From the NCBI GenBank assembly GCA_045648865.1, contig JAZROU010000020.1, positions 1 to 36,368 of the forward strand: DNA of 36,368 nt. The letters are read 5' to 3'. The stretch's first letter is position 1. Every line of letters starts with the position of its first letter. The notes below the pieces were generated by a model. That model had not been told where the DNA came from. It ran no database searches and saw only the letters and a list, made by a program, of their open reading frames with translations. A program made the position numbers and the translations under genes. Of this stretch, positions 1-36,368 are shown piece by piece. Source of the DNA: Candidatus Enterousia sp. (GTDB lineage Bacteria; Pseudomonadota; Alphaproteobacteria; Rs-D84).

Positions 1-183
1 ATCATCTTTTTTAACGGTCATCGGAATCAGCGTATCGGCGACCTGGGTTCCCGCACCCGTCGCAATAACGCGTCCGCGCGACGGTTTTTCGCGTGCGTTA
101 TCCGGGATAATAATTCCACCGGCGGTTTTATTTTCTTCTTCAATTCTTTCCAGCAGAACATAATTATGTAACGGTTTAAACAT
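1..183 (-). CDS. groES: Co-chaperonin GroES (5' part; runs off the window start)
   Basis: Not in the ORF track. Manual translation gives [45 protein letters not shown]..., with the GroES mobile loop [19 protein letters not shown] lies upstream of the ATG at 183. Confidence 0.96.
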
Positions 184-216
184 AAAAAACTCCTTCTAAT
201 AAAACCCGTACGATTG

Positions 217-244
217 ATATAGTCTAAAAATCATTGATTTCAAG
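217..244 (-). promoter_or_regulatory. Putative sigma32/RpoH-type promoter of groES
   Basis: Minus strand CTTGAA-N15-ACTATAT, resembling the alphaproteobacterial RpoH consensus CTTGAA-N15/16-CCTATAT. Confidence 0.6.
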
Positions 245-262
245 TCTGTATTTTAATATGCT
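234..262 (+). promoter_or_regulatory. Putative sigma70 promoter of the HIT-DUF167 pair
   Basis: TTGATT(234-239)-17 nt-TATGCT(257-262). It overlaps the divergent groES -35 box. Confidence 0.45.
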
Positions 263-287
263 GTAACACAAAAACAAGGGGAATAAA

Positions 288-668
288 ATGAAATATGATG
301 AAAACAATGTGTTTGCGAAAATGATACGCGGTGAAATACCGGTAAACAAAGTTTACGAGAATGAACACGCACTCAGTTTTCATGATATAAACCCGATGTT
401 TCAAACGCATGTCTTGGTAATCCCCAAGGGATCATACCAAAACATACTGGATTTTTCTAAGAATGCGACTGCGGCCGAACAGGTTGGCTTTTGGGAATGC
501 TTTGCAGAAACTGCAAACGCGTTGGGGGTTGAATGTAATTTTAATTGTTTGGCCAATGCTGGTGCAGATGCACCATTTGTAAAGCAGTCTGTGTTTCATT
601 TTCATTTACACTTGGTTGCAGGGCCAAAAACGAATGCGTTCCGTGAACTGGTTGCCGAATTTGAATAG
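288..668 (+). CDS. HIT family nucleotide hydrolase (HinT-like)
   Basis: N-terminal NVFAKMIRGEIP, DINP..THVLVIPK and histidine triad QSVFHFHLH. Confidence 0.93.
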   Translation: MKYDENNVFAKMIRGEIPVNKVYENEHALSFHDINPMFQTHVLVIPKGSYQNILDFSKNATAAEQVGFWECFAETANALGVECNFNCLANAGADAPFVKQSVFHFHLHLVAGPKTNAFRELVAEFE

Positions 669-884
669 ATGAAAATAAATGTTCGTGTTATTCCACGTGC
701 CAAACTTAATCGGGTTGAGGTTCAACCCGATGGCACTGTGCGCGTACACACAACCACCGCCCCCACAGATGGCAAGGCAACATTGGACGTAATAAAAATG
801 CTGGCCGCGCACTATGGGGTGCCGAAAACCAGCATTAAATTGATTCGTGGCGCAACATCGCGCGACAAAGTCTTTGAAATTTAA
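669..884 (+). CDS. DUF167/YggU family protein
   Basis: VRVIPRAK...APTDGKA...GATSRDK pattern; 71 aa. Confidence 0.88.
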   Translation: MKINVRVIPRAKLNRVEVQPDGTVRVHTTTAPTDGKATLDVIKMLAAHYGVPKTSIKLIRGATSRDKVFEI

Positions 885-1432
885 TATTTCAAAATTTGTT
901 TCTTTAATTCTGCGACTGTTTCCGCGTGGAATATATTATAGTTGTCTGTTTTTACAATAAATCCATTCTTTTGCATATGCTTCATCAATCGTGTCAGCGG
1001 ATTCCAGAAATTATTCGTGTTTAAAAAGAATAATGGCTTATCCGTTTCGCCAATTTGTTGCATGGTCAGAATGTCTGTTAATTCATTCAGTGTACCAATT
1101 CCACCTGGCAAAATAATAAATGCATCTGATTCATCAAACATAATTTGTTTTCGTTCGTTTACGCCGTCTACGACCTGGACCATAATTTCTTCGTGGGCAG
1201 GTTCCTGCATTGCGATTACGTCATCGGTTGAAACGCCGATTACTTCGCCACCGTTCTTCAAGGCCGCCGTTGCAACCGTCCCCATCAGACCGACATCGCC
1301 CCCGCCAAACACCATGCGAATACCATTTTTTGCCAGCATACGTCCCACCGCCGCCGCGTCGCGTTTAAATTGTGGGTCTGTTCCAGCCTGGTGTCCGCAG
1401 TACACCGCAATAGATTTTAAGCTGCCTGTCAT
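881..1432 (-). CDS. LOG family phosphoribohydrolase (TIGR00730-type Rossmann fold)
   Basis: IAVYCG, GGGDVGLMG, RK motif and PGGIGTLNE (PGGxGTxxE). Confidence 0.93.
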   Translation of the reverse strand: MTGSLKSIAVYCGHQAGTDPQFKRDAAAVGRMLAKNGIRMVFGGGDVGLMGTVATAALKNGGEVIGVSTDDVIAMQEPAHEEIMVQVVDGVNERKQIMFDESDAFIILPGGIGTLNELTDILTMQQIGETDKPLFFLNTNNFWNPLTRLMKHMQKNGFIVKTDNYNIFHAETVAELKKQILKY

Positions 1433-1479
1433 TTCTTTTTCCTTTATTTTTGCAAATTATAACATAAAATGCCGATACA

Positions 1480-2490
1480 ATGAACGAAAAGTTTGTGGAC
1501 TTTATTCAAAATTTTTCTGGTCAACATCTGGCTGTGGCGGTCAGTGGTGGCGTTGATTCGATTTGTTTATTGCATTGGTTGTGCGCGACAAAAATGAACA
1601 TTGTTGCATTGCATGTTCATCATCATTTGCGCGACGGTGCAGACGTCGAAGCCGACTATGTATCCCGTACATGCAAAGCGTTGGGTGTCCCATGTCATGT
1701 CTTTCATTGGGTGGATGAAAAGCCCACCACCGGTATCGAGGCTGCTGCCCGCACCGCCAGGTATAAGTTCATGACAGATTTTTGTCGCCAAAACAATATC
1801 GACGCCCTGATGATTGCGCACCAGGCCGATGATCAAATTGAAACATTTTTAATGAATCTGGCGCGTGGCAGCGGCGTTGTCGGATTGGCTGGGATGCAGA
1901 CTGTTTCGTATCGCGACGGTGTAAAAATTGTTCGCCCGCTGTTAAATGTTTTTCGGCATGAACTGATTGGGTACTGTAAAAAAAACAACATTATGTATTT
2001 TGACGATGAAATGAATTTTGACACAAAATATACACGTGTAAAAATTCGTCAAAACAGACATTTGCTGTCAGACAAACTTGGTATATCTGATGACAGGATT
2101 TTATTGGCCATCAATAATTTATCGCGTGCGCGTGACGCCTTGGAAAATGATGTTTCGAACCGTGTCAACAGTGTTCTGTACGATGGCTATGCGTTATTTT
2201 CAGATTCTTTTCTATTTGACGTCCCGCCCCATATTGGTTTAAAGTTTCTGGGAATGTTAATCCAGACTGTTGGGGGGGGCGAATATCAACCGCGCTTGAA
2301 TTCGTTAAATTACGCACTAAGTAAATTGCACGACAATTGTCAATTTACGTTGGGGCATTGCACAATTCGGCGTTTCGGCGATCAGATTTTGATTGTCCCC
2401 GAAGGCACAAAAACAAGTATCAGGAAGAAAAATGAAAAAATTAAAAGACTTCAAAAAAAACAAATCAGCAAACAGCCAAAATCGTCATGA
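1480..2490 (+). CDS. tilS: tRNA(Ile)-lysidine synthetase (short form)
   Basis: PP-loop AVSGGVDS, EAAARTARY, AHQADDQIETFLMNLARGSG, VRPLL; located directly upstream of ftsH. Confidence 0.93.
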   Translation: MNEKFVDFIQNFSGQHLAVAVSGGVDSICLLHWLCATKMNIVALHVHHHLRDGADVEADYVSRTCKALGVPCHVFHWVDEKPTTGIEAAARTARYKFMTDFCRQNNIDALMIAHQADDQIETFLMNLARGSGVVGLAGMQTVSYRDGVKIVRPLLNVFRHELIGYCKKNNIMYFDDEMNFDTKYTRVKIRQNRHLLSDKLGISDDRILLAINNLSRARDALENDVSNRVNSVLYDGYALFSDSFLFDVPPHIGLKFLGMLIQTVGGGEYQPRLNSLNYALSKLHDNCQFTLGHCTIRRFGDQILIVPEGTKTSIRKKNEKIKRLQKKQISKQPKSS

Positions 2491-4360
2491 TGGTGCGAAT
2501 TGGTTCTTAATGATTGCCGGCGCAGTTTTTGTTGCGTTGGTGGCGCGCATTCTTTTATTTGGCGGTTTTGCGACGAATGTGACCCCAAATCTTTCCGCCA
2601 CCCCCCAGGCAAAGCCTGTTGTGTTGTCTTTTTCAGACATTTTGCGTCGTGCGCCTGAAATCGAAACCATGAAAATTAACGGTAATGATGCCAGTGGCAC
2701 ATTATCTGATGGAACAAAATATACTGCGACAATTACATATGATCCAGAAATGCTGGCGAAATTATCTGAATCTGGCACTGCGATTACAATTGATACATCG
2801 CGTGGCTGGCTGGACACGGTTGCGACATTTGCGCCACTTGCATTGACATTGTTGTTTATATTCTGGATTTTGCGTGGATTTCGTCGTGGCGGTGCCGCCG
2901 GCGGAATCAGTCGCAGTTTAATCGGTCAAAATCCGACCAAGATTGCCACGGGCAAACCTAAAACAACATTCGCAGATGTTGCAGGTATTGATTCTGAAAA
3001 GCAAGAATTATCAGAAATCGTGGACTTTTTGAAAAACAAAGACAAATACAAATCATTGGGCGCACGTGTTCCGCGCGGCGTCCTGTTATCTGGCCAGCCT
3101 GGAACCGGTAAAACATTGCTGGCGCGCGCCATCGCAGGCGAAGCAAACGTCCCATTCTTTGCAGCATCTGGGTCTGATTTCTCTGGCATTATTGTCGGTC
3201 TGGGGGTCGCAAAAATCAAAGAGATTTTTGAAATGGCAAAACGCAATGCCCCATGTATCCTGTTTATTGATGAAATTGATGCAATTGGTCAAAAGCGTTC
3301 AACCCATTCATACAATGACCAAGATCGCGAACAGACGTTAAATCAATTGTTGATTGAAATGGATGGTTTTGCCAACGATACTGGTATCATTGTAATTGGT
3401 GCGACAAACCGTGTTGACATGCTGGACGCTGCATTGTTGCGTCCTGGGCGATTTGACCGCCAGGTTTACATCGAATTACCTGATATGGCGGGGCGCCGTG
3501 AAATACTGGATTTATACGCAAAACGCGTCAAGATTGATGAAACGGTAAATCTGCAGGATATTGCGCGTGGCACAACCGGTTTTTCAGGCGCAGATTTGGA
3601 AAATTTGTTGAACGAGGCCGCCCTGCATGCGGTTCGCAATGGGCGTGATAAAATTGTTCCAGACGATATCGAAGAAGCGCGCGATAAAATTATAATGGGC
3701 CCGCGCAAGATTCGCAAAATGCGCCCCGAAGATATAAAACTGACCGCGTATCACGAAGCGGGGCATGCATTTGTCAGCATGATGTACGAAGGTGTTGCAG
3801 ACCCGATACACAAGGCGACAATCATCCCACGTGGTCGTGCATTGGGTATGGTCCAGCATTTGCCGATTGATGACAAGGTTTCTATGACCCTGGCCGAGGT
3901 TCGGGCCAACCTGTCAATTGCGTTGGCGGGTCGTTGCGCCGAAGAAATTTTCTTTGGCCCAGACAAGATTACCACTGGTGCGGAAAGTGATATCGCATCT
4001 GCAACACACCTGGCGCGTTATTCTATAACAACGGCAGGCTTGTCAAAGCGGGTTGGTCTGCCTGCAATCAACCAGGTCGGAACATTTGGTGTTCGTGGCG
4101 CATTGGAAAATGCATCTGAAAAAACGGCAGAATTGGTTGACGCGGAAATACGTTCCTGGCTGGATGCGGCGCACGCGGATGCAACAAAACATTTGTCTAA
4201 AAATAAAAAGATTGTTGAAAAGTTGGCGAATGAATTGTTGACGCGCGAAACGCTGACCGGCGAAGAAATTCGCGAAATTATCCATGGCCCAGCGTCCAAG
4301 CCCATCCCCAAAAAAACACCAAGAAAACGTACCAATGCAACAAAAACTAAGAAACAATAA
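2432..4360 (+). CDS. ftsH: ATP-dependent zinc metalloprotease FtsH
   Basis: Two TM segments, Walker A GQPGTGKT, Walker B FIDEID, SRH ALLRPGRFDR and HEAGH zinc motif. ATG 2432 (AGGA upstream) is preferred to TTG 2393. Confidence 0.96.
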   Translation: MKKLKDFKKNKSANSQNRHDGANWFLMIAGAVFVALVARILLFGGFATNVTPNLSATPQAKPVVLSFSDILRRAPEIETMKINGNDASGTLSDGTKYTATITYDPEMLAKLSESGTAITIDTSRGWLDTVATFAPLALTLLFIFWILRGFRRGGAAGGISRSLIGQNPTKIATGKPKTTFADVAGIDSEKQELSEIVDFLKNKDKYKSLGARVPRGVLLSGQPGTGKTLLARAIAGEANVPFFAASGSDFSGIIVGLGVAKIKEIFEMAKRNAPCILFIDEIDAIGQKRSTHSYNDQDREQTLNQLLIEMDGFANDTGIIVIGATNRVDMLDAALLRPGRFDRQVYIELPDMAGRREILDLYAKRVKIDETVNLQDIARGTTGFSGADLENLLNEAALHAVRNGRDKIVPDDIEEARDKIIMGPRKIRKMRPEDIKLTAYHEAGHAFVSMMYEGVADPIHKATIIPRGRALGMVQHLPIDDKVSMTLAEVRANLSIALAGRCAEEIFFGPDKITTGAESDIASATHLARYSITTAGLSKRVGLPAINQVGTFGVRGALENASEKTAELVDAEIRSWLDAAHADATKHLSKNKKIVEKLANELLTRETLTGEEIREIIHGPASKPIPKKTPRKRTNATKTKKQ

Positions 4361-4985
4361 ATTTGAATTAATACAAATGCCTCCACAAAATACACAATCT
4401 GTTATTGTGTCTGTGGGGGACGAATGTGTTATATTTGACCCGTGGGGACAGATGTCTGATTGGGTGCGCACATTAGATATGCGCGGATTAAAATTGCGCG
4501 CAATTTATGCGACCCATGGTCACCCAGATCACATTGCATGTGCGCCGGCGTTGGCAAAAAAATATGATGTACCATGGTACTTGCACAGCGGTGATTTCAG
4601 GTTGGTGGGTTGGGGTAACGATTTGCTGGAATACTTTGGGCTGCCAAAAATCAGCATTGATGACATTCGCCCAACAGCACTGGATTTAAATCGCACAGAA
4701 ATCTTGCCGAATTTGTTTATGGACATAATTGAAACACCTGGGCATACCCCTGGTGGCGTGGCGTATAATTTCCCGGACCAAGGTGTTATCATAATCGGTG
4801 ACACATTATTTCAAACCGGTGTTGGTCGTTATGATTTGCCAGGCGGCGATGAAAAGATGTTATATCGGTCGATATCAAATCTGTATAATATGAATCTGCC
4901 TGGTGATACAGATGTTGTGCATGGGCATGGTATGGCAACAACCGTCGACTGGCTGAAACAGAATAATTCATTTTTTCGAAAATAA
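4335..4985 (+). CDS. MBL-fold metallo-hydrolase (glyoxalase II/YcbL-like)
   Basis: THGHPDH, TPGHTPG, GDTLF and GHG motifs. Start uncertain (4284, 4335 or 4377). Confidence 0.9.
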   Translation: MQQKLRNNKFELIQMPPQNTQSVIVSVGDECVIFDPWGQMSDWVRTLDMRGLKLRAIYATHGHPDHIACAPALAKKYDVPWYLHSGDFRLVGWGNDLLEYFGLPKISIDDIRPTALDLNRTEILPNLFMDIIETPGHTPGGVAYNFPDQGVIIIGDTLFQTGVGRYDLPGGDEKMLYRSISNLYNMNLPGDTDVVHGHGMATTVDWLKQNNSFFRK

Positions 4986-4995
4986 AAACGCATAA

Positions 4996-6135
4996 TTATG
5001 CGTTTTTTTCAATACTGTTTGCAATTGTGTAAATCGCTCCATTTTCATCTGGTTGCCACAGTTTGTCTGCGGATTCTAAATCTGCAATCATGCGTTCACG
5101 CTTTGCAGGAATCGCCAATTGCTGTATTTCGTTCATTATATTATCTGTTGTCGCATCCGGCCCCAGTAATTCAGGATACACAGAACGGTTCAATAAAATA
5201 TTAACCAAAGACACCCATTTTACATTAATGATTTGTCGCACTATCCATGTTGTTATTGGGTTCATTTTATAAACAACAATTGTCGGTATGTGTAACATCG
5301 CCAATTCTGCGGACACGGTCCCACTGGCAACGATTGCGATATATGTCTTTGCGTAAATATCATATCGTTCTGCCGCCGGAACCAGTTCTGGTTTAACACG
5401 CCAACGCGCTGTTTCGCGTTTTACATATTCCACAGTTGTTTCGACGGTTGGTATTATAAATCTGTATCCCATATATCCATCACGATACAGGCGTTCTGCC
5501 ACATCGCGCATCAGTGGCAATAATTTTTTTACCTCAGACATTCTGCTGCCTGGAACCAATGTTATAATTTTTTCTGTCTGTTTTTTTACGCGTTTGCTTT
5601 TCCCAACCAACCCATCTGCAATTGGGTGTCCAACCGCAACGGTATCCAGTCCATGCTTTGTAAAATATGGGACTTCGAAATCAAAGAATGCATACAATTT
5701 ATCAAATGTTTTGGCGTATTTTTTTGCGCGCCCCGGTCGCCATGCCCAAACCTGTGGGGCAACGACGTGATGAAACCTCAGGCCATTTTCAATCAGTCTT
5801 TGACCGTCTGCTGATTTGCGGATTTGTTTTATAACGCTGCGCGCGAACCCAGGCGCATCAATTGACACCACGATATCAGGTTTCAATTCAATTATCGCAT
5901 TAACGGTCTGCTTTATTCGCCGTGTTAATGTCCTTGCGCGCATTAAAACCTCGACCGCGCCCATAACCGCCAGGTCAGACATCGGGAACAGTGACTTTAA
6001 ACCCGCCGCTTGCATATTTTCGCCACCAATTCCAACAAAATGTGCATTTGGCATCTGTGACATAATGCGCGCCCCCAGCACATCGCCTGAAACTTCGCCT
6101 GCGATAATGAAAACGGTCTGCTTCTTATTCTGCAT
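4996..6135 (-). CDS. lpxB: Lipid-A-disaccharide synthase
   Basis: IIAGEVSGD, DAPGF, APQVWAWR, VGHP, PGSRMSEV, SGTVSAE. Start taken at MQNKKQ (6135), overlapping the end of lpxA. Confidence 0.95.
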   Translation of the reverse strand: MQNKKQTVFIIAGEVSGDVLGARIMSQMPNAHFVGIGGENMQAAGLKSLFPMSDLAVMGAVEVLMRARTLTRRIKQTVNAIIELKPDIVVSIDAPGFARSVIKQIRKSADGQRLIENGLRFHHVVAPQVWAWRPGRAKKYAKTFDKLYAFFDFEVPYFTKHGLDTVAVGHPIADGLVGKSKRVKKQTEKIITLVPGSRMSEVKKLLPLMRDVAERLYRDGYMGYRFIIPTVETTVEYVKRETARWRVKPELVPAAERYDIYAKTYIAIVASGTVSAELAMLHIPTIVVYKMNPITTWIVRQIINVKWVSLVNILLNRSVYPELLGPDATTDNIMNEIQQLAIPAKRERMIADLESADKLWQPDENGAIYTIANSIEKNA

Positions 6136-6925
6136 TTTTAGATGTACCAATTCCGCGTTTTGAACGATTCTCAATAAAGTCAATTGCATCCATTGCGTAT
6201 TTATTATTTTTTACTTCTTTTCTGACCTTGGCCAATCGTTCTGATACGGTTCCTTCGCCCCCATTAAATACGGCGGCATATACAGAATGTATTGCGTGCA
6301 TATCTTCGTTTGTAAATCCATGGCGCATTAATCCGACGCGGTTAATTGTCCGATAAACTGCGCGTGGGCTGCCATCATAAATTGCGTATGGTAAAACGTC
6401 ATTGCCAACACCGGACATGCCACCAATAAATGCATTGCGTCCTATGCGCGCAAATTGCAGAACCATTGCACCACCACTTATGATTGCGAAATCTTCAACC
6501 TCTACATGCCCGGCCAGTTGAACCAGGTTTGACATAACGACGCTGTTGCCGACGCGACAATCGTGTGCAACGTGAGCATTTACCATAATTTGGCAATCGT
6601 CCCCGATAACTGTGCCATCTGACGCAGGGGTTCCAGAATGAATTGTTGCATATTCGCGAATTTTACAGCGTTTACCAATGCGAACGCCTGTCATTGTTGC
6701 TTCATCCTGCCATTTTAAATCCTGGCTCATAACGCCAACGACAGCAAAAGGATAAATAATAGAGTCGTCACCCACTGATGTTTTGCCATCAATAACGACA
6801 TGTGAAACCAGTTCTACACGGTCCCCCAGAACCACGTCTGCGCCCACAATACAATATGGACCAATTTTGCAATCTGCGCCCAATTTTGCGCCTTCATGAA
6901 TGATTGCCGTTGGATGTATTTGCAT
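6125..6925 (-). CDS. lpxA: UDP-N-acetylglucosamine O-acyltransferase
   Basis: IHPTAII hexapeptide repeats, QDLK, IREYATIHSGT, HVAHDC and a helical C-terminus ending SKRGI. Confidence 0.95.
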   Translation of the reverse strand: MQIHPTAIIHEGAKLGADCKIGPYCIVGADVVLGDRVELVSHVVIDGKTSVGDDSIIYPFAVVGVMSQDLKWQDEATMTGVRIGKRCKIREYATIHSGTPASDGTVIGDDCQIMVNAHVAHDCRVGNSVVMSNLVQLAGHVEVEDFAIISGGAMVLQFARIGRNAFIGGMSGVGNDVLPYAIYDGSPRAVYRTINRVGLMRHGFTNEDMHAIHSVYAAVFNGGEGTVSERLAKVRKEVKNNKYAMDAIDFIENRSKRGIGTSKNAE

Positions 6926-7006
6926 AATAAAACCCGTTTTTTTACATTTAACGGGTTGAATAATATATTAAAACGAAGATAAATTGTATTAAATAAATAT
7001 AACCAA

Positions 7007-7993
7007 TTATAACAAGCGCTTGCTTTCTGTCCAAAAATTTACATACGGAACGGTTGTCCAATACAGTATTCCGATTGCTGTAATCACAGGCATAACCGTG
7101 ATTGCGCCAAATGCCATCAGTGCGATTGAAAATATCTTATCACCTAATGCATCAAACTTTTTTTCTGCATGCCATACAGACATCGCGACAGATAAAAACA
7201 CAGCTGTCATTGTTCCAATGAAAATAGGTACTGCTTCGGTCAGCATAAACAGCGCGATCCCCAGCACACAAATAACACGCATTAACCATTTCAGTTTTAT
7301 ATAAACGCTGTGTCGAATTTTTGCGCGCGAATTTATATTTTGAATTGCGACTGTGGCCATACATGCACACCCCAGCCCCAATACCGCCATCAGGTGCAGC
7401 GTTGTCAGATGCCCCAGTTGTCCAAATCTAAAGAATTCCGGTTGCATCAGCATCGCAATCGCAACCATCATCATAATTAAAATTATTCCACCTGCGGGTC
7501 TCATTTTACCCTTGGCAATACGTCCCAGTACGCAGCCTGCCACAAACGCGCCAATCTGTAATATTGGTCCCCACCATGCATGCGTATCAGACATCCCAAC
7601 CGCCATCAGTATGAAAATCACAGCCACCCATCGCCGCCAGTTCATTTTTGGTAATGGCATATCGCGTAAATGCGATGAAATAAACAAAGTTGTTAAAAAC
7701 ACAATCATTGCAACCATTAACGGTAATACGGATAAAGTATCACGCAACACCGCGTAATTCCCACCAAACAGAACAATCCAAACACATGTCAAACCTGCAA
7801 TCCACAGTGAAGATTTATTCAGTATATTGTCGCTGGTCCATCCAATGCGTTTCAGAATTATATCGCTGCACCAAAATGTAATGATAAACAGTGGCAATGC
7901 CAGCCCCGTCCACCACAAAAATGCTGGCGCCCACAATGCTGCATTATTAAAAGCACTTACTGCACTTTCCACCACAATAAACTCGTTCAACAT
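7007..7993 (-). CDS. Polytopic membrane protein of unknown function (about 10 TM)
   Basis: Long ORF with many hydrophobic segments. ATG 7993 is preferred because the longer frame overlaps the divergent gene. No family recognised. Confidence 0.7.
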   Translation of the reverse strand: MLNEFIVVESAVSAFNNAALWAPAFLWWTGLALPLFIITFWCSDIILKRIGWTSDNILNKSSLWIAGLTCVWIVLFGGNYAVLRDTLSVLPLMVAMIVFLTTLFISSHLRDMPLPKMNWRRWVAVIFILMAVGMSDTHAWWGPILQIGAFVAGCVLGRIAKGKMRPAGGIILIMMMVAIAMLMQPEFFRFGQLGHLTTLHLMAVLGLGCACMATVAIQNINSRAKIRHSVYIKLKWLMRVICVLGIALFMLTEAVPIFIGTMTAVFLSVAMSVWHAEKKFDALGDKIFSIALMAFGAITVMPVITAIGILYWTTVPYVNFWTESKRLL

Positions 7994-8033
7994 ACACTTG
8001 CCTTTTGTTTTTGTTGCTTTATTATAAATACAG

Positions 8034-8717
8034 ATGAGCATAAAACAAGAAATTTTTACCTTGATGGGTGGTCGCGTTAAAATGTATCGCGGTCATTATA
8101 ACCCAACGTCAGACGCTGTGTGGCTGGCGGCTTTTGCACCACATGGTGCTAAAACTGTACTGGATGTTGGTATTGGTACCGGTGGTGTATCGCTGTGCCT
8201 GTTGGCAAATAATCCAGATATGGATATAACCGGAATTGATGTATCGGATGACATGTTAACCGCATGTCGCGATAACGCAGATCTAAACTGCGCGAACATC
8301 GAACTGTTGAACGCAGATATCGCCACATGGCGCACAAATAAAACATTTGATCTGGTTATAACAAATCCGCCTTATTTCAGTGGCACGCCCGCGAAGCATA
8401 ACGCGCATCACAATGCTGATTTGCCTGAATGGGTGGCGCGTTGTATTTCCCGTGTGCGTCCGATGGGAACTTTTTGCATTATTACAGATGCTGCGACCGC
8501 GGGGATTGTTATTGCAGAAATGGCCAAGAAATTAGGCGATATAACGATGTTTCCATTATTCGGGGCGCGTGACACAGCAGAACGTGTTTTGTTATCTGGG
8601 CGCCTGGGGTCGCGTGGGATATCCATTATACATCGCGGCTGCTCTATGAATTATGAACCTATTTTGCGCGATGGCTTGACTATTGCGGATACTTTGACTA
8701 AACTGTCACACAAATGA
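8034..8717 (+). CDS. SAM-dependent N6-adenine methyltransferase, TrmN6/YfiC (tRNA1Val m6A37)-like
   Basis: DAVWLAAF, VLDVGIGTG (motif I) and TNPPYF (motif IV). Confidence 0.82.
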   Translation: MSIKQEIFTLMGGRVKMYRGHYNPTSDAVWLAAFAPHGAKTVLDVGIGTGGVSLCLLANNPDMDITGIDVSDDMLTACRDNADLNCANIELLNADIATWRTNKTFDLVITNPPYFSGTPAKHNAHHNADLPEWVARCISRVRPMGTFCIITDAATAGIVIAEMAKKLGDITMFPLFGARDTAERVLLSGRLGSRGISIIHRGCSMNYEPILRDGLTIADTLTKLSHK

Positions 8718-9991
8718 TAAATTTTATAGCGCGATATTTTACATCCCTGTGGGCGTTTATTACATCGCCGTTTCGTGCCATATGGCGCGTGATAGTTCGT
8801 ATATTTCCGCCACGTGAGTTTACTGTGATGGATACGCCTCGCGGCAATGTATACACGTATGGGCAAAGCAGTTTTTGGCGTTTCACCCGTTTTTGTGGCA
8901 AGGTTGGATTGGTTCTGTGGGCTTCGTGGTCAACATACGTATTTGTTTATCATCGTCCCCTGTTGCAAAAGCGTACAGAACAATTGGAACAGGCACGTGC
9001 CACCCACACTCGCCACATGTCCGATTTGCAGACATATTTGACCAAGTACAATGATTTGGTCCGCGAATTAAACGTCATTGATGACAAGGTGTTAAACACA
9101 AAAAAACTTGACGATGCTGAACGCGAAAAATTAATGAATACGCGTATCAAGACATGGGGCGAACTGGACTTCCTGCGCACTCGCATTGTTGAAATGTTGC
9201 GTGACGAAGATTTTACACCAGAATATACCAAGTTGTCAGAGCTGTCTGCTGAGTATGAATTGACTCGCGCTGAAAACGAAGAATTAAAGCGTCGCAATTC
9301 ACAAATAGCAGAAATTATGGCCCAGATTGTAGATGCAGACAATATTATCGTTGATACCGTGTCTGCATTGACGAAAGAAAATACCGATGAATTGCAAAAG
9401 AATATAAAGCGCATAAATGGAACATTGGCATCACTGGGGTTGAATCAGACATCGCTGTTGCACAGTGCGAACAAATATAACAATCCGTTGGTTGGGTCTG
9501 CATTTACGCCGATTGAATTTGACAAAGAGCTGGATGCAAAGTATCAGAAATTGGCCGATGGTTTGGAACGTTGGAATGGATTGCGTCGTTTAAATGAAAT
9601 ATTGCCGTTGGGCAAACCTGTAAATTCACGCATTACATCACATTATGGAACGCGCAAAGATCCATTTACCGGCAAACCCAAGAAACATCGTGGGATTGAT
9701 TTTTCAGGAAAAATCGGCACAGAATTGATGGCGGTTGCACCTGGTCGTGTTGTATCCGCGGGTGAACGTGTTGGCTATGGAACGACGGTTGAAATTGATC
9801 ATGGCCTTGGATTCACGACATTATATGCACATTTATCTCAGATTTTGGTCAGTCGTGGCGATTGGGTTCGCCCTGGGACTGTTATTGGTTTGGCTGGGTC
9901 TTCTGGTCGTTCTACTGGTCCGCATTTACATTATGAAATTCGGTACAAGGGTACCCCATTTGATCCAACGAAATTTGTAAAGGATGAATAG
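8714..9991 (+). CDS. M23 family peptidoglycan endopeptidase with N-terminal TM and coiled coil
   Basis: C-terminal HRGID (HxxxD), YAHL and STGPHLHYE (HxH); hydrophobic segment followed by a long heptad region. Confidence 0.92.
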   Translation: MINFIARYFTSLWAFITSPFRAIWRVIVRIFPPREFTVMDTPRGNVYTYGQSSFWRFTRFCGKVGLVLWASWSTYVFVYHRPLLQKRTEQLEQARATHTRHMSDLQTYLTKYNDLVRELNVIDDKVLNTKKLDDAEREKLMNTRIKTWGELDFLRTRIVEMLRDEDFTPEYTKLSELSAEYELTRAENEELKRRNSQIAEIMAQIVDADNIIVDTVSALTKENTDELQKNIKRINGTLASLGLNQTSLLHSANKYNNPLVGSAFTPIEFDKELDAKYQKLADGLERWNGLRRLNEILPLGKPVNSRITSHYGTRKDPFTGKPKKHRGIDFSGKIGTELMAVAPGRVVSAGERVGYGTTVEIDHGLGFTTLYAHLSQILVSRGDWVRPGTVIGLAGSSGRSTGPHLHYEIRYKGTPFDPTKFVKDE

Positions 9992-9993
9992 AT

Positions 9994-10344
9994 ATGCTGG
10001 CATTTACTAATTCTACTGAAAAGCAATCGCCGACCGTTATTGGCGCGGGCTGCAAATTAACAGGCGACATCAAAACTGATCACAACGTTCAGATTCATGG
10101 CGAAGTTATTGGTAATATAACCGCAGAAACGGTCGTTATCGGACGTGGCGGACGCGTTGTTGGCGAAGTTAAAACGCCTGTTTTGTTTTTACACGGCGAG
10201 CTGGATGGCCCCGCAACTGTGAATACCGCGAATGTGTTCAGCGCCGCAAGAATGGTCGGTACATTGTCATACCGTACATTAAATATAACAGGAAACACAG
10301 GTTTAGAATGTAAATTACAAAAGCGCAAGGACAAGGAAAAATGA
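9994..10344 (+). CDS. Bactofilin (polymer-forming cytoskeletal protein, CcmA/BacA family)
   Basis: TVIGAGCKLTGDI..VQIHGEVIGNI..VVIGRGGRVVGEV beta-helix repeats; follows the M23 gene after a 2-nt gap. Confidence 0.88.
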   Translation: MLAFTNSTEKQSPTVIGAGCKLTGDIKTDHNVQIHGEVIGNITAETVVIGRGGRVVGEVKTPVLFLHGELDGPATVNTANVFSAARMVGTLSYRTLNITGNTGLECKLQKRKDKEK

Positions 10345-10787
10345 ATAAAACAGTATCCAAAGTATTTATTGCTGCCGATCATCGTGGGGTCGGTTTGAAA
10401 TTGTATTTAATTGAAATGTTATCCGCAGCGGGTTATAACGTTGTGAATCTGGGAACGGATAACCCTAATTCGGCGGTTGATTACCCGGATGTTGCCGCCA
10501 CATTAGCAGATGCCATGATGGATTTACCAGATTCGCGCGGTATAATAATTTGCGGGACTGGTGCGGGGGTTATGATTGCGGCAAATCGCTATCGTCACAT
10601 ACGCGCATCCCGTTGTGATACCCCAACCCAGGCGCGTGATGATCGTTTTCATGACGACACAAATGTTTTGGCATTGGCGGCCGATGACATTGATATCGAG
10701 GTGGCATTTCTCTGTGCCCAGACATTCTTGGAAAGTCCTTTTGATGCAGTCGAACGTCGCATTCGACGTGTTGAAAAAATATCATAA
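10341..10787 (+). CDS. rpiB: Ribose-5-phosphate isomerase B
   Basis: ADHRG, VDYPD, ICGTGAG..IAANR, NVLAL and C-terminal RRVEKI. Confidence 0.92.
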   Translation: MNKTVSKVFIAADHRGVGLKLYLIEMLSAAGYNVVNLGTDNPNSAVDYPDVAATLADAMMDLPDSRGIIICGTGAGVMIAANRYRHIRASRCDTPTQARDDRFHDDTNVLALAADDIDIEVAFLCAQTFLESPFDAVERRIRRVEKIS

Positions 10788-10814
10788 AAAATCCCCCAAA
10801 CGGGGATTTTTCTT
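10786..10814. terminator. Bidirectional intrinsic terminator
   Basis: AAAAATCCCC-CAAAC-GGGGATTTTT between convergent genes. Confidence 0.8.
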
Positions 10815-11401
10815 TATCTGGAACGATATTTTGACACTTCTATAAATATTACATGAACCTGTCTGCTTATATCGCGATTTTTTTTCTTGGCAGCAATCTT
10901 TTCTCGTTTTCTTTGGTTGGTAACAAAGTTCTTTGAGCGTTGCTCTTTGATAACCTGTTTGGCTGCCTGGCGTAATTCTACCCCACGAACATAAGAGCTA
11001 TTATCGTACAATGCATCTGTAAATATTTTTGTCGCATCTGAAAATGTACGATGCGGCGCATTTACAGCCCATCCAGATAAATATACTGCCATTCTATTTG
11101 TCAGGGCTCTCAGGAAACGCAGATTTGTCATATTTGAATCCCCGTTATCTAACAGGCGAATGTATGTTTTTGTTTTTTCTATTATAAACTGTTCCATTTC
11201 GTTGGACCACGCAAAACAAACGCGCCATAGCATCTGTTGGTCTCTAAGGGGGCGTACTCTTCCCATATTGTCTGTCAATGCCTGATTTTTCCCAATGCCA
11301 TATTTTTTGTATATTTCTTCGGATATCCACACACTGTATTCCGCTGTCAATCTGTCTGCCAGTGTTTGTCCGTTGCTGTCTTTTCTGTTGTTATGTGACA
11401 T
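10814..11401 (-). CDS. Hypothetical basic helical protein
   Basis: 195-aa ORF. The track start at 11401 is GTG-like in the translation (MSHNN); SD GGAG lies upstream. No family recognised; K/R-rich C-terminus. Confidence 0.7.
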   Translation of the reverse strand: MSHNNRKDSNGQTLADRLTAEYSVWISEEIYKKYGIGKNQALTDNMGRVRPLRDQQMLWRVCFAWSNEMEQFIIEKTKTYIRLLDNGDSNMTNLRFLRALTNRMAVYLSGWAVNAPHRTFSDATKIFTDALYDNSSYVRGVELRQAAKQVIKEQRSKNFVTNQRKREKIAAKKKNRDISRQVHVIFIEVSKYRSR

Positions 11402-11466
11402 AACTATCTCCTATTTTCAATACGAAGAATATAGTCCAAAAAAACAAATTGTCAACAGGTTTGGTG

Positions 11467-12213
11467 CTATTTTTTTGTCTTTTTCTTTTGAATAACGTGA
11501 TATTCCAGTTGTATCGCTGTTCCAATTCCAGATTTGTGCATTTTTTTTGAAAATGCTGTGCAGTTATGGAATTCTGTTTCCAATGTACCCCATCCTGAAT
11601 ATTCCCAATCAATCAATCCGACAATATCCATTGTTTTTTTGTCTACGATTATATTATTACAAATATCATTATGATTCCAACCGTCACCATCGCCATTTTT
11701 CAAATCAGCAATCTCAGCAGGGTCTGCGTTATGCATTGCATCAATAAACATAGCCAGTTGTTTGCCCCATCGCCATCCATTTTCTGTGATTGTTCGCAAC
11801 GACATACGGTTTAAATTTTTCCCGGGGATAAAATCATACTTATAGAACGTAAAACCACGTGATTTAATAATATCTATCCGTGGTATGCGCAACGGTACAA
11901 TTGGTCCAAACGCGTCTGTTATACGTTTTTCGCGCATGATTTTATCAACAGGTATCTGTTTGTCATAGTATTTTCGAATTTTGCAAACGTATTTATTGTT
12001 GACAATGAATCCGATATTCCATCCCCCCTTGATAACGCGGATATGCTTAAATTCGTCGCGGGGCAGGGCATGTTTCAGTGCATTAAATTTTTTGCGATAA
12101 TCATACAGTTCATTACAACGAATTTTTTCGCGCAACCTTCTGTATGGTATAAAACCGGCCAAGAAATCACAAATCTCAAAATACAAACGCCACATATTTA
12201 TCTGTACCCCCAT
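11467..12213 (-). CDS. Phosphotransferase of the APH/choline-kinase-like fold
   Basis: GGWNIGF loop, VCK lysine, Brenner-like HNDICNNII and LIDWEYSG. Confidence 0.8.
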   Translation of the reverse strand: MGVQINMWRLYFEICDFLAGFIPYRRLREKIRCNELYDYRKKFNALKHALPRDEFKHIRVIKGGWNIGFIVNNKYVCKIRKYYDKQIPVDKIMREKRITDAFGPIVPLRIPRIDIIKSRGFTFYKYDFIPGKNLNRMSLRTITENGWRWGKQLAMFIDAMHNADPAEIADLKNGDGDGWNHNDICNNIIVDKKTMDIVGLIDWEYSGWGTLETEFHNCTAFSKKMHKSGIGTAIQLEYHVIQKKKTKK

Positions 12214-12270
12214 GAAATTTATGCTACAAATGGTATTGAAAAAAAAGAAAAAAACAAGTATTTTATATGT

Positions 12271-14463
12271 ATGTTTAAATCTGGCACAGTTGTTAAAATC
12301 TTGATATCAAACATTCCGAACGCTGGTTATGATTATCGTCTGACCACGCCGGCAGATATTGGGACATTCGTGTCTGTTCGTGTTATGAACCGTTTGTGCA
12401 TTGGCGTTGTCTGGGGGGTGGGGGACAGTAATTTACCCGCTGAAAAAATTCGTGATGTATCGATTGTCCATGATGCGCGGCTGCCCATTACAGACCTGCA
12501 ATGGATAAAGCGTATGTCTGATTGGACATTGATTCCGCTTGGGATGGTCCTGCGTTTGATTATTAATATTCCTGATGCATTTTCGCCACCACGCATGGAA
12601 CCGCTGTTTTCGTTTGATTTTGCAAATGATGCCCGCATGACGCAAAACCGCATGTCGGTAATGGACGCATTTTCATCGAACGATAACGAACCTATGACCG
12701 TATCTGATATCCAGAACATTTCACGTGTTTCATCTGCGGTTATTCGAACAATGATAAAGCAGGGCCTGTTATTTCCCGCGGGTGAACAGCAAAAAATGCG
12801 GCAATTTGAACCGTTGTTGTACCGTGATTCTGGACATGTTGTACTGAATTCGGAACAACAGACCGCCGCGGATAAAATTGGTGCGGCCATTAATAACGGC
12901 GGCTTTTCGGTTTATTTACTAGACGGCATAACCGGCAGTGGCAAAACCCAGGTATATTTTGATTCTGCCTGGCGTGCATATCAGAATGGAAAATCTGTAT
13001 TATTAATGATGCCTGAAATTGCCTTGACGGCCCAGTTTATGTCACGTTTTGAATCCAGATTTGGCGCCCCCCCCACCATATGGCACAGTAATTTAACCGC
13101 TGCGCGTCGTCGTGAAATATGGCGGGGCGTTTTAACACAAAAGATAAAAATAGTCGTCGGTACACGCAGTGCATTATTCCTGCCATGGCAAGATTTGGGT
13201 TTAATCGTTATTGACGAAGAACATGACACATCATACAAACAGGAAGATATGGGAAATTATCATGCGCGCGACATGGCGATATTGCGCGCTAAAATCGCGG
13301 GTATCCCTGTTGTATTGGCCAGTGCGACCCCCGCCGCAGAAACAATTGAAAATGTAAACCTGGGTAAATATACGCGTTTGCGTTTGTCGTCGCGATTTGG
13401 GGGTGCACAATTGCCAGATGTCAAGACAATTGATTTACGCGAAAATCGTCCAACGACATATAAAATTAACGATGCTGAACAGACTGGATTTTTATCTGTC
13501 CCATTGTGTGACGCGATATCAGAAACACTTGCCACGGGACATCAGGCAATGTTGTTTATAAATCGTCGCGGATTTGCCCCAATTGTCCAATGTAAAAAAT
13601 GTGGTTGGACGGCGACCTGTTCTGAATGCAGTGTTGGCATGACATATCATAAACGTATTGGAAAATTGTTGTGTCATATGTGTGGTCGAACGGCACCTCT
13701 GGCCCAGGTTTGTCCTGATTGTGGTTCTGATGTATCTATGCGTGGCGTCGGGCTTGAAAAAATTCAAGAAGAAGTGGCCGCGCGTTTCCCCAGTGCACGC
13801 ACAGCCCTGGTGTCCAGTGACATTATAACATCGCGCCAGGCATTAGAACGTTTGGTTCACAAAATGGAAACCGGGGAAATAGATATCGTTATTGGTACAC
13901 AAATATTGGCCAAGGGCCATCATTTTCCAAACCTGACATTGGTTGGTGTTGTTGATGCCGACATGGGACTGTTTGGGACAGATTTCAGGGCGGCGGAACA
14001 TACATTTCAACAGCTGTTCCAGGTCGCTGGCCGTGCCGGTCGTGGTTCTGCGCCTGGACATGTTTTATTACAGACGTACCAGCCGGAACATCCTGTTATA
14101 TCGGCAATATGTGCCGGGAATCGTGATGATTTCATGGCGTCTGACATGGCTGGACGTCGTGCTGCGCACATGCCCCCATATGGTCAATTAATCGCCGTTA
14201 TTGTCGAAGGTGAACGCGAATCCACCCTTCAAAAATATTGTTCTGATTTGTCGGCGGCTGCACCTGCATTAACTGGCGCCAAAATAATGGGACCGATTGC
14301 TGCGCAAATATACCAGATTCGCAATTGGTACCGCATGCGTTTTTTGATTGCCGGTCCCCAGAATGCCGCATTGCAGCCTGTTGTGTCGCGTTGGTTGGGC
14401 AAAGTGAAACAGCCTGCAAACATTCGTGTTAAAATTGATGTAAATCCAATGAACTTTATGTAA
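12271..14463 (+). CDS. priA: Primosomal protein N' (replication restart helicase)
   Basis: GITGSGKT, DEEHD, LASATP, four CxxC pairs, GTQILAKGHHFP and QVAGRAGR. Start at MFKSG (12271) avoids overlap with the divergent kinase. Confidence 0.96.
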   Translation: MFKSGTVVKILISNIPNAGYDYRLTTPADIGTFVSVRVMNRLCIGVVWGVGDSNLPAEKIRDVSIVHDARLPITDLQWIKRMSDWTLIPLGMVLRLIINIPDAFSPPRMEPLFSFDFANDARMTQNRMSVMDAFSSNDNEPMTVSDIQNISRVSSAVIRTMIKQGLLFPAGEQQKMRQFEPLLYRDSGHVVLNSEQQTAADKIGAAINNGGFSVYLLDGITGSGKTQVYFDSAWRAYQNGKSVLLMMPEIALTAQFMSRFESRFGAPPTIWHSNLTAARRREIWRGVLTQKIKIVVGTRSALFLPWQDLGLIVIDEEHDTSYKQEDMGNYHARDMAILRAKIAGIPVVLASATPAAETIENVNLGKYTRLRLSSRFGGAQLPDVKTIDLRENRPTTYKINDAEQTGFLSVPLCDAISETLATGHQAMLFINRRGFAPIVQCKKCGWTATCSECSVGMTYHKRIGKLLCHMCGRTAPLAQVCPDCGSDVSMRGVGLEKIQEEVAARFPSARTALVSSDIITSRQALERLVHKMETGEIDIVIGTQILAKGHHFPNLTLVGVVDADMGLFGTDFRAAEHTFQQLFQVAGRAGRGSAPGHVLLQTYQPEHPVISAICAGNRDDFMASDMAGRRAAHMPPYGQLIAVIVEGERESTLQKYCSDLSAAAPALTGAKIMGPIAAQIYQIRNWYRMRFLIAGPQNAALQPVVSRWLGKVKQPANIRVKIDVNPMNFM

Positions 14464-14490
14464 AAAATCCCGCGTGCGCGGGATTTTTTT
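14462..14490. terminator. Bidirectional intrinsic terminator (priA/rne)
   Basis: AAAAAATCCCGCG-TG-CGCGGGATTTTTT inverted repeat (the loop widens to GTGC). Confidence 0.85.
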
Positions 14491-16282
14491 AGCTGACCAA
14501 CTTTTGCCAGAATGTTTTTTTCTTTTGCGCTTTCTTGCGCTTGCGCCGTTGTGCATTCACAGTCGTCTTTTTTGCGTCAACATGTTGTGCGTTTTTACGC
14601 TTTACATCTGTTGATGGTGCATACGCATTCAACAAATCTTCTGTTTTATTTTGTTCGGGCGCAACACGTTGAATAGAATACTGATCTATATTCATCAAAC
14701 TGTCATCGCCAACGATAACAATTTCTGTTTCGAACTTTGATTCCATTTCAGCCAATTCTGCGCGTTTATGATTCAGCAGATACACTGCAACATCCGTTGG
14801 TACGGTCATGATGATTTTCTGTGCGGCCTTTGCCAACAATTTTTCTTGCAAATGCCGGAACAGAATAACCGCAGCGGTCTGTATTGATGGCACAACACCT
14901 GCGCCCATACAGTGCGGACATGGAACATACGAAGATTCCATAAAGCTGCTGCGTAAACGTTGGCGCGATAACATCAGTACACCAAAATTATTAATCTTGG
15001 CAACCTGTGTGCGCGCGCGATCACGTTTCATAACCTCGCGCATTTTCAGTTCCAGTTTGCGGTTGTTTTTTTCTTCTTCCATATCGATAAAGTCAACTGC
15101 GACAATCCCCGCCAAATCGCGCAGGCGCAATTGTAATGCGATTTCTTCGGCCGCTTCCAAATTCGTGTTCAGCGCTGTTTGTTCGATATCTTTTTCTTTA
15201 ATCGCCCTGGACGAGTTTACGTCAATCGTCACCATTGCCTCTGTCTGATTGATAACCAGCGAACCACCCGATGGCAACGAAACGTATGGCCCGTGCAGCC
15301 CTTCCAGTTGTTTTTCAACCCCGGCTTTGACCATTAATGGCACGCCCGCATCCTTGTAATGGACCAGCTGTTTGCGTGGTGCCTTGCCATACATTTGCAC
15401 AAAATATTGTTTTGCTGCATCGTATGCTTCTTCGCCCTGGATAATCAGAACATCATCTTTATCGCTCAAGAAATCACGAACAACACGGCGCAGCAAAGAA
15501 TCTTCTGTGTGAATGGTGACCGGTGCAACAGACGCCAAAGTATTTTTTCTGATTTCATTCCATAAATTCACCAGGTAATCATAGTCCGCTGCAATATCCG
15601 CCGGCGTGGCCCCCATTGCTGCTGTGCGCAAAACGACGGTCATACCCTTTGGGATTTTCAGGCCATGCAAAACCTCGCGCAGACGTGCGCGTTCCGCCTT
15701 GTCAGAAATTTTCTTGGAAATACCATAGCTGTTTCTTTTGCGTGAATTTGGCATCAAAACCGCAAAACGTCCCGCCAACGACAGGTACGTCGTCATTGAT
15801 GCGCCCTTTTGTCCGCGTTCTTCTTTTACACCCTGGACCAATAAAATCTGTTTTGGTTTGATAACGTCTTGAATCTTGAATTCACGTGCACGTTTTGCAA
15901 ATTCTTTATTATCTTCGCCGGCGCTGTGATCGTCATATTCTGCGACTTCGTCTTCTTCGTCATTTGGATCATCGTCATCATCAACGATATTTGCATGCGC
16001 CAATTCCAACAGTTTCTTTTTCTGTTCTGGCGTCACCTGATAATAGTCCGGATGAATTTCAGAAAACGGCAAAAATCCATTTTTACCTGTTCCATAATCT
16101 ACGAACGCAGCCTGTAACGATGGTTCAACCCGAATAACCTTTGCCAGGTATATATTACCCTTTATCTGTGGTTTAGTTGTTGTTTCAACGTCAAAGTCTG
16201 ACACGCGATTTGTTGCTGGATCAACAACAACAACACGCGTTTCCTCCGGGTGGACTGCATCCACATATATTTTTTTTGACAT
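14489..16282 (-). CDS. rne: Ribonuclease E (Rne/Rng family), compact
   Basis: HPEETRVVV, GNIYLAKV..VEPSLQAAFVDYG, GFLPFSEIHPDYY, acidic S1 insert, IDVNS, DFIDM and Zn-link CPHC. Start MSKKIY (16282) with SD AAGGA. Confidence 0.94.
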   Translation of the reverse strand: MSKKIYVDAVHPEETRVVVVDPATNRVSDFDVETTTKPQIKGNIYLAKVIRVEPSLQAAFVDYGTGKNGFLPFSEIHPDYYQVTPEQKKKLLELAHANIVDDDDDPNDEEDEVAEYDDHSAGEDNKEFAKRAREFKIQDVIKPKQILLVQGVKEERGQKGASMTTYLSLAGRFAVLMPNSRKRNSYGISKKISDKAERARLREVLHGLKIPKGMTVVLRTAAMGATPADIAADYDYLVNLWNEIRKNTLASVAPVTIHTEDSLLRRVVRDFLSDKDDVLIIQGEEAYDAAKQYFVQMYGKAPRKQLVHYKDAGVPLMVKAGVEKQLEGLHGPYVSLPSGGSLVINQTEAMVTIDVNSSRAIKEKDIEQTALNTNLEAAEEIALQLRLRDLAGIVAVDFIDMEEEKNNRKLELKMREVMKRDRARTQVAKINNFGVLMLSRQRLRSSFMESSYVPCPHCMGAGVVPSIQTAAVILFRHLQEKLLAKAAQKIIMTVPTDVAVYLLNHKRAELAEMESKFETEIVIVGDDSLMNIDQYSIQRVAPEQNKTEDLLNAYAPSTDVKRKNAQHVDAKKTTVNAQRRKRKKAQKKKTFWQKLVS

Positions 16283-16304
16283 TTTGTAATCCTTTTGTTT
16301 TGGC

Positions 16305-16418
16305 GTTGTATGCAATGGCGACAACCCGTCCCCGTGGGGCGTCCCAGCCCATGCCAAGGGATTGCGCCACGATAACCATCAGCGCCATTCGAATTGTTGA
16401 AAACAGTGACAATACAAA
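16305..16418 (-). promoter_or_regulatory. Structured 5' leader of rne (candidate cis-regulatory RNA)
   Basis: Nested complementary segments (16306-11 with 16412-17; 16314-20 with 16383-89) enclose a GC-rich core. A TATAAT box (- strand, 16424-16429) lies just upstream. Confidence 0.55.
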
Positions 16419-16487
16419 CACTTATTATATTCCCATGTCATACACTTGGCATATTCTAACATGGCGATATATAGCTTGGCAAGGTAT

Positions 16488-17510
16488 TTATTTTCTAATT
16501 TTTATTTCTGATTTTATGCTTTTGATTTTGGCAGGAATTTTTTCTTTTGCTTCATTTAGCCATTTTTTCATGCGCGACCGCAGCCATCTTTCGTAAATAA
16601 AGAACAAACTGCCCATACCAATTAATGGCAAAACATAATAGATTATGCGATATGCCATCAATGCCCCGAAAATACTTGCTTTATCCACAGTATCAGGCAG
16701 GGCAACCAAGAACACTGTCTCAAAAACACCGATTCCGCCCGGCACCTGGCTGAAAACACCCGTTGATTGTGCGATTGCGAACAGTCCGATAAATACAATA
16801 AACGGTATATCTACAAATGGTATTAGACAACAATACAGCACCAGACCAGCCAAAACACTGTCGGTTATACCCAGTATCGTCTGTGTAAAAGCCATTTTTA
16901 CTGATGGTATTTGGAATTTTATTTGCCCTATTTTTATACTTTTCTTGTGAAAAAACATAGCGGTTGCAAAATACACCAACATCGTCACCAGGCAAAATAT
17001 AAACAGCATATTTATCCCGACATTTGCGCCAATAGAATTACTAAACAATTCGTGTGGTACCAAGAAATAGCTAATAATTACAATTGCCGCGGCGCCCAAA
17101 AAGTATGTAAAACCTGAAATTGTCAGCATTTTTAAAATGTCACCACCCCGGATACGCCATCTGGTATACAGTCTGTACCGAATTGCGCCACCGCTGACAA
17201 CGGCGTGTCCTGCGTTATTGCTGATTGCGAACCCCAGCATCCCCGCCAGCATCCATTTCCACCATGAAACCTTGCCACCGACATAGTTCAATGCCAAAAA
17301 GTCGTATAAAGATAGTGCCAGATACCCCAGCATGCATGCAACACATGCCGCCACCAGATTGACAAACGGTATGTCTAATAACGCATGTGCGATATCCCCC
17401 AGACTATAATTACGCAACTGCCACCACAGCATCCCCGCGGCTAAAATAAAAAAGAAAATACCTGAATAACTAATAATTTTTTTTATCAGGCGTTTTGCCT
17501 TAGCTGACAT
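16488..17510 (-). CDS. Lysylphosphatidylglycerol synthase TM / MprF flippase-like domain protein (UPF0104)
   Basis: GYLALSLYD, SGGAIRYRLY, SQVPGGIGVFE and AYRIIYYVLPL; no cytoplasmic synthase domain. Confidence 0.85.
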   Translation of the reverse strand: MSAKAKRLIKKIISYSGIFFFILAAGMLWWQLRNYSLGDIAHALLDIPFVNLVAACVACMLGYLALSLYDFLALNYVGGKVSWWKWMLAGMLGFAISNNAGHAVVSGGAIRYRLYTRWRIRGGDILKMLTISGFTYFLGAAAIVIISYFLVPHELFSNSIGANVGINMLFIFCLVTMLVYFATAMFFHKKSIKIGQIKFQIPSVKMAFTQTILGITDSVLAGLVLYCCLIPFVDIPFIVFIGLFAIAQSTGVFSQVPGGIGVFETVFLVALPDTVDKASIFGALMAYRIIYYVLPLIGMGSLFFIYERWLRSRMKKWLNEAKEKIPAKIKSIKSEIKIRK

Positions 17511-17593
17511 AAAAATCCTTTTTCACAATCACCAGGATAACAATATTACAGAAAAAAGCAACCATCAAAAGATAAAAGTCTTATAATTGCACA

Positions 17594-17618
17594 TAAAAAA
17601 CCCGCCAATCGGCGGGGT
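17594..17618 (-). terminator. Intrinsic terminator after the repeat-protein gene
   Basis: Minus strand CCCGCC-GATT-GGCGGG followed by a T tract. Confidence 0.75.
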
Positions 17619-17620
17619 GT

Positions 17621-20600
17621 CTATTCGTCTGTTGTTAACGGCAGATTTGGGAACTCGCCTTCTATTATTATATCATCATTGTAACACGTCGGCGCGACAT
17701 TGCACTTTGTCGTGGCGTTTACTCGTGTTACAACACTGCCCAACGTTGTGTTCATACTTTCAACATCTGACTCTGCTGAATTAATCCTGTCTTCATGATC
17801 TCCAATCAGGGTCGCGTTCGCAGATATGTTGTTCGTATTCAAGGTTATATTATTGGTATTACTTGTCACCTTGGCTGAAAGCGTCGTAAAGTTTGGATCA
17901 GATGCTAACTTTGTTTTCAGCACACTTCCAAACATGTCCGGTGTTACAATCGCGCCATTAAATCGGGCTGCAATATCCGTCGAACTGTTTTCCACAAATG
18001 TCATAAAGTTATTCGCAAAGCTGGACGTTTTCATATATTGGTCTAATACTGCCGGCTTCACAAATACGCTATCCAATGCGCTAACAGCATCCTCGCGTGC
18101 AGCTGTTTCCGCATTGATCAGTTCTTGTACTGATGCATTCGTCGCCAAGTTTGCCAAAGCACCTGGTCTTACGAACTTATCCTGTATCAAGCCTTCGATA
18201 TGATCTGCGCTATTAATAGATGTGGTCAGCTGCAAGATCTGTTCAGAATTACTTAACATATTGCCGAACCAGTTTCTATCCAGCGAACCCATTGTTACAT
18301 ATTCCGCATCTTCGATATTATCCAGTCTGCCACTCAGACCTGTAATAACAGTGTTAGTTGCCAGTTCTGTTGTTTTAACATAATCGCCCAAAGCACCTGG
18401 TCTTACGAACTTATCCTGTATCAAGCCTTCGATATGATCTGCACTGTTAATAGATGTGGTCAGCTGCAAGATCTGTTCGGAATTACTTAACATATTGCCG
18501 AACCAGTTTCTGTCCAGCGAACCCATTGTTACATATTCTGCATCTTCGATATCATCCAGTCTACCACTCAGCCCTGTAATAACAGTGTTAGTTGCCAGTT
18601 CTGTTGTTTTAACATAATCGCCCAAAGCACCTGGTCTTACGAACTTATCCTGTATCAAGCCTTCGATATGATCTGCGCTATTAATAGATGTGGTCAGCTG
18701 CAAGATCTGTTCGGAATTACTTAACATATTGCCGAACCAGTTTCTATCCAGCGAACCCATTGTTACATACTCTGCCTTTTCAATATTAGTAAGTCTGTCA
18801 ACCAGTCCTGTCAAAGTTCCATCATTAACAACGAATGTGTTTTTGAAGTTGTCGTTCTTTAACAATTCTGTTCCGATTGTGCCTGCATGTGTGCCGATCT
18901 CATCAATCAGTACATAGTTATCCAAAGCGCCTGGTCTTACGAACTTATCCTGTATCAAGCCTTCGATATGATCCGCGCTATTAATAGATGTGGTCAGTTC
19001 TATAAACTTGTCCGCATCACTTAACATATTGCCGAACCAGTTTCTATCCAGCGAACCCATTGTTACATACTCTGCATCTTCGATGTCATCCAGTCTGCCA
19101 CTCAGACCTGTAATAACAGTGTTAGTTGCCAGTTCTGTTGTTTTAACATAATCGCCCAAAGCACCTGGTCTTACGAACTTGTCCTGTATCAAGCCTTCGA
19201 TATGATCTGCACTGTTAATAGATGTGGTCAGCTGCAAGATCTGTTCGGAATTACTTAACATATTGCCGAACCAGTTTCTATCCAGCGAACCCATTGTTAC
19301 ATATTCTGCATCTTCGATATCATCCAGTCTGCCACTCAGCCCTGTAATAACAGTGTTAGTTGCCAGTTCTGTTGTTTTAACATAATCGCCCAAAGCACCT
19401 GGTCTTACGAACTTATCCTGTATCAAGCCTTCGATATGATCTGCGCTATTAATAGATGTGGTCAGTTCTATAAACTTGTCCGCATCGCTTAACATAGTAC
19501 CGAACCAGTTTCTATCCAAAGAACCCGCAGTTACATATTCCGCATCTTCGATATTATCCAGTCTGCCACTCAGCCCTGTAATAACAGTGTTAGTTGCCAG
19601 TTCAGTTGTTTTAACATAATCGCCCAAAGCACCTGGTCTTACAAACTTATCCTGTATCAAGCCTTCGATATGATCTGCGCTATTAATAGATGTGGTCAGC
19701 TGCAAGATCTGTTCAGAATTACTTAACATAGTACCAAACCAGTTTCTATCCAGCGAACCTGCAGTTACATACTCTGCATCTTCAATATTATCCAGTCTGC
19801 CACTCAGCCCTGTAATAACAGTGTTGGTTGCCAGTTCTGTTGTTTTAACATAATCGCCCAAAGCACCTGGTCTTACGAACTTATCCTGTATCAAGCCTTC
19901 GATATGATCTGCGCTATTAATAGATGTAGTCAGCTGCAAGATCTGTTCGGAATTACTTAACATATTGCCGAACCAGTTTCTGTCCAGCGAACCCATTGTT
20001 ACATACTCTGCCTTTTCAATATTAGTAAGTCTGTCAACCAGTCCTGTCAAAGTTCCATCATTAACCTTCACAAATACGCTATCCAATGCGTTAACAGCAT
20101 CTTCGCGTGCAGCTGTTTCTGCATCGATCAGTTCTTGTACAGAGGCATTCGTCGCCAAGTTTACCAATGCATCCGGCTTTACGAATTTACCGTCCATTGC
20201 AACAATCTTGGCATTATTTTCATTTATATTTTTTTGCAATATTTGTATTTCACTGTTCACTTGGCTCGCCCTTGCATAAGAGTCTTCAATGCCATTGACT
20301 CTATTTCTCAGTGTCTGAAACACAACCGCGTTTTCCAAAGAATCTTCGCTAATAACCTTTTTGTCGATTAATTTTGTGTCAACAATATTTGCAACAGTTG
20401 CAGAATCCACGCCCAATTCCAGATTTTCTAGGTCCATTTTGGTTGCAAAGTTCGCATTTGCAACATGTTGTTTTGCTTCTTCTATTGCTGCAGAATATGC
20501 ATCTGTAACGTCCGTCGCCCTTGCGTAATTTTTCAAGGCGGCATTACGTTCAGCCGCTACATCTGCTTTTGCAGTTTTTATTTGTTCTTGAACGGCCGCT

Positions 20601-21184
20601 GTTGTCGCAAACCCCATCCCATCTACAGCCAACAGTGCTGCCTCTTTTGCATCTTTTACTGCTGCTGTTTTTGCAATATTTATTTCTGATTTTACTGTAT
20701 CTACTGAAACAAATCCGTGGCGTTCAATTTCATTTTTGATAGCTGCTGGCATATTGTTTACGGTTGCCTTTACTTCTTCGTAATCGTCGATTGATTTTTC
20801 CAGTTGTGCGATTTTTTTATCTTTTTCCTCAATTTCATTGTGCAGACGATCAATTTCTTTTTGAGTCTCAGCCAGCTGTTCATTTACTAATTCTTGTACG
20901 CGTTGTATTTCAGCATAGACAGTCTCCATCAGTTCTTCTTGCTTGTTTGATGGCGCAGTGCTGGGCAAAAGCGTTTGCACACGATTAGAATGCAACTTAT
21001 TAATTCCATTGCCCTTAAGTCCGATGGAAGTGACAGATTTTCTGTTCGATTGTGTTGACGAAGAAGATTGATGTTCGGCTGGCGTTATTTTCATTGTGCC
21101 ACCACGAACAACTGGCACAACCGCAAATGCACCATACGATAATACTGCCATCAATGCCGCAAAAATCACGGATTTCTTTAACAT
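17621..21184 (-). CDS. Large secreted fibrous/coiled-coil protein with 78-aa tandem repeats
   Basis: Signal peptide MLKKSVIFAALMAVLSYGAFA, SD AAGGAG, N-terminal coiled coil, eight SLDRNWFG-containing repeats and an Asn-rich heptad segment near the C-terminus. Confidence 0.85.
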   Translation of the reverse strand: MLKKSVIFAALMAVLSYGAFAVVPVVRGGTMKITPAEHQSSSSTQSNRKSVTSIGLKGNGINKLHSNRVQTLLPSTAPSNKQEELMETVYAEIQRVQELVNEQLAETQKEIDRLHNEIEEKDKKIAQLEKSIDDYEEVKATVNNMPAAIKNEIERHGFVSVDTVKSEINIAKTAAVKDAKEAALLAVDGMGFATTAAVQEQIKTAKADVAAERNAALKNYARATDVTDAYSAAIEEAKQHVANANFATKMDLENLELGVDSATVANIVDTKLIDKKVISEDSLENAVVFQTLRNRVNGIEDSYARASQVNSEIQILQKNINENNAKIVAMDGKFVKPDALVNLATNASVQELIDAETAAREDAVNALDSVFVKVNDGTLTGLVDRLTNIEKAEYVTMGSLDRNWFGNMLSNSEQILQLTTSINSADHIEGLIQDKFVRPGALGDYVKTTELATNTVITGLSGRLDNIEDAEYVTAGSLDRNWFGTMLSNSEQILQLTTSINSADHIEGLIQDKFVRPGALGDYVKTTELATNTVITGLSGRLDNIEDAEYVTAGSLDRNWFGTMLSDADKFIELTTSINSADHIEGLIQDKFVRPGALGDYVKTTELATNTVITGLSGRLDDIEDAEYVTMGSLDRNWFGNMLSNSEQILQLTTSINSADHIEGLIQDKFVRPGALGDYVKTTELATNTVITGLSGRLDDIEDAEYVTMGSLDRNWFGNMLSDADKFIELTTSINSADHIEGLIQDKFVRPGALDNYVLIDEIGTHAGTIGTELLKNDNFKNTFVVNDGTLTGLVDRLTNIEKAEYVTMGSLDRNWFGNMLSNSEQILQLTTSINSADHIEGLIQDKFVRPGALGDYVKTTELATNTVITGLSGRLDDIEDAEYVTMGSLDRNWFGNMLSNSEQILQLTTSINSADHIEGLIQDKFVRPGALGDYVKTTELATNTVITGLSGRLDNIEDAEYVTMGSLDRNWFGNMLSNSEQILQLTTSINSADHIEGLIQDKFVRPGALANLATNASVQELINAETAAREDAVSALDSVFVKPAVLDQYMKTSSFANNFMTFVENSSTDIAARFNGAIVTPDMFGSVLKTKLASDPNFTTLSAKVTSNTNNITLNTNNISANATLIGDHEDRINSAESDVESMNTTLGSVVTRVNATTKCNVAPTCYNDDIIIEGEFPNLPLTTDE
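18155..20065 (-). repeat. Intragenic tandem array: 8 near-identical units of 234 bp (one spacing of 300 bp)
   Basis: AACCAGTTTC recurs at 18267, 18501, 18735, 19035, 19269, 19503, 19737 and 19971. Confidence 0.95.
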
Positions 21185-21261
21185 TTCTTCTCCTTACAAA
21201 ATTCCATCAATACAATGCTAGAAAAAAATGCCTATATTCGGCAACAAAAAAATCTAGATAT

Positions 21262-21290
21262 AAAAAAATCCCCCATGCGGGGGACTGTTT
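21262..21290 (-). terminator. Intrinsic terminator after gap
   Basis: Minus strand TCCCCC-GCAT-GGGGGA followed by a T tract. Confidence 0.8.
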
Positions 21291-22291
21291 TATTTAATCA
21301 GTTTGCCCATTGCGACCGCTGTATCGCACATCCGGTTTGAAAATCCCCATTCGTTATCGTACCACGCTGTCACATGAACCAATCTGTCGCCCAAAACTTT
21401 GGTCTGGCCTGCGTCAAATATTGAACTGTGTGCATCGTGTGTAAAATCAATGGACACCAATGGCAGGTCGTTATAACCAAACGTTTTTGATTCTGCGTCC
21501 CGCATTGCTTTATTTATTGCGTCAACAGTCGCGTCACGTTCCAGGTTTACCACCAGTTCCACAACAGATACATCCGGCGTTGGAACGCGAATTGCCATGC
21601 CATCTAATTTTCCGGCCAGTTCAGGCAAAACCAATCCAATTGCCTTGGCTGCACCTGTGCTGGTTGGAATCATAGATAAATTTGCTGCACGTGCGCGACG
21701 AAAATCCTTGTGATTTTTGTCCAGTAATTGTTGATCGCCTGTATATGCATGCACAGTTGTCATCCACCCAGAAACAATGCCGAATTTATCATTTAATACT
21801 TTGGCCACTGGCGCCAAGCAATTTGTTGTGCATGATGCATTTGACACAATAATATCATCAGACGTCAGCATATCTTGGTTAACACCAAAAACGATCGTTT
21901 TGTCTGCCCCGGCAGATGGCGCGGATACCAATACTCGTTTTGCACCTGCGTCAATATGTACGCGTGCTTTATCTGCGGCTGTAAATATACCGGTGCATTC
22001 CATTACAACATCTATCCCCAGTTCGCCCCATGGTAACTTTGCTGGGTCGCGTTCTGCGATACATTTTATTTTTTGTCCCCCGACCAGAATATATTCGCCA
22101 TCCAGCTTGACATCCATCGGCAGGTTTCCATGCACAGAATCATATTTCAACAGGTATGCATTTTGTTCTGCTGGCGCCAAATCGTTAACAGCAACAAATT
22201 CAATATCGTCACGTCCCGATTCCAACGCCGCGCGCAATACCAAGCGCCCTATGCGCCCAAAACCATTAATTGCAACTTTTAATTTTGACAT
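21290..22291 (-). CDS. gap: Type I glyceraldehyde-3-phosphate dehydrogenase
   Basis: INGFGRIGR, ASCTTNCLAP, IPTSTGAAKA and WYDNEWG. Start at MSKLK (22291). Confidence 0.97.
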   Translation of the reverse strand: MSKLKVAINGFGRIGRLVLRAALESGRDDIEFVAVNDLAPAEQNAYLLKYDSVHGNLPMDVKLDGEYILVGGQKIKCIAERDPAKLPWGELGIDVVMECTGIFTAADKARVHIDAGAKRVLVSAPSAGADKTIVFGVNQDMLTSDDIIVSNASCTTNCLAPVAKVLNDKFGIVSGWMTTVHAYTGDQQLLDKNHKDFRRARAANLSMIPTSTGAAKAIGLVLPELAGKLDGMAIRVPTPDVSVVELVVNLERDATVDAINKAMRDAESKTFGYNDLPLVSIDFTHDAHSSIFDAGQTKVLGDRLVHVTAWYDNEWGFSNRMCDTAVAMGKLIK

Positions 22292-22412
22292 TCTTAAATT
22301 CCTTTCCTTGTTATACATTCAGATTAATTGGACGCGCCAATAATAGCGCCTGTTAAAATAAAACACAATATTTTATTTACATTTATGATATGTTTACTAT
22401 AATTTACCCACA

Positions 22413-23306
22413 ATGACACCGCAATCGTATATAATAACAGGTCCAACTGCATCGGGCAAATCAGATTTTGCCCATGCTTTGGCGTCTCGTATAAATGGTG
22501 TTATCATAAATTGTGACAGTGTTCAAATATATCGCGGCATTGAATCCATTTCGGCCAGTCCATTTGTTGGCCGCAATACATTTACAGAAATTGATGGCGT
22601 GCCGTATCGATTGTTTTCCATATTGCCATTGTCCCAGCAAATATCTGTTGCACAGTACTTGGCCCTGGCGCGCCAAGAATACGAATCCGCCATCAGGGCA
22701 GGGCGCCCAGTAATTTTTGTTGGTGGCACAGGATATTATATAAATGCATTAATAAATGGTCTGTCACCAATGCCGGACATATCTGATGAAAATCGTTTGC
22801 GTGCCCGTCAATTGGTGGCCAACGATATTGCGGCCGCACGCAGTATGTTGCCAGACGATTTTGTCGCCACAGACCCCCAGCGCATTGCCCGCGCAGTCGA
22901 GGTTTATTTGCAAACCGGCCACCATATCACAGAATTCCAGAATATGGCGCGTTCTGGGGCGCTTGTTCCAAATGCAAAGCGCATTCTGGTGTGCCCTGAT
23001 TCTGATGTGTTGCGGGAACGTATTGCAGCGCGCATTCCATTAATGTTGTCCGCCGGCGCCCTGCAAGAGGCCCAGCGTATAATTGATTCAGACTGGGACG
23101 AAAATCGTGCCATTGGCGCCGTTCAGCTATGTAAATTCATTCGCGGTGAAATATCCGAAGCGGAATGTATAAAAAATTGGATAACACGCACGAACCAGTA
23201 TGCCAAGCGCCAGCGTACCTGGTTTCGTACGCAGTATAATCCCGATATCATTTTGAATCATGTTCCCGTGACAGACGATGTTGCAATTTTATTAAATCAA
23301 ATGTAA
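22413..23306 (+). CDS. miaA: tRNA dimethylallyltransferase
   Basis: GPTASGKS, DSVQIYRG, VGGTGYY, DPQRIARAVEV and YAKRQRTWFR. Confidence 0.95.
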   Translation: MTPQSYIITGPTASGKSDFAHALASRINGVIINCDSVQIYRGIESISASPFVGRNTFTEIDGVPYRLFSILPLSQQISVAQYLALARQEYESAIRAGRPVIFVGGTGYYINALINGLSPMPDISDENRLRARQLVANDIAAARSMLPDDFVATDPQRIARAVEVYLQTGHHITEFQNMARSGALVPNAKRILVCPDSDVLRERIAARIPLMLSAGALQEAQRIIDSDWDENRAIGAVQLCKFIRGEISEAECIKNWITRTNQYAKRQRTWFRTQYNPDIILNHVPVTDDVAILLNQM

Positions 23307-23309
23307 AAT
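23281..23309 (+). promoter_or_regulatory. Putative sigma70 promoter of lemA
   Basis: TTGCAA-17 nt-TAAAAT, with SD AAGGAG downstream. Confidence 0.5.
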
Positions 23310-23336
23310 ACACATATTAACCTAAGGAGAAAAGTT

Positions 23337-23876
23337 ATGTGGACCACAATCGCAGTTATCGCAGTTTTATTATTATATGTTATCGCCGTTTACAACGGCC
23401 TGGTTGCGCGCCGGAACCAGGCACGCGAAGCCTGGGCCACAGTTGACACCCAGTTAAAGCGTCGATATGACTTGATACCAAACTTGGTTGAAACCGTTCG
23501 TGGCGCGGCCAAGCATGAATCTGAAACATTGTCTGCTGTGACGGCGGCCCGCAATGCAGCCATGGCTGCCAACGGCCCTGCATCGGCCGATGCGCAAAAT
23601 AAATTAACCCAAACATTAAAAAGCCTGTTTGCGGTTGCAGAAAGCTATCCTGATTTAAAGGCAAATCAAAACTTTTTGGAATTACAGCGCGAACTGACAG
23701 ATACAGAAACAAAAATCCAGGCATCGCGTCAATTTTACAACACAGTTGTCATGGCATTAAACACCCAGATAGAACAGTTCCCATCCAGCATAGTTGCACG
23801 TATGTTTGGTATATTGCCTGAAAAAATGTTTGAAATTGATGATGCCGAACGCATCGCCCCCCAGGTTAAATTCTGA
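23337..23876 (+). CDS. lemA: LemA family protein
   Basis: N-terminal TM, YNGLV, QLKRRYDLIPNLVETV and AESYPDLKANQNF. Confidence 0.94.
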   Translation: MWTTIAVIAVLLLYVIAVYNGLVARRNQAREAWATVDTQLKRRYDLIPNLVETVRGAAKHESETLSAVTAARNAAMAANGPASADAQNKLTQTLKSLFAVAESYPDLKANQNFLELQRELTDTETKIQASRQFYNTVVMALNTQIEQFPSSIVARMFGILPEKMFEIDDAERIAPQVKF

Positions 23877-24004
23877 TGATGCAAGATTTTACATCGTACA
23901 CACATAATGCCAATCAAATCGCATGCCAATTTGGTTGGCCTTTTAACAGTAACAGCAATTTCAGTTCAAACAATTCTTGTGTTCTAAACTCTATAAAATA
24001 AATC

Positions 24005-25279
24005 ATGTTTGAAAACGTAAAACCAATCTTGAACGCGACACAGATTTCTGCATTTGATGCGATTGAGCACACGAATTCTAATCTGTTGATATTGGGGCCG
24101 GCCGGAACCGGAAAATCAACATTTGTAAACTATCTGAAAAGTGCATCGAAAAAGCGTATTGTCTGTGCGTGTCCCACGGCGGTATCTGCATTAAATGTTG
24201 GTGGTCAAACAATTCACTCATTATTTCAGATTCAGCCACGCGATTTTATTATGCCAGAATTTTTAAAGCTAAAGGCCAAGCCACGCAATATTCTGGCAGC
24301 AACGGATGTCTTGATTGTTGATGAAATATCAATGGTTGCCCCAGATTTGTTGGACGCGATTGATATATTGGCGCGTATGGCGCGTCATAACAACGAACCA
24401 TTTGGTGGAATTCAAATCGTGGCCATCGGCGACCTGTTCCAGTTGCCCCCTGTGATAACACGCGAAGCGACCCAGTACTATGAATCTGAATACGGTCACC
24501 CGAATGCGTACTTTTTTGACAGCAATGTATACAAACGCGCAAACTTTATAAAATACAATTTTGATTTTGTTTATCGTCAAAATGATTTGCCATTATTGGA
24601 AAATCTGGTTCAGTTGCGTAACAACAATACGACCAGTCTAGAATTTTTTAACGCATGTAAAATTGCAGATGACACGCGTCGTGATAATGCGGTGCTAATA
24701 ACACCGTTTCGTGCGGTCGCCGAACGTATAAATGCAACGCGTTTGGCGCAAATAAATGAAACATCGGTTGTATATAATGGTGTTTTATCTGGTAATTTTT
24801 CTGAACGCGATGTCCCCGCGCCCCTGGCACTGGAATTAAAGGTTGGTGCACTGGTTGTCTTTGTTAAAAATGGTGACAAATGGCACAATGGATCGATGGG
24901 TTTGGTTCGTAATTTGTCCGCGCGTGAAATTGTCGTTCAGTTATTGTCAGATTCGCGCGACCTGGTGTCTGTTAAGCCTGATAAATGGGAAAAAATAGAA
25001 TATTCGCGCGATGAAAACGATCGTCTGGTTGAAAACGAAGTCGGCGCTTATAAGCAATTTCCATTAAGTCTTGGTTATGCAATGACGATACACCGTGCCC
25101 AGGGAAAAACGCTGGATGCGGTTGTGGTCGATATTTCGCGTGGTGCATTTGCGCACGGCCAGGTATATGTTGCGCTGTCGCGCACGCGGCGCGCATCTGA
25201 TATGCATATCGCATCACCGTTGCGTCCACGTGATGTTATTTTTGACGGGCGTGTACTGGATTTTATAAACGCTTTATAG
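24005..25279 (+). CDS. Pif1/RecD-like SF1B DNA helicase
   Basis: GPAGTGKS, DEISMV, GDLFQLPPV, YRQ, PLSLGYAMTIHRAQGKTLD and GQVYVALSR. Confidence 0.9.
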   Translation: MFENVKPILNATQISAFDAIEHTNSNLLILGPAGTGKSTFVNYLKSASKKRIVCACPTAVSALNVGGQTIHSLFQIQPRDFIMPEFLKLKAKPRNILAATDVLIVDEISMVAPDLLDAIDILARMARHNNEPFGGIQIVAIGDLFQLPPVITREATQYYESEYGHPNAYFFDSNVYKRANFIKYNFDFVYRQNDLPLLENLVQLRNNNTTSLEFFNACKIADDTRRDNAVLITPFRAVAERINATRLAQINETSVVYNGVLSGNFSERDVPAPLALELKVGALVVFVKNGDKWHNGSMGLVRNLSAREIVVQLLSDSRDLVSVKPDKWEKIEYSRDENDRLVENEVGAYKQFPLSLGYAMTIHRAQGKTLDAVVVDISRGAFAHGQVYVALSRTRRASDMHIASPLRPRDVIFDGRVLDFINAL

Positions 25280-25660
25280 TTCTTTTTTCATCATTATGGC
25301 GTCAATGCCATCATAATATTTGGGGCGCACCCCAATTTTTTTATACCCATTCATTTCATACAGCATACGCGCAGGGGTGTTATTATCTGCGACCTCTAAA
25401 AAAACAGACTTGATTCCGTTTTTGCGCAGTTCATTTTCCATGATTCCCAACATCGCAGCTGCAATTCCACCGCGTCGCGCGTTAGGGTGAACACCAATTG
25501 TAATAATCTCGGCTTCGTCTGCGACGGCGCGCCATACGATAAATCCGTTTTGACTGGCAATAATCTCACAGCCCGATTTTTTCAGGTCTGCGAAATCATT
25601 TGCTGTCCATGGTTTTTCAGGAAAGCACAGTTTATGTAAATCGGCCAGATTATCTAGCAT
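25274..25660 (-). CDS. rimI: GNAT N-acetyltransferase, RimI-like
   Basis: PWT, EAEIITIGVHPNARRGGIA, FLEVADNN..A..LY and RPKYY; near tsaB. Start at MLDNL (25660). Confidence 0.85.
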   Translation of the reverse strand: MLDNLADLHKLCFPEKPWTANDFADLKKSGCEIIASQNGFIVWRAVADEAEIITIGVHPNARRGGIAAAMLGIMENELRKNGIKSVFLEVADNNTPARMLYEMNGYKKIGVRPKYYDGIDAIMMKKEL

Positions 25661-26018
25661 TATGTTTGTCTGCCATATATATTTCCAACATTTTTTTATA
25701 AACCTTTTGCGCGAACTGTGTGTCAAATTCGCGATGTGTTGGATTGTTAATATCATCTGACGGATACACACTCAACACAAAATATGTTGCAGGCATCAGC
25801 GATGCTTCTAATTTTTCCTCGTATTCACGATCGGCTTCAATTTTTATTCCATTCCCAATTACAGAGAATTTATTGCTGGAACGATTAAATATACGATTTG
25901 TTTTGTATTGTGTTTCTGTCCAATTGCGTGAATCGCGTTTTATACTATATGCCTCAATGGTTTTTAGTATATTTAATTTATATCTAGATAAAAACAATCT
26001 TTCAAATAAGTTTGGCAT
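25650..26018 (-). CDS. Hypothetical protein (122 aa) between tsaB and rimI
   Basis: AT-rich ORF that fills the gap exactly: 5 nt after the tsaB stop, overlaps the rimI start, SD GAGGG. Confidence 0.7.
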   Translation of the reverse strand: MPNLFERLFLSRYKLNILKTIEAYSIKRDSRNWTETQYKTNRIFNRSSNKFSVIGNGIKIEADREYEEKLEASLMPATYFVLSVYPSDDINNPTHREFDTQFAQKVYKKMLEIYMADKHNAR

Positions 26019-26023
26019 TATAT

Positions 26024-26569
26024 TTATCCCTCTTTTTTATTTTGTTCTGCATAACTTGGGCGCAAATACATTGGCGCCACAGGTTCAATTTTATTATTTG
26101 CGATTTTATCGCACACGATTTTTACTCCCTGCCGCAAATCAAATGGTTTGTGTCCAACGGTACGTGGCCATTCCATCTGTTTTGTCTCTAATTGATCGAT
26201 CACCATTGTTTGTGGCGCCAGTCCGTCTGCTGCGACGAAAAAGTCGCCACGTCCAGAATCCAAAGCTACGAATGCATCTGGTGTTTGTGCCAGATACAGG
26301 TCAAACGCACTGATTCCAACGACTGGTATCTTTAACCCCATCGCCAATCCCTTTGCGTACGCGATACCCAGACGTATTCCGGTAAAGCTGCCCGGTCCAA
26401 CGACAACACCAATGGCTGAAATATCTGACCATGTTGCCCCAGATTCGGTGATAAATTTTTCGCATTCTACCGGCAACGCAACAGATTGTTTTTCCACCAC
26501 GATGGATTTATATTTATCATCTAATACAAACTCTAAATCCTTGCCTGATGTATTAATAATTAAAATCAT
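26024..26569 (-). CDS. tsaB: t6A37 threonylcarbamoyltransferase complex subunit TsaB
   Basis: LIINTS, VVVGPGSFTGIRLGIAYAKGLA and C-terminal PMYLRPS. Confidence 0.93.
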   Translation of the reverse strand: MILIINTSGKDLEFVLDDKYKSIVVEKQSVALPVECEKFITESGATWSDISAIGVVVGPGSFTGIRLGIAYAKGLAMGLKIPVVGISAFDLYLAQTPDAFVALDSGRGDFFVAADGLAPQTMVIDQLETKQMEWPRTVGHKPFDLRQGVKIVCDKIANNKIEPVAPMYLRPSYAEQNKKEG

Positions 26570-28329
26570 GCACGCACCCCAAATCCAATTTTTTTCGAAA
26601 ATCCCGCTGATTTACGCAATGACAATAATGCATCAATTTTCTGGGGGGTAAACTCAGTCTTGGTGTCGACACAATCATTTTCCAGCAACGAACGTCGTAA
26701 AATTGCGGTCAGTTCACGTTGGGCTTGGCGCACCCCTTGTTCTGATGTATAGTTCTGAATCAGGTGCCGTATCGCATCATCTGTTATAACGATATCATCT
26801 ACGTTCCATCCTGTGTCACGTGCGGCACGCCCAATTAAATGTTCGCGTGCGATTCTGATTTTATCATCCATTGAATAACCTGGGATTTCAATAATTTCCA
26901 TTCGGTCCTTCAGTGCATTTGACATATTCAGACTGTTAGCTGTTGCAATAAACATCACGTTTGACAGGTCAAAGTCCACTTCCAGATAATGATCGCGGAA
27001 TGTTTTGTTCTGTTCTGGGTCCAATATTTCCAACAGTGCAGATTCCGGATCGCCGCGCCAATCGCGCCCCATTTTATCAATTTCGTCCAGCACAATAACC
27101 GGATTGTTTGTTTTACAGCGTTTCAGTGCATCCATTATTCGTCCGGTCTGTGCGCCAATATACGTCTTGCGGTGACCACGGAAATGCGATTCATCTGAAA
27201 TGCCACCCAGTGAAATGCGCTGATATTTACGCCCCAACGCCATCGCGATTGATTTGCCCAGTGATGTCTTTCCAACACCCGGCGCCCCGACAAAGCACAG
27301 AATTGAACCCTGGTTTGATTTTGTCTTTTTCATGACGGCAATATGTTCCAAGATACGTTCTTTGACCGCATCCATGCCGGAATGTTCGCTGTCTAATACG
27401 GTTCGCGCATATTTTAAATCTATTTCTGATGCATCAGACTTACCCCACGGCATCGCCAACAATTCGTCCAGATATGTTTTTAACAATCCGCCTTCGTTTG
27501 ACATTGGTGACACAGAACGCATGCGTTTCCATTCTGTCATGGCTTTTTCTTTGGCGTCTGCGGGCATATCGGATTTTAAGATTTTCTTACGGATGTTCGC
27601 GGTATCTACCTCGCCATCATCTTCGCCCATTTCCTTTTGCAGGGCGCGCATTTTTTCTTGTAAAATTGCCTCGCGTCGGCCATTTTCCATTTGCTGATGT
27701 ATACGCTTGTTAATAGATTCTTCTATCTTTGCGGTTTCAATCATCAGTTTAACCGCTTCTAACAATATGGTCAGTTTTTGCCCCCAGCTGGTTGCTGCCA
27801 GAACCTTTACAGCTGTATCTGTATCAATATCTGCCGTTTGTATCACCGCATCTATCAGCGCGGGCAGGGGATAGTTATCAATTACATTGCGCAGTTTTTC
27901 CATCTTGAATTTGCGCGTTGACATGGCCAGCGTCTGCATATTATCTGCCAGAATATCGCGCAGAACAATTGTCTGTTCGGCATCCATATCGTCTGCGACC
28001 TTGATTGGTTCTGTCTGGCCTGTAAAGATTCCGTCGTTAATCTCAATATCTGTTATTGATACCGCGTCGGTTGTTTTTACCAACAGGTGAACGGCCCCAT
28101 CTGGCATAGTTAGCACCTGGACAACGTCACCAATTGTACCGACTGTATAAATATCATCTATGCTGGACGGATATGCCCAACTGTGTTGTGGCACCAGCAC
28201 CAATTTCTGCTGTCCGGCATTCGCAGCGGTTTTTATACAGTTAACAGACATATGGTTATCGACCAGCACCGGCACAGTCAGTCCTGGGGATACAACCAAA
28301 TCACGAAAAGGCAAAATATAATTCTTCAT
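26566..28329 (-). CDS. Lon-family N-domain + AAA+ protein lacking the protease domain
   Basis: LPFRDLVV (Lon N), H.GM..VKERILE, GAPGVGKTS, GHRKTYIGA, LDEIDK, GDPESALLEILDPEQN..FRDHYLE, TAN, DRME and GVRQ. It stops at 587 aa with no PKDGPSAG protease motif. Confidence 0.9.
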   Translation of the reverse strand: MKNYILPFRDLVVSPGLTVPVLVDNHMSVNCIKTAANAGQQKLVLVPQHSWAYPSSIDDIYTVGTIGDVVQVLTMPDGAVHLLVKTTDAVSITDIEINDGIFTGQTEPIKVADDMDAEQTIVLRDILADNMQTLAMSTRKFKMEKLRNVIDNYPLPALIDAVIQTADIDTDTAVKVLAATSWGQKLTILLEAVKLMIETAKIEESINKRIHQQMENGRREAILQEKMRALQKEMGEDDGEVDTANIRKKILKSDMPADAKEKAMTEWKRMRSVSPMSNEGGLLKTYLDELLAMPWGKSDASEIDLKYARTVLDSEHSGMDAVKERILEHIAVMKKTKSNQGSILCFVGAPGVGKTSLGKSIAMALGRKYQRISLGGISDESHFRGHRKTYIGAQTGRIMDALKRCKTNNPVIVLDEIDKMGRDWRGDPESALLEILDPEQNKTFRDHYLEVDFDLSNVMFIATANSLNMSNALKDRMEIIEIPGYSMDDKIRIAREHLIGRAARDTGWNVDDIVITDDAIRHLIQNYTSEQGVRQAQRELTAILRRSLLENDCVDTKTEFTPQKIDALLSLRKSAGFSKKIGFGVRA

Positions 28330-28339
28330 AGCAGAACAA

Positions 28340-28367
28340 ATATAATATATTTTAATAACATTTCAAG
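28340..28367 (-). promoter_or_regulatory. Putative RpoH-type promoter of the lon-like operon
   Basis: Minus strand CTTGAA-N15-ATTATAT, same spacing as at groES; ends 10 nt before the ATG. Confidence 0.5.
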
Positions 28368-28397
28368 ATGAATAAAAATGATAAAGAATAAAAAAGC

Positions 28398-28426
28398 TTG
28401 ATTTTTCGGAAAAAAGCGTATAAACT
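28398..28426 (+). promoter_or_regulatory. Putative sigma70 promoter of rpsD
   Basis: TTGATT-17 nt-TAAACT followed by a GC-rich discriminator GTGCCCCG. Confidence 0.6.
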
Positions 28427-28540
28427 GTGCCCCGCTGGGTAATCAGAACTGATTAAACGGCGGTGCTTTTTGGTCCCGCCCGCGATAAGGATTCTGTGCA
28501 ATATCTGGCACCTAAAAAACCAAAAACAAAAGGATAAACT

Positions 28541-29173
28541 ATGGCAAGAGCAGGCGCAAAGCGCAGCACGCGCAAGCTGAAAATCGGACGTTCCTTGGGC
28601 GTCAACCTGTGGGGACAGGCAAAATCACCATTTAACAAACGTAAATATAAACCTGGCCAGCATGGGCCAACATCCCGTGGTGGCAATTCGTCTGATTACG
28701 CAAAACAGATGCGCGCAAAACAGACATTAAAGGGCTATTATGGCAATATCGGTGAAAAGAAGTTCCATAAATACTATATCGAAGCTGACAATATGAAGGG
28801 CGACACACCAGAAAACTTGATTGGTTTGTTGGAACGTCGTTTAGACGCTGTTGTATATCGTGCAAAATTGGCACCAACTGTATTCTCTTCACGCCAGCTG
28901 ATCAGCCACGGTCACATCAACGTTAACGGCAAACGTGTAAAGATTGCGTCATATCAGGTAAAACCTGGTGATGTTATCACAGTCAGTGAAAAAGCAAAAC
29001 AGATGCCATTGGTTGTATTGGCGTTGGAATCTGCGGAACGCAACTTTGCAGATTACGTTTCTGTTGACAGCGCAAATTTCACCGCGACATTTGTACGCGT
29101 ACCTGCGTTCGAAGATGTACCATATCCGGTTCAGATGTTCCCAGAATTGGTCGTCGAATTTTATTCTCGTTAA
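28541..29173 (+). CDS. rpsD: 30S ribosomal protein S4
   Basis: [41 protein letters not shown] and VVEFYSR. Confidence 0.98.
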
Positions 29174-29190
29174 TTCGGGAATTTGCAGAC

Positions 29191-29218
29191 AAAAAACCGG
29201 CTGTTATGCCGGTTTTTT
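29191..29218. terminator. Bidirectional intrinsic terminator (rpsD/ABC transporter)
   Basis: AAAAAACCGGC-TGTTAT-GCCGGTTTTTT. Confidence 0.85.
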
Positions 29219-29234
29219 ATTTGTGTGTTTGGAT

Positions 29235-31049
29235 TTATTCCTGGATAAATCCGCCAGATTGCATTTTCCACAGGCGCGCATATTCGCCCCCGCGGCGCAA
29301 CAGGGTGGCATGCGTCCCCTGTTCAATCGCATGGCCGTCTTTCAGTACGACAATTCTGTCCATGTTGCGCAGCGTTGACAGGCGGTGCGCAATTGCCAAT
29401 GTGGTGCGTCCGTGCGCCAATTCATCAAACGATTTTTGAATACATACCTCGGTTTCAGAATCCAGGGCGGATGTCGCTTCGTCCAGAACCAATATCGGGG
29501 CGTCTTTCAGAAACGCACGCGCGATTGCAACACGCTGGCGTTGGCCACCAGACAGTTTTATGCCGCGATCACCAACCATCGAATCATATTTTTTATCTGT
29601 GCCCACGATAAAGTCGTGCGCCATGGCGCGTTTGGATGCGCGACGAATTTCGGCATCTGTCGCCCCCAATTTGCCGTATGCGATGTTTTCGCGCAGTGTG
29701 CGGTTAAACATTGTTGGTTCCTGGGGGATGAATGCGATTGATTCGCGCAGGGAATCCTGGGTGACATTTTTGATGTTCTGGCCATCAATCAAAATTTCAC
29801 CGTGCGTTGGGTCATAGAATCGCATTAACAAATTCACCAATGTTGTTTTCCCAGCGCCCGACGGACCAACCAACCCCACACGTTCACCGCACTTGATTTT
29901 CAGATTAAAGTTCCGCAAGACCCATTTGCGTTTATATTTAAACGATACATTGCGGAATTCGATTTCACCACAGGTGACATGTAATTCGGGCGCGTTTGGC
30001 GCATCCGTAACATCGATGGGAACAGCCAATTCTTCGTACGCGCGTGACGCCGCCCCCAACACATCTGTTATGTTTGGGATTTGATTTACAATTTGACCGA
30101 TTGTTCCCATCACTGTAAAGAACACCGAATTTGTAAACACAATTTCTGCGACGGTTATTTTATTATTCATATATAACCATACGCATAACAACAAGGTTAT
30201 TCCATAACATATATCCCAAATAAGCATTGGGAATCCCCAGAACCAACGCTGGATATAGTATTTATGCTTGTGTGCTTTGACCGCTTTTTGACGCGACGGC
30301 TCAAGGTACGCACGTTCACGCGAAACGCCAGCAAATAATTTTACAACCGAAAAGTTGGAAATGCTGTCTACGCTTTTGCCGGATACTTCGCTGTTGGCAC
30401 TGCTGTAATCTTTGGAGGATTTGTTCATTGGTTTCACCATTGCCCAACTGTACGCGGCACGAAAGACAAATACGATACCAAACATAATTGCAACATATGT
30501 GTTAATTGAAAAAATCAACCCCATGTTAACCGCGATTACTGCGAACAGACAAACGATACGCCAAAAATCAACAATGGCATCAAACCCCTTGGTGACATAA
30601 AGAATTTGTGTGTGAACCTTGCCCGCCATGCGACCTGTCCAAAATGACACGGATTGGAGGTGCACATAGTCGCTGAGATCCGTCCAAATACGATTTGATA
30701 CTATGGGTTGCCAGCGAGCATAATAAACACCGCGAAATAACGCACTGATATCGATAACCAACAGCAACAGCACTATCAATCCGATTGTTGGTAATGCATG
30801 TTCCATAAATGTCATATCAGCAGGTACAGGATTTTCAAACAGCGCAATAAACCATTTCTGAAAGTTTGGAAAGAAAACACCATCCATGGAAACAATAAAA
30901 AAGAATATCGCCCACATAATAAGCGTTCCATAAGATCCAGGAACAGCGTATTTGAAATAGAATTTCCACAAAGATTTTGGCAAAGCCAAATTCTGTGCGT
31001 CTTGTTTTATATTGGTGTTTTTTGATTTACCAATGATTCTGCGTAACAT
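29235..31049 (-). CDS. ABC exporter, fused permease/ATP-binding protein
   Basis: N-terminal TM domain, GPSGAGKT, LSGGQRQR, LDEATSALD and AHRLST. Substrate unknown. Confidence 0.94.
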   Translation of the reverse strand: MLRRIIGKSKNTNIKQDAQNLALPKSLWKFYFKYAVPGSYGTLIMWAIFFFIVSMDGVFFPNFQKWFIALFENPVPADMTFMEHALPTIGLIVLLLLVIDISALFRGVYYARWQPIVSNRIWTDLSDYVHLQSVSFWTGRMAGKVHTQILYVTKGFDAIVDFWRIVCLFAVIAVNMGLIFSINTYVAIMFGIVFVFRAAYSWAMVKPMNKSSKDYSSANSEVSGKSVDSISNFSVVKLFAGVSRERAYLEPSRQKAVKAHKHKYYIQRWFWGFPMLIWDICYGITLLLCVWLYMNNKITVAEIVFTNSVFFTVMGTIGQIVNQIPNITDVLGAASRAYEELAVPIDVTDAPNAPELHVTCGEIEFRNVSFKYKRKWVLRNFNLKIKCGERVGLVGPSGAGKTTLVNLLMRFYDPTHGEILIDGQNIKNVTQDSLRESIAFIPQEPTMFNRTLRENIAYGKLGATDAEIRRASKRAMAHDFIVGTDKKYDSMVGDRGIKLSGGQRQRVAIARAFLKDAPILVLDEATSALDSETEVCIQKSFDELAHGRTTLAIAHRLSTLRNMDRIVVLKDGHAIEQGTHATLLRRGGEYARLWKMQSGGFIQE

Positions 31050-31093
31050 ATGTTATCCGTTGTTTGTAAACTAAATTTTTATTTGTCTGTGCA

Positions 31094-32863
31094 TTACCGG
31101 GATATTATTTCGCGAAAGATTTCCGCTGGAATTGTGCCACCTGTAATCTTAGAATCCATAGGCGAAAAATCATCATTGCCCATCCAGACACCAATTATCA
31201 AATCCTGTGTGGCGCCAACAAACCATGCGTCACGGTTTTCATTGCTGGTGCCGGTTTTTCCGCCCAATACGCCATCTGCGCGGGCGCGACCACCCGTACC
31301 GCCTGGTGCGATAACGTCCGCCAATAACGCCGTCATTGACTCAACCGTGTGTGGTTGCAGTATCATAATTGGATCTGATGGATTTCGTTCGTAAATTACG
31401 CGACCTGTCATATCTGTAATTCTGGTAATCGAATATGGGCGCACAGATTGCCCATTATTCCAAATGACGGCATAAATGTTGGTTAAATCTAACAGACTCA
31501 TCTCTGACGCGCCCAGAACAGTCGAATATTCACGGCGCAGTTTTGTTCCAACACCCAAACGTCCCGCCATGGACAGCACAGAATCAATACCATATAACTC
31601 GGTCAATTTCAGGGGGACAGAATTAACACTTTTTGCAAATGCCGTTGCCAATGTGATATCACCATAATATCGTTCGTTATAATTTTTGGGGTTGTAATCC
31701 CCAATTGCAAACGGGGAATCGTTAACATAGCTGTCTGGCAATAATCCGTTTTCCAATGCTACCAAGTATACCACAGGCTTAAATGCGCTGCCTGGTTGAC
31801 GGGGGGATGTGGCGCGATTGAATTGGCTGTGTTGATAATCCGTGCCACCCGACATTGCACGAATTGCGCCATCTGGGTTCATTGCGATAACGGCGCCTTG
31901 GTGTGGTGTGACGCGACTGGGTAAAGTAGCGGCAATTTGGTCCTGTAATTTCATGTCCAGTGTGGTATGTACATACATATCGGATTCAAATATACCGATG
32001 GTCGATTTTAATTCATCCATTACAAAATCTGTCCAATATCGATACAGGTTTGTATCGCCCACACCGGTGGCTGCTTGCAAAGATTGTGCAGCGGCGCGTG
32101 CCTGGTTTATTGTGATATAGCCCTGGTGTACCATCTGGGTCAATACTGTGCGTGCGCGTTTGATATTTTTTTCTGGATTGCGTAATGGACTGTACGTTGT
32201 TGGCGCCTTCAGCATGGCGGCAATTTGTGCCGATTGCCCAATTGATAATTTTGTTGCCGGCACACCAAACATAGTGCGCGCCGCGGCATCAATTCCACGC
32301 ATGCCGCCCACCAATGATACGCGGTTCATGTACAGGTCCAGGATTTGGTTTTTATTAAAGCGATTTTCCAGCCAGTATGACAGAATCAGTTCCTGAACCT
32401 TGCGCGAAATCTTTTTTTCGCGTGATAAAAATATATTTTTTGCCGTTTGTTGGGTGATGGTGGAACCGCCTGACGCCATTCGACCTGATGCCAGGTTCCC
32501 AAGAACTGCGCGCGTTATCCCACGCATGTCGATGGGACCATGCTGAAAAAATCGTTTGTCTTCGATGGCGACTATTGCCTGCCATACATGTGGGGGCAGG
32601 GTTTCAACCGATACAGGCGTGCCCATTATGCGGTTCGCACTGCGTATTTCATTACCGTCTTTGTCCAAAAAAACGACCGCTGCGTCGCGCGTTTCGTGTA
32701 ATATCGCGTCCAGTGACGGCATGCGCAGATATATTATCGCGACATATCCTGCAATCGCAACACAGCCCAATAAACACAAATTAAAACACCATACAAACAG
32801 ACGACGTCGCAAAGACGGCTTTGGCGCTTCGTTTTCAAGATTTTTATCGTTTTTGCGTGACAA
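31094..32863 (-). CDS. Class A penicillin-binding protein (PBP1A family transglycosylase/transpeptidase)
   Basis: EDKRFFQH, GGSTITQQ, RKVQE; SxxK GSAFK, SVN and KTG. Start inferred at TTG 32863 after a G-rich SD, since the track start overlaps the divergent OMP gene. Confidence 0.92.
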   Translation of the reverse strand: MSRKNDKNLENEAPKPSLRRRLFVWCFNLCLLGCVAIAGYVAIIYLRMPSLDAILHETRDAAVVFLDKDGNEIRSANRIMGTPVSVETLPPHVWQAIVAIEDKRFFQHGPIDMRGITRAVLGNLASGRMASGGSTITQQTAKNIFLSREKKISRKVQELILSYWLENRFNKNQILDLYMNRVSLVGGMRGIDAAARTMFGVPATKLSIGQSAQIAAMLKAPTTYSPLRNPEKNIKRARTVLTQMVHQGYITINQARAAAQSLQAATGVGDTNLYRYWTDFVMDELKSTIGIFESDMYVHTTLDMKLQDQIAATLPSRVTPHQGAVIAMNPDGAIRAMSGGTDYQHSQFNRATSPRQPGSAFKPVVYLVALENGLLPDSYVNDSPFAIGDYNPKNYNERYYGDITLATAFAKSVNSVPLKLTELYGIDSVLSMAGRLGVGTKLRREYSTVLGASEMSLLDLTNIYAVIWNNGQSVRPYSITRITDMTGRVIYERNPSDPIMILQPHTVESMTALLADVIAPGGTGGRARADGVLGGKTGTSNENRDAWFVGATQDLIIGVWMGNDDFSPMDSKITGGTIPAEIFREIISR

Positions 32864-32961
32864 TCCGTCCCCCCCAGATACAGGAATACTAGCATAAACA
32901 TCTTGCCTTTTGCAAAAGTTTATATTTATAATTTTACCACATAACGAAGGGAATAGGAAAC

Positions 32962-33609
32962 ATGAAAAAAATTGTATTTTGTTTAGCTGTCTTAACATCA
33001 ATACCTGCAATGGCCGAAGAATATTGGGACGAATACGAATATGAATACGATGCGTCGCCAGAATATGTCGTGCAACGCGACAACTATGTCGGGATTCGTT
33101 TACACAAAAACGAAAACATCGCATTTAAATACGATGTTAATGATGGCGGTAACACCACAATACGCAAGGATAATTGGGGCTTTGGTGCCGTTGTTGGCAA
33201 TCGATTAACGGACAATATAAAGATTGAATTTGAAACAATGTATACTGGCGCAAAGCAGACCAAGCGCGACACAAATTTTGACTTTGACGTATGGGCGAAC
33301 ATGCTGAACGTGCATTTGTTCCAAGAATACGCAGATGCCGTCGCCCCATATGTGGGTATGGGGATTGGTTTTGCAACTGTTTGGGGTGATGTCAGCAACC
33401 CAAACATGTCAGATTCTGTCTTTGACCTGTCGTACAGCGCCATGATTGGTGTGAATTTTGTTTTAAACGATCGGATTGACCTAAATCTAGGTGTTAAATA
33501 TCAATTCTATGGCACGGTTGAACACAAAATACATAACGCTCGATATGCACAGACCGATGTTGATGCGACCGAATTTTATTTTGGGGCGGTTTATAAATTT
33601 GGTTTGTAA
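32962..33609 (+). CDS. Small outer-membrane beta-barrel protein (OmpA-TM/opacity-like)
   Basis: Signal peptide, alternating beta strands, APYVGMGIG, LNLGVKY and C-terminal GAVYKF. Confidence 0.82.
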   Translation: MKKIVFCLAVLTSIPAMAEEYWDEYEYEYDASPEYVVQRDNYVGIRLHKNENIAFKYDVNDGGNTTIRKDNWGFGAVVGNRLTDNIKIEFETMYTGAKQTKRDTNFDFDVWANMLNVHLFQEYADAVAPYVGMGIGFATVWGDVSNPNMSDSVFDLSYSAMIGVNFVLNDRIDLNLGVKYQFYGTVEHKIHNARYAQTDVDATEFYFGAVYKFGL

Positions 33610-35653
<2,044 letters not shown>

Positions 35654-35655
<2 letters not shown>

Positions 35656-35676
35656 AACGCCCCTGTATTTGGGGCG
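35654..35676. terminator. Hairpin between convergent ligA and DUF378 genes
   Basis: CGCCCC-TGTATTT-GGGGCG, with a T tract on the minus strand. Confidence 0.6.
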
Positions 35677-35699
35677 CAGACATGAAACTTTTTTTGTGA

Positions 35700-35915
35700 T
35701 TAGCGATCGTTGCGTGATACAGGTCGATCAATAAACATCCATATTAACCATATCAACGCCGCAATACCAATAATCGCATAGACTATATTGCTGGCCAATG
35801 TGGCTGGTCCAAATAAAAATGCAACCAAGTCAAATCCAAAGATACCAATCAGTCCCCAGTTCAGGGCACCGATAAATGTCAATGGTATAAGAACATAATT
35901 TGTAAGTCCTCTCAT
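35700..35915 (-). CDS. DUF378 family small membrane protein
   Basis: IGALNWGLIGIFGFDLVAFLFG..IVYAIIGIAAL signature; SD AAGGAG. Confidence 0.9.
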   Translation of the reverse strand: MRGLTNYVLIPLTFIGALNWGLIGIFGFDLVAFLFGPATLASNIVYAIIGIAALIWLIWMFIDRPVSRNDR

Positions 35916-35967
35916 CTATTTTTTCTCCTTTTCAAGGTTTACATGTGTCTTTAACTAAGACAGCTGT

Positions 35968-35996
35968 ATTATATCGTTTTTATTTTTTGTGTGCAA
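35968..35996 (-). promoter_or_regulatory. Putative sigma70 promoter of the DUF378 gene
   Basis: Minus strand TTGCAC-17 nt-TATAAT. Confidence 0.55.
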
Positions 35997-36078
35997 TTGT
36001 AATACTGTGATTGGGAAAAGGTACCTATTAGCCTGTGTGTGGTTATATTCTAGAACGGATTGCCGTAATTATATATCC

Positions 36079-36112
36079 AAAAAAACAAGGTCCCAAATCT
36101 GGGACCTTGTTT
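36079..36112 (-). terminator. Intrinsic terminator after hup
   Basis: AAACAAGGTCCCA-AATC-TGGGACCTTGTTT inverted repeat with a T tract on the minus strand. Confidence 0.85.
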
Positions 36113-36133
36113 AATATAAAAGCCGTTGTTTTT

Positions 36134-36368
36134 TTAGTTCAATGCTTCTTTCAAAGCTTTACCTGGTTTGAACTTAGGCTGTGTAGATGCAGGAATTTTG
36201 ATTGCAGCGCCTGTCTGTGGATTGCGACCTGTTGTTGCTTTGCGTTTTGCTGTTGCAAATGTGCCGAAACCAACCAAGCGAACTTCGCCTTTCTTTTTCA
36301 AAACTTTTGTAACTGTGTTGATGAATGCGTCCAGGCATGATGCTGCGGTTGCTTTTGTAATATCAACT
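36134..36368 (-). CDS. hup: DNA-binding protein HU (3' part; start lies outside the window)
   Basis: Not in the ORF track. Manual translation gives ...VRLVGFGTFATAKRKATTGRNPQTGAAIKIPASTQPKFKPGKALKEALN*. Confidence 0.95.
   Translation of the reverse strand, partial: VDITKATAASCLDAFINTVTKVLKKKGEVRLVGFGTFATAKRKATTGRNPQTGAAIKIPASTQPKFKPGKALKEALN

Follow-up and report, generated by a model that had tools for sequence, protein, structure and literature searches.

A Lon-type protein without a protease domain, ending in a ClpX-like IGF tail: a candidate unfoldase for ClpP in the Enterousia family of Alphaproteobacteria

To our knowledge, AAA+ proteases are either fused enzymes (Lon, FtsH) or two-component machines (ClpXP, ClpAP, ClpCP, HslUV), and no motor is known to have crossed from one type to the other. 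A gene of Candidatus Enterousia sp. (Alphaproteobacteria; Rs-D84) raises the question of what a Lon motor does once its fused protease is gone. It lies in a stretch of 36,368 nucleotides (GCA_045648865.1, contig JAZROU010000020.1), called here the window. The source group is described as gut symbionts with very small genomes, below 1 Mb (PMC12306168). The gene, here termed lon-deltaP (product LonDeltaP), and its surroundings are laid out as follows.

28339..28366, minus strand: consensus match only to a sigma-70-like promoter (TTGAAA-16-TATATT), shortly before the lon start
26566..28329, minus strand: lon-deltaP gene, stop codon included; a 587-aa LonA-derived AAA+ protein without protease domain
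27751..28317, minus strand: Lon N-terminal substrate-binding domain, residues 5-193 (Pfam PF02190 LON_substr_bdg, E 9.4e-23)
26890..27300, minus strand: AAA+ ATPase core, residues 344-480 (Pfam PF00004 AAA)
27265-27288, minus strand: Walker A, in the AAA+ core
27160-27162, minus strand: pore-loop Tyr390, in the AAA+ core
27082-27087, minus strand: Walker B D415/E416, in the AAA+ core
26686..26814, minus strand: Lon lid (alpha) subdomain, residues 506-548 (Pfam PF22667 Lon_lid)
26569..26610, minus strand: flexible C-terminal tail, residues 574-587; AlphaFold2 pLDDT <50, variable flanking positions
26581..26589, minus strand: IGF tripeptide Ile581-Gly582-Phe583, ATT GGA TTT; invariant, with K/R before it
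26566..26569, minus strand: ATGA overlap of lon stop and tsaB start; the plus strand reads TCAT
26024..26569, minus strand: tsaB-like gene directly downstream of lon-deltaP

An earlier note, made from the letters of the window, had described a 587-aa open reading frame with a Lon N-domain and the full set of AAA+ motifs; Pfam domains and translation agree. The translation contains GAPGVGKT, RKTYIG, LDEID, TAN, DRME and GVR, and its C-terminus reads ...SAGFSKKIGFGVRA. Residues 5-548 align to residues 13-556 of the solved E. coli Lon 6u5z (E 2.7e-126), and the final lid helix is placed by AlphaFold2 at residues 562-573. A Pfam search of the 587-aa protein did not find the Lon protease domain, Lon_C (PF05362). 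The Lon equivalog TIGR00763 is covered at model positions 2-563 of 795 only, with a score of 539.7 (cut-off 608.05), and NF008053 scores 454.2 against a cut-off of 891. The best Clp model, that of ClpA, reaches 36.1 bits against a cut-off of 993; tree and profile models alike group the product with Lon, not with the ClpX or Clp/Hsp100 clades. The overlap of the lon stop (TGA, 26566-26568) with the tsaB ATG (26567-26569), seen in the same note, stands at 26566-26569. Sigma-70-like sites as a class are not significant in the window (8 seen, 9.2 expected in shuffles).

The protease domain might have been hidden by a frameshift, by read-through or in a separate gene. This was ruled out, as the earlier note had expected: six-frame searches for Lon_C, reading through stops, found no remnant in any frame of the window's own genome, which also has no second, full-length lon. 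Misassembly, which that note had reckoned with, is contradicted by independent DNA contigs across the junction. A 34.6-kb contig from another public run covers 26000-28400 in one piece, and a third run supplies a 1305-base contig that crosses from the lon stop into the tsaB start. RNA libraries (two runs of one study) yielded only short contigs, which cover parts of 26726-28066 but not the tail; because DNA can be present in libraries of this kind, they are not taken as a sign of expression.

Nor is the truncation a peculiarity of one genome. Truncated Lon frames of about 585-647 aa are present in all 108 sampled genomes of the genus Candidatus Enterousia, and Lon_C was absent from all 101 genus genomes in the six-frame search. 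Truncated Lons also occur in the sister genera g11-14, g16, g21, g23-25 and g28-30, with identity down to 53%; full-length frames (769-808 aa) were seen only in two deep genera of the family, in G151, G197 and G201 (genus g15) and in G180 (g17). Across the family, 2 of 91 genomes have Lon_C, as against 29/29 genomes from other families of the order. In a quick IQ-TREE search the truncated Lons fall into a single clade (SH-aLRT 100), whose sister group is the full-length Lons of the family. The order lon-tsaB-rimI is also found around full-length lon in sister genus g15, and is ancestral. Taken together, these comparisons indicate that the truncation is ancient, fixed in the genus and in most sister genera, and selected. 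The fused Ser-Lys protease domain would have been lost by an in-place deletion, in an ancestor shared by most members of the Enterousia family.

A second group of truncated Lons was found outside this family. Five proteins (P0162, P0272-P0275) of 615-627 aa, 61-66% identical to P0162, have full-length Bacteroidales Lons as nearest relatives (57% identity), and all end in [R/H]VGFS followed by 3-4 residues. They form a separate clade (SH-aLRT 98) beyond a branch of 1.66 changes per site. The sequences indicate that this Bacteroidales-like clade was truncated independently and that its VGF tail is a convergence. A metagenome scan for the clade with alignment A3 gave 10 loci (47-58% identity). 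The protease-domain motif is present in eight; of the remaining two, one is a low-quality record and one is probably frameshifted. In the ESM Atlas, with Lon_C clusters excluded, clusters with Lon-N and AAA domains occur in Verrucomicrobiota and candidate phyla; at 348-532 aa they may be gene fragments.

What was kept in the truncated proteins is a complete motor. No variation was seen among 36 truncated homologues, down to 48% identity, at Walker A (G348-T355), pore-loop Y390, Walker B D415/E416, sensor-1 N465, the Arg finger R476 or sensor-2 R534. Because the N-domain is kept and the ATPase and pore loop are fully constrained, the protein is predicted still to grip and thread proteins. It would be a LonA-derived hexameric AAA+ unfoldase with the substrate-recognising Lon N-domain.

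The tail is the second conserved element. The earlier note had proposed to ask of relatives whether the IGF tail is conserved and under purifying selection, and both proved to be the case. I581, G582 and F583 are identical in 102/102 unique truncated sequences, in contrast to positions 570-578 of the tail region, which are conserved at just 33-79%. Among 105 distinct DNA tails, all encode IGF, using 3, 4 and 2 synonymous codons for I, G and F, and every one has K or R immediately before it. The motif as a whole reads [K/R]-I-G-F-[G/S]. By these patterns the IGF tail is under purifying selection. A constraint from the tsaB ribosome-binding site was considered as the cause and rejected, because the IGF codons vary synonymously and because the motif is also kept with other genes after lon (G188 and G199, where genes other than tsaB follow and the tail is still present) and in the second lineage. 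Residues 574-587 are predicted to be disordered in the AlphaFold2 monomer model (pLDDT <50). The tail, SKKIGFGVRA, resembles the loop of the ClpX encoded in the same genome (P0392), RRGIGFGAHV, with a shared core IGFG[A/V] of five to six residues; ClpX loops across the family read R-x-G-IGFGA.

Where the tail came from can be approached through the full-length Lons. Of 245 examined, the motif opening protease strand beta-1 was found in 211; here x-G is followed by V in 167 cases, by I in 13 and by L in 7, and never by F. The comparison indicates that F is not ancestral in the Lon tail. The automatic junction alignment placed the tail ambiguously relative to beta-1; that IGF and the beginning of beta-1 are positionally homologous is plausible, and I-G may come from the [I/V]-G that opens this strand. 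The tail is thus probably, with an ambiguous alignment, the retained lid-protease linker and the first residues of beta-1 with V/I changed to F. What appears clearly new in the alphaproteobacterial lineage is only the F and the following G. The earlier suggestion that an IGF tail had replaced the protease domain holds insofar as the domain is absent and IGF invariant; a replacement by a foreign piece is not what the tail suggests, since it is probably a linker/beta-1 stub.

ClpP is available to such a motor nearly throughout the family. It was found in 149/151 family genomes, with catalytic S98, H123 and D172 invariant, and the window's genome encodes ClpX and a ClpP whose catalytic triad is intact. 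A search of this genome, which is 95.5% complete, for HslV/proteasome (PF00227) gave no match; the genome's sole double-ring Clp ATPase is ClpB, and ClpA was not found. In the deep-branching genome G188, lon-deltaP, clpP and clpX lie on one strand and lon ends 264 bases before clpP. This is the only genome in which lon was seen next to clpP, a point against the docking reading; in the window's genome and in G199 they are on different contigs.

Docking was also modelled, by folding three copies of ClpP with Lon residues 540-587, alongside three controls. The ClpP-tail score was 0.55 (runs 0.53, 0.55 and 0.58) and that of the best of the three controls 0.01. The benchmark mark was reached by 58/80 solved complexes and 2/110 mismatched pairs; at scores of 0.60 or below it was reached by just 7/80 solved complexes, yet by both of the passing mismatches. 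The ClpP-tail runs share at least 61% of contacts, with a partner pLDDT of at least 46. The model thus supports docking weakly. Its score, which comes without contact positions and does not place IGF in the cleft, may come from nothing more than solved ClpX-ClpP interfaces that the model has learned. Geometry may count against docking: in the AlphaFold2 model about 8 residues lie between the last lid helix and Ile581, and these would have a 6:7 mismatch with ClpP to span. The IGF loop of ClpX is longer than this spacer.

We lean towards the reading, from sequence and modelling, that LonDeltaP is a Lon-derived unfoldase that docks on ClpP. The chain would end where LonA enters its protease ring, on the pore-exit face, and the tails would occupy the hydrophobic clefts at ClpP subunit boundaries in the manner of the ClpX IGF loops. 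With ClpP in place of the lost protease chamber, LonDeltaP-ClpP would amount to a two-component Lon; LonDeltaP and ClpX would use the same ClpP and might compete. The retention of ClpX, which means that ClpP already has a motor, counts against this. The chances are about even for the broader proposal that LonDeltaP represents a new natural class of ClpP-activating unfoldase, with two or more origins (one in Rs-D84 Alphaproteobacteria, one in the Bacteroidales-like lineage), each by deletion of the fused protease and conversion of the beta-1 stub into a ClpX-like h-G-F tail.

All the refuting conditions of the earlier note that computation could address turned out in its favour. The note had left two outcomes side by side, a hybrid Lon-ATPase/ClpP protease and a stand-alone chaperone. 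The sequences and the weak model pass (0.55) support the former, and the latter is still a live rival, possible though we consider it the less probable. LonDeltaP would then be a Lon-type unfoldase or chaperone without a peptidase, remodelling or holding proteins or binding DNA, and the IGF tail would serve its own protein, for example by packing on the neighbouring subunit to stabilise the hexamer or by gating the pore exit. Lon has chaperone-like roles independent of proteolysis, and the protease ring has a role in the stability of the Lon hexamer; both count for this rival, as do the conserved motor and N-domain, the possible descent of I-G from Lon's own beta-1 strand, the fact that ClpP is already served by ClpX, and the weakness with which the complex model passed. 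However, it leaves unexplained the F in both independent truncations, against 0/211 full-length Lons, and the match to the IGFG[A/V] of the genome's own ClpX, and the tail is predicted in the monomer model to be disordered rather than packed.

That the tail docks on some other partner, whether a peptidase such as P0393, an adaptor or the co-transcribed TsaB, is improbable. P0393, 229 aa long and divergent, is a further CLP_protease-family ORF of the same genome, and its presence, like the ATGA overlap of lon and tsaB, speaks for such a partner. It is, however, patchy and fast-evolving: it was found in 29/81 genus genomes (identity 31-53%, in two cases interrupted by an internal stop), and the other truncated-Lon genera sampled gave no match, a distribution too patchy for an obligate partner, in which role it was rejected. 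Against TsaB stand the ancestral lon-tsaB-rimI order, which also flanks full-length lon in g15, and the tail kept in G188 and G199 where other genes come after lon; nor was HslV found in the window's genome, or Lon_C there or in the 100 other genus genomes sampled. Reduced genomes often hold gene remnants, a general point in favour of a decaying pseudogene. This account, and with it a frameshift or an assembly artefact, is refuted for practical purposes by the presence, in more than 100 species and at identities as low as 53%, of intact frames of equal length, by invariant catalytic ATPase residues, by independent DNA contigs that cross the junction, and by the lack of any Lon_C remnant in any frame of the genome.

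The preferred reading, of LonDeltaP as a partner of ClpP, can be set beside known systems. With the LonA protease (E. coli Lon, 6u5z) LonDeltaP has in common the N-domain, the long helical region, the AAA+ module and the lid; LonA continues into the S16 Ser-Lys protease domain, whereas LonDeltaP ends in the short disordered IGF tail. With the ClpP-docking unfoldases ClpX, ClpA and ClpC it shares a flexible element bearing a hydrophobic-Gly-Phe tripeptide, and with ClpX P0392 the IGFG[A/V] core after basic residues. ClpX, in contrast, carries the motif on an internal loop and has a zinc-binding domain; in LonDeltaP it is on the C-terminal tail of a protein with a Lon N-domain, in the Lon AAA+ clade, and ClpP binding is putative. 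When HslU docks on HslV, or PAN/Mpa on the proteasome, the C-terminal tails of the hexameric AAA+ ring enter pockets between peptidase subunits. These motifs and peptidases are unlike those of LonDeltaP, and the search of the window's genome gave no homologue of HslV or the proteasome. ClpB-type protease-free chaperones are without a peptidase-docking tripeptide, unlike LonDeltaP with its invariant IGF tail. Constructs in which the IGL loop of ClpA was grafted into ClpB or Hsp104 (BAP, HAP) are described as working with ClpP (PMC5540906); there a non-ClpP motor gains ClpP partnership through an IG[L/F] element, and LonDeltaP would be their counterpart in nature. BAP and HAP were made in the laboratory from the Hsp100 clade, whereas LonDeltaP is natural, Lon-derived and fixed in a bacterial family, and arose with the loss of the fused protease. 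Our search of openly accessible article texts found no published protease-less Lon paired with ClpP, nor any in Enterousia.

Docking of LonDeltaP on ClpP, if it occurs, would be the first crossing in nature from a fused to a two-component protease. The partners of ClpP would then extend beyond the ClpX and Hsp100 clades, and a new partner bearing Lon's substrate-recognition domain would wire Lon-type substrate selection to the ClpP chamber. If the tail serves self-assembly instead, it would show how a Lon ring can stay assembled without the protease platform. The family offers a clean evolutionary experiment, with fused and unfused forms in the same gene neighbourhood of sister genera and a second lineage that converged, and it bears on how very small genomes economise on proteolysis.

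The truncated lon gene of Candidatus Enterousia, lonDeltaP, encodes a protein in which Pfam recognizes three Lon domains and finds no match to the Lon_C protease domain anywhere in its 587 residues.

26566..28329, minus strand: lonDeltaP open reading frame, 587 residues (translation)
Residues 5-193: Lon substrate-binding N-domain (Pfam)
Residues 344-480: AAA core (Pfam)
Residues 506-548: Lon lid (Pfam)
26566-26569, minus strand: ATGA overlap of the lon TGA and the tsaB ATG (plus strand TCAT)

Alignment to the NCBIfam Lon equivalog covers no more than positions 2-563 of the 795-position model, and its score of 539.7 is below the cut-off of 608.05; residues 5-548 align with residues 13-556 of the solved E. 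coli Lon (6u5z, E 2.7e-126). With its defining domain missing, lonDeltaP falls outside the Lon protease family, and it is no homologue of ClpX or Hsp100. Public annotation of these proteins reads "AAA family ATPase", with one entry as "ATP-dependent Lon protease". The lon stop and the tsaB start share ATGA, seen as TCAT on the plus strand (26566-26569). The earlier note had described the reading frame, the missing protease domain and this overlap correctly in all details, and every motif that it listed was found in the translation. Just past the rimI end of the operon, on the strand opposite to lon-tsaB-rimI, a 424-aa ORF (window 24005-25279, plus strand) with a P-loop GPAGTGKS and helicase-like motifs looks like a RecD/Pif1-type helicase.

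Among 36 aligned truncated homologues, with identity down to 48%, Walker A (G348-T355), Walker B (D415, E416), the pore-loop Y390, sensor-1 N465, the arginine finger R476 and sensor-2 R534 are all invariant, which is what a working translocase shows, rather than a relic. In other public runs, independent DNA contigs extend over the entire gene and across the lon/tsaB junction. A pseudogene or artefact is excluded by the intact frames throughout the genus, the invariant motor residues, the spanning contigs and the lack of a Lon_C remnant in any frame.

A homologue is present in 146 of 151 sampled genomes of the Enterousia family. The earlier note had called for a comparison of orthologues, and the truncation proved to be kept in each of the 108 genus genomes sampled (complete frames of about 586-647 aa, covering the query to residue 585-587) and in most sister genera (g11-14, g16, g21, g23-25, g28-30; identity down to 53%). 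Only g15 (genomes G151, G197 and G201) and g17 (G180) have frames of full length (769-808 aa, 46-50% identity). Lon_C was found in none of 101 genus genomes and in 2 of 91 family genomes, compared with 29/29 genomes of the order's five other families. Those other families also show a second, weak Lon_C-like match in a frame of ~460 aa, whose size and position would fit RadA/Sms; none of the sampled Enterousia genomes gave a match of this kind. A quick maximum likelihood tree of 47 sequences comprised 27 truncated alphaproteobacterial Lons (25 picked from 115 truncated loci, plus proteins P0122 and P0123), 5 full-length family members, 6 from the order, and 5 truncated and 4 full-length Bacteroidales-type Lons. 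In this tree all truncated alphaproteobacterial Lons form a single clade (SH-aLRT 100) adjoining the full-length family members. The full-length lon of g15 is likewise followed by tsaB and rimI, which indicates that the deletion of the protease-coding part happened in place.

The truncated protein closes with a short tail. In an AlphaFold2 model (mean pLDDT 81.5) the final lid helix stops at residue 573, and residues 574-587 have pLDDT <50. Across 102 unique truncated sequences I581, G582 and F583 are 100% conserved, compared with only 33-79% at positions 570-578; locus L028, which was left out since an upstream in-frame extension gives a 703-aa open frame, ends in the same motif. IGF is kept in 105/105 distinct DNA tails, each time preceded by K or R, while Ile is encoded by ATT, ATC or ATA, Gly by all four GGN codons and Phe by TTT or TTC. 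This synonymous variation indicates that it is the peptide that is selected, rather than a ribosome-binding site overlapping its codons. In genomes G188 and G199 genes other than tsaB lie downstream of lon, and the motif is nonetheless kept. The ClpX-like character that the earlier note saw in the tripeptide goes further, to IGFG[A/V] preceded by basic residues: the organism's own ClpX loop reads RRGIGFGAHV (R-x-G-IGFGA-[H/N]-V family-wide) and the Lon tail SKKIGFGVRA.

At the lid-protease junction the sequence is ...LLGVRKY-(about 11 residues)-[I/V]G[V/I]xNGL[S/A]W... in full-length relatives and ...LLS-x-RK-(7 residues)-IGF-G-x-x-x-stop in truncated forms. From this comparison, and given that automatic alignment of so short a region is ambiguous, we infer that the simplest origin of the tail is the former linker together with the opening residues of protease strand beta-1, V/I having become F. 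A beta-1 motif was recognizable in 211 of 245 full-length Lons; its x-G is followed by V in 167 of them, by I in 13 and by L in 7, but never by F. By this sample, F is not a feature of Lon at that position.

A second group of truncated Lons has a similar end. An exhaustive search of representatives yielded P0162 (615 aa, 39% identical to lonDeltaP in an alignment reaching the tail), and a follow-up search four more (P0272-P0275, 626-627 aa, 61-66% identical to P0162), all known from run assemblies only. Closest to them, at 57% identity, are full-length Lons of Bacteroidales (Muribaculaceae type). Each of the five closes with ...F-G-[R/H]-V-G-F-S plus 3-4 residues, with V, G, F and S invariant, where the full-length relatives have ...[P/T]-G-V-V-T-G-L-A-W. 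In the quick tree they form their own clade (98) adjoining the Bacteroidales Lons, and a branch of 1.66 changes per site separates the alphaproteobacterial sequences. The separate clades and matching tails indicate that the protease was lost at the same structural point in two Lon lineages unrelated to each other; judged by sequence, each came to carry basic-h-G-F-[G/S] within a few residues of its C-terminus. Such a tail closes 128 of the 134 Lon-like proteins of 540-640 aa examined; the other six, single sequences stopping inside the lid or the first protease strands, look like fragments. In the ESM Atlas, Verrucomicrobiota (151 members, about 508 aa) and candidate phyla (about 350 aa) have Lon-N+AAA or AAA+Lon_lid clusters that lack Lon_C and may be fragments or further protease-less Lons.

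Enterousia has been assigned to order Rs-D84, with genomes of <1 Mb, little biosynthesis and a probably partner-dependent lifestyle; the available text of that paper mentions neither Lon nor Clp (PMC12306168). Near-identical loci, from Candidatus Enterousia or uncultured Alphaproteobacteria, come from the guts of ruminants and other animals. The assembly to which the window belongs, as contig C20, has 883,617 bases in 91 contigs (95.5% complete, 43% G+C). A canonical clpP-clpX pair lies on contig C87, and no second lon and, in all frames, no Lon_C was found in this genome; the check for clpP, clpX and a full-length lon that the earlier note asked for thus came out in favour of its proposal. 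ClpP is encoded in 149/151 family genomes, the two misses being 92% and 54% complete, and its catalytic triad is invariant. No ClpA was seen in the genome; the sole double-ring Clp ATPase found is a ClpB without N-domain (C15:2618-4672, plus strand; 685 aa, aligned to model positions 149-852 of 853). An FtsH-like AAA match lies within the window away from lonDeltaP (3080-3475, plus strand; 152.9 bits, the genome's top AAA-family match, in a 655-aa open frame); it is probably FtsH and, besides ClpXP, would be the sole further ATP-dependent protease found. A divergent ClpP-family protein, P0393 (C75:2174-2860, minus strand; 229 aa; PF00574 E 5e-12, no NCBIfam match), occurs in 29 of 81 genus genomes with 31-53% identity between species and twice with an internal stop, and may be a mobile-element or phage-type protease.

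In LonA the chain runs on into the protease ring at the pore-exit face, and the chain end of lonDeltaP would accordingly lie on that face. Six IGF tails could then dock in the inter-subunit clefts of ClpP, like ClpX loops, and the Lon N-domain would pick substrates for threading into ClpP. An IG[L/F] element can suffice to link ClpP with a foreign AAA+ ring, according to the available text on BAP and HAP, engineered ClpB and Hsp104 with the ClpP-binding loop of ClpA (PMC5540906); lonDeltaP would be a natural counterpart of these constructs. In a single deep-branching genome with truncated Lon, G188, lonDeltaP shares its strand with clpP and clpX; 264 bases separate lon from clpP, and three small ORFs without Pfam match stand between clpP and clpX (locus L177, contig C60, 1632-7774):

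1632-3428, same strand: lonDeltaP
3692-4273, same strand: clpP
6518-7774, same strand: clpX

In the window's genome and G199 lon and clpP are on separate contigs. Modelling of the tail with ClpP, also proposed in the earlier note, gave weak support. Three ClpP copies with Lon residues 540-587 scored 0.55 (runs 0.53, 0.55 and 0.58) against a best of 0.01 in three controls, with at least 61% of contacts agreeing between runs and partner pLDDT of at least 46. The mark was thus reached, as it is by 58/80 solved complexes and 2/110 mismatched pairs, but in the weak band: at 0.60 or less it is reached by only 7 of the 80 solved complexes and by both passing mismatches. The pass may be due to likeness to solved ClpX-ClpP interfaces.

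Two points count against docking: the tail, in which some 8 residues lead from the helix end to Ile581 in the AlphaFold2 model, is short and would have to reach across a 6:7 mismatch, and ClpP is not orphaned, since ClpX is retained. The main alternative, a stand-alone unfoldase whose tail stabilizes or gates its own ring, is possible though the less probable reading; it fits an I-G inherited from Lon and the weak complex model, but leaves the convergent F and the likeness to the ClpX loop unexplained. That the tail docks on some partner other than ClpP is improbable: P0393 is patchy, the tsaB synteny is older than the truncation, no HslV or proteasome homologue was found in the 95.5% complete genome, and Lon_C is missing across the sampled genus genomes.

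A search of openly accessible main texts, including the Enterousia literature and one ClpP review searched for Lon, turned up no account of ClpP being paired with a protease-less Lon. As a ClpP partner, lonDeltaP would act from outside the ClpX and Hsp100 clades, and it is a candidate for a directly testable case of an AAA+ unfoldase plus ClpP.
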